From NCBI GenBank assembly GCA_002308735.1, contig DBVA01000067.1, forward strand, positions 1 to 50,660: a DNA stretch of 50,660 nucleotides, written 5' to 3'. The notes under the pieces are model-generated. The model saw only the letters and a program-made list of their open reading frames with translations. It was not told the DNA's origin and ran no database searches. Made by a program: the position numbers and the translations under genes. Numbering within the stretch: the stretch's first letter is position 1; every line of letters starts with the position of its first letter. This stretch comes from Opitutia bacterium UBA1276. Its GTDB lineage: Bacteria > Verrucomicrobiota > Verrucomicrobiia > Opitutales > Seribacteraceae. Of this stretch, positions 1 through 50,660 are shown one piece after another.

Positions 1-622
1 TTACAATCCGGAAATATTTCCCTCGCTGTGGATTCCGCAGTTCAATCTGATCCGCACCCTGAAGTGCCTTTTCAGTCAGCTCCCGAGCCTGTTTCGCTAA
101 TGCTTTCACCTCGTCGCTCGTACCCTTCATTTCGGGGGTATCGACACCCGCAAGGCGAATAGACAATTTATCTCCAAAGATCGGAACTTGCTGGGGTAAG
201 TTGATTTTGAAGGTATCCCCGTCATACACTTCTGCAATTTGATCGGGAGTAAGGATGAAGAGATTCTCTTTGGAGAGCATCCCTTCGTCCATTTTCTCCT
301 CCAGTAGATAATCCATTGCCCAAGCAACAGATAGAATCACCACCGACAGAGCAGCCGTCACCGACAGGCAGCCAATTATCAACTTCTTGCGTCGTTGCTT
401 CTTAGTTTTCTTGGGTACTACATCGGCGCCGGTTTGTGGTTTTACCTCTGGCTTGATAGGTACGACTACATAACCAGGAATCTCACGGATACCCACCCAG
501 TTCTTACCATCGTAGCAGGCTGGTTGATCTTCTTTTAAATTGCCTGCTTTGACATAGGAGCGTAGTTGCTGGACGGAATAAGGGCCGTAGTTCTTCCCGC
601 CGATATGAACGAAGACCTGCAT
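1..622 (-). CDS. GYF_2 (DUF4339) domain + transmembrane helix + thermonuclease (SNase-like) domain protein; 3' end runs off the window
   Basis: Not in the ORF track. Hand translation from ATG at 622 gives an open frame to the edge: MQVFVHIGGKNYGPYSVQQLRSYVKAGNL...W (GYF_2-like GPY motif), KKQRRKKLIIGCLSVTAALSVVILSVAWAM (TM), then VYDGDTFKI...IRLAGVDTPEMKG...RGKYFRIV (SNase DGDT / RLxGxDTPE motifs). Confidence 0.85.
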   Translation of the reverse strand, partial: MQVFVHIGGKNYGPYSVQQLRSYVKAGNLKEDQPACYDGKNWVGIREIPGYVVVPIKPEVKPQTGADVVPKKTKKQRRKKLIIGCLSVTAALSVVILSVAWAMDYLLEEKMDEGMLSKENLFILTPDQIAEVYDGDTFKINLPQQVPIFGDKLSIRLAGVDTPEMKGTSDEVKALAKQARELTEKALQGADQIELRNPQRGKYFRIV

Positions 623-883
623 TAGTTTACTCTAGAAGATCATGCACAAAGTAGTCAATGAATCAGATTCTTTATAAAAATTAATTTCTCTAATAAATGA
701 GTATTCCCGAATCCTTGAAGGGAAGCTTTAGGATTACTTGTCCCATCCTCTAGCTTTCAGTTTTTTTCCTTTGAGTGCGAAAACCTAGATTTTTGATTCG
801 ATCAGGCCAATTAACTTTTCAGCGAAGGCAAAATTAAGATCCATTTACGAAGAATCTAATACCAACTTGAAAAAAGGAAAAAG

Positions 884-961
884 TGGGGCGAAAGACGGGA
901 TTCGAACCCGCGACCCCTGGTACCACAAACCAGTGCTCTAACCAACTGAGCTACTATCGCC
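884..961 (-). tRNA. tRNA-His (GUG), with encoded G-1 and CCA
   Basis: Reverse complement: G-GCGATAG-TA-GCTCAGTTGGTTAGAGC-A-CTGGT-TTGTGGT-ACCAG-GGGTC-GCGGGTTCGAATCCCGT-CTTTCGC-C-CCA. Cloverleaf with GTG anticodon, C73 discriminator and G-1. Confidence 0.97.
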
Positions 962-1084
962 ACAAATGAAATCACAAGGGTATGAATCAGGATGATAGCG
1001 TCAATTCCAAAGCTTTCAGGTTTCAGAGCAAGCACTCTTGACCAACTGCAAGGGCTCGGACATACTGGTTGGTTTTTTACTATT

Positions 1085-2188
1085 ATGCTACAAGCAGGAA
1101 TCGTCGGTTTACCCAATGTGGGAAAAAGTACTCTCTTCAACGCCTTGACCAAAACAAGAAAGGCGGAGGCAGCCAATTATCCTTTCTGCACCATTGACCC
1201 GAATGTTGGAGTCGTGCAGGTGCCTGACTCCCGTCTTGAACCACTTGCCAAGATTGTGGGTACCTCCACGCTGATTCCGGCAGCCATTGAAATGGTGGAC
1301 ATTGCCGGTTTGGTTGAGGGGGCTAGCCAAGGGGAAGGATTGGGGAATAAATTTCTGGCTAATGTACGGGAGGTGGATGCGATCGTGCATGTGGTGCGTT
1401 GCTTTGAGGATGAAGATGTCATTCACAACATGGGTAGAGTTGATCCGATTGCGGACGCTGAAGTGATCATGACCGAACTGGTACTTGCGGATGTCGAATC
1501 GGCAACCAGCCAATTTCAAAAAAATGAAAAGAAAGCACGGGGGCAGGATAAGGAAGCCGCTGCCAATGCACAGTTGCTTGAGCGGTTGATGCCTCATTTA
1601 GACCAGGGAAAGCCGGCGAATTTATTGGAGATGGATGAAGATGAACTCCTTCGGATGAAGTCATTCTGCCTACTGAGCTCGAAACCAATGCTCTATGCCT
1701 GCAATTTAAAGGAAGATGAAGTTGCTGATCCTGAATCAAACCCGAACCTCGCGGGCTTTCAGGAGTGGGCAAGTAAACAACAGGATGCAAATTGTTGCAT
1801 CATTTCAGCAAAAATGGAGGAGGAATTATCCGATCTCTCTGACGAGGATGCGAAAGAATATTTAGAGGCGATGGGGGTGGAAGATTCAGGGGTTACCTCC
1901 CTCATTCGTGCTTCTTATCAACTGCTTGGACTGGCTAGTTATTTGACAGCAGGAGAGAAGGAGGCAAGAGCCTGGACTTTCAAGCAAGGAATGACTGCAC
2001 CTCAGTGCGCAGGGGTGATCCATACCGACTTTGAGAAGAGCTTCATTAAAGCAGAGGTGGTTTCTTATGTTGATTTGATTGCCGCCGGGTCGATGCAAGC
2101 GGCCCGTGAAAATGGTAAACTTCGACTGGAAGGAAAGGAATATATTTTCGAGGATGGTGATGTCGCCCTCTTCAAATGTAATGCCTGA
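1085..2188 (+). CDS. ychF: Redox-regulated ATPase YchF (Obg family)
   Basis: [35 protein letters not shown] and a TGS C-terminus. Start moved to ATG 1085 (MLQAGIVG). Confidence 0.97.
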
Positions 2189-2242
2189 TTTCTCCCTCTG
2201 ATGGTTGCCTTCGTCACCTGTAGCCTACATATATTAGCTTAG

Positions 2243-3273
2243 ATGTGCCGCTCTAATTTTAGCCCAAACACACTCGGAAAATTTTGTATTTCCTTGGGAA
2301 TCCTGACTTTTTTTGGCTCCTGTAGCGAAGACCCAGAAATTCAAAGTTATTCCATCACTCCCGAATATGATGGTCCGATGATTGTCTGGAAGTTGCCCGA
2401 TCACTGGGGTGAAAACCCGGAACTTTCCGGTCCTCTTGCCGGTTCATTTCATGTTAAAACAGACTCTGGGCCGAAAGGAAGAATTGGAGTGATGCCCTTT
2501 CGTGAAGCGGTCTCATCTCTGGAGATTACCAATATGTTTGGTATGGAACTTGGATACCAGGGATTTAATCAAGAAACTCTGAAGCAGGTACTACAGGTAA
2601 AAAAAATTGAGGGTAAAAATTTCGACTGGATTCGCTTAACCGAAAGAGTACAGAGTGAAAATCCGAGCACCGCCCTCCTGGCAATCTTGAGAAATGAACA
2701 TGATACCTGGCTTTTTCCTTTTATCGCTGATGCCCAGCTCATTAATGAGGAGATGGAGTCTTTCACCAATTTCCTTGGTTCCATCATTGCACGGGCTGGA
2801 GAAAAGAAAATTCGGGCGGCTATGCCCGCATTACCACCCCCCCAGTTCCCACAGCAAGTGGAAATCCAACTTGGGAGACTCCCAAGCATTGGTTACCGGG
2901 GAAGGTATCCTCGATGCGAGTTGGTAGTTTTCTAGTACAAGACGAAAATGGAAAGGAGCTAGATTTTTCAATCACCACATTTCCGGGAGATGTTGGTGGC
3001 TTGCTTCCAAATATTAACCGTTGGCTTGGGCAGGTAAATCTGCCCGAGGTCAATCCCGACTCTCAATCAAAATATGTTTCCGAAATTATTCTAGACGAAA
3101 AATCGGCTCAGTTATTGATTGCAGAAAATGAAGAAAAATCGGTCTACGGTGCCCTTTATTTCGGACCTTCCCAGTCTTGGTTCTTTAAACTTATCGGCGA
3201 TTCTGAGCTGGCAAGAGTTGAGAAAGAAAATTTTCTTACTTTATTGGAATCTGTCTGTTTTCATGATCATTGA
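2243..3273 (+). pseudogene. Lipoprotein upstream of the cytochrome c biogenesis genes, split by a frameshift at a C7 tract (2837-2843); either a real disruption or a sequencing error
   Basis: ORF 2243-2935 has a lipobox (FFGSC). Adding one C at 2837-2843 continues into PVPTASGNPTWETPKHWLPGKVSSMRVGSF..., the frame of ORF 2914-3273. This gives a 343-aa protein with two related W-x-x-P-x-H-W domains. Confidence 0.8.
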
Positions 3274-3301
3274 CCCACATTTTCCATATTAACCTTAATC
3301 C

Positions 3302-4591
3302 ATGAGTGCTAATACTCGAAAAAATAAAAGTCCTTTTTCCTTAGGAGTTCGAAAAAAGGCTTTTCCATGGTTGGTTCCTTTGTCCTCAGTTCGGCTTACT
3401 CTGGTCCTCCTTAGCTTATCGATGATTTTAATCTTTGTTGCCACCCTCGAGCAGGTTCGGATCGGAATTCGTGGTGCCCAGGCCGAGTACTTTGAGAGTT
3501 TTTTTGGTATTTGGTACTACCCCACTGAATTTTGGGGTGGATCATTTCTAAATTTCATCCCTCTCCCGATTCCGGGAGGATATTTGCTCGGTGGCTTGTT
3601 AATCCTTAATTTGATCGCGGCTTTTATCACCCGCTTCCAAATGACCTACAAGAAGATGGGTATTCAAATCATTCATCTGGGGATCATCCTCCTTTTAATT
3701 GGTCAAATGGTAACGCAAGCCATTCAAGTTGAATCAAGAATGCAAATCAACAAGGGAGAAACCAGTAATTATTTGGAACGCTTCCATGGGGTCGAACTGG
3801 TATTTACGGACATTACCGATGCCTCCGAAAGTAAGGTTGTAGCAATTCCCGAGGAAATGCTTGAAGTGGGACGCACCTTGAATACCCCAAAATTTCCCCT
3901 GAAGGTTCGGGTCAAGAGCTTTGGCCCAAATTGTAATTTTGACCTGAAAGAGAGTGGAGAGAATAGAGGAAATATAACCGCTGGGGTGGACCGCGGGGTT
4001 GGAGTCTCATCGAATTTATCGATCACCCCAATCGAGGAAGATTTTAGCGCAGAAGGTGTCAATTTTAGTTATGCGGTATTCGAACTACTGGACCAAAGTG
4101 AGAGTTTGGGAACATGGACCGCGGTAGCACATCCTGCGGGCAACAGCAGGTGGGAATTAATCCATCCAAAACTTGCGGGTCTTTCTTTTCAACCCATCCG
4201 ACATGACGGCAGGTTATGGGGGATGGAACTCAGAGCAAAACGCGAATACCTACCCTTCTCCATCGAATTACTTGGAATTGAAAACGAGTTTTATCAAGGC
4301 ACCGATATTCCTCATAATTTCGAGAGCCATATCAACCTCAATCTTGAAAGTGGACAGAAGCGAAAGGCACTGGTTTACATGAACACCCCTCTTCGACATG
4401 CAGGGAAGACTTTTTATCAATACCAAATGAATAAAGCAGCTGATTACTCCGTCTTCCAAGTAATTCGTAACCCCAGCTGGTTGGTTCCCTACATTGCCTG
4501 TATTCTGGTCTCGGTCGGACTCCTCTGGCAATTTAGTTTCCATTTAATTTCCTTTCTACGAAAACAAGCGAAAGCGGCTCCTGCGGTATGA
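3302..4591 (+). CDS. resB: Cytochrome c biogenesis system II ResB/Ccs1-like protein
   Basis: N-terminal TM helices with IIHLGII (conserved His), a large soluble domain, MNTPLRHAGKTFYQ, and a C-terminal TM after RNPSWLVPY. Overlaps the ccsA start. Confidence 0.85.
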   Translation: MSANTRKNKSPFSLGVRKKAFPWLVPLSSVRLTLVLLSLSMILIFVATLEQVRIGIRGAQAEYFESFFGIWYYPTEFWGGSFLNFIPLPIPGGYLLGGLLILNLIAAFITRFQMTYKKMGIQIIHLGIILLLIGQMVTQAIQVESRMQINKGETSNYLERFHGVELVFTDITDASESKVVAIPEEMLEVGRTLNTPKFPLKVRVKSFGPNCNFDLKESGENRGNITAGVDRGVGVSSNLSITPIEEDFSAEGVNFSYAVFELLDQSESLGTWTAVAHPAGNSRWELIHPKLAGLSFQPIRHDGRLWGMELRAKREYLPFSIELLGIENEFYQGTDIPHNFESHINLNLESGQKRKALVYMNTPLRHAGKTFYQYQMNKAADYSVFQVIRNPSWLVPYIACILVSVGLLWQFSFHLISFLRKQAKAAPAV

Positions 4592-6813
4592 AGTTCCTGA
4601 CTAAATTTCCCATATTACCAGGTTTTCTTTTCTGCCTGGGTCTTTATCTAGCGATTTTGCCGATGGGATCTACAAGGTCGTCTCTTTTTGATTTTTTCAC
4701 TCCTGAATCCAAGCCTGAAACGGAATCTATCGATTTGGAAGGATTCTCCCATATCCCAGTCCTCCGGGGTGGAAGAGTCAAGCCAATGGATAGTGTAGCC
4801 CGCAACACCTTGCTGGTCCTTCGTAACAAAAGGACTGCCCTCGATGAAAGTGGTACTAAAATCCCAGCGATCGAATGGTTTGCCAATGTCTTGTTTGATC
4901 CTGAAGAAGCAGACAAGTTAAAGACTTTCGTGGTCGATCATGATCAAGTCCTTGGTCTGCTGAATCGAAAGTTTGCAAAGGATGGAAAATTTTACTCGTA
5001 CAATGACCTCGAACCCTATCTAGAACAGATTGATCAAAGTGCCCGGGAGTCGGGCAAATTGGAAAGGGAAAAACAGGATAGTTTTGATCAGAATATTATC
5101 GACCTCTACCGAAGCTTAATACTCTACCGAAAACTTAAGCATACCCTCTCCCCTCCTGCTCCCCCCTCTGATAGTGAAATGATTGCCGACCTGGGTATTG
5201 AAGATCTGTTTTTCAACCCCGAGACGGACCCTGATCAAGTTTCAGAATACCAACGCTTTCGAGACCTGACCCAGGCTATTTCTAAGGAAGCAGATTCGAT
5301 CCGAATGGGAAGTAATGAATTCGCCAAGGTGGTGTTCATGCTCGACCATTATTCCAGGGCAAATCTATGGTCTGAATTTTTCCCGGTCCCTCCAGAGCCT
5401 GGGGATGCCAAGAAAAAATGGAGAAAATTGGGTGAATCAATGGTGGGCGAAGAACCCCTGGATTCCCAAGAAAAAAGAAACCTCGACCCTGTTCAGTTTT
5501 CTTCCCTTCTCCGAGAATTAGTTTTAACCGAGCCAAATGAATTAAGAAAGAAAATCGATTTCATTTATGAAACCGAAAAAATGAACCCGAGTGCCCTATT
5601 CGCCGCCCAGTATGCTGAGGCCATCAAGCTTCGCAGAGATGTTGACCCTATCCTGCAATCTTATGAAGACCTCAGGATTTCTTTCCTGGATAAAGATCCA
5701 GTCCGATTTAACTCCGCAGTTGCTTCAATTCGTAACGCCTGTGAAGAGCGTGCACCTGACCAGGTTGGGAAGATTAATTTCGAAAAAACTTACAATGAAT
5801 TCGAACCTTTTTACCGAAGTTCCCTGGCTTACATTATTGTTTTTGTCTCTGCCTGTCTTTCTTGGCTCTGCCTCGCTTCCGATAGTGCAAAATTTAATTC
5901 AAAGCACGCGACCAGCTTTCGAAATGTTGCTTATCAACTGACCTTGATCATTCTTCTCGCTCACACTTTTGGTTTGCTGGGGAGAATGTATATTGAAGGC
6001 AGGCCACCGGTTACTAACCTCTATTCATCCGCCCTTTTCATTGGATGGGGTGCGGTTTTACTTTGTTGGTTTACTGAAAAATACCTAAGGCTTGGGATCG
6101 CTTCCGCGATGGGTGCGGTAGTGGGTTGTGGAAGTTTGGTGATCGCTCACAACCTAAGCCTGGATTCTTCCCTTAATCCAACGGGTGACACCATGGAAAT
6201 GATGAGAGCGGTGCTAGACTCCAATTTTTGGTTAGCCACTCATGTGGTCACGGTCACCATTGGATACTCCACCACCTTTCTGGCAGGATTCTTGGGCATA
6301 GCCTATGTGATGCATTATCTCCTTTTTCAAGTCACTACTTCTCCAAACAGCAGTGGTAAATTATCAACCCTTCTTTCCTCCTCTCGTAAACGAGTTGAGA
6401 AAACTCTGGGATCGATGATTTTTGGAATTACATGCTTCTCCTTATTTTTCAGCCTGATTGGTACCGTGTTGGGCGGAATCTGGGCAGATCAATCATGGGG
6501 TCGATTTTGGGGTTGGGATGCCAAAGAGAATGGTGCTTTGCTGATTGTCATCTGGAATGCAATCATTCTCCACGCCCGATGGTCAGGTGTTGCCCGGATC
6601 CGGGGAATTTCTTGCCTGGCCATCTTTGGAAATGTAGTCACTGCTTGGTCTTGGTTTGGTACCAACATGCTAGGGGTCGGGCTTCACTCTTATGGCTTTA
6701 TGGACAAGGCTTTTAACCCATTGATGTCCTTTATTGTTTCTCAGGTTGTTGTGATCGCTTTGGCCTACACCGTTCCAATTCTTTTTAGGAGACCAAGTAT
6801 CAAAACTGGTTAG
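4588..6813 (+). CDS. ccsA: Cytochrome c biogenesis protein CcsA/ResC with a large N-terminal soluble domain
   Basis: GRVKPMDS, RPPVTNLYSS, WLATHV, WWD motif WADQSWGRFWGWDAKE, ILHAR and GLHSY. Confidence 0.93.
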   Translation: MKFLTKFPILPGFLFCLGLYLAILPMGSTRSSLFDFFTPESKPETESIDLEGFSHIPVLRGGRVKPMDSVARNTLLVLRNKRTALDESGTKIPAIEWFANVLFDPEEADKLKTFVVDHDQVLGLLNRKFAKDGKFYSYNDLEPYLEQIDQSARESGKLEREKQDSFDQNIIDLYRSLILYRKLKHTLSPPAPPSDSEMIADLGIEDLFFNPETDPDQVSEYQRFRDLTQAISKEADSIRMGSNEFAKVVFMLDHYSRANLWSEFFPVPPEPGDAKKKWRKLGESMVGEEPLDSQEKRNLDPVQFSSLLRELVLTEPNELRKKIDFIYETEKMNPSALFAAQYAEAIKLRRDVDPILQSYEDLRISFLDKDPVRFNSAVASIRNACEERAPDQVGKINFEKTYNEFEPFYRSSLAYIIVFVSACLSWLCLASDSAKFNSKHATSFRNVAYQLTLIILLAHTFGLLGRMYIEGRPPVTNLYSSALFIGWGAVLLCWFTEKYLRLGIASAMGAVVGCGSLVIAHNLSLDSSLNPTGDTMEMMRAVLDSNFWLATHVVTVTIGYSTTFLAGFLGIAYVMHYLLFQVTTSPNSSGKLSTLLSSSRKRVEKTLGSMIFGITCFSLFFSLIGTVLGGIWADQSWGRFWGWDAKENGALLIVIWNAIILHARWSGVARIRGISCLAIFGNVVTAWSWFGTNMLGVGLHSYGFMDKAFNPLMSFIVSQVVVIALAYTVPILFRRPSIKTG

Positions 6814-6814
6814 T

Positions 6815-7288
6815 TTATTCTTTTGACTTTGGGAGGGATCGCCTTGGAGTCTTATCCAGTCCATCTCTTAAGACTTTGATAACTTCATCAACCGGTCTGC
6901 CAAAGGCACAGGGAAAAGGAATTTCTTTTTTTTCCTCCTTGTCCCCGACTGGGCTCTTCAACCTCAAGATGATCAGCTTGCGATTCATATATTCTTCCCA
7001 TTCAATACTCTCAATATTTTGATGAGGTACTTTTTTTCTTCCCCACCAAGTTCTTAAATCGAAACCATCCCGGTCGATTCTTAACCTCGACCAGGTAAGC
7101 AACTGGTCCGCAAAATTAAGGATCGAAATTACCAGTACCAAAACCGTAATAATCCAACCGGCAAGAGGTCCAAGAAAGTCCATAAATGCGAAGTAAATGG
7201 AACAAATAAATAAAAACAATGTGAAGCCAAGTTGCCTCCACCAGATCGGCTTAATTACGATAAAATCTTTGGTCTTGGGCTTACCCAC
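6815..7288 (-). CDS. Hypothetical membrane protein (2 TM helices + possible bacterial PH-like domain)
   Basis: Two hydrophobic helices followed by LRIDRDGFDLRTWWGRKKVPHQNIESIE. Lies downstream of lysS. Confidence 0.7.
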   Translation of the reverse strand: MGKPKTKDFIVIKPIWWRQLGFTLFLFICSIYFAFMDFLGPLAGWIITVLVLVISILNFADQLLTWSRLRIDRDGFDLRTWWGRKKVPHQNIESIEWEEYMNRKLIILRLKSPVGDKEEKKEIPFPCAFGRPVDEVIKVLRDGLDKTPRRSLPKSKE

Positions 7289-7329
7289 AAGCTTTTAAGA
7301 ATGGGTTGAAATTCTAATAATCTTTGCGA

Positions 7330-8817
7330 CTAAGATGGACGGAGGGTGGGAAATAGAATGGTATCTCTAATATTTGCGGCATTGGTTAGAAAAATTACCA
7401 GTCGATCAATGCCCATGCCCATGCCCCCTGCTGGTGGCATTCCGTGTTCAAGTGCAGTCAGAAAATCTTCATCCAGTTCTTGCGTTTCCTCACCAGCCTG
7501 AATCATAAAAGCTTCCCGTTGGACATCAGGATCATTCTGCTCGGAATAAGCGGGCGCAATTTCTTGCCCGTTAATGCAAAGTTCAAACACGTCAATGGTC
7601 GAGGGGTCTGATTCCGTAATTTTAGCAAGGGGACAAAGTTCACGAGGAATATGGGTGACGAAAGTGGGCTGTATCAAAGTGTGCTCAATCACTTTTTCAA
7701 AAACATCATTGGTAACTTCAAAATCTTCCAATTCTGGGTCTACCTCGATCCCCATGTCTTTGCACTTTTTAAGCTTTTCACTCTTTGCTAACTCAAACCA
7801 ATCCTCTTGCCCAACCGCATCGATAATAAGGTCTTTATATTTTGCTTCTCTCCATTGGCCCGAAAGTTCAATGGGTTCCCCTTCGGCTCTCTCGATGGTT
7901 AAAGAGCCTATGGCTTTATCCGCAACATGCTGGATTAAGGACTGGGTTAATTCCATCATCCCACGATAGTCTGAATAGGCTTGATAGGCCTCGAGCATGG
8001 TGAATTCAGGATTATGCCGTCTGGAAAGGCCCTCGTTTCTAAAAACTCGACCGACTTCAAATACCCGATCGAAACCACCAACTAAAAGACGCTTGAGATG
8101 AAGTTCCAATGCAATCCGCATCGAAAAATCACAATCCAAAGCATTGAAATGGGTACGGAATGGACGGGCAGCAGCACCACCGGAAACCGCTTGAAGCATC
8201 GGAGTTTCAACCTCCAAGAAATCCCGACTCCAAAAGAACTCACGAATCTCCCGGATGATTTGGCTTCTCCCACGAAAACGATTCCGGGAATCATCATTTA
8301 CAATCAGATCAAGATATCGTTGGCGATAGATTTGCTCATTATCGGTTAAACCATGCCACTTCTCCGGCAAAGGACGAAGGGCCTTGGATACCAATTTATA
8401 CTCCTTGGCCCGAATAGTGACCTCCCCCGTCTTGGTTCGAAAAAGGGGTCCACGAATTCCAATAAAGTCACCCAGGTCTAATTTCTTGAAGGATGCATAT
8501 TGATCTTCTCCGATCTCATCTCTTCTAACATACGATTGAATTTTGCCAGAGCGGTCCAAAATTTTTAGAAAGGATGCTTTTCCCATTAGACGAAAGGCGA
8601 CAATTCTACCAGCCACGGAGACTTCCGGACCTTGTTCTTCATCCTCCGGCAACAAGCTGATCGCTTCGGTTGAAACATGGGTTTGATCCCAATTGGTACG
8701 AAAAGGGTCTACCCCCTCCTCACGCATGCGCAGTAACTTATCTTGGCGGACTGCAACTTGATCGCTACCGTCCAAATTCTGGCTTGGCTGTTCTGGGGCT
8801 GTCGACTTTTTGTTCAT
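7330..8817 (-). CDS. lysS: Lysine--tRNA ligase (class II)
   Basis: LRPLPEKWHGL, YRQRYLDLI, VFRNEG...HNPEFTMLEAY and HGMPPAGGMGMGIDRL. Start probably ATG 8817. Confidence 0.97.
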   Translation of the reverse strand: MNKKSTAPEQPSQNLDGSDQVAVRQDKLLRMREEGVDPFRTNWDQTHVSTEAISLLPEDEEQGPEVSVAGRIVAFRLMGKASFLKILDRSGKIQSYVRRDEIGEDQYASFKKLDLGDFIGIRGPLFRTKTGEVTIRAKEYKLVSKALRPLPEKWHGLTDNEQIYRQRYLDLIVNDDSRNRFRGRSQIIREIREFFWSRDFLEVETPMLQAVSGGAAARPFRTHFNALDCDFSMRIALELHLKRLLVGGFDRVFEVGRVFRNEGLSRRHNPEFTMLEAYQAYSDYRGMMELTQSLIQHVADKAIGSLTIERAEGEPIELSGQWREAKYKDLIIDAVGQEDWFELAKSEKLKKCKDMGIEVDPELEDFEVTNDVFEKVIEHTLIQPTFVTHIPRELCPLAKITESDPSTIDVFELCINGQEIAPAYSEQNDPDVQREAFMIQAGEETQELDEDFLTALEHGMPPAGGMGMGIDRLVIFLTNAANIRDTILFPTLRPS

Positions 8818-8895
8818 AAATTCCAAAAACATGTATTTTTTTGTCGGTGAAGACAATGGGAAAAGCCTCTTAGACAGGCAAGAATCTTGAATTTA

Positions 8896-10377
8896 TTACA
8901 AAGTTGGAGAAGGTGCCAGGGCAACTCGGAAGCCAAGGTTGCGGAACCGGTGATGCAAGGAGTTTGTGGATCGAGACGATGACTTGCACTCAACAGCAGG
9001 TTTCATGTACGCACCCCCCCTGCTAATTCTGAACTCATCTTGTTCACTGTCATTAAGTAGAGTATTGACAAATGAATTACCCACCCATTCCCGAACATTC
9101 CCGTATAGATCAAATAGTCCCCAGTCATTGGCAAATTTCAACCCAACCGGATGCATTTGCTTGCGGCTATTCCCGCGGAACCATCCGTGTTTATGAAGTT
9201 CGCTTGGATCGTCTCCAAAGTAATAATCAGTTAAGGAACCAGCTCGGCATGCATATTCCCACTCTACTTCAGTGGGGAGACGGTACTCATGCTTAGCGGG
9301 CAATGTACCCTCATTATTCGCAAGCATGGTAAGAGCACGGCAAAAGGAAACTGCATCCAGCCAAGAGATGTTATTTACCGGGTAATTGTCGGAATCTTCA
9401 CCCAGTGTTAATTCAGAAAAACTGGGGTTCGCACCCATAATCTTGGCATATACAGCCTGGGTAACGACATATTCACCAAGCCAAAAGCCATCCCTCACAT
9501 GAACCAGTCTTCTTTCATCGGAGTAAGGAACCAAAATCGTAATTTCCCCGGGTGGAATCCATTTAAAGGCACCTGCATAATCATTAAGGTGTGGCTTCTG
9601 GGGTTCCGCTTTTTCCTCCTTCGATTGCGTTGTAATCGTGACATCCAGAGCAAAGGGGTGTCTTGTTTTATTGGATTTGTCCTCGGTAGGTGCCGGTAGT
9701 GCCGTTTCTATTAACTCTGGAATTTGAGGCGGAACTATGGGTTCAGAAACAGTTTCTGGAATTAGGTGATTTGGGTTTGACTTTAGGTTATGCCTCTTTT
9801 CAAACCTTCGGTTTTGAGCTTCCAAAGCTTTACTCCATAAAGACCACAATTGAATAGCGTAATCAATTTCTTCTTCTACAGGGCTCTCCTGTTGTTTTTG
9901 CTCCTGAGGATTTAACTCGTAAGAATCCTGCCTTATCAGCAAGGCTTTGCAGGCATTTTCTGCCCAATTAGTCTCTTTGATGGATATGGACTGAAATTGT
10001 TGAAGGCACAATGAAAGACCGGGTGGAAGTTGAGTATCTTCCAGAAAAATTGTAAGAATTTCCTTATTCTCGCTGAGGGCATATTGCACTTCCATTCGAA
10101 CATATCTGGAATCCGCCGAGCGAGGGGATACAAAAACTACGAAGGAGGAGGATTTCTTGATAGCTTGGGCGAGTTCATCCACCCATTCACCAGCTGGAGG
10201 AATCCCTTCGTCGTACCAAATATTAATTCCTCTTTCCCTAAATCCCCGAATGGTTTGGTAGACTTTTACCTTATCGGCGTGGGCATAGCTGATAAAAGAG
10301 TATGGTCCATCCCCTGAATAAGATTCAAAAGGTGAAGGAATATCCGCTGCACTTTGCATGGAATGGGATAGCTTCAT
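8896..10377 (-). CDS. TIR domain + linker + FGE-sulfatase (SUMF1/C-lectin fold) domain protein
   Basis: N-terminal TIR: FISYAHAD...IWYDEGIPPAGEWVDELAQAI...FVSPRSADSRYVRMEVQYA. C-terminal FGE: VTQAVYAKIMGANPS, YRLPTEVEWEYACRAG, NDWGLFDLYGNVREW, RGG...GFRVAL. Confidence 0.9.
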   Translation of the reverse strand: MKLSHSMQSAADIPSPFESYSGDGPYSFISYAHADKVKVYQTIRGFRERGINIWYDEGIPPAGEWVDELAQAIKKSSSFVVFVSPRSADSRYVRMEVQYALSENKEILTIFLEDTQLPPGLSLCLQQFQSISIKETNWAENACKALLIRQDSYELNPQEQKQQESPVEEEIDYAIQLWSLWSKALEAQNRRFEKRHNLKSNPNHLIPETVSEPIVPPQIPELIETALPAPTEDKSNKTRHPFALDVTITTQSKEEKAEPQKPHLNDYAGAFKWIPPGEITILVPYSDERRLVHVRDGFWLGEYVVTQAVYAKIMGANPSFSELTLGEDSDNYPVNNISWLDAVSFCRALTMLANNEGTLPAKHEYRLPTEVEWEYACRAGSLTDYYFGDDPSELHKHGWFRGNSRKQMHPVGLKFANDWGLFDLYGNVREWVGNSFVNTLLNDSEQDEFRISRGGAYMKPAVECKSSSRSTNSLHHRFRNLGFRVALAPSPTL

Positions 10378-10386
10378 AACAACGCC

Positions 10387-12345
10387 CTACGAAATTAATT
10401 TATCCGAGTATCCTTTCCGTTGAAGTATGTAAACTGGATAGGTTCCATATTTTTTAGCTAAATCAATGTTCCCAGCATATTCAAAATCATATTCTTCATA
10501 TCCAAAAGAGATCAAAGCCGCAACGGTTTCAGAAACAAAAACGGAACCAGGCAAAACAATGGGCTCAATCCGGGCAGCTTGATTAACATGACTACCAAAA
10601 AAGTTTCTTCGTTTAAGAATCGGATCAAATTCTTCATATGCCGGACCTGCATGCATCGAAATCCGAACATCCATATTTCCATTGGGCAACCATTCGGACC
10701 ATTTTCCATCCGTAAAATAGTCCCTCATTCCAAGTACTAATTTCAATGCACTTTCTAAATCTTCAAAAACGGCAAAAAAACTATCACCCCAAGTATTAAC
10801 AAAGGAAGGCTGGCTAGGTAATTTATCGATCATTTGGGCAACGCCTCCGTGAAAGGCACCCACAAATTGACTGGTTAAATCCTCCGTAATTTCACTAAAG
10901 CCAGCAACATCCGCAAAAATCATGGTTTTCACGGAACGGGATGCTTTCAAGTCATCCCCAAATCCATCATGAGACATTTCACTTTCTATCGGAGCATCCA
11001 CAACCCTTGCGGTTTTCAACCCGGGCAAATCGGTCAAAACCTCATTGGCATCTATAATGACAGGTTCATTAAAAACGGACTTCCACGATTCCACCAGTTC
11101 TCCAGTACCTCCAACCGATCCGGGTTTACCATCCCAGAAAACCAGAAGCTGGGGATCTTCGTCCAAGCCTCTTCCACGCATCGCAGCGAAACCAATCATT
11201 ACCTGATTACAAAATGAAAAAAGCGAGTCATCCCCGTAATATCCCTCATGGGTCACATAGTGAACCGATGTAGCGTGATCCAATACATTCTCCAACCTTG
11301 TAACCCAGTCACCACCCGCTCTCCTAACACTGGTCTCAATGAACTCATCCTTTGCAAATGGAAGGAAAATATGCGTTTCCCCTCCCCTTTCAATCATAGT
11401 CTCAAGAAATAAAATGTCGGTACCGCAAGCAGCAGAGCTATAGCCGCAATTGGCCCCCATCCTTTCCAAGGATTCTTCGATTCTTAGCTTTGCGATCTTT
11501 TCGGCCTCAGGAGGAAATCGACGATTGGCCCCTGAATTGTCAATCACATGACCGGAGCATGCCACAATTCCCAGCACTGGAAATGCAGCGGCAATTTTAT
11601 CGCGGATAGACGAATCTGTGTAGAGGGAAGAAATTTGTAGAGCTTGCTTCCTGGTACTAGCAATATGAGAGGGTTTAGCCTCTTCAAGGTTTACGGCTCC
11701 AGTATAGGTGAGTACTGCTTCATAAATTTCACCCAGTAACAAACTTGCCTCCGCTTCCGTTGCCAGAACCCAATAAGAAGCATCTCCCCTCTCTCTGAGA
11801 GTCCGACAAATTTCCCTGGCAAAATTTGCGTATTTATGAGCTTTGGGAATGTTATGAGAAACAAAGTGCATAAAAGCCACATTGATACATGGATAATATT
11901 GGCTGTCTAAGTTATCAACTCCACTTTCCGCTTCCTCAAGCTGAGCAACAAATGCCTCTTTGTAGCGGAAAATTGCAAGCTCTGCGTAGTGACTCTTGTT
12001 CTCCGGATTAATGGAATACTCGCAAAGATCTTTATAGGCACTGGCCAAAAGACTTTGAGTCTCAACATCTCGTACCCCTGAGGTTACAAGTTCCTCTAAA
12101 ATTTTGGTGGCCATCATTGGAGAGCCTGCCTTGCAAAGAGCATGGGCTGCTTTTTGGGAAAGTGACCAGTCATTCTTGTGCTTTCCTAAGCCTTCTTTAG
12201 CCACATCGTGAGCCAAAAGAAACTCCCCTACTTGAATCATCCTGCCACAAAGATCTAGGTAAGCTTTTGGTGACGAATTTTGTTTATCAAACACCCTCCA
12301 TTGCTGACGCAAACTTAAAGTGTGACGCTTGGCTAATTGGGACAT
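10387..12345 (-). CDS. TPR (DUF4071/TPR-S-like) + SLOG-like (YpsA-type) + class III nucleotidyl cyclase
   Basis: Helical N-terminus (ETQSLLASAYKDL, YYPCINVAFM, YWVLATEAEASLLLG). Middle domain CSGHVID...SSAACGTDILF...LPF...CNQVM...VFWDG...GGTGELV. C-terminus IFADVAGFS...WGD...VRISMHAGP...GSHVNQAARIE. GGAG RBS upstream. Confidence 0.85.
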   Translation of the reverse strand: MSQLAKRHTLSLRQQWRVFDKQNSSPKAYLDLCGRMIQVGEFLLAHDVAKEGLGKHKNDWSLSQKAAHALCKAGSPMMATKILEELVTSGVRDVETQSLLASAYKDLCEYSINPENKSHYAELAIFRYKEAFVAQLEEAESGVDNLDSQYYPCINVAFMHFVSHNIPKAHKYANFAREICRTLRERGDASYWVLATEAEASLLLGEIYEAVLTYTGAVNLEEAKPSHIASTRKQALQISSLYTDSSIRDKIAAAFPVLGIVACSGHVIDNSGANRRFPPEAEKIAKLRIEESLERMGANCGYSSAACGTDILFLETMIERGGETHIFLPFAKDEFIETSVRRAGGDWVTRLENVLDHATSVHYVTHEGYYGDDSLFSFCNQVMIGFAAMRGRGLDEDPQLLVFWDGKPGSVGGTGELVESWKSVFNEPVIIDANEVLTDLPGLKTARVVDAPIESEMSHDGFGDDLKASRSVKTMIFADVAGFSEITEDLTSQFVGAFHGGVAQMIDKLPSQPSFVNTWGDSFFAVFEDLESALKLVLGMRDYFTDGKWSEWLPNGNMDVRISMHAGPAYEEFDPILKRRNFFGSHVNQAARIEPIVLPGSVFVSETVAALISFGYEEYDFEYAGNIDLAKKYGTYPVYILQRKGYSDKLIS

Positions 12346-12384
12346 ACTCCAATCAGTTAATGCTATAATTTGAAAACTTACGAG

Positions 12385-12417
12385 AAAAAATCCAACCGCA
12401 AATTGCGGTTATGTGGA
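12385..12417 (-). terminator. Probable intrinsic terminator after rpsU
   Basis: Stem AACCGCA/TGCGGTT (12394-12410), extendable by TCCA/TGGA, followed on the minus strand by a T6 tract (12385-12390). Confidence 0.55.
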
Positions 12418-12618
12418 CTACATCTTCTCGTATCTAGTGCGTAGCATTTGAGTAAAGGCAGCAACTTTTCGCGCATTACGCTTCTTATCAGAGGGCTTCT
12501 CAAAATATCTTTTGGCCCTAACATCACGAATAACGCCTTCTCTGTCCAGGCGCTTTTTCAAGCGCCGGATGGCACGATCCATGGGTTCACCTTTACGAAG
12601 TTTGATTTCAATAGTCAT
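12418..12618 (-). CDS. rpsU: 30S ribosomal protein S21
   Basis: GEPMDRAIRRLKKRLDREGVIRDVRAKRYFEKPS. Confidence 0.95.
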   Translation of the reverse strand: MTIEIKLRKGEPMDRAIRRLKKRLDREGVIRDVRAKRYFEKPSDKKRNARKVAAFTQMLRTRYEKM

Positions 12619-12684
12619 AGGAAAAAGTTACAACCTATCAAAGTTGCGAATCTGGTCAAGTAGGAAGAACAACAAAGAAATTTC

Positions 12685-15600
12685 TCATTTTCTAGAATAG
12701 GTTCTCTCTTGGGGAGGATCTGGTGGTTTGATCTTAACCCTCGCGGCTCTAACCGGTGCTTTTGCCCTCCACTTCTGAAAAGTTTCAGAAGTGATTCGCA
12801 TAGTAAAACGGTCATCCACTTCAGCAACCAATCCAGTATCTTCATTATCCTTCGCAAATCCAAGACGAATCAAAGTTTTGCCCAAGCCCTTATCTGAAAA
12901 GACGAAGATTTCTTCCAAAAAAGAAACAATGTCTTTTGATTCCGGGTCAAGTAGCCAAGTGATCTCTTCGATTAAGTCATTCAACGCAGCATCCACCGGT
13001 AACGCAGAGTTTGCCGTTATTCGAGTTTCACCATCTCGATGAGAAGCAACCCCCTCGATCACCATGATGTCCCCTTCTTTCAACTTGTGCCCAAATTTTT
13101 CATAAGCTTCGGTAAACATGGGGAGGGAAAAATCTTTCTCTTTGGTCATCAAGGTAAATCGTGCCCAAGGTTTTGCATCTTTCTTGGTGTACCTTCTTTC
13201 CAATTCTCCTAGCACTCCACAAAGACGAAAGGATCTTTTCCCTTCTAGGTTTTCAAGATCTTCCCCCTTTATTGTATCCAACAAAGGACCAAGTCCGCCA
13301 AGCGTATCTACCGGATGCCCGGTCAAGAAGAACCCTAAAAGTTGCTTTTCTAGCTTTAATTTCTCCAACTCATCCATTTCCTCGACCTCCGGAAGATGAT
13401 TGCCCGGAGAAAAGTCATTGGTTGTACCTGAATTAGACAGGTCTTCATCGGTACCCATCATGTCAAACAGGTTGACCTGCCCAGCCTCGCGATCCTTCCT
13501 TCTCAACTGAGCCTCGCCCATCGCCCGATCCAAGTCCGCTAGCAAAGCAGCTCGATTCCCTTCCAATGCATCAAAGCCTCCCGACTTGATTAAGCATTCC
13601 AAAACTCTTTTGTTTACCGCTTTTCCATCCACTCTTTCCACCAGGTCGGTAAAACTTTCAAATGCACCTGCTTGCTCCCGCTCCTCCACAATGATTTTTC
13701 CTGCGATATCCCCAACTCCTTTAACCGCTGCCAGACCAAAACGAATCGACCCAAGCCCTTCGCCTTTGGATACCAATGGGGTAAAGTTTTCACCGGACTC
13801 GTTGACATCAGGACCAAGCACCGAGATTCCCATTTCCGAACACTCGCCGATAAAATGAGACAGCTTATCTGAGTTTCCAAGATCACAAGCCAAGACCCCA
13901 GCCATAAAGTCGACTGGATGATTCGCTTTCAGGTATGCAGTTTGGTAACTAATGATTCCGTAAGCTGCAGAATGAGATTTATTGAATCCATAACCAGCAA
14001 ATTTCTCTAAGATGTTAAAGATGTCATTTGCCTTCTTTACCTCAATCTTGTTCGTATCCTTCGCTCCCTTGACAAAGATTTCTCTTTGCTTGGCCATTTC
14101 CTCCGGCTTTTTTTTGCCCATGGCCCGGCGTAAAATATCCGCTCCACCAAGGGTGTACCCGGCAATTAACCGGGCCGCTTCCATTACCTGCTCCTGATAC
14201 ACCATAACCCCATATGTTTCCGAGCATATGTCCTCGAGTAATGGATGGGGAAATTTGATGGTGGATGGGTCTTCTTTCCCCTTGATATAATCCGGTATCC
14301 AATCCATTGGACCAGGACGGTAAAGCGCAATCAAGGCAATGATTTCGTCAATATTTGAAATCGTCATCTGACGACAAAGACGGCGCATGCCATCAGATTC
14401 CAACTGAAAAACTCCTATGGTTCGAGCCTCATTGAGCAGGTTAAAGGTCTTTTCATCTTCCAATGGTGCTTCCGTGACTCGAAATTCTTCAAAACCTTTC
14501 TTTTTGCGGATATAGCTTTCTGCTTCGGCGATTACCGTAAGGGTCTTCAGACCAAGAAAATCCATCTTCAAAAGGCCAAGGTCTTCAACTGGGTCCTTCG
14601 GGAACTGAGTGGTAAGAACTCCATCCTGAGTAGTAAGAGGCACAAGTTCCTTCAAGGGCCGGTCTGCAATAATTACACCCGCAGCGTGCGTGCCCACATT
14701 CCGAACCATCCCCTCAATCACCCTCCCTGTATCCACAATCTGGGTGGCAATCGGATTTTTTTCATATTCTTCTCTAAATTCAGGGCTCTTTTCCAGTGCC
14801 TCATCCAGAGAAATATTAAGGTCATCAGGCACCATCTTAGCCAACTTATCAGCTTCTGCATAAGGCAGGTCACGAACCCTAGCCACGTCGCGCATAACCA
14901 TTTTTGCACCAAAGGTTCCGAAGGTTATAATATTGGCTACACAATCTCGACCGTATTTCTCACGAACATATTCAATCACTTCACTCCTGCGGCGCATACA
15001 GAAATCAATGTCGAAATCAGGAGGCGATACTCTTTCAGGATTTAAAAACCTTTCAAATAAGAGACCGAATCTCAAAGGATCAATATCGGTTATCCCAAGA
15101 AGGTATGCGACTAAACAGCCTGCACCCGATCCACGACCTGGACCAACCGGTATTCCTTGCTCCCGGGCCCAAAGCATGAAATCAGCCACAATCAAGAAAT
15201 AGTCATTAAATCCAGTTTTTGCAATCACTCCCAATTCGTAGTCTAAACGTTCACTTAATTCTCGAATTTTGTCCTCGGTGTCTTCTTCCCGAAGTTCGGG
15301 TGGTTGATAATCAAGACCGTAGCGGCTTTTCATCCCGTCCGTACATTGAGAAAGTAAGTAAGAACCATTATCTTCGACCTCGCTCGAGATCTCCGGAGGC
15401 ATGGTAAAAACCGGATAATTATTTTCTCCAAATGGAAGCTTAACATCACACATTTCGGCAACTGCGAAGGTATTGGTGATGGCCTCGGGTGATTCCTTGA
15501 AGAGATCCTCCATTTCCTCCCTTGACTTAAGATAAAACTCCCGGGCGTCATATCGCATCCTTTTGGGGTCATCGAGCTTGGACCCAGTCTGGATGCAAAG

Positions 15601-16278
15601 CAGTGCGTCGTGGGGGGCCCAGTCCTCCCCTTTTACATAGTGGACATCATTGGAAGCAATTACTTTGAGATCGAATTTCTTAGCCAATTTTAAAAGCTCA
15701 GGTACCAACTGAGCTTGCTCTTCAATACCGTGGTTGTGCAATTCAACAAAGTAATTCTCTTTACCAAAGATATCGACCATTTGCCCCATCGCCTCTTCCG
15801 CTTCCCCGTCTTTGCCATGCAAAATCTTTTGAGGAATCCATCCTTGCATACATCCGGTGAAACCGATCAATCCATCTGCATGTTCGGCTAAAGTCTCCAA
15901 GTCAGTTCTAGGTCGGTAGTAAAAACCATCAACATGGGCATCAGAGACCACTTTGGAAAGGTTGCGGTAGCCTTCAAAATTCTTTGCCAATAATCCCAAA
16001 TGGTAAGATTTATGATTCTCGCGGCCCGGTTTTTCATCATTTTTATGGTCCGTAACCAGATACCCTTCACACCCGATGATAGGCTTAATCCCATGCTTTT
16101 CCGCCTGCTTAACAAAGGAAACGGTTCCGAATAAATTCCCGTGGTCGGTTAGAGCCATTGCAGACATTCCCAACTCTACCGCCCGTTCCATCAAGCGATC
16201 CATTCGGCAACATCCATCCAAGAGACTAAAGTCCGAATGAACATGCAAATGTACAAAATCCTTATCCTTGTTCGACAT
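12685..16278 (-). CDS. dnaE: DNA polymerase III alpha subunit
   Basis: PHP motif [45 protein letters not shown] and [11 protein letters not shown]. No intein (1197 aa). Confidence 0.98.
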
Positions 16279-16443
16279 GATTAATTTTTCAGTTTCCTAT
16301 GTTTCAACCATCAAACCCGTGCTTTACAAGGCAATCTTGCGCACATTTACGGTACAAGCCTTACCCTCTTCCGTTATGAAAGGAAGAATCTCCAAATGAT
16401 CACGAAACGCCATTCATCTTTTGAGAGGATGACCAGATCATTG

Positions 16444-19287
16444 TTATTCAACCACGGCAGAGCAGTCATCCACGAAAAAAGTCGCCGGGGTTTTACCGAG
16501 TAACAACTTAAATTGGACCCCATCGATTGGGTTGCTGACCGTGTGCCTGAATATAAACTTTTGGTACTCCGTGGTGGTCGAGAAAATATCCGAGCTGGGG
16601 AATTTGTTGCCATAGTCAACTCCCTCCTTTTCGGTAATTTTGAGTTGCATTCTGAATTCGGCAGGTACACTCGACCTAATCCAGCATTCAACCGTGATTC
16701 TTTGTCCGTTTAAGTCACTAACAAAAGCAGTATTTTCCAGAAGAACTTTGTTATAACCAAGGTCTGAACTCACCTTTATTTGCATGGCTGAGTTACCCGT
16801 TCGGGAGATCGAGCTTCCGCCATCCAAAATTTCTGCGGTCGATCCGGAAACCAGCTTTAGGCTCCAGCCCTCATCATATGGACTGCATTCGAATCCAGGA
16901 TTTTTGATCACGCCCAAAGGTCCGTAACATCCTGGCCAAGTCCCATGATTCAGGATCGCATCTTTGATCTCGGACACCCAAGTAGTCGAGTCCACCACTG
17001 TGCTCACAGTGACTGTAGGCTCCTCATAGGAACTCACCGCGAACGATGCAAAATCGAAATTAGAAGTGAGGTTCGAATCCTTTCTTTTATGTATTGTCTT
17101 GTTTGAGGTAGGACCAGAATCCCATACCGAAAAAGCAAAGCCGCGATTCATCGCTTCCTCAGCAACTTGCTGATGGTAGAGAAGACGGGATTCTGAATCT
17201 GGCCCACCATCTGCGTATCCTGTGGTATTGGAGTTTATCTTCCGTAGGGTACCCGAGCCATAATCGTAGCCCCCTACATTATCCGCTCCAAACTCGCCAA
17301 GATAGATGGGAATTTGATTGGCTTCCGACCAGGACTTGACGGTATCAAAGTGAGTTTGAATGCTTTCAATATCCTCCACTGTACCCCAATCATTGTCATC
17401 GTACTGATCTTTCTGGGAACTGGTAAAACTAAAAGGGTCATAATAATGAAAAGTTGCAATCAATTGATCATCGGATGCCAAAATAGAGGCATCGATCTGT
17501 TGGGGTGCAAGGTAAGAGTTCTCACCCCCACCCACAAGGATCAGATTTCGGTCGGCATTATTCCCACCGGTCGCCCGAATAACTGAAATAATCAGGGCAT
17601 TCAGTTGATCCATTTCTGCCGCAGAAAGCTCGAAATAGGGTTCGTTTACAACCTCGAAAAGAAGTTCGGGTGGATAATCCCTGAAACGATTGGCAATGGC
17701 CCGCCAAATGGATTGGAACTTAACTAAATCCGCAGCCCGCCTAGCTGAAGTTGGTTCAATATAATCGCTACTGCTTGGATTAAAAGTATGCAGAAATTCT
17801 GATTTTAGATTTGCTCCATGGAAGTCAAGCACGGTGATTAAGCCTAGATTGAGAGACCAAGTAATTATTTCTTCAATCCGGTCGAGGTATGCGGAGGAAA
17901 CTACAAAATCATCCATCGAACCATTAAAATCAGCCGAAGTACCTGAGAGGGTGGAAAACATGCTCGTGTCCCCAGTAGTACGGGTACCATAAAAATCGGT
18001 GGGCAGTCGAACATTGCTAAAATTCGCATCCTTTAAATCAATGAAGTATTGCTGGGTAGCTGCAGGGGCCCACTTTCCTTCTTCAGGAGCACTCAAGACA
18101 TTTCCAAGATTAATCCCTCTTCCCATTCGCCTGACCATTTCATAAGGATCAATTTTAGAAAGTGAGCTTGTTGAATTTGCCTCGAAAGTAGCGTTTAAAT
18201 TTGAATCTTCAGTCAAATGAATGGTTGTGGTTGCCGCACTTGAATTTGCTACCTGGGCTCCACTCCAATGGAGAAAGTAATATCCATTTTCAGGGGTGGC
18301 AATAATCGAAACATTGGAATCATAATCATAAGAACCACCACCAGAAACGGTACCCCCCAATCCATGGGTAATAGAAAGAATCGGTTGCACTCGTGAAAAG
18401 TTAGCCCTTAGGCTATGATTTTGGTCGATTAAAATCGTGGTCGTTAAAGCAGTGGAATCTGCCACGGTCGCACCGGTCCAATTCTCTAGGTAATACCCTG
18501 GGTTTGGATTTGCACTGATTGAAACCGATTTCCCATATTCATAGATCCCCGCACCGGTAACTGATCCACCCAAGGCTGAGATTAATTCGAGGGTATAGTC
18601 AGCCAATGAAAAAGAAGCAGTCACACTGAGGTTTTGATCCACTATTATGGAAGTAGTTTTCGCAACCGAATCCCCAACCTCAGCACCCACCCAACTCAAG
18701 AATTCATAGCCGGTATCCGGGCTTGCCCTTATGGTTGCCGTATCCCCTGGATGATAAATTCCACCGCCCATCACCGATCCTCCAGTGCTACTATGGACCG
18801 TCAATAAAAAGAAATTGCTAGAAGTTTGATTCGAATCGGTAGTACCATTATTTCCGTTTGTGCTATTGGATTCTTGCCCTCCGGTTCCATCCTCTAAATT
18901 TTTTAACTCTAATTCAAATTCTTCTTTTGGTGTCCAACTAAGGGTCTCAAAATTGTAAAAGCCACCGGTAGAATCATAATATCTCCAATTCTGAAGTTTA
19001 TGGAAATAGATCCAGGGAAAATGTTCCTGCTGGGTCCAAGCCCAGTCTAACGAAGGCAAAAACAACCATACCGAGGTCCCATCTTCTGAAGATGGATAAA
19101 CCCACTCTAAATCCTCGTGGTAAATCCATTCCGATCCATTATCATAATAATAACCGAACCATGAACTGGCTTTCCAATTACTGGTCACCACTATGGAATT
19201 TTGATCGATATCCTGATTACAAAATATAAATCGGTCTGGAATTAAGAAAGTTAAAATACAAAAGAAAATAAGAAAGATTTTCTTCAC
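16444..19287 (-). CDS. Secreted modular glycoside hydrolase family 5 (Trp-rich domain, 3 InlB-B/Flg_new-like repeats, GH5, C-terminal CBM4/9-like domain)
   Basis: MGRGINLGN, LDFHG, FEVVNEP (acid/base), ATFHYYDP and IYLGEFG (nucleophile). C-terminus IKNPGFE...FFVDD is CBM-like. Start probably GTG 19287 (MKKIFLIFF signal peptide); the track start is 19335. Confidence 0.88.
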   Translation of the reverse strand: MKKIFLIFFCILTFLIPDRFIFCNQDIDQNSIVVTSNWKASSWFGYYYDNGSEWIYHEDLEWVYPSSEDGTSVWLFLPSLDWAWTQQEHFPWIYFHKLQNWRYYDSTGGFYNFETLSWTPKEEFELELKNLEDGTGGQESNSTNGNNGTTDSNQTSSNFFLLTVHSSTGGSVMGGGIYHPGDTATIRASPDTGYEFLSWVGAEVGDSVAKTTSIIVDQNLSVTASFSLADYTLELISALGGSVTGAGIYEYGKSVSISANPNPGYYLENWTGATVADSTALTTTILIDQNHSLRANFSRVQPILSITHGLGGTVSGGGSYDYDSNVSIIATPENGYYFLHWSGAQVANSSAATTTIHLTEDSNLNATFEANSTSSLSKIDPYEMVRRMGRGINLGNVLSAPEEGKWAPAATQQYFIDLKDANFSNVRLPTDFYGTRTTGDTSMFSTLSGTSADFNGSMDDFVVSSAYLDRIEEIITWSLNLGLITVLDFHGANLKSEFLHTFNPSSSDYIEPTSARRAADLVKFQSIWRAIANRFRDYPPELLFEVVNEPYFELSAAEMDQLNALIISVIRATGGNNADRNLILVGGGENSYLAPQQIDASILASDDQLIATFHYYDPFSFTSSQKDQYDDNDWGTVEDIESIQTHFDTVKSWSEANQIPIYLGEFGADNVGGYDYGSGTLRKINSNTTGYADGGPDSESRLLYHQQVAEEAMNRGFAFSVWDSGPTSNKTIHKRKDSNLTSNFDFASFAVSSYEEPTVTVSTVVDSTTWVSEIKDAILNHGTWPGCYGPLGVIKNPGFECSPYDEGWSLKLVSGSTAEILDGGSSISRTGNSAMQIKVSSDLGYNKVLLENTAFVSDLNGQRITVECWIRSSVPAEFRMQLKITEKEGVDYGNKFPSSDIFSTTTEYQKFIFRHTVSNPIDGVQFKLLLGKTPATFFVDDCSAVVE
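18181..18810 (-). repeat. Three tandem ~70-aa InlB B-repeat/Flg_new-like domains within the GH5 gene
   Basis: GGSVMGGGIY..ASPDTGYEFLSW..VTASF / GGSVTGAGIY..ANPNPGYYLENW..LRANF / GGTVSGGGSY..ATPENGYYFLHW..LNATF. Confidence 0.85.
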
Positions 19288-19341
19288 TTTAATGCCAAAG
19301 ATGAACTCCAAAAAAATGAATTTTACTGCTCTCAAAATTTT

Positions 19342-20715
19342 CTAACAAGCGGAACGATTGAAATATTTCCGGCAAAGAAGCCGCCAAGCTATGATGAAAA
19401 ATGCGGTTAGTGGAATGCCAAAAATCATGCCTAGAATACCTCCCAAGGCAGTTCCCCAAAAGAAAATTGAAACAATTACCACCACTGGATGCAAACCCGT
19501 TTGCTGACCCATAATTTTGGGGGTCAGGTAATAACTTTCAAGCAATTGAACGAGGGCGAAGGAGAGGCCACATCCAAGCAGTAAGTTCCATTGACCACTC
19601 TCGGCAATTCCATCCGGTTGTAAATAGGCAACCAGTAAAGTCACGATCACCCCAACAATAGATCCGAGATAAGGCACGATGTTTAATAAGCCAAATAAAA
19701 GACCTAGGGTAATGGCAAACTTCAATCCACTCAGACTAAATCCAATGGCATAGCCTACGCCCATCAATAACCCGATCAGTAACTGCCCTCGAAAGAACGC
19801 TACCAAAATTCCTACAAACTCACGCACTAAAAAAATGATATCCTCTCGTACCGAGGCAGATATGAACCTAAGTTCTTTTTCCAAGTCCTCTAGTAAATTA
19901 CGGTTGGAACTAAGAAAGTAGAACAAATAAATAGGAATTACTGCGAGGTAGGTCATTTTGGTAAATATACCCATTAATCCGAGCCAAGCGGATTTTAGAA
20001 CCTCCGCTGATTTTTCTGCAATAGCTCCGCCCTTGCTTTCGAGGGTCTCCATGGTCTGGTTCTTCATTTCCAAACTCTTTTGATCTAAATAAGCAAGGCG
20101 ATCCGCCTTTGTCTTGTAAGAGAAAAACTCCGTTTTTTCCAAGTCTCCCAGTTCACGAAAGGTGGTACGCTCCTCGATAGACAAGGTGACATATATTTTC
20201 TTTTCGGATGCATTGAGATCCAATCGACCAGTTCCCTGACTTGGAGCTAAGGTAGCCCCCCAGTATTCCTTAAAAGATTCAAACTGGCCTGAAATTGACT
20301 CCCAAGTTTCAGGTGGTAAGTGTTCCTTACCTTTCTCTTCCAAGCGGTCCGGCCACTCCGAAGCGGAACCAATAAAGTCTTGCGTTTGCCGAATAATTTT
20401 CCCTCCCAAGAACCAAGTCGCCGAGCCAGCGGTAGCAAGTACCAAAAAATAAAGGGTAACAATGGAAATAAATCGTCCCATTCCCATTTTTTCTTCCAGG
20501 AAAGTAACAATCGGGCGAAGCAAAATTGCAAGCATTCCGGAAAGGGCAAGCGACCAAATTACTCCGGAAAAAAAAGTAAAAGCTTGGTTCAGCATGTAGA
20601 CCACGAATGTCAGTAAGCATCCCAATGCAAGAACCCCGGCAAAGCAAAGTACGAATGCCAAGAACTGCCCTTGTCGCTCACCTAACAAAAAACCGGATTT
20701 ATTTTCTTCACTCAT
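19342..20715 (-). CDS. AI-2E (PerM/UPF0118) family transporter
   Basis: AILLRPIV, FFRGQLL, NIVPYLG and LESYYLTPKIMGQQTGLHP...GGILGMIFGIPL. Confidence 0.92.
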   Translation of the reverse strand: MSEENKSGFLLGERQGQFLAFVLCFAGVLALGCLLTFVVYMLNQAFTFFSGVIWSLALSGMLAILLRPIVTFLEEKMGMGRFISIVTLYFLVLATAGSATWFLGGKIIRQTQDFIGSASEWPDRLEEKGKEHLPPETWESISGQFESFKEYWGATLAPSQGTGRLDLNASEKKIYVTLSIEERTTFRELGDLEKTEFFSYKTKADRLAYLDQKSLEMKNQTMETLESKGGAIAEKSAEVLKSAWLGLMGIFTKMTYLAVIPIYLFYFLSSNRNLLEDLEKELRFISASVREDIIFLVREFVGILVAFFRGQLLIGLLMGVGYAIGFSLSGLKFAITLGLLFGLLNIVPYLGSIVGVIVTLLVAYLQPDGIAESGQWNLLLGCGLSFALVQLLESYYLTPKIMGQQTGLHPVVVIVSIFFWGTALGGILGMIFGIPLTAFFIIAWRLLCRKYFNRSAC

Positions 20716-20830
20716 GTGTAGTTTCCTTGTGTTTGCTTGTCATTTGAATTTATAAAGAGATATCTCCTTTCATGTCCGTTCTATGAAACCAAGTCAAACG
20801 AATCACTAGATCAGAAACGCTTTATCTCCA

Positions 20831-22852
20831 ATGCCTTTCTCTCGATTCTTATTCTCTACCCTGTTAGCTTTTGCATTCAATCTTTTACTGTCAGCAGAGC
20901 ATTCAAACTTTTCTCTAACGGATGAAGTTAGGGCTGTTTATCAAGCGATTGTTCGTATCGAAGTAGTTTCAGAAAAAGGGTCGGGAGGAAGAATGATGAA
21001 AGCACGCTCCACTGGGAGTGGAGTCATTATTAGTAATGATGGACTTGTTTTAACCAACCATCATGTAGCTGGCAAAGCCTCCCGTTTGACCTGTCGCCTT
21101 CACAATGGAGATGAATTAATGGCCGATTTGCTTGGTGCCGATGCCATGACTGATCTTGCGTTGTTACGCCTCCGTTTAAACGAAAATGGATCCAATTCAG
21201 AACCACTCAAGATCGCGGAGTTTGGAAATTCACATAAGGTAAAGGTTGGCGATACTTGCTTTGCCATGGGTAGTCCTGCCGGTTTATCTCAATCGGTCAC
21301 CAAAGGAATCATTTCCAACGTTGCCTTGATTTCAGCGGGGAGCCAATCCTTTCGCTTGGATGGTGAAAATGTCGGAGAATTAGTAAGATGGCTGGGGCAT
21401 GACGCGGTCATTTACCCAGGCAATAGTGGTGGACCACTGGTAGATCGATTTGGTAAGATCATCGGAATCAATGAAGTCGGGATCGGAAGCCTCGGTGGAG
21501 CCATCCCTTCTAATCTGGCAAAATCAGTGGCTAAGAAATTGGAGTCGCAAGGTTATGTTTCCCGTTCTTGGATTGGACTCGAATGCCAACCACTGATTGA
21601 AAATAAAACTTCTGGCATTTTGGTTTCTGGAATAATCTCGGGCTCTCCAGCCGAGAAAGCCGGGCTTATGGCGGGTGACTTAATTACCCAATACGACCAA
21701 AAAAAAGTATCGGCCACAATCCCCGAAGATATCCCCATTTTCAACCAGCTCGTTTATTCCAAACCGGCAAATAAAGAAGTTAAAGTTCTGGGCCTTCGAG
21801 ATGGCAAAAAAAAAGAATGGAAAATAACTCCCTCTCACCGAGAACCGGCATATGCGAAGGAAAAGGAACTAAAAAGTTGGGGCCTTACCATCCGAAACTT
21901 TACCTTGATGTCGTCCCTAGAAGCTCAAAGAAATAAAAAAACAGGCGTTCAGGTTCACTCCACGAACCGGGGGGGGCCCTCAGCAAGCGCAAAGCCTGGC
22001 TTAGTTCCAGGCGATGTAATCTTAGAAGTGAATGGAAAACCGATTGATCATACCAAGGATCTTATTGAAGCCACTCGGAAACTAACCCGGGGCAAGAGGG
22101 AACCCGTTCCCGTGATCGTTCGTTTCGAGAGAAATTTGGCTCAACTTCTTACGGTTGTAAAAATCGGTCCGGAAGCGGAAGAAAATCAACCCGTACAAGC
22201 ATGGAAGCCATGGTTGGGTGTATCCACACAAGTAATCACACGAGATCTTTCATCCGCTCTGGGGTTACCACGAACCACCCGTGGCGTTCGAGTTGCTCAA
22301 GTTTTCCCAGAATCTCCCGCCGAGCAATCTGGGCTTCAATGGGATGACCTTCTTTTTCGAATCGATGGACAAGTCATTCAGTCTTACCGAGTGGAAGACG
22401 CAGAAGTATTTGGAAACATGCTCAAGCAATATAAAATCAACTCCACGATTACACTAAGTGGTCAAAGAAACGGTGAAGCATTTGATTTGCAGGTAACTCT
22501 CAATAAGCGGCCTGAACCGCCCAATGAACTCCCCAAGTATGAAGAGGAAACCTTTGAATTTACCCTTCGTGAGCTTTCCTTTGGAGATCGTGTCAACCGT
22601 CGCCTAGACTTAAACCAATCCGGACTCGTCATCGAAAATGTTGAACCGGCAGGCTGGGGAGCCTTAGGTGGGCTTAGGCAAGGTGATCTTCTCCTTCGAG
22701 TAGAGAAAAATTCCGTGGATTCCGTAGAAGGCTTCGAAAAGATTATGAATCGACTGATTACTCAGCGAAAGAAAAGTGTAGTATTCTTTATCCGCAGGGG
22801 CATCCACACTCTCTTTCTTGAGCTCGAACCGGATTGGGATCAAGGGGGCTAA
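20831..22852 (+). CDS. HtrA/DegP-like serine protease with about four PDZ domains
   Basis: Signal peptide. Intact catalytic triad TNHHV / DLAL / GNSGGPL. Repeated SPA..GL..GD PDZ motifs. Confidence 0.92.
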   Translation: MPFSRFLFSTLLAFAFNLLLSAEHSNFSLTDEVRAVYQAIVRIEVVSEKGSGGRMMKARSTGSGVIISNDGLVLTNHHVAGKASRLTCRLHNGDELMADLLGADAMTDLALLRLRLNENGSNSEPLKIAEFGNSHKVKVGDTCFAMGSPAGLSQSVTKGIISNVALISAGSQSFRLDGENVGELVRWLGHDAVIYPGNSGGPLVDRFGKIIGINEVGIGSLGGAIPSNLAKSVAKKLESQGYVSRSWIGLECQPLIENKTSGILVSGIISGSPAEKAGLMAGDLITQYDQKKVSATIPEDIPIFNQLVYSKPANKEVKVLGLRDGKKKEWKITPSHREPAYAKEKELKSWGLTIRNFTLMSSLEAQRNKKTGVQVHSTNRGGPSASAKPGLVPGDVILEVNGKPIDHTKDLIEATRKLTRGKREPVPVIVRFERNLAQLLTVVKIGPEAEENQPVQAWKPWLGVSTQVITRDLSSALGLPRTTRGVRVAQVFPESPAEQSGLQWDDLLFRIDGQVIQSYRVEDAEVFGNMLKQYKINSTITLSGQRNGEAFDLQVTLNKRPEPPNELPKYEEETFEFTLRELSFGDRVNRRLDLNQSGLVIENVEPAGWGALGGLRQGDLLLRVEKNSVDSVEGFEKIMNRLITQRKKSVVFFIRRGIHTLFLELEPDWDQGG

Positions 22853-23632
22853 ATGATTATGAAATTTTTTCTTTGTATCTTTTTATTTACCACGATCTTG
22901 GGTCATGGAAAAAACGCAGAAAAGAAAAATTCTGAAACGATTTGGCGCACTTTGCTCACAGAACATGCAAATTGTGTAACTTGGGTATCGGCCACCGTTC
23001 GAGTTGAGGTAAGTGTTGGCGGCAGAAGCCTCCCTCCCCAGGAACAAAAGCTTGAAGCCCTGGGAACCATCATTGCAGATGATGGCCTTACGGTCCTTTC
23101 CCTTACCAAAGTCGACCCAACTTCGAATATCATCTCCCGACTTCGTAGCCCTGGAGCATCCGTACAAGTTCATTACACTGAAGTTTTGATCTTAATGCAG
23201 GACGGCAGTGAAATTCCGGCCCGCTTACTTCTTAAAGACATGGATTTAGATTTGGCCTTCCTCTTGCCAATCACGGAAACCGAAGAAAGTTCCGAGAAAT
23301 TCACCTTCTCTGCTACTCCAGGTTGGAATCGTGCTAAAAACCCTCCAACTCCTGAAATTCTGAACGAAGTAGTTTCAATTTCAAAATTAGGTCGTAACCT
23401 ATATCGCCAATCCACCCTACGGAGAGGATGGGTTAATGCTGTAATCGAAAAACCCCGCCCATACTTCGTGATCGAGAACACAGAACCAGGAACTCCAGTA
23501 TTTGACCATCGCGGACGGTGGTTAGGGGTGGTAGTTTATAAGATGGATTCCGGAAGACCGACTGCGGTTGTTACCCTTCCGATAGAGGATATTATGGAAA
23601 TTGCAGAACAAGTCCGGTCCCGGAATCAATAA
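22853..23632 (+). CDS. Secreted trypsin-like fold protein lacking the catalytic His and Ser (pseudoprotease)
   Basis: LGTIIADDGLTVLS, EIPARLLLKDMDLDLAFL and PGTPVFDHRGRWLGV follow the HtrA protease pattern, but there is no TNxHV or GNSGG. Confidence 0.75.
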   Translation: MIMKFFLCIFLFTTILGHGKNAEKKNSETIWRTLLTEHANCVTWVSATVRVEVSVGGRSLPPQEQKLEALGTIIADDGLTVLSLTKVDPTSNIISRLRSPGASVQVHYTEVLILMQDGSEIPARLLLKDMDLDLAFLLPITETEESSEKFTFSATPGWNRAKNPPTPEILNEVVSISKLGRNLYRQSTLRRGWVNAVIEKPRPYFVIENTEPGTPVFDHRGRWLGVVVYKMDSGRPTAVVTLPIEDIMEIAEQVRSRNQ

Positions 23633-23681
23633 GTTTTAACATTGCCGACTCTGATGTGAGCATCCTAATATAAAACTCCTC

Positions 23682-25040
23682 ATGTTTCCATCCATGCAAA
23701 ACTCTATCGCTTGGAGGTTGTCAGCTAGCTTCTTTCTACTGGCTATATTTGATTCCTGTTCAGAAAAAAGACTGTCATCGGATGATGTGGAATATCGCAA
23801 AGATGACTTCGGAAATGAAATCCTTTATGCCATTGATGACGATGAACCTTTTGGCCAAGGAAAACGGGCTTATGTGACTGAAAAATATGACAACGGACAA
23901 ATCCGTTTTGAGATCGGTTTTGTAAATGGTTTAAAGGATGGAAAAGTCGAATTCTGGCAAACAAATGGGCTACCAGAACTAAGCGGATCCTATGCCAAGG
24001 GTAAAAGGGACGGCCTTTTCACCGCCTATGGAAAAATTGGGGAAATCGTTTACAGTAAAAGCTTTATAAATGACAAATTGGAAGGGAATTTCACCTTGTA
24101 TTATCCCGCGTCTAACAGTGATAAGGCTCGATTCTTTGAGAAACTATATGAAGTCCGGTCAGGAAAATCTTATTTTTCTTGGAATCGCTTGAAAAATTTA
24201 TTTTCCTCCGAAAAAGTGGATCCTGAAGAAATCAAGGTCACCAACCATTTGCGACTAGAGGCTCAATTTCATCAAGATTTTCCAGTCGGTCCCTATCGTG
24301 CTTTTTTTCATCCAGGTAATCTTCAACTCAGTCAGGAAGAATTATTAAAGGAAGATGGTTTCTTCTCCGATTTGAACCGCAGTAAGGGTCAACTGATTGA
24401 GCAACAGCGTTTTTATTATCCCCGTGCTTCCGGTCTCGTTGTTATTCTCCCCGACAAAGTCAGGCTGGATACCATTCATCCCACCACCAGAGACGGGTTT
24501 TCGCGGGCCATTGATGAGGCAACCAAGTCAATCCTCGAAATCCCGGCCTATCGAAATAAAGATAAGGAACCGGCTCTGGTTTACACGATTGATAGTAGGG
24601 GTAATGAAATTGTTCCCATTTGGTCCTCTCACATAAAAGAATTTGCGGTTCGAAATTTAGATGGCTTTCTTTTGCCCAAAAAATTTCTCAAGACCACCTA
24701 TGAAGCGTATCTGGATGAGGTCATTCCTTTTACTGAAGAGTGGATGGTTCAACTCGATCTTAGTCAGGACCCAAGAATAGACGCATACATTCAAGATGGG
24801 GCATCCGTCGATATTGTTGGTCTTAATGAAAGAGGAGAAATTATTGATATTTTTTGGAGTAGTCCCCGCAAAGAATCTACGGATACCTTGGACAAAAGAA
24901 TCTTTGCCAAACGAATTAAGATACTGAGAGATTGGGAGGAAGGAAGTTCCTCACAAGCAGACTGGTTGATGAATAATGGCTCCAAGCTCTTTCTACGTGG
25001 CAAGTCTTCTTTGACCACCTGGAAATCTTCACCCTATTAA
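23682..25040 (+). CDS. Probable lipoprotein with MORN-variant (YwqK-like) repeats and an unknown duplicated C-terminal domain
   Basis: Signal ending AIFDSC. Repeats YDNGQIRFEIGFVNGLKDG, WQTNG..GSYAKGKRDG and FINDKLEG. Confidence 0.7.
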   Translation: MFPSMQNSIAWRLSASFFLLAIFDSCSEKRLSSDDVEYRKDDFGNEILYAIDDDEPFGQGKRAYVTEKYDNGQIRFEIGFVNGLKDGKVEFWQTNGLPELSGSYAKGKRDGLFTAYGKIGEIVYSKSFINDKLEGNFTLYYPASNSDKARFFEKLYEVRSGKSYFSWNRLKNLFSSEKVDPEEIKVTNHLRLEAQFHQDFPVGPYRAFFHPGNLQLSQEELLKEDGFFSDLNRSKGQLIEQQRFYYPRASGLVVILPDKVRLDTIHPTTRDGFSRAIDEATKSILEIPAYRNKDKEPALVYTIDSRGNEIVPIWSSHIKEFAVRNLDGFLLPKKFLKTTYEAYLDEVIPFTEEWMVQLDLSQDPRIDAYIQDGASVDIVGLNERGEIIDIFWSSPRKESTDTLDKRIFAKRIKILRDWEEGSSSQADWLMNNGSKLFLRGKSSLTTWKSSPY

Positions 25041-25047
25041 GCCCCTT

Positions 25048-26001
25048 TTACTTAGACCCCTGCTCAAATGGATTGACTGATGGTACGGGGGCTTGAGCTG
25101 GAGCAGATTCAAAAGGATTGACTGAGGGTTTGGGTGCGACATCAAATGGGTTCACTTTTGGTTTACCCTGAGTATCAAAAGGATTAGCAGACGGTACGGG
25201 AGCGGCATCAAATGGATTAACTGTGGATTTGGGAGCGACATCAAATGGATTAACCTTTGGTGCACTCTGAATATCAAATGGATTAGCAGACGGTACGGGA
25301 GCGGCATCAAATGGATTAACCGTGGGCTTGGGTGCGATATCAAATGGATTGCTAACGGGAGGGGGAATTGGCATTTCAGATTCTTTCAACAGGGGGGGTA
25401 AATCCTCAACCTCATAAAAAAGGGGCTCTTGATATCCTTCCAGATTCAGCAAGCTTTCAAAACGGGGTCGAAGGTCGTAACTCCAGCGGAAACGAAGTAA
25501 ACCCTCATCACTTCTTTCCACTAATTCTTCTCTGGACTTGCCGTCATAACCTCCACCATTTTCAGGGTAGCCCCCAATCCAACGCAGATAGAAACGCCAT
25601 GGTATCCGATCTTCCGGGTTTTCAAAATCAACCCAATGGTCGCCAATTTCGATGAGCTTCCCAGTAAACACCCCTTTACTCTCTCTGGGAAAGACCACAT
25701 CCAGCTCTTCAATCCGTAAGTGTCCATCATGTCTCCATTTTAAACGGATACGGTTTCCGACTACTGTATCTTTTATAACCCCAAGAATGTAAGGGTCGAA
25801 GCCACCATCTTTACTTGGGCTTCCTCCGTGCCAAGGAGCTAAGTATCGGTTTCGAAACCCACTATCCTCAATTACCTCAATCCAAGCCTCTCCCTTGCTA
25901 TCAAGAATACCAAGCAATTCACCTTGTTGCTTCTTGGGAATGGCAAAAAGAGGGTAAGAAAAACTTACCAAAATCAAAAGGTGCATCGACTTGAACCGCA
26001 T
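25048..26001 (-). CDS. Secreted hypothetical protein with a duplicated N-terminal domain and a C-terminal NPF-repeat tail
   Basis: Signal peptide from ATG 26001 (MRFKSMHLLILVSFSYPLFA), two ~80-aa repeats and nine NPF motifs. Confidence 0.8.
   Translation of the reverse strand: MRFKSMHLLILVSFSYPLFAIPKKQQGELLGILDSKGEAWIEVIEDSGFRNRYLAPWHGGSPSKDGGFDPYILGVIKDTVVGNRIRLKWRHDGHLRIEELDVVFPRESKGVFTGKLIEIGDHWVDFENPEDRIPWRFYLRWIGGYPENGGGYDGKSREELVERSDEGLLRFRWSYDLRPRFESLLNLEGYQEPLFYEVEDLPPLLKESEMPIPPPVSNPFDIAPKPTVNPFDAAPVPSANPFDIQSAPKVNPFDVAPKSTVNPFDAAPVPSANPFDTQGKPKVNPFDVAPKPSVNPFESAPAQAPVPSVNPFEQGSK
25060..25353 (-). repeat. Coding tandem repeat: 33-bp unit (NPFD-x7) with a 99-bp higher-order period
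   Basis: The 41-nt string GGATTAGCAGACGGTACGGGAGCGGCATCAAATGGATTAAC is identical at 25181 and 25280. A TCAAATGGATT-like core recurs about every 33 bp. Confidence 0.95.
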
Positions 26002-26035
26002 AATTCTTTTTTTAATTACTGATACCCAGACAAAA

Positions 26036-27253
26036 CTAGCTTGGCAAGTACGCATCCGGCACCTCCTGAAAACAAACGGGGCGTTGGAAGCGGGAAAGTA
26101 GCAAACGAGCCTCCAAGTCTTGTTTACTTTTCAAATTCGCACAGGTCGAATTTGTGGTAACTGCTGCAATGTTTAAATCCTTGGCAGTTGGAAAACAATG
26201 CAAGGACAGGAGATTGGATTGAAACTCAATTTCCTCGATTAAGCCATCCATATCCTTCTCATCGATACAGGAGCCAAAGATTTGAACTGGACGCACATTC
26301 TCTAATCTGTTGAAAAGCTCCGAACATTCTTTCAAAGAGTTGTAGAAGAAAACCTGGATACCATTCGATTTCTCTTCCATATTCAAATCCTGTTCTCCGC
26401 AAAAATTTGACAATGTTTTCAAATTAAAATGGGTAAATTCCTGCGCGAGTGTAGCCCGCCAATTCTCAAACCCGCTTGTTTCCAGTTCTTGCGGGAGAAG
26501 CAAAATATTCGGATGAAGAATTCCAGCTCCCTTACAACCCTTGGAAAACTCGAGGTAATTAGATAACAGTCCGGATTGTTTTTCTTGGTCAAATTCTGGA
26601 AGCAAGAGCATAATATTGCCATGTTGTTCCCTTTCAAAAATTGGACAAGGAGACAGCATCTCATCGCAGATGGAATGTAATATTTTCTTATTTTCTAATT
26701 CTGAGGTATCCATAACCAAAGCTTGGAATGAGAAATGGGAAAAAATTTCTGTGAATACTTTTGAATCCGCTTGCTCCACCATGGAAAATAATTTTGCGGA
26801 ATAGCCTACCTTTTGCATCGCATGCTCAAGCCCTTCGATGATTTTTTTTATATCCTCACAAAGAATTCCATTAACTGCCAAGACAACCGGACAACCTGCT
26901 AACAAAGCAGGTAAGACCTGTAGTGAAATCGTAAAGGACAAGGGGACACAACCCTCTTCAGCATAGATAAAGACAGGACCAATAGGTCTTAAAACCGAAC
27001 GCATTTCAGGTTTTGGCACCGGTTCCCCCTCAGGATCTCCCCCATCTAAAATAAAATTCAGCCAATCCTCATTCTTAATCATTGCTCTAAATCCATGAAT
27101 GATCTCGGTGATGTTCCCAGCAATGCCACTATTTTCAAAGGAAAGATTTTCTATATTTTCCCCGAAAGAATCAAGCAGTTGAAGCCTTGCTCCATGATCG
27201 ACAAAATGAATCGATTCATTTTCAACCTTGATTTTCGGACTTTTCGGTTTCAC
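26036..27253 (-). CDS. Divergent aldehyde dehydrogenase homologue (alpha-ketoglutaric semialdehyde dehydrogenase-like), probably inactive
   Basis: MRSVLRPIGPVFIY, ALLAGCPVVL and RFQRPVCFQEVPDAYLP match KGSADH-family segments. The SNFP, FTGS and GQFC motifs are absent. Confidence 0.7.
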   Translation of the reverse strand: MKPKSPKIKVENESIHFVDHGARLQLLDSFGENIENLSFENSGIAGNITEIIHGFRAMIKNEDWLNFILDGGDPEGEPVPKPEMRSVLRPIGPVFIYAEEGCVPLSFTISLQVLPALLAGCPVVLAVNGILCEDIKKIIEGLEHAMQKVGYSAKLFSMVEQADSKVFTEIFSHFSFQALVMDTSELENKKILHSICDEMLSPCPIFEREQHGNIMLLLPEFDQEKQSGLLSNYLEFSKGCKGAGILHPNILLLPQELETSGFENWRATLAQEFTHFNLKTLSNFCGEQDLNMEEKSNGIQVFFYNSLKECSELFNRLENVRPVQIFGSCIDEKDMDGLIEEIEFQSNLLSLHCFPTAKDLNIAAVTTNSTCANLKSKQDLEARLLLSRFQRPVCFQEVPDAYLPS

Positions 27254-27420
27254 TAGACGAAATCAAAGATGACTTTTCGAAATTGGCAAGTCCCCTATTC
27301 TAACTTCTGGGTTTAGCCTTTAATTCCGAAATAATCTGACCCAAGGGGTTAAAAAATAAATAACTAATAAAGTTATTTTTCTAGTTGATTTATATTTTTT
27401 CATATTTTATTCAGTCGATT

Positions 27421-27651
27421 ATGAGCAACAAAGATGTAAGAGAAGAGATCCTTGAATTTAGGATCGAGTATAGAGAAGCCAATACTGAGTTGGTATCAGA
27501 GAAACATTTTTCTGCTGGCAATGCTAGTACTGCCATCGAAATGTTCAATTTTGCCTGTAAAAAAGATGAGGTTACCGCAGAAGTCGAAAAAATTGAAGTT
27601 TGGAACCGCTGGGCAAATCGATGGGATCCGGTCGAGGAAGAAATGGAATAG
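27421..27651 (+). CDS. Small acidic hypothetical protein
   Basis: 76-aa ORF from ATG 27421 after an AT-rich leader, ending IEVWNRWANRWDPVEE. Confidence 0.7.
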   Translation: MSNKDVREEILEFRIEYREANTELVSEKHFSAGNASTAIEMFNFACKKDEVTAEVEKIEVWNRWANRWDPVEEEME

Positions 27652-27690
27652 AATAATGCACCGATCTTCTATTCCAATAGAGAGAAGGTT

Positions 27691-28950
27691 CTAGTGCTCA
27701 TTTTTCACTGGCAACTGCCAGCAAGCTAACCATCGATCGTCACGCAGATAAACTTTGTCCCCTGAATAAGCCGGATGGGCCCAAGTCTCTCCCACAACTT
27801 GCTCACGCCAGTACTCACGATATTGCTCCCCGCTCAAATTCATAAAAACCAGTTCTCCCTCGGCATTGAGCGAGAGTGCATCTCCCTTTTTCTTGTTGGT
27901 CCAAACCAAGCTGGCATGAGGATTTCGGTTCGCTGCAGTTAGCCTATGCTGGTCTCGCCAAAGAATACTCCCTGTCCTCAACTCAAAAGCAGTCAAACCA
28001 TGACTTCGGTCCAGCAGGTAACAAATACCCTCTCGATACAAAGGTTGAGCCATCAACCCCCTCAAATCGTCCTCTTCGGACCATAGCAACTTTGCACCTC
28101 GATTCTTTTCAACCCGAATTGCCTTCGAACCATTCCAGTACCCGGAAACCAGAAGAATGCCATCTTCATAGATTGGTTTAGCAATGGAAACCCCATACTT
28201 CACTTGGTAGGGAAGACTCCAGAATTCTTCCCCCCCTCCAACCGGTAAACCCATAATTTTATTGGGCCCCCAGCAAATCATTTGCCTGATTCCCGATGCC
28301 TCAACCAAGAGTGGTGGAGAGTAGCCTGCCATGGAGTCGTTACCTGCTGCCCAATTCGTTTTTCCTGTTTTAGCATCCAAAGCTAAAATATTCCCGGTGT
28401 GTTTACTACCCACATGATAAAGGATTGATAAATCAAGAGGTTCGGGTGCAGCAGAAAAACCCCAAATAGGATTTTTTATTTTTAGCTCCTTCTTCAAATC
28501 TCTTTTCCAGATAAGAGTCCCTTTCAAAGCATCCAAACAATGAGCATATCCCATTGCCCCCAAGCAATAGGCTTTTCCCTGGTAAATGGTAACCGAAGAT
28601 CTCGGGCCTTTCCCATATCCAAGCTTTTCGTATTTGGACTGGTAAGAATATTCCCACTGAATCCTTCTCTTTTGTGCGTCGAAACAAAGTACCCGCTCCA
28701 CCTCTCCAAATTTCTCCTTCGGAGGACGATCCATTAAGTAAATCAATCCATTTCGAGTCGTGACCCCAGAATAGCCCGGGTGAACTGGGGTCTTCCATAT
28801 TATCTGAAGTCCGCCATCGGATAAGTCCTTAGTAATATTTGGACCCTGCCAAGTTCCATCCCCATTGGGTCCTCTCCATTTCCACCAACCTTCGCCATCC
28901 CCGAAGGCGGAGGTTCCAAAAACCATGAGATACCAAAAAAGAAGTCGCAT
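27691..28950 (-). CDS. PQQ-binding-like beta-propeller repeat protein
   Basis: Signal peptide, WWKWRGPNGDG, repeated LDAxTGxxxW blades and C-terminal WAHPAYSGDKVYLRD. Confidence 0.9.
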   Translation of the reverse strand: MRLLFWYLMVFGTSAFGDGEGWWKWRGPNGDGTWQGPNITKDLSDGGLQIIWKTPVHPGYSGVTTRNGLIYLMDRPPKEKFGEVERVLCFDAQKRRIQWEYSYQSKYEKLGYGKGPRSSVTIYQGKAYCLGAMGYAHCLDALKGTLIWKRDLKKELKIKNPIWGFSAAPEPLDLSILYHVGSKHTGNILALDAKTGKTNWAAGNDSMAGYSPPLLVEASGIRQMICWGPNKIMGLPVGGGEEFWSLPYQVKYGVSIAKPIYEDGILLVSGYWNGSKAIRVEKNRGAKLLWSEEDDLRGLMAQPLYREGICYLLDRSHGLTAFELRTGSILWRDQHRLTAANRNPHASLVWTNKKKGDALSLNAEGELVFMNLSGEQYREYWREQVVGETWAHPAYSGDKVYLRDDRWLACWQLPVKNEH

Positions 28951-28960
28951 GAGTAATTTG

Positions 28961-30442
28961 TTACCTATTTTGACCCGTCTGGAGAAAAAGATGCAACCGG
29001 GCCGCTAATTTTGGTCCGAAGCCCTCCACTTTCTTAATTTCTTCCACCCCTGCCTTTTTCATCTTCTCCAAGCTTCCAAAATACTTCAGTAAGGCTTCCC
29101 GGCGAACTTTACCAAGGCCAGTAAAGTCGTCCAGAATTGATTCCCTAATTCGTTTACTCCGCAAATCCGCATTGAATTGATTTGCAAACCGGTGGGCTTC
29201 ATCCCGGGCTCTTTGCAGCAGTCGTAAGGCAGGATCCCGAAAGTCTAGCTTCAACTCTCCGCGCTCATCTGGAAACACTATGGTCTCCTCCCGTTTGGCT
29301 AAGCCAATGATGGATGGAGGTACTACATCCATCAACAAGAAAGCTTTCAACGCAGCCCGAACTTGACCAATTCCTCCATCAATAACAACCAACTCGGGGA
29401 AGAGAGTACCCTCTTCATGCAACCTGCCATATCGGCGCCCCACCACTTCTTGCATCGCACGAAAATCATCATTTCCCTCAAAGGCACGAATCTTAAACCT
29501 ACGGTAGGCTCGCTTATCTGGTTTGCCCGACTGAAACCGCACCATGGAGGCAACCACAAAGGTTCCAGATACATGAGAGATATCGAAGCACTCAATGGAC
29601 TCTGGCACTCTTTCTAATTTCAGTATTTCCCCTAACCTGACCAATTCAGTACCATCCTTTTCATCCGCTTTGGGCCAGGTACGGGTAAATTTCCGGCTCT
29701 TTCCAATGGTTTTCGCCATTGCATCCGCAATATCACGTAAGTCCGCTGCCCTTTCAAAATCCATGGCCTCCGCACGCTTTAACATTTCTTCTCTCAACTC
29801 TGCTAACCAACTCTTTGCCCGCCCTTCCAGGAAAGAGCAGGCTTCTTCCACCCTTTTACTGTAATCATCCACCGTAGTCTCATTATGTCCGGCAAAGATT
29901 TCCGCCCGGGCATCATCATATAATTTATAGCGGCCTTCCTGAAGTTTTATTGGTTTTGCATCCGCGAGTAGAATTCCAAATTTTTTTCGCATTTCCGAAA
30001 GAGTCGATCGTAACATCCCGGCTTGAGCAAAGGGTCCGTAGTAATGGGCCCCATCTTCCTTTTTATTCCGGCAGAGCCGGAAACGGGGCATCTCATTTTG
30101 TAAATCTACCCGGACCAACAGAAATTGTTTATCGTCGGTAAAGTCGGTGTTGTACCTGGGTTTATATTCTTTGATTAATTTGCCTTCCAGCAGGAGGGCT
30201 TCGGTTTCGTTTTGCGTTTGGTGGGTGGTGATTTCACAGACCATTTCAACCATGGCCGCGATCTTAGGTTGCGCCCGGATAAATCGTCTTGAACCTTGAA
30301 AGTAACTGGTTACCCGCTTTTTTAAATTCTTGGCTTTGCCCACATAGATAACATGCCCTAAACGGTCTTTCATTAAATAGACTCCGGAAGTCTGGGGAAG
30401 ACCACGGGCCAATTTCCTCATTTCATTTATCTGATTTTGCAT
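28961..30442 (-). CDS. uvrC: Excinuclease ABC subunit C
   Basis: GIY-YIG motif GVYLMKD..IYVGKAKNLKKRV, UVR motif, ECFDISH, DGGIGQ, RDEAHRFA and HhH tail. Confidence 0.97.
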   Translation of the reverse strand: MQNQINEMRKLARGLPQTSGVYLMKDRLGHVIYVGKAKNLKKRVTSYFQGSRRFIRAQPKIAAMVEMVCEITTHQTQNETEALLLEGKLIKEYKPRYNTDFTDDKQFLLVRVDLQNEMPRFRLCRNKKEDGAHYYGPFAQAGMLRSTLSEMRKKFGILLADAKPIKLQEGRYKLYDDARAEIFAGHNETTVDDYSKRVEEACSFLEGRAKSWLAELREEMLKRAEAMDFERAADLRDIADAMAKTIGKSRKFTRTWPKADEKDGTELVRLGEILKLERVPESIECFDISHVSGTFVVASMVRFQSGKPDKRAYRRFKIRAFEGNDDFRAMQEVVGRRYGRLHEEGTLFPELVVIDGGIGQVRAALKAFLLMDVVPPSIIGLAKREETIVFPDERGELKLDFRDPALRLLQRARDEAHRFANQFNADLRSKRIRESILDDFTGLGKVRREALLKYFGSLEKMKKAGVEEIKKVEGFGPKLAARLHLFLQTGQNR

Positions 30443-30527
30443 TGGCAATTCCTATGACTCTTGCCTACTTTACAAATTGGTAAGTAATCAATACTCAAAA
30501 TAAACACAGCCTGAACAGATAACAAAC

Positions 30528-31826
30528 ATGAGTTCTCCCATACGAGTAGAAACCATAACCTTGGGAGATGAACTTCTCCTTGGAATTCGTGAAAATGCCC
30601 ATCTTACATATTTGGGTATTCAACTTGCCCATCACGGGATCGAACCGGCAGCCAATTTGGTTATTCGAGATAATCCAGATGACATACATTTATTTTTCTC
30701 TGAGAGTTGGAAACGATCGGATCTCATTATCACCACTGGAGGACTCGGTCCAACCACTGATGATCTAACCCGTGAATCGATCGCCAACGCCCTGGACGAA
30801 AAACTCGTCTTCGATGAATCCGTTGAGCAGGCGATCCAAGAACGTTTCAAGTCCCTTCACCGGGAAATGCCAGAGAACAACCTCAAGCAATGCTACCGAC
30901 CAGAAAATGCTGAGATCTTGTCCAACCCCTACGGCACCGCACCGGGACTCTTTCTCAAAAAAGATGGTAAAATTCTGGTGATGCTTCCAGGCCCAGCTCG
31001 TGAGATGCATCCAATGTTCGAAGACCAAGTAGTTCCCCGACTACAGAAAGAAGGTATTTTTCCAGAAATCGATTGCTACCTTCAAATTCGTACTGCAGGC
31101 ATTGGCGAGTCTGCCCTTGCAGAAATAGTCGAACCTTTACTTTACGGTGTCGATGGTTTGATCCTTGGATACTGTGCCCATGCGGGAATGGTCGACCTCC
31201 GGCTTAGCTCTCTTGATTCCGATATTTTATCCGAAGAAAAACTGCATCAATTAGCCGACCAATGTCGGGAAGCCCTGGGGGACGATTTCGTTTGCTTTGG
31301 CGACCGTACTTTGGCGGAAGTTATTTTTCGTGAACTTCGTGGCTTGAACAAGACCCTGGCCGTGGCTGAATCTTGCACCGGCGGACTGCTTTCTTCCCAA
31401 TTCACCGAAATTGCGGGAATCTCAAAAGTTTTCCACGGGGGTGCAGTTTGTTATCATAACGATGCCAAAGTACAAATGGTCGAAGTTCCCGAAAGTATGC
31501 TTGAACAACACGGTGCGGTTAGCGAAGAAGTTGCCATTGCCATGGCTACTGGTGCCTGCGAAAAATTCGGGGCTGATTATGGGCTCAGCGTGACCGGTTT
31601 TGCGGGCCCTGCTGGAGGAACTCAACTGCTCCCGGTTGGTTCGATTTACTTAGGTTATGCTTCTCCTGTTGGAGTCTGGGCAAACCAACTCCATCTCCGA
31701 GGTGACCGTGCATCCAATCGCAGGCGGGCAACCACCGCCGCTTTGGACTGGATGCGTCGAAAGCTTCGGAAGTATAAAATTGAAGAGGTCTTTGCAGCTG
31801 CAGAGTCTGGAAGTATTGAAGTGTAA
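30528..31826 (+). CDS. cinA: Competence/damage-inducible protein CinA (MoCF-like + NMN deamidase PncC)
   Basis: GDELLLG, TTGGLGPTTDDLT, GTAPG, AESCTGG, HGAVSEE and VTGFAGP. Confidence 0.95.
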   Translation: MSSPIRVETITLGDELLLGIRENAHLTYLGIQLAHHGIEPAANLVIRDNPDDIHLFFSESWKRSDLIITTGGLGPTTDDLTRESIANALDEKLVFDESVEQAIQERFKSLHREMPENNLKQCYRPENAEILSNPYGTAPGLFLKKDGKILVMLPGPAREMHPMFEDQVVPRLQKEGIFPEIDCYLQIRTAGIGESALAEIVEPLLYGVDGLILGYCAHAGMVDLRLSSLDSDILSEEKLHQLADQCREALGDDFVCFGDRTLAEVIFRELRGLNKTLAVAESCTGGLLSSQFTEIAGISKVFHGGAVCYHNDAKVQMVEVPESMLEQHGAVSEEVAIAMATGACEKFGADYGLSVTGFAGPAGGTQLLPVGSIYLGYASPVGVWANQLHLRGDRASNRRRATTAALDWMRRKLRKYKIEEVFAAAESGSIEV

Positions 31827-31869
31827 GTCCTTGCTTCCGAGTTCGTAATTTAGATTTTTATTAGGCCCC

Positions 31870-32970
31870 ATGTCTAAGGAATCCTTATTTACCGTTTTAG
31901 GCGATGATGATTATCTCGTTCGACAAAAAGCGAAAGAAATTTTCGACCAGCTATTGAACGAATTTCCGGACGATTTATCCCGTGAAATTATTGATGGCCG
32001 GGCCAATCGAGTCGATGATGTTGAACGCATTCTTAATGAGGCCCGATCGGCAGGGGAAACCCTTTCCCTCTTTGGCGGTGGGAAACTGGTCTGGATTAAC
32101 GAGGCTAACTTTCTTAATCAGACCAAGACGGGTGCTGCCCAAGGATCCAAGGAAGCACTTGAAAGTTTGAAGCCTTTTTTAAAGAACTTGGGTGAAACCA
32201 AGCTTATTTTCTCCGCCTGCCCAGTTCATCGTAGCCATGGATTTGTGAAGTGGTTGCAAAAGAATTCAGTCTACGAAGATGTCGCCAAGAATGAAAAGGA
32301 AGATGTCGCTTTTCGTAGGTTGGTACAAGAAACCGCCCAAGATTTCGGAGTTCGTTTTTCGAATGGTGCCCTCGAATATTTAGCCGGTAAAATCGGGGCT
32401 CATTCCCGTCTCGGGGTGGAAGAAACTAAAAAGCTTGCGTCCTATCTTGGAAAAGAGGGAGTGGAGATCACTGAGAAGATGGTGATCGATATGGTCCCTG
32501 ATTTTGGGGAAGGAGATTTCTTTGAGGCTTCAGAAGCATTTTTCTCAGGAAAGTTGGACTGGGCCATGGAGGCTATCGACCGTCATTTTTTTCAAGGTAA
32601 GGATGCCCGTCCTCTGCTGGCTACATTACAAAACCGAAACCGCTTGCTTATTCAGTTGCGGGTTTTGGTCGATGGCAAGGAATTGGATTCCAAGCAACGC
32701 CTTGGAAAGGATCAACTCGAACAAATGGGTAGAAAATACCAGGATCATTTCTCCGACCCATCTGAAAAGACCACCCTTAACCTTTTTTCACAAAATCCGT
32801 GGTTTTTAGGTCGTTTGCTTCCCCTGGTCCAGAAATTTTCTACCCGTCGTCTGATTGATCTGCAGTCTAATTTGATTACCGCTTTTGAACAGGTTCTGGG
32901 ACTACCTAAGGAACAGCACGCCACCATATTTAAAAACCTTGTCATCCGTACTCATTCGATCGGCCGATAA
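31870..32970 (+). CDS. holA: DNA polymerase III delta subunit
   Basis: GDDDYLV, TLSLFGGGKLV and ETKKLASY pattern; 366 aa. Confidence 0.85.
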   Translation: MSKESLFTVLGDDDYLVRQKAKEIFDQLLNEFPDDLSREIIDGRANRVDDVERILNEARSAGETLSLFGGGKLVWINEANFLNQTKTGAAQGSKEALESLKPFLKNLGETKLIFSACPVHRSHGFVKWLQKNSVYEDVAKNEKEDVAFRRLVQETAQDFGVRFSNGALEYLAGKIGAHSRLGVEETKKLASYLGKEGVEITEKMVIDMVPDFGEGDFFEASEAFFSGKLDWAMEAIDRHFFQGKDARPLLATLQNRNRLLIQLRVLVDGKELDSKQRLGKDQLEQMGRKYQDHFSDPSEKTTLNLFSQNPWFLGRLLPLVQKFSTRRLIDLQSNLITAFEQVLGLPKEQHATIFKNLVIRTHSIGR

Positions 32971-33138
32971 TAATCTTCAGTAAGATTGGTAACATTGGAA
33001 TCCAAAACTTCTTTTTGGATTTGAGTTTCAACCATACGGATCTTCGGCACAGACCGCTATAATGTGAATGATATTAAGGTAAAGTATTAAAGAAACTCAA
33101 CCTTGCTTCTTTTTTACTTTTTAATAAACAATTAAAAT

Positions 33139-33651
33139 ATGAAATTTCTTACCATTCTAGTCTTCATCATTCCCAGTTTCATTTATGCGGAAGATAAGGT
33201 CTCTCATTCAGATTTATCCAAAAAGCTCGACCTCATCCTGCAAAAAGTGGGGGGATTAGAAAAGAGAATCAGCCAAATTGAGTCCGATCATGCCAAGTTA
33301 AAGAAAGAACTCGAGCAGACCAAGAAAACGACCGAAAATTTTGCAATTCCGGAAGATGAAGAAGGAAAAAATTCATTTTTAAAAAAATTACGAATTGATT
33401 TAAAAAGTGAGGAAGCAAAATCCAAGGGACCCTGGACCAAGGCTGAAACTTGGAAATCAATGAAGCGCAACCTTACCGAACATAAGGTAAGAAAACTTTT
33501 AGGGAATCCAGATGATATCAGCATTTCTCAAAATCCAAGAATTGACCGCATCTACACCTACACAGGTGACATTGATGCGGATGGATTAGATGATGAGGCA
33601 GAGATCAACTTCTTCCGAGATCGAGTGGTATCCTATACCTCCCCTTTCTAA
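33139..33651 (+). CDS. Secreted coiled-coil protein with a SmpA/OmlA(BamE)-like C-terminal module
   Basis: Signal peptide, heptad region, then WKSMKRNLTEHKVRKLLGNPD...YTY. Confidence 0.65.
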   Translation: MKFLTILVFIIPSFIYAEDKVSHSDLSKKLDLILQKVGGLEKRISQIESDHAKLKKELEQTKKTTENFAIPEDEEGKNSFLKKLRIDLKSEEAKSKGPWTKAETWKSMKRNLTEHKVRKLLGNPDDISISQNPRIDRIYTYTGDIDADGLDDEAEINFFRDRVVSYTSPF

Positions 33652-33781
33652 AGATTTTAGAATAGAGCCTTTTTAGAATCTTTCGAGTTTAACCTTAGGG
33701 GCTATATCGGCTTGACTTTTGAGAATAATTCATCATTTTGATTAATAAGTTTATTTCTACCCCGTGGTGGAAATTTTGCTA

Positions 33782-33801
33782 AAACAAACAAACAAACAAA
33801 C
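33782..33801 (+). repeat. (AAAC)5 simple repeat directly upstream of the porin start codon
   Basis: AAACAAACAAACAAACAAAC-TACT-ATG; no Shine-Dalgarno sequence. Confidence 0.9.
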
Positions 33802-33805
33802 TACT

Positions 33806-34810
33806 ATGAAAAACAAAATATTGGCCTTATTGGCTTCTGTTGGGTTGGTAGCATCTGTACAAGCAGTTGATATCAACGAAAACTTAAAGATTCAGGGTTT
33901 CCTTGATTTCTCCTACACGAATACTGAAACGGACAACGGTGGTACATCCAGTGATGAACAGACTCTTGAAATGGACGAGGTCGAAATTGACTTCCTTTTC
34001 AATGTCGGTGATGTAAGCGGTGAAGTTCATATCGACAATGGTGATACTCCAGATGGTACTGACGCTTGGGATATCGAACAAGCCCATTTCACTTATTCCT
34101 TAGACAACGGTGTATCCTTTACCTTTGGAAATTATGGATCCAACCTTGGTTACGAGCGTGAAGATCCAGCTGGTCTATACACTTACAGTCGTGCGTACGG
34201 TGATGTTTCCACAACTGCAGATTCAAATGGAAATGTTGCTGCTAGAGCTTCTACCTTTAACTTAGGTGATGTCGATAGTAGTGATGTACATGGTGTCGCC
34301 ATCGGGTTTGCTGGTGATAATTATTCCGTGGTTGCTTCCTTTCACAATCCAACAGCCGACAGGAAACTGCACGAAAGTGATAATGCTGATCTCGAACTTG
34401 CTATTTCCTACACAGGGATTGAAAATATCAATCTTGGAGTTGGTTACTACTTCGACAATGAAGAAAATAACAACCTAGAAGAAGATGTTTTGAATTTTCA
34501 TGTTTCTACCACTGTAGGTAAATTTTTCATTGCTGGTGAATACACTGAAATCCAGACCGAGAATGTCGCAACTGGTGATTTAGACGCTTACTTGCTCTTA
34601 CTTGATTATGATTTTAATGATAGATTAGGTGCTGCCTTTCGTATCAGCAGTAACGAAACTAATATTGATAATGAGGATTATGACAAAATCACAATTGCTC
34701 CTAACTATGCTATCACCGACAGTTTAGGTGCTATCATTGAGTACAGTGATATTGATCAAGGTACCATCGATGTTAATGAATTAGCAATCGAGCTTACCTA
34801 CACTTTTTAA
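33806..34810 (+). CDS. Outer-membrane beta-barrel porin
   Basis: Signal MKNKILALLASVGLVASVQA, alternating beta-strand pattern, IEQAHFTY..TFGNY..LGYE and C-terminal ELTYTF beta-signal. Start at ATG 33806. Confidence 0.88.
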   Translation: MKNKILALLASVGLVASVQAVDINENLKIQGFLDFSYTNTETDNGGTSSDEQTLEMDEVEIDFLFNVGDVSGEVHIDNGDTPDGTDAWDIEQAHFTYSLDNGVSFTFGNYGSNLGYEREDPAGLYTYSRAYGDVSTTADSNGNVAARASTFNLGDVDSSDVHGVAIGFAGDNYSVVASFHNPTADRKLHESDNADLELAISYTGIENINLGVGYYFDNEENNNLEEDVLNFHVSTTVGKFFIAGEYTEIQTENVATGDLDAYLLLLDYDFNDRLGAAFRISSNETNIDNEDYDKITIAPNYAITDSLGAIIEYSDIDQGTIDVNELAIELTYTF

Positions 34811-34834
34811 GCCTAAGTCTTAAATAAAGTTTCC

Positions 34835-34868
34835 AAGGGTCGCCCTTATGCAGGGCGACCCTTTTTTT
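34835..34868 (+). terminator. Rho-independent terminator of the porin gene
   Basis: GGGTCGCCCT-TATGC-AGGGCGACCC followed by T7. Confidence 0.93.
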
Positions 34869-35142
34869 GGGTATCATCCAAGGATCAATCTAAAATCTTC
34901 AAACCTTATTAATTAGATATTTAATAGTTCGAGAAGCTTAATAAAATTATAATTTTTAATCCCTTGGTTGCGTCCAATTCAATGTCTGAAAAATAAAATG
35001 TAATATATCCCAAAAAAATTTGGGAACTGGGAGATCTATAGTTGATCAAGACTACAAATTAAATCAATAAAATCTATTGTATCTCTTTGCCAACTCGATA
35101 ATGTTTACTTAAACCATTGATCGTTAATTTTATATATCATTA

Positions 35143-35565
35143 ATGATAAATTTATCCGATGGCTACGCTCCACCCCCTGAATCCTCAAAATTTGATCCGG
35201 GTGATGTGATTCAACACCTTCGCTACGGTTATCGTGGCGTAATTGTTGATTTTGATCCTTCCTGCCAGGCACCGGATCACTGGTACCAATCCAATCAGAC
35301 CCAACCCGATCGGAATCAAGCGTGGTATCATGTATTAGTCGATGGCAATCAACATGTTACATATGTTGCTGAATCAAACCTAAACTACGATCAATCTGGA
35401 CTTCCGGTGGTGCACGGTATGCTCAACCTCTTTTTTTCTGGTTACAATGAAGAAGAAAATAAGTATCTGAGAAATGAGGTCCCTTGGAACCCGGGAAATC
35501 CACCGGATGCGCCACCACCTTCTCCCCCGCCTGACTTCGAGCCACCTCCACCTTCTAATTCCTGA
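35143..35565 (+). CDS. hspQ: Heat shock protein HspQ (YccV-like) with a proline-rich tail
   Basis: KFDPGDVIQHLRYGYRGVIVDFDP...QAWYHVLVD...TYVAESNL. Confidence 0.88.
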   Translation: MINLSDGYAPPPESSKFDPGDVIQHLRYGYRGVIVDFDPSCQAPDHWYQSNQTQPDRNQAWYHVLVDGNQHVTYVAESNLNYDQSGLPVVHGMLNLFFSGYNEEENKYLRNEVPWNPGNPPDAPPPSPPPDFEPPPPSNS

Positions 35566-35679
35566 TTTCCTGCGGGACCTTTCCAGCAAGGTGTTGGTGG
35601 AAGCAAGAAGGTTTAAAGAAAGGAATCACATTGGAATCATTTTATCCAGGCCCATGACAGGGCTACAGGATTAAAAAGA

Positions 35680-36816
35680 TCAATAGACATCCTTGAGGTA
35701 TCGTCTTTCCTTCTGCAAATTTTTCACCCAGGATCCCGCATCTTCATCACTGACTCCCCCTTCACTTTGGGCAATCGAACGAAGTGCTTGATCCACATCC
35801 TTTGCCATTCGGGAAGCATCCCCACAGACATAAAAGATGGCACCGTCATTCAACCAGCTCCATAACTCCCCTTTTTTCTCCAGCATTTTATGCTGAACAT
35901 AAACTTTTTCTGCCTGATCCCGGGACCAAGCAAGATCCAACTGATTCAAAATTCCATCCTTTTGATAGGCTTCCCATTCATCTCCATAGAGGTAATCCGT
36001 ATTTTTGCTACGATCCCCGAAGAAGAGCCAGTTCTTTCCAGATGAACCCTGAGCCTTACGCTCCTCAATAAATGCCCGGAAAGGAGCGATACCCGTACCA
36101 GGGCCAACCATAATAATCGGGGTGGAAGAGTCTTCCGGTAGTTTGAAATTCTTATTCGGATGAAAATAGCAGGGAATCGTGTCCCCAGCTCTTTCTGCTA
36201 AGTAAGAAGAGCAAACGCCTTTTCTTTTTCTTCCATTTCCCTCATAGCGAACCACAGCAACGGTAAGATGGACTTCTTCCGGATGAGCGGAGATGCTTGA
36301 GGCAATCGAATACAAACGAGGAGGCATCGGACGAAGAAGACCCACAAAATCTTGGGCACTCATTTCTGGTTGAGGGAATTCCAAGAAAAGATCCATCAAT
36401 TCCCTCCCCCACATGTATTCGACCAAGGCATCCTTATTTGCAAGTTCAAGCAAATTTGCCAGTTTTTCAGACTGGGCAAATTCATTAAACTTTTTTATCT
36501 GAATCTTACTCAAGACCGTACAAGCGAAACGATTTATCAAGGCAACTTTGAGCACCAGGCTTTTTTCCCCAAGCTCAATGGTCTCTTCCCCGCTTAATCC
36601 AACAGCACTGAGTAAATTATTCACCACCGACTCGCAATTGATTGGTAGAACCCCAAGAGAGTCTCCAGGTAGATAGTGAAGGTTGCTATCCTTTAAGGAC
36701 AATTCAAAATGTCGGGTCTCCTTATCGGAGCCTTCCGTCATCAAACGGTTGACTAGCAATTCGGAAGCGTAGGGATTTGCTTTACTGGGTTCATTCGGAT
36801 CAGCAGAAGTAGTCAT
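35680..36816 (-). CDS. CysJ-like NADPH flavoprotein reductase (FAD/NADPH domains only, no flavodoxin domain)
   Basis: PRLYSIASS, GVCSSYL, MVGPGTGIAPFR, YVCGDASRMAKDV and RYLKDVY. Start probably ATG 36816. Confidence 0.88.
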   Translation of the reverse strand: MTTSADPNEPSKANPYASELLVNRLMTEGSDKETRHFELSLKDSNLHYLPGDSLGVLPINCESVVNNLLSAVGLSGEETIELGEKSLVLKVALINRFACTVLSKIQIKKFNEFAQSEKLANLLELANKDALVEYMWGRELMDLFLEFPQPEMSAQDFVGLLRPMPPRLYSIASSISAHPEEVHLTVAVVRYEGNGRKRKGVCSSYLAERAGDTIPCYFHPNKNFKLPEDSSTPIIMVGPGTGIAPFRAFIEERKAQGSSGKNWLFFGDRSKNTDYLYGDEWEAYQKDGILNQLDLAWSRDQAEKVYVQHKMLEKKGELWSWLNDGAIFYVCGDASRMAKDVDQALRSIAQSEGGVSDEDAGSWVKNLQKERRYLKDVY

Positions 36817-36933
36817 AGGCAATCTAGGTTGAGGGATTCTTAGTTTTGACAAAACATTTTCAATAATCCAATCGAAATCGATAAATATTATCCAGTTGCT
36901 TCGCGATTCGCATCCGAATAATTATATTTGTCT

Positions 36934-37227
36934 ATGGATTGGTTCGATAAGTTAGGTAAGGATGAAAGCAAGCACTGGGAAGAATTGATGCTGTCATTTT
37001 CCTATGACCAAGAAGAATGGAATGATGCTAGAAAGCTTCTCTTGAAACTTTTAAGCAATGATAAAAAGCGAGCCGGTGAACCGGCCATTCGCTCTTACCT
37101 CTCTTGCTGTGCGGAATCTGCGGGTAATGTCCACCCACTACCAGCCCTAGCCTCTTTGGTTGAAGAATTATACCAGACCTATGGTATGGAAAACGCGGAA
37201 GAAGAGAACGGGGTCCTCGATTCTTAG
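36934..37227 (+). CDS. Hypothetical protein
   Basis: 97-aa ORF filling the gap, with a YLSCCAES motif. The stop overlaps the stop of the convergent gene. Confidence 0.65.
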   Translation: MDWFDKLGKDESKHWEELMLSFSYDQEEWNDARKLLLKLLSNDKKRAGEPAIRSYLSCCAESAGNVHPLPALASLVEELYQTYGMENAEEENGVLDS

Positions 37228-37766
37228 CTTACTTCGCCCTTTTGCTCGAGCTTTCGATGGGCTTCTTTAACCACAAGATATTTTTCCGCCCAACTCCGCA
37301 ACTTTGCCCGCTCTTCATCCTTCAGGGCTTTTTTAAACTTACCTGGAACCCCAGCAACCAATGAGCCCGGAGGGACTTCCATTCCGGCAGGCACTACCGT
37401 TCCTGCTGCAATAATAGACTGGGTCCCAATGCGGGCACCATCTAAGATCGTAGCTCCCATTCCGATCAGGCACTCATCTTCAATGGTGCAAGCATGTAAA
37501 ATAGCACCATGACCAATGGTGACGAAATTTCCTACGATTAATGGAAAATGATCCGATAGATGACCAATCACTCCATCCTGTACATTGCTGCTTTCTCCAA
37601 TGGATATGTAATTAATATCTCCTCTTAACACCGAACCGTACCAAATGCTTGAATCCTTACCTATTCTTACATCGCCCACAACTTTTGCGGAGCTAGATAC
37701 ATAGACCCCTTCCTCTAAGGATGGACTTTGGGAGAGAAATAATTTGAGCCGATCCTCAACTTTCAT
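37224..37766 (-). CDS. Gamma carbonic anhydrase family (YrdA/PaaY-like) hexapeptide-repeat protein
   Basis: IWYGSVLRGD, NVQDGVIGH and TIGHGAILHACTI (three His ligands). Confidence 0.93.
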   Translation of the reverse strand: MKVEDRLKLFLSQSPSLEEGVYVSSSAKVVGDVRIGKDSSIWYGSVLRGDINYISIGESSNVQDGVIGHLSDHFPLIVGNFVTIGHGAILHACTIEDECLIGMGATILDGARIGTQSIIAAGTVVPAGMEVPPGSLVAGVPGKFKKALKDEERAKLRSWAEKYLVVKEAHRKLEQKGEVS

Positions 37767-37806
37767 GAGAACTGACTAAAGTCTGAAAAAAACTAAGGAC
37801 TTGAAA

Positions 37807-40800
37807 CTATTGGCAAGCTTCGCACTCTTCCCCATCGCGCATAGCCTGTATGCTACATGCCTTTTGTTCCGCTTCGGTAAATTCTTTCTTAGCGGAAGGA
37901 TCACTGGCTACATTGGATTCAGGATTCCCCGGCTTTAAGGTAACCGTAGCCTTTTCAATATTGGAAGCACCTAGGGTTCTTAAATAATAGGTGGTCTTCA
38001 AACCCTGCCTCCATGCCGCTCGATACATATGAGACATAACTTTGATATCTGGCTTGCCAAGGAATAAATTAACGGATTGAGACTGATCGATCCACTTCTG
38101 CCGCCGGGCAGCTGCCTTGATTACATACTCAAAGGAGACATCAAAGGCGGTTAAGTATTTCTGCTTGATCCAATCCGGAATGGTAGAAATTGCAGAAAGT
38201 TCACCGTCAAAATATTTCAACTGATCAGACATTTCTCGATTCCAAAGATTCTCTTTCTTCAGGTCGTCCACAAGGTAACGATTTAAAACCATGAAATCTC
38301 CAGATAAGTTGCTCTTTACGAACAAATTCTTGTAAGTGGGTTCAATGCATGGGGAAGAACCCATGATATTTGAAATCGTTGCGGTGGGAGCAATGGCAAT
38401 GACATTGCTGTTACGCATTCCATGCTTGGCAATCTTTTCCCGTACGGGTGCCCAATCCATTTTTCCTTCTTTGGGCACATCAATGGCTTCACCCCGTTCT
38501 TCTTCCAAGTGAGCAATCGAATCTTGGGGAAGAATACCTCGATCCCATTTTGAGCCTTGGTAAGTTGAGTAAGTGCCCCGCTCACTAGCAAGATCACTCG
38601 AAGCTTCGTAGGCGTAGTAGCAAATGGCTTCCATGAATTCGTCATTGAAAGCAACCGCTTCGTCTGAAGTGAAGGAGATATTTTTGGTAAAAAGGGAGTT
38701 TTGCAGACCCATTACGCCAAGTCCGATGGGGCGGTGACGCCTGTTTGATGTTTGGGCTGCGTCCGTTGGGTAAAAGTTTACATCAATTACATTGTCTAGG
38801 GCACGAACTGCGATTTGAATAGTCTCTCGTAATTTATCGTGATCGAGGGATCCATCTTTTTTAAGATGCGAGTCCAATACGACCGAGCCAAGGTTACAAA
38901 CTGCAGTCTCATCAGCTCCAGTATTGAGAGTAATTTCGGTACAGAGGTTGGAGCTATGTATGACTCCAATGTGATCCTGCGGACTACGGACATTACAGGT
39001 ATCCTTGAAAGTAATCCATGGATGTCCCGTTTCGAAAAGCATTTTAAGCATTTGTTTCCACAGATCAATTGCGGGGATATTATGCGACCAAATTTCACCA
39101 TTTTCCGCTTTGGTTTCATATTCTGTGTATTTCTCTTCAAAGGCTTTACCGTATAAATCATGAAGGTCTGAAACTTCATTACTACGGAATAAAGTCCAAT
39201 TTCCCCGAGATTCCATCCGCTTCATAAACAAGTCCGGGATCCAATTCGCAGTATTCATATCATGCGTACGACGACGGTCATCTCCAGTATTCTTGCGGAG
39301 TTCTAAAAACTCTAGGATATCACAGTGCCAAGATTCCAAATATGCACAGCCGGATCCTTTTCTCTTGCCCCCTTGGTTAACGGCACATAGCTGGTCATTG
39401 TGCATCTTAAGGAAAGGAATCACACCTTGGCTCTCCCCATTCGTCCCAGCAATATGACTACCCGTTCCTCGAACCGAGGTCCAACTTCCACCCAGCCCGC
39501 CTGCCCATTTTGAAAGAAAGGCGTTCTCGGCAATCCCGCGGTACATGATGGATTCGATGGTGTCGTCCACCTTATAAAGATAACAGGATGAAAGCTGGGA
39601 ATGAGGGGTTCCTGAATTAAAAAGTGTTGGGGTGGAGGAACAAAAACGACGGCTCTTGTATAAATTGTACAGGGAGATGATTTGATCTTCCGGTGAATCT
39701 TCATGAGCGAAAACCCCCATGGCTACCCGCATCCAAAATAATTGGGGGGTTTCAAGGCGGAGTGGATTATCTCCGGTTTTATCCACCACAAGATAACGAT
39801 CATAAAGAGTTTGAATTCCAAGGTAATCAAAATCCAAATCCGCAGAAGGATCCAGTGCGTCTGCAAGTTTGTTGATATCGAGCTTGAGAAGCTTGGCATC
39901 CAAGCGCTTGATTTCAACGCCTCGCTTGAGGTATTTCTTTAGTCCCTCCGAGTGAAAATTTTTCAACTCGTCAATACTGTTAGTTGCAATATTCCAGCCC
40001 AGAACCTCTTCATAAACATAAGATAAAAGAATCCGAGCCGAAAATTTAGCAAAATCACCATCCCGCTCAATTAAGGTTTTCGAATTTAGTATAATGGTCT
40101 TTTGCAGATCCTCTTCACTAATTTCAGAGAATACTGATCTTCTCAGACTCTCCTCAATTTGTTCGACAGAGAGACAAAGATCGAGACCGATCGACGCAAA
40201 TGAAATTCGTTTTTTGAGATCTATTCCATCCCAGAAAAAAGTGGTTCCATCTTTTTTCTTAACTACAATCATGGAGTCTTGCTTGACTTCATCATTGCTG
40301 ATTCCGGTTTCACGTTCGATTCGGCGACGAGCCCGGTAAAGAATGTAGGATTCAGCAACCTTGAAGAACTTCTCCCGCATTAACTCTTCCTGAACAATAT
40401 CCTGAATATCTTCGATATTGATGAATGCCTGACCAGTCCCGATTGCATTCTTAGTGACCTTTGCGGCAATTTCGACCGCTGGTTCGGAATCCAATCGTAA
40501 GGAAAGAAATGCCTTTCGCACTGCAACTTCGATCTTCGAAGAATTCCAGGGTACAACCTGACCGCTTCTTCGGATTAGACGAATTTGAGAGGAATCCACC
40601 CCATTTCCAACAACCGCATCCCCGCCAAGACCACTTCCATCACTGGAGCGTGAAAAAACCAAACTTTTAGCCACATCATAAGCATCATTTTCAACCAGTG
40701 CTTTTTCAATCAAACGATGTAGTTCGTCAAAGGAGAGGCGGGGGGCACCGCCTTCCTCCTCTTCAGCCATACGCTCAATTAAGCGGTCGGCAACGATCCG

Positions 40801-41073
40801 GGCAGACTCCACCACGAGTTCCCGGTTCTTTGGGGTGTATATGTCGTTTTCTTCCCTCGAAATCATCAGGTCGGTCAAAGCCTCCCCGATCACTTCTGCC
40901 ACCTCAGCGATGTGGAAATCACGGTCACCCGCGCCATCTGTAATCCGTACTTTCGGTATCTCAAAGCGATTATCTTCCAAGGCATCCGCCCAATCAAAGC
41001 GTGGCTTATTTTCGCGCGGTGTTTCCGCAACCTTGGTTAATAATACATCTTCTTCGAATATCGTGTTACGCAT
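37807..41073 (-). CDS. nrdA: Class I ribonucleotide reductase alpha subunit with three ATP-cone domains
   Basis: STPTLFNSG, LSSCYL, SSNLCTEI, VCNLGS, IAPTATIS, KTTYYLR and C-terminal CEAC. Start probably ATG 41073 (GGAG upstream). Confidence 0.96.
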   Translation of the reverse strand: MRNTIFEEDVLLTKVAETPRENKPRFDWADALEDNRFEIPKVRITDGAGDRDFHIAEVAEVIGEALTDLMISREENDIYTPKNRELVVESARIVADRLIERMAEEEEGGAPRLSFDELHRLIEKALVENDAYDVAKSLVFSRSSDGSGLGGDAVVGNGVDSSQIRLIRRSGQVVPWNSSKIEVAVRKAFLSLRLDSEPAVEIAAKVTKNAIGTGQAFINIEDIQDIVQEELMREKFFKVAESYILYRARRRIERETGISNDEVKQDSMIVVKKKDGTTFFWDGIDLKKRISFASIGLDLCLSVEQIEESLRRSVFSEISEEDLQKTIILNSKTLIERDGDFAKFSARILLSYVYEEVLGWNIATNSIDELKNFHSEGLKKYLKRGVEIKRLDAKLLKLDINKLADALDPSADLDFDYLGIQTLYDRYLVVDKTGDNPLRLETPQLFWMRVAMGVFAHEDSPEDQIISLYNLYKSRRFCSSTPTLFNSGTPHSQLSSCYLYKVDDTIESIMYRGIAENAFLSKWAGGLGGSWTSVRGTGSHIAGTNGESQGVIPFLKMHNDQLCAVNQGGKRKGSGCAYLESWHCDILEFLELRKNTGDDRRRTHDMNTANWIPDLFMKRMESRGNWTLFRSNEVSDLHDLYGKAFEEKYTEYETKAENGEIWSHNIPAIDLWKQMLKMLFETGHPWITFKDTCNVRSPQDHIGVIHSSNLCTEITLNTGADETAVCNLGSVVLDSHLKKDGSLDHDKLRETIQIAVRALDNVIDVNFYPTDAAQTSNRRHRPIGLGVMGLQNSLFTKNISFTSDEAVAFNDEFMEAICYYAYEASSDLASERGTYSTYQGSKWDRGILPQDSIAHLEEERGEAIDVPKEGKMDWAPVREKIAKHGMRNSNVIAIAPTATISNIMGSSPCIEPTYKNLFVKSNLSGDFMVLNRYLVDDLKKENLWNREMSDQLKYFDGELSAISTIPDWIKQKYLTAFDVSFEYVIKAAARRQKWIDQSQSVNLFLGKPDIKVMSHMYRAAWRQGLKTTYYLRTLGASNIEKATVTLKPGNPESNVASDPSAKKEFTEAEQKACSIQAMRDGEECEACQ

Positions 41074-41139
41074 TAGTTCATCTCCCACCAAAATCTATTT
41101 ATTTTTCTTCTTAAAATTCAAACTCTTCAAATGACGGCA

Positions 41140-42225
41140 TTAAAGCTCGTCATCTGAAACCTCTGCTAAAGCCGATGACTTTTGGTATTCAGTCACACGT
41201 CCTTCGAAGAAATTCTGTTCTTTCTTAACATCCATCATTTCTGCCAACCAAGGAAATGGATTTTCTTGACCAGGATGTAAAATTTCTAAACCGACTCCAA
41301 CTAAGCGGCGGTCCGCAATGTAATCGATGTAGGAACAAAATTCATTCGCACTGAGTCCGACCGAGTTCACGGGGAGGCAGTCACAAATAAACTCCTTCTC
41401 CAATTCTACCGCCTCTTTCATAAGATCTACTAACTCGGACTTAAAGCTTTCGGTCCAAATGTCAGGATTTTCATCGATCAAAACCCGGAAAAGATTACGG
41501 AAAAGTTCAATATGGTTAGACTCGTCCCGGAGAGTGTAGCGAAACATTTGTCCAATTCCAGGAAACTTGTTTTGCCTGGCCAGGCTTAGAATCATGCCAA
41601 AAAGACCATAAAACTGGGTGCCTTCCATACACTGTCCGAAAACAAAAATATTCTTGGCAAGTTCTTGTTTGTTTTCGGTAATTTTCAAATCCAAGTCGCG
41701 GCGAAGTCCTTTAGAAACTTTGGTCACGAATTCATTTTTTTTGCGAATTGTATCAACCTGTTCAAACATTGCCTCGCACTCATGAGGATTTATTCCAAGA
41801 GAACTGATCATGTATAATAAACTGTCAGCATGAATATTTTCTTCGTGTGCATGACGACCCAATACCAGTTTAAGTTCAGGTGCGGTAACTAATTCACGAA
41901 CAACATGTTGAATATTATCCCCGACAATTCCCTCCGCTGCTGAAAAATAGCCAATTCCCATCATAATTATCCAACGCTCGGCATCGCTTAGGTCTGTGGC
42001 ACTCTTCCACTGCTCCAAATCTTTTTGCATAGGAACATCCTCCGGTTCCCAATGGTTCGATTTCATTTTCCGGTAAAGGTCATAAGCCCACTGATATTTT
42101 AGAGGCAAAAGATTAAAAGTCATGGTATCTCTACCGTTAATTACCATTTTCTCTTGGTAGGCCTGTACTGCCTTATCTTCGTCGAGGACGAATTTTTTTC
42201 CACCTATGTCGTATGTTTTGTTCAT
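41140..42225 (-). CDS. nrdB: Ribonucleotide reductase beta subunit, class Ic (Mn/Fe, tyrosine-less) type
   Basis: FSAAEGIV, EENIHADSL (Leu at the radical-Tyr position), MEGTQFY, RDESNH and NFFEGRVTEY. Confidence 0.93.
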   Translation of the reverse strand: MNKTYDIGGKKFVLDEDKAVQAYQEKMVINGRDTMTFNLLPLKYQWAYDLYRKMKSNHWEPEDVPMQKDLEQWKSATDLSDAERWIIMMGIGYFSAAEGIVGDNIQHVVRELVTAPELKLVLGRHAHEENIHADSLLYMISSLGINPHECEAMFEQVDTIRKKNEFVTKVSKGLRRDLDLKITENKQELAKNIFVFGQCMEGTQFYGLFGMILSLARQNKFPGIGQMFRYTLRDESNHIELFRNLFRVLIDENPDIWTESFKSELVDLMKEAVELEKEFICDCLPVNSVGLSANEFCSYIDYIADRRLVGVGLEILHPGQENPFPWLAEMMDVKKEQNFFEGRVTEYQKSSALAEVSDDEL

Positions 42226-42408
42226 TTGTTTTACTCCCTTATCGTGCCAAAATCCTTCGAATCATGAAGAAATTAAGGCGGATTGCCATGTTTTGAATTT
42301 TAGTAAATTTTTTGTATCGCTACTCATCTAATTTATGAACTGATAGTGCTGATGCTGAGTGAAAAGAAAAGAAAAAAATGAAAAATAGTGAAATTAATTA
42401 TTTATTAA

Positions 42409-42456
42409 ACGCAATATATGGGGTTATCATGAGAACAAGACCCCTACATATAGGCT
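42409..42456. promoter_or_regulatory. Tandem NrdR boxes upstream of nrdBA
   Basis: ACGCAATATATGGGGT (42409-42424) and CCCCTACATATAGGCT (42441-42456) match the acaCwAtATaTwGtgt consensus and start 32 bp apart. Confidence 0.85.
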
Positions 42457-42790
42457 TGTTAATAACTTTTGGTTAAAAGACAACTTAAGCACTTTGCAAA
42501 TACATTTAAATTGTAAAAGACTTAAACAAAACGAATCATCAAGAATTTTCCAAGCTCAAGTTATTGAAAGATATCCTCAAATTCTTCAACACTTATTAAC
42601 AAGCTATAAATTATCCCTTAAATGAAGATTGAAATACAGAATGAAGGCAATTTTTATTAATATATACAACTATATAATTGTACTATATGCTCTCTTTTAT
42701 CCTATCCTTACACGCTTTAAAAAGGGGCTTTAAGTCGCTAAAAACCAGTCTTCTTTAAGGATAAAAAGAGGATAAATCATTACCATTTTA

Positions 42791-44044
42791 TTACACATAA
42801 TCCTGTAAGGATGAAGAAGTAGGCAGAAAATGGTTTTCATGAACCGAAAGAACCTGCCCTACCAAATAAATTGAACCAGTTACCAACAAATCTTCCTCTT
42901 TATTTTTTTCGGCTTCTTGCAATTCTAAATCAATATCTTTCCAATTTCCTCTTCTTACTTTTGAATGAAATGGCTCTGGGGTTAAAGCTAGCATCTGTTC
43001 AAAATCACAGGCTCTTGGAAGCTCCGCAGTAAAATAAACCAATTCTTTTGCCAAAGGGGCAAGAAGTTTAATCAAATCAAAGGCTCGATCTCTTCCCATT
43101 GCCGCAAGCCAAACCTTGAAAGGCGGTTGGAAGGTCCCAAGGTTTTCTTTTAAACAATCAACCCCACCTTGGTTGTGGCAGGCATCTAAGATAATCTTTG
43201 GGCTTTCTCTAAGTTTCTGCCATCTCCCGGGAAGCACCACCCTTTTCAACCCTTTTTTATTATCTTCATTGGACACAGCAAATTTAGTTTTGAGCAACTC
43301 CACAGCCGTGCTTGCCAGGGCAGCGTTCCTCCGTTGATAATTTCCGACCAAATTGGTTTCTGGACATTGCTCGATGGATAAATTTAGGTCTTTAAGATTC
43401 GCGTTTTTCACTTTGGATATCTTTTTAATTTCTTGGTTTGCTTCCAGAGGTAACCAACCGGTAACTACGGGAACTTCATTTTTTATAATTCCTCCCTTTT
43501 CTCTAGCAATATCTGAAATTCGATGGCCTAAGATTTCACAATGATCCAGAGAAATACTGGTTATAATAGATAATTCAGGGGTGACGACATTGGTCGAATC
43601 TAACCGCCCACCTAATCCCGTTTCCAGTATCGCTAAATCAACTTTACTTTCTTGAAATCGTAAAAAGGCGACGGCGGTCATAATCTCAAAAAAAGTAGGA
43701 TGCATTCCCTTTTTTTCGCCCTCCATGTCCTCCGCTATTGGCTGGATTCTAAGAACCATATTCTCTATTTCCTGCATCGGCATATTTTCCCCATTCACCT
43801 GAATCCGTTCACCGAGCTCAATTAGGTGAGGAGAAGAAAAAAGACCGACTTTATAACCATTGCTCTGGTACATTGAATGAAGCATAGCACACACGGATCC
43901 CTTTCCATTGGTCCCGGCAACGTGGATAACAGGATAAGAATTCTGTGGGTTATTGAGTCGATCCACTAGAATCCGCATTCGCTCAAGCCCGAAAGAAGAA
44001 CCTTGGTTTCGAAGTTTGTAAAGGTAATCCAAAAATGTTTTCAT
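42791..44044 (-). CDS. folC: Folylpolyglutamate synthase/dihydrofolate synthase
   Basis: HVAGTNGKGS, FSSPHL, ETGLGGRLDSTN, PGRWQ and LDACHN. Confidence 0.95.
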   Translation of the reverse strand: MKTFLDYLYKLRNQGSSFGLERMRILVDRLNNPQNSYPVIHVAGTNGKGSVCAMLHSMYQSNGYKVGLFSSPHLIELGERIQVNGENMPMQEIENMVLRIQPIAEDMEGEKKGMHPTFFEIMTAVAFLRFQESKVDLAILETGLGGRLDSTNVVTPELSIITSISLDHCEILGHRISDIAREKGGIIKNEVPVVTGWLPLEANQEIKKISKVKNANLKDLNLSIEQCPETNLVGNYQRRNAALASTAVELLKTKFAVSNEDNKKGLKRVVLPGRWQKLRESPKIILDACHNQGGVDCLKENLGTFQPPFKVWLAAMGRDRAFDLIKLLAPLAKELVYFTAELPRACDFEQMLALTPEPFHSKVRRGNWKDIDLELQEAEKNKEEDLLVTGSIYLVGQVLSVHENHFLPTSSSLQDYV

Positions 44045-44097
44045 TTTAAGAGATACCCCGAACCATAGGGTGCACGAAGAAGATTTTAGAATAAAGA

Positions 44098-45060
44098 CTA
44101 CTTTTTCGTAGACTTTCTTGTTGTGGTCGCTGGCTTTTTTGCAGCGATTTTGGAAACAGGTAATTTCTTGGGTGCTGCAGGTTTGGTTCGCGTTTTCCTG
44201 GGAGACTTACTTGGCAGGGCATGCCCCAAATGTCCAATCAAGGTAATCAATTTATCCCTCATTTGATGCCGATGTACAATTTGATCAATTAAGCCGCGAT
44301 CTAATAAAAACTCTGCTGTCTGAAAGCCTTCCGGCAGATCCGCTCGGGTCGTTTCCTTGATTACACGACGTCCTGCAAAACCAATCAAAGCCTTCGGTTC
44401 CGCTATAATAACATCTCCTAATGAAGCATAACTTGCCATAACACCTGCCATGGTTGGATTTGTCAGAATTGAAAAATAAGGAATCCTGGCTTTTGACAAG
44501 CGAGCCAAGGCAGCACTGGTCTTGGCCATTTGCATCAAACTTAAAATCCCTTCATACATTCTCGCTCCACCCGAGGCGGATACAACCACAACGGGAATTT
44601 TCTTTTCCAATCCACGCTCAATGGCACGGGTAATTTTTTCGCCGACCACAGAGCCCATACTTCCCCCAAGAAAACGAAAATCCATTACCGCTAAACTAAC
44701 GGGTAAACCTCCCATTTTTGCGATTCCAGAAATCACTGCATCTTCGAGTTTTGTTTTCTTTTTATTCTGTTCAAGTTTGTCTTTATAGGAGGCAAGTCCT
44801 TTAAAATCCAAAGGATCTGTAGAGGTCAAATTTGCATCGTGTTCAACGAAACTTCCTGCGTCTACCAGAGACTCAATTCGGTCAGGTGCCGCTAAGGGAA
44901 AATGATAATCACTGGAGGGAACCACCATGAGGTTTTTCTTTAACTCCTTTGCAAAAACCATTTCACCAGATTCTGGGCATTTTGTCCAAACTCCCTTAGG
45001 AACCCCTTCCTTGGCTTTTACGCTTACGGTTGAATATTTTGGTTTTCCGAAAAATGCCAT
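44098..45060 (-). CDS. accD: Acetyl-CoA carboxylase carboxyltransferase beta subunit with a Lys-rich C-terminal extension
   Basis: [31 protein letters not shown] and IGFAGRRVI. Confidence 0.96.
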
Positions 45061-45078
45061 AAATCAAAAAATTAAGTT

Positions 45079-45810
45079 TTATCCGTGACCCAAGGTGGCG
45101 ACTTCAACATTGGAGATTCCTGCTTCATTCCAAGCCATTGTGCAGGCATCAAGGGTAGCTCCAGTGGTAAAAACATCATCAATAAGTACGATCTTGTAAA
45201 TTGAATCCAAACAAACTCCAGGCTTAAGTGCAAAAGCATTTTTTACATTCTTTTTACGTTCCTTTTTTTCCAGCCTTGTCTGTGTCGGGGTATTTCGAGT
45301 CCGTTTCATAAAATCGCCGACTTCTACCTCTGAACCTAAGTCCTTCTTGATTGCATGAGCAATCCAGAGACTTTGATTAAATCCTCGCTTGGATTCCCTC
45401 CTGCGATGCAAGGGAACCGGAACCAAATGAGCCCCCTTTAAAAAATCGCGGTACCCAGCACAGCGATCGAGCCAATGGGGCATATCATTAAGGACTTCAC
45501 GGGCACCCTGGTATTTGATTGCATGAATCACTCCCTTTCCCACTTCATCTAAAATGAACATACATTTTCCCCGATTGAAAGAATAGCTTTGCTTTCTACA
45601 ATTGGAGCATACCAATCCCTCATATTCAACGGAATGCATCGAGATCCCACAGTACTTACATGTGCTTCCACCCACCCATGCAACTTGATCGAGGCACTTC
45701 AAGCAGGCATAATATCCTTCATCCACCTTGGGAGGAGAGGAGCAAACAGGACAACTCCCTGGGAAAACCACATCCATAATCTCATCCACTAGTACTCGGA
45801 GGAATTTCAT
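45079..45810 (-). CDS. comF: ComF family protein (double zinc ribbon + PRTase)
   Basis: CPVC/CLKC/CKYC/CSNC, VPVPLH..RGFNQS and LIDDVFTTGATL. Start at ATG 45810 overlaps the truA stop. Confidence 0.92.
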   Translation of the reverse strand: MKFLRVLVDEIMDVVFPGSCPVCSSPPKVDEGYYACLKCLDQVAWVGGSTCKYCGISMHSVEYEGLVCSNCRKQSYSFNRGKCMFILDEVGKGVIHAIKYQGAREVLNDMPHWLDRCAGYRDFLKGAHLVPVPLHRRRESKRGFNQSLWIAHAIKKDLGSEVEVGDFMKRTRNTPTQTRLEKKERKKNVKNAFALKPGVCLDSIYKIVLIDDVFTTGATLDACTMAWNEAGISNVEVATLGHG

Positions 45811-46604
45811 CCTTTTTTGTTTGGAAGATGGTAAAAAACTTTTTCCAGGCAAAGCCCTTTAGCCGGGGCACTGACCACCCTCTCCGTCCGAATTTTGGAT
45901 TTTAAAAAAATTTCAATCTCTTCCGTCTTAAGTTTACCCATGCCTACATCCAACAACGCACCCACCATGCTTCGAACCATCTTGTAAAGAAAACCATTGC
46001 CTTCCACCACAACCTGAACCTCTTCCTTTTCTTTTAAAACCTCAACCTTCCAAACTTTTCTAACTTTGGATTCCAGTTTTTCATCTTCCCCACGACTTAC
46101 CGAAAAAGCAGAAAAATCATGTTCTCCGATAAAATACTTTGCAGCTTTATGCATCGCAGCAAGATTGACTTTTTTTTCTTTTAAAGAGTAAACAAATCGA
46201 TCGGCTTCGGGCATAGCCCAGCCCAAAAATAAACGGTACCGATATCTTTTACCCCGAGCCGATAGCAAAGCGTGAAAATCGTTCGCCTCTTCCTTAAGTT
46301 CAAGGGGAGATATCCCGGTGGGGAAATAGGTTCTCATCGCTTGCAAGAGAGATTGAAGCGGGTGCATCCAGGGTGCATCAAAATGAAAGACTTGTCCAAT
46401 CGCATGAACTCCTGCATCCGTACGTCCCGAACCAATGGTACGGACAGTGCCGCCAAAAATCTTTTCCAGTGCTTCTTCTATTTTATCCTGTACTGCATGG
46501 CCATTGGGTTGCTTTTGCCAACCTGCGAATTCAGTGCCATCGTAGGCACATAGGCAACTCCACCGTTTTGGTTCACCATCTGGTACGCCTCGAGTCATCA
46601 GCAT
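45807..46604 (-). CDS. truA: tRNA pseudouridine(38-40) synthase
   Basis: YDGTEFAGWQKQ, SGRTDAGVHA, GEHDFSAF and FLYKMVRSMVG. Confidence 0.96.
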   Translation of the reverse strand: MLMTRGVPDGEPKRWSCLCAYDGTEFAGWQKQPNGHAVQDKIEEALEKIFGGTVRTIGSGRTDAGVHAIGQVFHFDAPWMHPLQSLLQAMRTYFPTGISPLELKEEANDFHALLSARGKRYRYRLFLGWAMPEADRFVYSLKEKKVNLAAMHKAAKYFIGEHDFSAFSVSRGEDEKLESKVRKVWKVEVLKEKEEVQVVVEGNGFLYKMVRSMVGALLDVGMGKLKTEEIEIFLKSKIRTERVVSAPAKGLCLEKVFYHLPNKKG

Positions 46605-47041
46605 TAGGAAAAGGAAAGCTCATTATCTCTGGTATCCCTACTTAGAAAATCTTTCAGTATCAAACAAGCAGCGGTCGCATCCACTTTACCGCTTTTTAAT
46701 GTTTTTTTGGATTTAGCATTTTTCCCCAATGCTTCCTCAGCTGCATGACTTGTGAGGCGTTCATCCACTCGATGAATTGGCAATGCAAAGCTTGCCTTCA
46801 AAATTTTCACAAACTGATCTACTTCCTCTGTTCTTTTCCCTTTCCTTCCATCCATGTGCAAGGGATATCCGATGACAATCTGGTCAATCTTGCGCTCTTT
46901 GATTTCTTTACTCAATTCATTCAGGCACGCGTCAGAGTCAGTACCCCGAATTGCTTTTAAAGGTAAGGCAATCCCAAGGTCATCAGCCCAGGCAAGGCCC
47001 ATCCGCTTGGTTCCATAATCAATCCCAAGAAAAGAAGGCAT
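46604..47041 (-). CDS. ruvX: Holliday junction resolvase-like / pre-16S rRNA nuclease YqgF
   Basis: LGIDYGTKRMGLA, VIGYPLHMDG, VDERLTS and VDATAACLIL. Confidence 0.93.
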   Translation of the reverse strand: MPSFLGIDYGTKRMGLAWADDLGIALPLKAIRGTDSDACLNELSKEIKERKIDQIVIGYPLHMDGRKGKRTEEVDQFVKILKASFALPIHRVDERLTSHAAEEALGKNAKSKKTLKSGKVDATAACLILKDFLSRDTRDNELSFS

Positions 47042-47059
47042 TGGATTAAGCTACCTAAA

Positions 47060-48142
47060 TTAAGATAGTCCAGGATGTTTATTGGAAACATCTTGAGCAA
47101 GTTTCTTCACTTGCTGGGCACAATCTTTATGACAGACCATGGTTGCATCCCCGGACTGGACCACGATTAAATCCTTTACTCCAAGCAAGGTCACACAATG
47201 CCCTGCTTCGGCAAAGGTCAGGTTATTGGCCGCATCGATGGCCACCCCCTGTCCTTTAAACACATTCCCTTTTTCATCCGCGGGGTAATGGCGGGCGATC
47301 GCAGGCCATTCGCCTACATCATCCCAATCAAAATCAGATTCCAACATTACAACCCGCTTCGCATTTTCCATCACTGCAAAATCAATCGATATCTTTTTTA
47401 AATGCGGATATACTTGATTCATGGCTTGCTCAAGGCTTGATGAGCTTTCCCAGTTCGCCCGTAATTCTTTCAACCCGGATGACAAACCTGGAACCAATCG
47501 CTCAATCTCAGCAAGGATAACACGAGGACGCCATACAAACATGCCTGCATTCCAAAAGTAATTTCCATCAGCAACATATTCTTTAGCTTTTTCAAGATCT
47601 GGCTTCTCTACAAACCGCTGAACCATTGAAACCGATCGGCTTGAAATTCCAACAACTTCCTTTCCACGGTGTAAATATCCATATCCAGTAGCTGGAAAGG
47701 TGGGCTTGATCCCTACTGTGACTAAAAGTTCATCCGCCTCTGCGGCTTCGAATGCACTCTCTAGCACCGAGCGGAATCCTGCCCCGTCTTCAATTACATG
47801 ATCAGCAGGCAAGATGGCAAACGCGGCATCCTCCCCTTCTTTTTCCACCAATAAGGCAGCCAACCCGACCGCAGCTGCCGTATCCCTCCCGACCGGCTCG
47901 CCAATGACTCGATTGGGAAGTAAACTTGGGCATGTTTCGAGTACAGACTCTCTTTGTTCGGTATTGGTAATTACAAAGATTTTCTCTACTGGAACCAAGC
48001 CCTCTAATCGCTCAATGGTTTGGGCAAGCATAGCAGAATCACCTACAATGGGGAGCAAATGCTTCGGGCGTTTTAACCGACTTTGAGGCCAGAAGCGCTC
48101 ACCGCGCCCCCCAGCCATGATTACCACATATCTTTTATTCAT
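47060..48142 (-). CDS. manC: Mannose-1-phosphate guanylyltransferase
   Basis: IMAGGRGERFWPQSR..PKHLL, EPVGRDTA, TGYGY, FVEKP, WNAGMF, SIDFAVME and WDDVGEW. Confidence 0.93.
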   Translation of the reverse strand: MNKRYVVIMAGGRGERFWPQSRLKRPKHLLPIVGDSAMLAQTIERLEGLVPVEKIFVITNTEQRESVLETCPSLLPNRVIGEPVGRDTAAAVGLAALLVEKEGEDAAFAILPADHVIEDGAGFRSVLESAFEAAEADELLVTVGIKPTFPATGYGYLHRGKEVVGISSRSVSMVQRFVEKPDLEKAKEYVADGNYFWNAGMFVWRPRVILAEIERLVPGLSSGLKELRANWESSSSLEQAMNQVYPHLKKISIDFAVMENAKRVVMLESDFDWDDVGEWPAIARHYPADEKGNVFKGQGVAIDAANNLTFAEAGHCVTLLGVKDLIVVQSGDATMVCHKDCAQQVKKLAQDVSNKHPGLS

Positions 48143-48303
48143 CGCTTTTTATACCCATGCCTTAACGGAACCGGATGGCGAGTTAAAAAGTTTTCTTTTT
48201 CCATCGATTCCAGAAATTATAACAGGGAAACGGGGACCCAATCTCATCCCGCTTGCCAATTCCCCTTCAATTCTGTATTAAAATTAACCTTTTATCTAAA
48301 GGC

Positions 48304-50088
48304 ATGAAACGTAGTCACCATTGTAATCAACTTCGTAAAGACAACGCCGGATCTCCCGCCACATTAATTGGATGGATCGATTCCTTACGTGATCACGGAG
48401 GTGTATTCTTTCTGGATCTTCGCGACCGGGAAGGTAAGACCCAAGTCGTACTTGACCCTGAAAACCAGACCCTTTCTGAACTTTTCCCTAAGCTTAAGCC
48501 AGAAAGTGTCATTGAAGTCACCGGAGAAGTCCGCAACCGGGAGGAAGGAACAGAAAACAGCAATTTAGACACTGGAGACATCGAGCTCTTTGCAAATTCC
48601 ATCCTGGTACATAACCAGTCCAAAACTCCTCCATTTCCCATGGACGACACCGCTGATAAGGTAGGTGAAGATCTTCGACTTACCTACCGCTACCTCGACC
48701 TGCGGCGAAAGAGTAACTTGAGCACTCTTAAACTTCGCCATCGTGCCTCTATGGCAATTCGTGATTATTTTGACAAGCAAGACTTCCTTGAAATCGAGAC
48801 CCCCATGCTTTTTAAAAGTACCCCGGAAGGAGCTCGAGAATTCCTGGTTCCCAGTCGGCTGAATGAAGGAAAATTTTATGCCCTACCCCAGTCCCCTCAG
48901 CAGTATAAGCAAATGCTGATGGTGGCTGGAATTGAACGCTACTATCAACTTGCCCGTTGTTTCCGCGACGAAGACCTTCGGGCGGACCGACAACCCGAGT
49001 TTACTCAGGTTGATCTCGAAATGTCCTTCATTGATCGCGAGGATATGTATGCTCTGATCGAAGGTCTCCTTTCCACGGTTTGGAAAGAAACTCTCGGTGA
49101 GGAAATCAGCACTCCTTTTCTCCGCATGCCTTACAGCGATGCGATGAACCGCTTTGGTTCGGACAAACCCGACATGCGCTTCGGTATGGAAATCCAAGAC
49201 TTTTCTGAGGACTTCAGGGATTCAGGTTTCAAGGTGTTTGCGGGCACCGTGCAATCGGGTGGTTGTGTCAAAGCATTCAATGCCAAAGGACTTGCAAATA
49301 TTACCCAGGGAGAACTTAAACACTTGGAGGAAACAGCCAAATCTCTTGGTGCCAAAGGTCTTGCTTTTATTAAATCCGAAGGGGGCGAATGGAAATCCCC
49401 CATCCTGAAATTTTTATCCGATACCGAGCAGGAAACCCTCAAGACCAAACTTGAAGTCGAAGATGGCGATATCGTATTCTTTGCCGCTGGCACTTGGGAT
49501 AGTTCCTGTAATATTTTAGGTCGGGTTCGTTTAGAAGCGGCTGCCATTCTTGAGAAACGAGGCCAAGCACTCCGCGATCTCAAAGACTGGAAATTTCTCT
49601 GGGTGATCGATTTTCCACTGATGCACTTCGAGGAGGAAGAAGGACGCTATGTTGCCTCTCATCATCCTTTCACCGCACCCGTAGAAGAAGATTTACCCTT
49701 GCTTGAAACAGAACCCCAAAAAGTTCGTGGTCAACACTATGACATCGTTCTCAATGGGGTTGAACTCGGAGGTGGAAGTATTCGTATTCACCAGCCAGAA
49801 GTTCAAAAAAGAATCTTTGAGGATGTTCTCAACATTCCCGCAGATGTCGTAAAAAGTCGATTCGGCTACATGCTTGAGTCCTTTGAGTATGGTGCTCCAC
49901 CTCACGGAGGAATTGCTCTTGGACTCGACCGCCTGGTTACCATCCTCGCGAGAAAAGATAGTATACGCGATGTGATCGCCTTTCCCAAGACTCAAAAAGG
50001 ACAGGATCTTATGACCGATAGTCCCGGAACTGCTACCGAACGCCAACTCAAGGATTTAAAAGTTAAGTCGACCGCAGAGGACGCCTAA
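48304..50088 (+). CDS. aspS: Aspartate--tRNA ligase, probably non-discriminating (Asp/Asn)
   Basis: RDHGG..DLRD, STPEGAREF, LPQSPQ, FRDEDLRADRQPEF and GAPPHGGIALGLDR. His in RDHG and Gly in REEGTEN fit the non-discriminating type. Start at ATG 48304. Confidence 0.97.
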   Translation: MKRSHHCNQLRKDNAGSPATLIGWIDSLRDHGGVFFLDLRDREGKTQVVLDPENQTLSELFPKLKPESVIEVTGEVRNREEGTENSNLDTGDIELFANSILVHNQSKTPPFPMDDTADKVGEDLRLTYRYLDLRRKSNLSTLKLRHRASMAIRDYFDKQDFLEIETPMLFKSTPEGAREFLVPSRLNEGKFYALPQSPQQYKQMLMVAGIERYYQLARCFRDEDLRADRQPEFTQVDLEMSFIDREDMYALIEGLLSTVWKETLGEEISTPFLRMPYSDAMNRFGSDKPDMRFGMEIQDFSEDFRDSGFKVFAGTVQSGGCVKAFNAKGLANITQGELKHLEETAKSLGAKGLAFIKSEGGEWKSPILKFLSDTEQETLKTKLEVEDGDIVFFAAGTWDSSCNILGRVRLEAAAILEKRGQALRDLKDWKFLWVIDFPLMHFEEEEGRYVASHHPFTAPVEEDLPLLETEPQKVRGQHYDIVLNGVELGGGSIRIHQPEVQKRIFEDVLNIPADVVKSRFGYMLESFEYGAPPHGGIALGLDRLVTILARKDSIRDVIAFPKTQKGQDLMTDSPGTATERQLKDLKVKSTAEDA

Positions 50089-50660
50089 AGTTTCACATTT
50101 CCCTAGCCGTCTGGCAGCCCATTTGCTTTATTTCAAATCTTAGTGGGCATTCAAATTGTCACCGTTTCTGTACTCCTCAATCTCTTAACCGGAGCTTGTA
50201 TCCTTCCTCTATTTTCTGATTCAACAAAAACCAGCGAATCCATTGCCATTTGGTATACACGCTACGACGAGATCGGCCCCAGGTTTCAAGAGGCAATTCA
50301 GCCATTGAAGTTGAATTTGCGGTGGCAGAATAACAGAATTAAAGAAGGGTAATATTTATTTCGGAAGCGAATGGAATTTTCTGTTCGATCCTTTCAGAGA
50401 TAACCTAAGCCAATTTTTGGTTTCTACTTCTCGATCCATTTGAAAATTTAAGAAACTTCTCAAAAGTAAGAGCTTTGTTTTGGTACTGGAGAAACTCTCA
50501 TCAAAAGCAAAATTAAATCAGACATTTTTAAGTTATTTGATGCTTAGGGATTCCTTCCAGTTATTTAAAGTAAGATTGCTTGAAACCAAAAATATCTCTT
50601 CTTATTCGATCAAATTTTTACTTTTTTTTGATTTTTTAAATTCTTGGCATGACTCATGCA

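Follow-up and report, generated by a model that had tools for sequence, protein, structure and literature searches.

A near-core TIR–FGE and TPR-S–SLOG–cyclase gene pair of marine Opitutales, a possible two-step messenger relay

The window, the whole stretch of 50,660 nucleotides analysed here, contains two co-oriented genes separated by 9 bp; all the features described below lie on its minus strand. Gene 1 (10387..12345, 652 residues) encodes a protein with a TPR-S region, a predicted YpsA-like SLOG domain and a class III nucleotide cyclase, while gene 2 (8896..10377, 493 residues) encodes a TIR domain, a variable linker and a domain of the FGE/C-lectin fold. The constant neighbours of the pair are rpsU upstream (12418..12618), identified by Pfam scan and locus comparison, and downstream the reading frame at 7330..8856, which from recognition of its sequence we take to be lysS and whose start codon is uncertain. 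ORF coordinates and Pfam agree with this layout, which had been put forward in an earlier sequence-only reading. The probable terminator that the same reading gave to rpsU stands only in part: a hairpin with a T-run is indeed present 3′ of rpsU, 47 bp ahead of the start of gene 1 (12393..12411), but the hairpin scan yielded four sites where 4.6 are expected by chance. By eye, comparable hairpins are seen at the rpsU–gene 1 junction of several loci of the family. A promoter scan gave no call above chance. Metatranscriptome contigs (four studies; 16 RNA runs had a small share, of which four were used) match pieces of both genes and some span the rpsU–gene 1, gene 1–gene 2 and gene 2–lysS junctions, though as DNA carry-over is possible we do not take transcription as proven. 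Composition gives no clear signal of horizontal insertion, the GC content of the pair being 0.44–0.45 and that of four housekeeping genes 0.45–0.47.

Pfam places TPR-S at residues 57–159 of gene 1 and Guanylate_cyc at 474–640. The TPR-S region as a whole (PF20308; residues 6–260, 11566..12330) has an ASK1-like fold, its model matching the ASK1 central regulatory region (5ulm) with a Z score of 20.3 over 229 aligned residues. Position 102 is a serine specific to the family, and an arginine in all 46 homologues from outside it. The middle domain (residues 257–442, 11020..11577) had no Pfam match among 53 homologues and no PDB match with hmmsearch, and the Pfam YpsA profile did not match it either. 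In a single VIA-align run on the full-length AlphaFold2 model of gene 1 (mean pLDDT 85), on which the fold call is based, these residues matched YpsA of B. subtilis (2nx2) with a Z score of 17.9 and an rmsd of 3.2 over 160 of 178 residues, and the lead from the ESM Atlas scored 0.85 to YpsA clusters. The motifs SGH (264–266), AACGTD (305–310), LPF (328–330), WDG (404–406) and GGT (412–414) are conserved across the 53 diverse homologues. The model and motifs support the SLOG fold proposed earlier, and with Pfam they bear out the TPR, SLOG and cyclase anatomy. We predict a YpsA-like SLOG domain here, as a putative sensor of a TIR product.

The class III cyclase (residues 466–647, 10405..10950) was placed by Pfam, homologue alignment and structural matching and has D479, D521, R592 and K631 conserved. 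The metal-binding aspartates D479 and D521 are found in 53/53 homologues and the transition-state residues N588 and R592 in 26/26 rows of the family, with the position of N588 being serine in 33 of 46 rows from outside it. Structurally the domain matches CyaB, Rv1900c and Rv1264 (Z 20–21) and the PycC chains (Z 15–16.5). The base-selecting positions, mapped through alignments to 1y10, 3mr7 and 3et6, are occupied by N517 (53/53 homologues) and N581 (40/53); the corresponding residues are E118/K195 in PfPucC and K497/D566 in an adenylyl cyclase. Because gene 1 has Asn/Asn, with neither the adenine-selecting Lys/Asp pair nor the guanylyl-type Glu/Cys, its product cannot be named cAMP. The non-canonical N517, W519 and H565 are invariant among the 53 homologues and H586 is kept in 52. 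Such invariance would suit gene 1 being an effector or off-switch, with the SLOG domain degrading the TIR product, as SLOG domains have been proposed to cleave ADPR derivatives (PMC9503650), or the atypical cyclase consuming NTPs or making a non-canonical nucleotide that slows growth. That SLOG domains can be enzymes, and that the match is to YpsA, also count against this one being a messenger sensor. An effector or off-switch role nevertheless seems very unlikely, as the metal, transition-state and phosphate-binding residues and the fold are like those of signalling cyclases, and in one homologue (P0236) an MFS transporter and a cNMP-binding domain belong to the same protein, a fusion that also speaks for the relay considered below.

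For gene 2 Pfam identified TIR_2 at residues 28–146 (9940..10296) and FGE-sulfatase at 291–486, in agreement with its earlier reading as a TIR protein with an FGE/C-lectin fold. The catalytic Glu96 of the TIR domain is present in 26/26 orthologues. The C-terminal domain (residues 270–489, 8911..9570), assigned by Pfam and a PDB profile match, has TvpA as its best PDB match (E 3.6e-23). It was rejected as a formylglycine-generating enzyme, the first two residues of the triad Ser333/Cys336/Cys341 being replaced by Ala/Gly456 and Lys459, with Cys464 aligning with the third, and we regard it as non-catalytic. It also lacks the hypervariability of a DGR target: its last 45 residues (8911..9045), equivalent to the hypervariable C-terminal end of such targets, are the most conserved part, with 25/45 invariant in 28 orthologues. 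No DGR reverse transcriptase or template repeat was found in the genome (G000, 89% complete).

Within its family of marine Opitutales the pair is near-core, syntenic and under strong purifying selection. Gene 1 is present in 10/10 family genomes, compared with 8/190 elsewhere in the order, and gene 2 in 44/51, and in most of the family genomes sampled they sit between the same housekeeping genes, rpsU and lysS. For four unsaturated pairs dN/dS was 0.03–0.10 for gene 1 and 0.08–0.18 for gene 2. A check of the apparent absences of gene 2, which left out the loci of G396 and G403, attributed those in G061 and G016 to contig ends, where lysS is missing as well, and found gene 2 present but diverged (38%) in G414; a TIR-less gene 2 in L050/G068 is due to an assembly gap of Ns. 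Three genomes (G003, G407 and G415) retain gene 1 but have no intact copy of gene 2; the latter is thus dispensable, which tells against the relay considered below.

Gene 1 homologues form a family estimated at about 1500 stretches in GTDB genomes and annotated only as class 3 adenylate cyclase or TPR protein; a literature search, with two likely sources outside its reach, found no description of the module. At 21 of 50 distant loci a TIR gene, verified by Pfam TIR_2 in every case, lies within 500 bp of the gene 1 homologue, with three more at 0.5–1.5 kb, three at 1.5–3 kb and none beyond 3 kb in the 278 kb scanned, so that the coupling to TIR genes is recurrent, as had been supposed. Since five of the 21 are from Arenimonas and three from Spirochaetota, they represent at most 15 lineages. 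No TIR gene was seen within the DNA available at 24 of the 50 loci, and only one of eight loci from other Opitutales families has one; both counts tell against a relay. The partner TIRs belong to several separate lineages, keep the catalytic Glu in 38/39 rows and carry mutually unrelated extra domains (WD40, Sel1, TPR, ankyrin, kinase and CHAT), a pattern that fits coupling by a diffusible product. As FGE occurs at only 1/50 distant loci, it is specific to the family and not, as once suggested, a part of the general system. No fusion of TIR to gene 1 was present among the best 120 of 1055 matches or in two long matches, which is weak evidence.

These partners bear on how the two proteins might communicate. 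The gene 1 and gene 2 trees have 11 supported splits in common and one conflict, and this, together with the 9 bp gap and an invariant FGE surface that would need a fixed partner, could indicate direct regulation of the cyclase, with either the FGE face or the TIR bound to the TPR or SLOG region of gene 1. One common interface is, however, unlikely for TIRs of several lineages that lack FGE, and retention of the catalytic Glu throughout them also argues against physical contact, which we hold to be quite improbable. Arg and His are abundant on the invariant FGE face (RSTNSLHHRFRN), making it compatible with an anionic ligand, as would be required if a cNMP from the cyclase activated the TIR NADase through this domain in a Pycsar-like manner. 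Yet no cNMP-binding domain was seen in the scanned TIR partners, six multi-domain ones being viewed by their top families or N-terminal part, and the SLOG domain is constant while the extra domains of the partners are unrelated. This makes a signal passing from TIR to SLOG the likelier direction, as the sequence-only reading had favoured, and the reverse flow the least probable of the alternatives.

That reading had also suggested an inserted, patchy defence cassette, a view weakened by the near-core, syntenic position of the pair, dN/dS values of 0.03–0.18 and the conserved DGR-equivalent surface of FGE. An antiviral or anti-invader relay could still be envisaged, as a Thoeris variant whose cyclase effector feeds toxic or dormancy effectors elsewhere and which is fixed because it senses something constant. 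TIR, SLOG, TPR-S and FGE domains are all known from conflict systems, gene 1 is sporadic outside the family with TIR partners bearing varied repeat sensors, and gene 2 has about double the evolutionary rate of gene 1 and a tree more than four times the length of that of lysS. Against this stand the synteny, the purifying selection and the invariance of the putative binding face. Also, the distant homologues lie outside defence islands: PADLOC (E<1e-15) matched 6/141 ORFs near 21 distant loci, a count without a matched control on an ORF set including shadow frames, and mostly with generic kinase, desulfurase or helicase models. On the pair itself the ThsB models match only the TIR of gene 2, and gene 1 matches no model. 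We consider an antiviral role unlikely.

We put at about 0.5 the probability that the conserved pair relays messengers in two steps, serving ordinary regulation of the cell and not phage defence. The data show the anatomy, the intact catalytic residues, the fixation in the family and the recurrent TIR neighbours; the chemical steps, the direction and the readers are our inference. On binding of a fixed host ligand to the FGE domain, the TIR of gene 2 would turn NAD+ into an ADP-ribose-type messenger. This would bind the SLOG domain of gene 1, and perhaps also TPR-S, and switch its cyclase to produce a cyclic nucleotide, whose base we do not predict, for cNMP-binding proteins encoded elsewhere in the genome. 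Both kinds of sensing have parallels, in that the ThsA SLOG reads 3′cADPR and the ThsI TPR is the proposed reader of cADPR (bioRxiv 10.64898/2025.12.03.692087). The genome encodes three cNMP-binding proteins and, besides gene 2, four TIR proteins, for which gene 1 is probably a hub too. Counting against the relay are three other cyclases, which could account for the cNMP-binding proteins, the conflicts with the lysS tree (five supported split pairs for gene 1 and seven for gene 2), and the antiviral function of all the characterised bacterial TIR–SLOG pairs found in the literature.

A broader proposal, which we offer only tentatively, is of a widespread receptor-cyclase that converts TIR-made ADP-ribose messengers to a cyclic nucleotide, possibly other than cAMP through the Asn/Asn/Trp pocket, and that in marine Opitutales has become a domesticated core hub for several TIR sensors, outside immunity. 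The bacterial TIR messengers described in the literature found all lead to antiviral effectors. Were the cyclase gated by a TIR, NAD-derived and cyclic-nucleotide signalling would be linked in series, and the fixation of such a cyclase in an ocean lineage would put TIR chemistry to use in normal physiology. As both proteins look soluble, with no membrane segments seen over their 652 and 493 residues, ligand, direction and product are open to in vitro work.

Amongst known systems, the FGE domain of gene 2 has its best PDB match in TvpA, an FGE-type C-lectin DGR target, from which it differs in its nearly invariant variable-region equivalent and the lack of a detectable reverse transcriptase or template repeat in the genome; in its C-terminal position after a signalling domain it resembles the FGS domains of vWA-MoxR ternary systems. 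Pycsar and Pucsar similarly have a class III cyclase gene adjoining a TIR gene. In our pair, however, the TIR has no cNMP-binding domain and belongs to a soluble TIR-FGE protein rather than a 3TM effector, the cyclase is preceded by two N-terminal sensor domains, and its base-selecting residues are Asn/Asn rather than the E118/K195 of PfPucC. Gene 1 shares TPR-S with the systems reportedly predicted by Burroughs and Aravind in 2020, differing in the family-specific change of Arg102 to Ser. Its TPR region may also be of the same kind as that of ThsI, which we take to be TPR-S, and in Type VIII Thoeris (TIR with ThsI, a CMP hydrolase-TPR protein) the TPR region is likewise proposed to sense the TIR product. 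Gene 1 instead carries SLOG and cyclase domains: no CMP hydrolase family is among the 25 Pfam families shown for 53 homologues, and the sole Rossmannoid domain matches YpsA. The closest parallel to the proposed first step is Type I Thoeris, where a catalytically intact TIR also adjoins a SLOG-bearing protein, the SIR2-SLOG protein ThsA. As TPR, SLOG and cyclase take up all of gene 1 and no SIR2 is found there, and as no cNMP-binding domain or 3TM effector adjoins the cyclase, the pair falls outside both Type I Thoeris and Pycsar, as had been concluded before. Its output is a class III cyclase instead of SIR2, its SLOG model matches YpsA, its TIR is fused to FGE, and its locus is core rather than part of a defence island.

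Hydropathy reveals no clear membrane segment in either protein of the gene pair. Gene 1 (10387–12345, minus strand) and gene 2 (8896–10377, minus strand) are two open reading frames 9 bp apart between rpsU and lysS, as the sequence-only reading had them. Its domain calls are borne out by Pfam, with TPR-S and Guanylate_cyc in gene 1 and TIR_2 and FGE-sulfatase in gene 2, and the gene-pair observation is real. The nearest named relatives in the GTDB collection come from Opitutia/Opitutales genomes. In PADLOC no model matched gene 1 at E≤0.1 and the matches to gene 2 were confined to its TIR region; no NCBIfam model scored above its cut-off for the pair. Elsewhere in the window, a protein of 963 aa that belongs to the GH5 cellulase family and carries three divergent InlB B-repeats (16444–19335, minus strand) lies upstream of dnaE, and three ORFs of 452, 335 and 405 aa (23682–27253) have no Pfam match.

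An AlphaFold2 model of gene 1, derived from 68 sequences (mean pLDDT 85), places helical repeats, a Rossmann-like domain, a disordered linker (residues 444–466) and the cyclase in that order. Compared with 48,161 PDB representatives, residues 6–260 resemble the central regulatory region of ASK1 (5ulm, Z 20.3), residues 257–442 YpsA (2nx2, Z 17.9, rmsd 3.2 over 160 aligned residues) and residues 466–647 CyaB, Rv1900c and Rv1264 (Z 20–21). YpsA is the sole match centred on the middle domain among the 50 matches listed, and the proposed SLOG fold is thus upheld by the predicted model; an independent ESM Atlas search of this domain also returned YpsA clusters (0.85, at the level of a lead only). 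Among the best 120 of 1055 proteins with this SLOG subfamily, 116 are listed with a cyclase domain.

The cyclase looks active, as across 53 diverse homologs the metal-binding Asp479/Asp521 pair and Lys631 are invariant and Arg592 is present in 52. At the base-selecting positions Asn517 is found in 53/53 and Asn581 in 40/53, adjoining an invariant Trp519. Since this pair is Lys/Asp in 1y10 and 3mr7 and Glu/Cys in 3et6, the product is not predictable as cAMP from the alignment. The TPR-S domain retains the conserved polar residues Lys105, Asp106, Tyr128, Asn155 and Glu199, while position 102 is Arg in all 46 outside rows and Ser in all seven family rows. RyR (ryanodine receptor) domains occur in the gene upstream of gene 1 homologs or fused to them (L073:6139–6738, L078:6480–6989; 5/53 alignment rows; P0097, P0110, P0113, P0235). 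One 1132-aa protein, P0236, fuses an MFS transporter, a cNMP-binding domain, TPR-S and a cyclase. Two homologs (L071:3874–5781 and L084:6962–8861) are each broken into two ORFs, through a frameshift or assembly error.

To survey neighbourhoods we scanned the GTDB collection, covering 26 of its 64 parts and confirming 566 gene 1 relatives and retaining 80, 50 of them from outside the family. The recurrent TIR coupling that had been anticipated is seen here: a TIR gene, detected with a profile built in part from these same neighbour hits, lies within 500 bp of the gene 1 homolog in 21/50 outside-family loci (at most 15 lineages by relatedness), co-oriented in 15. Three more lie at 0.5–1.5 kb, three at 1.5–3 kb and none beyond 3 kb in 278 kb; of these 27 TIR genes, 26 were scanned with Pfam TIR_2 and all 26 were confirmed. 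No TIR was found in 24/50 loci, and the flank is shorter than 1.5 kb in 10/50. The partner TIRs fall into several separate clades and retain the Glu in 38/39 rows, the exception being a fragment. They carry WD40, Sel1, TPR, ankyrin, kinase or CHAT domains, and FGE once, at L057, where a 1672-aa TIR-CHAT-cyclase-FGE-LysM protein (9059–14077) adjoins the gene 1 homolog. PADLOC matched 6 of 141 neighbouring ORFs (of 146 selected) from 21 loci, mostly with generic models. A second stable context, with the homolog after a CobW_C gene and no TIR nearby, is found at six soil Verrucomicrobiota loci (L063, L083, L084, L089, L098 and L101).

Within the family, the earlier idea of a patchy insertion is not supported. 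Of 36 genus genomes, 33 contain a strong gene 1 match and a 34th a weak one; gene 1 is present in 10/10 family genomes from three genera vs 8/190 elsewhere in the order; gene 2 is found in 37/43 genus genomes and in 44/51 family genomes at least 80% complete. Synteny is kept, with rpsU preceding gene 1 in 25/25 loci and gene 2 directly following it in 24/25. Five of the seven gene 2 misses were checked, giving two assembly gaps, one diverged copy and two loci (G407 and G415) where gene 1 directly adjoins lysS. In G003 only both ends of gene 2 are left, by deletion or misassembly. These three genomes without an intact gene 2 (G003, G407, G415) have one, four and one other TIR genes, respectively. 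For four unsaturated pairs dN/dS was 0.034–0.099 for gene 1, 0.075–0.177 for gene 2 and 0.024–0.093 for lysS. The trees of genes 1 and 2 (26 genomes) have 11 supported splits in common and one conflict; lysS shares seven splits with each but conflicts at five with gene 1 and seven with gene 2, so that descent, judged from these trees, is broadly but not cleanly vertical.

Gene 2 keeps the TIR Glu96 in 26/26 orthologs. In its FGE domain the Ser/Cys/Cys triad is missing its first two residues, and the best PDB match of the domain is the DGR target TvpA. One study places the variable, ligand-binding region of such targets in the C-terminal 40–45 residues (PMC6328139). Here, across 28 orthologs, 25 of the final 45 positions never vary, compared with 3/119 in the linker. 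This near-invariance, together with the finding of neither a reverse transcriptase nor a second copy of the C-terminal region in the source genome (89% complete), points to a fixed ligand.

The source genome also encodes three GYF_2-TIR paralogs and a TIR-TPR protein (C187:12653–16327, C220:652–2280, C27:4262–5590, C147:28426–30738). Two of the paralogs have FGE, one of these with three laminin G domains as well. All three cluster with gene 2 and spirochaete partners, and the TIR-TPR protein with partners from L060, L099 and L079; from this grouping gene 1 may be a common receiver for these TIRs too. Of three cNMP-binding proteins, one has a receiver domain and one is a Na+/H+ exchanger with the domain at its C-terminus (C101:64462–68001), a candidate reader. 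It is possible that the three read the gene 1 product, despite three further cyclases in the genome.

The coupling is best explained, by analogy, if a diffusible TIR product flows to gene 1 and would be sensed by its SLOG and TPR-S domains, because these are constant on the cyclase while the TIRs are interchangeable yet catalytically intact. Published work describes 3'cADPR bound by SLOG in type I Thoeris and TPR as a proposed cADPR sensor in type VIII (bioRxiv 10.64898/2025.12.03.692087), and links cADPR sensing to YpsA-like SLOGs (PMC9503650). The role of the pair looks physiological rather than part of an arms race, given that it is fixed, evolves under purifying selection and keeps its FGE face unchanged.

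We found no paper on TPR-S with SLOG and TIR, on TPR-S with TIR, or on the gene pair itself, though Burroughs and Aravind 2020, Burroughs 2015 or the figures and supplements of the Thoeris and Pucsar preprints may list the architecture; related work is in PMC7159879 and PMC4886424. The proposed first step would resemble type I Thoeris, but the pair lies outside it because SIR2 is absent, and outside Pycsar (Pucsar preprint, 10.64898/2026.08.12.744502) because it has no cNMP-binding effector. The view that it is neither system as described therefore stands, and what the locus brings to the comparison is family-wide fixation, an Asn/Asn pocket, an invariant FGE face and polyphyletic partners.
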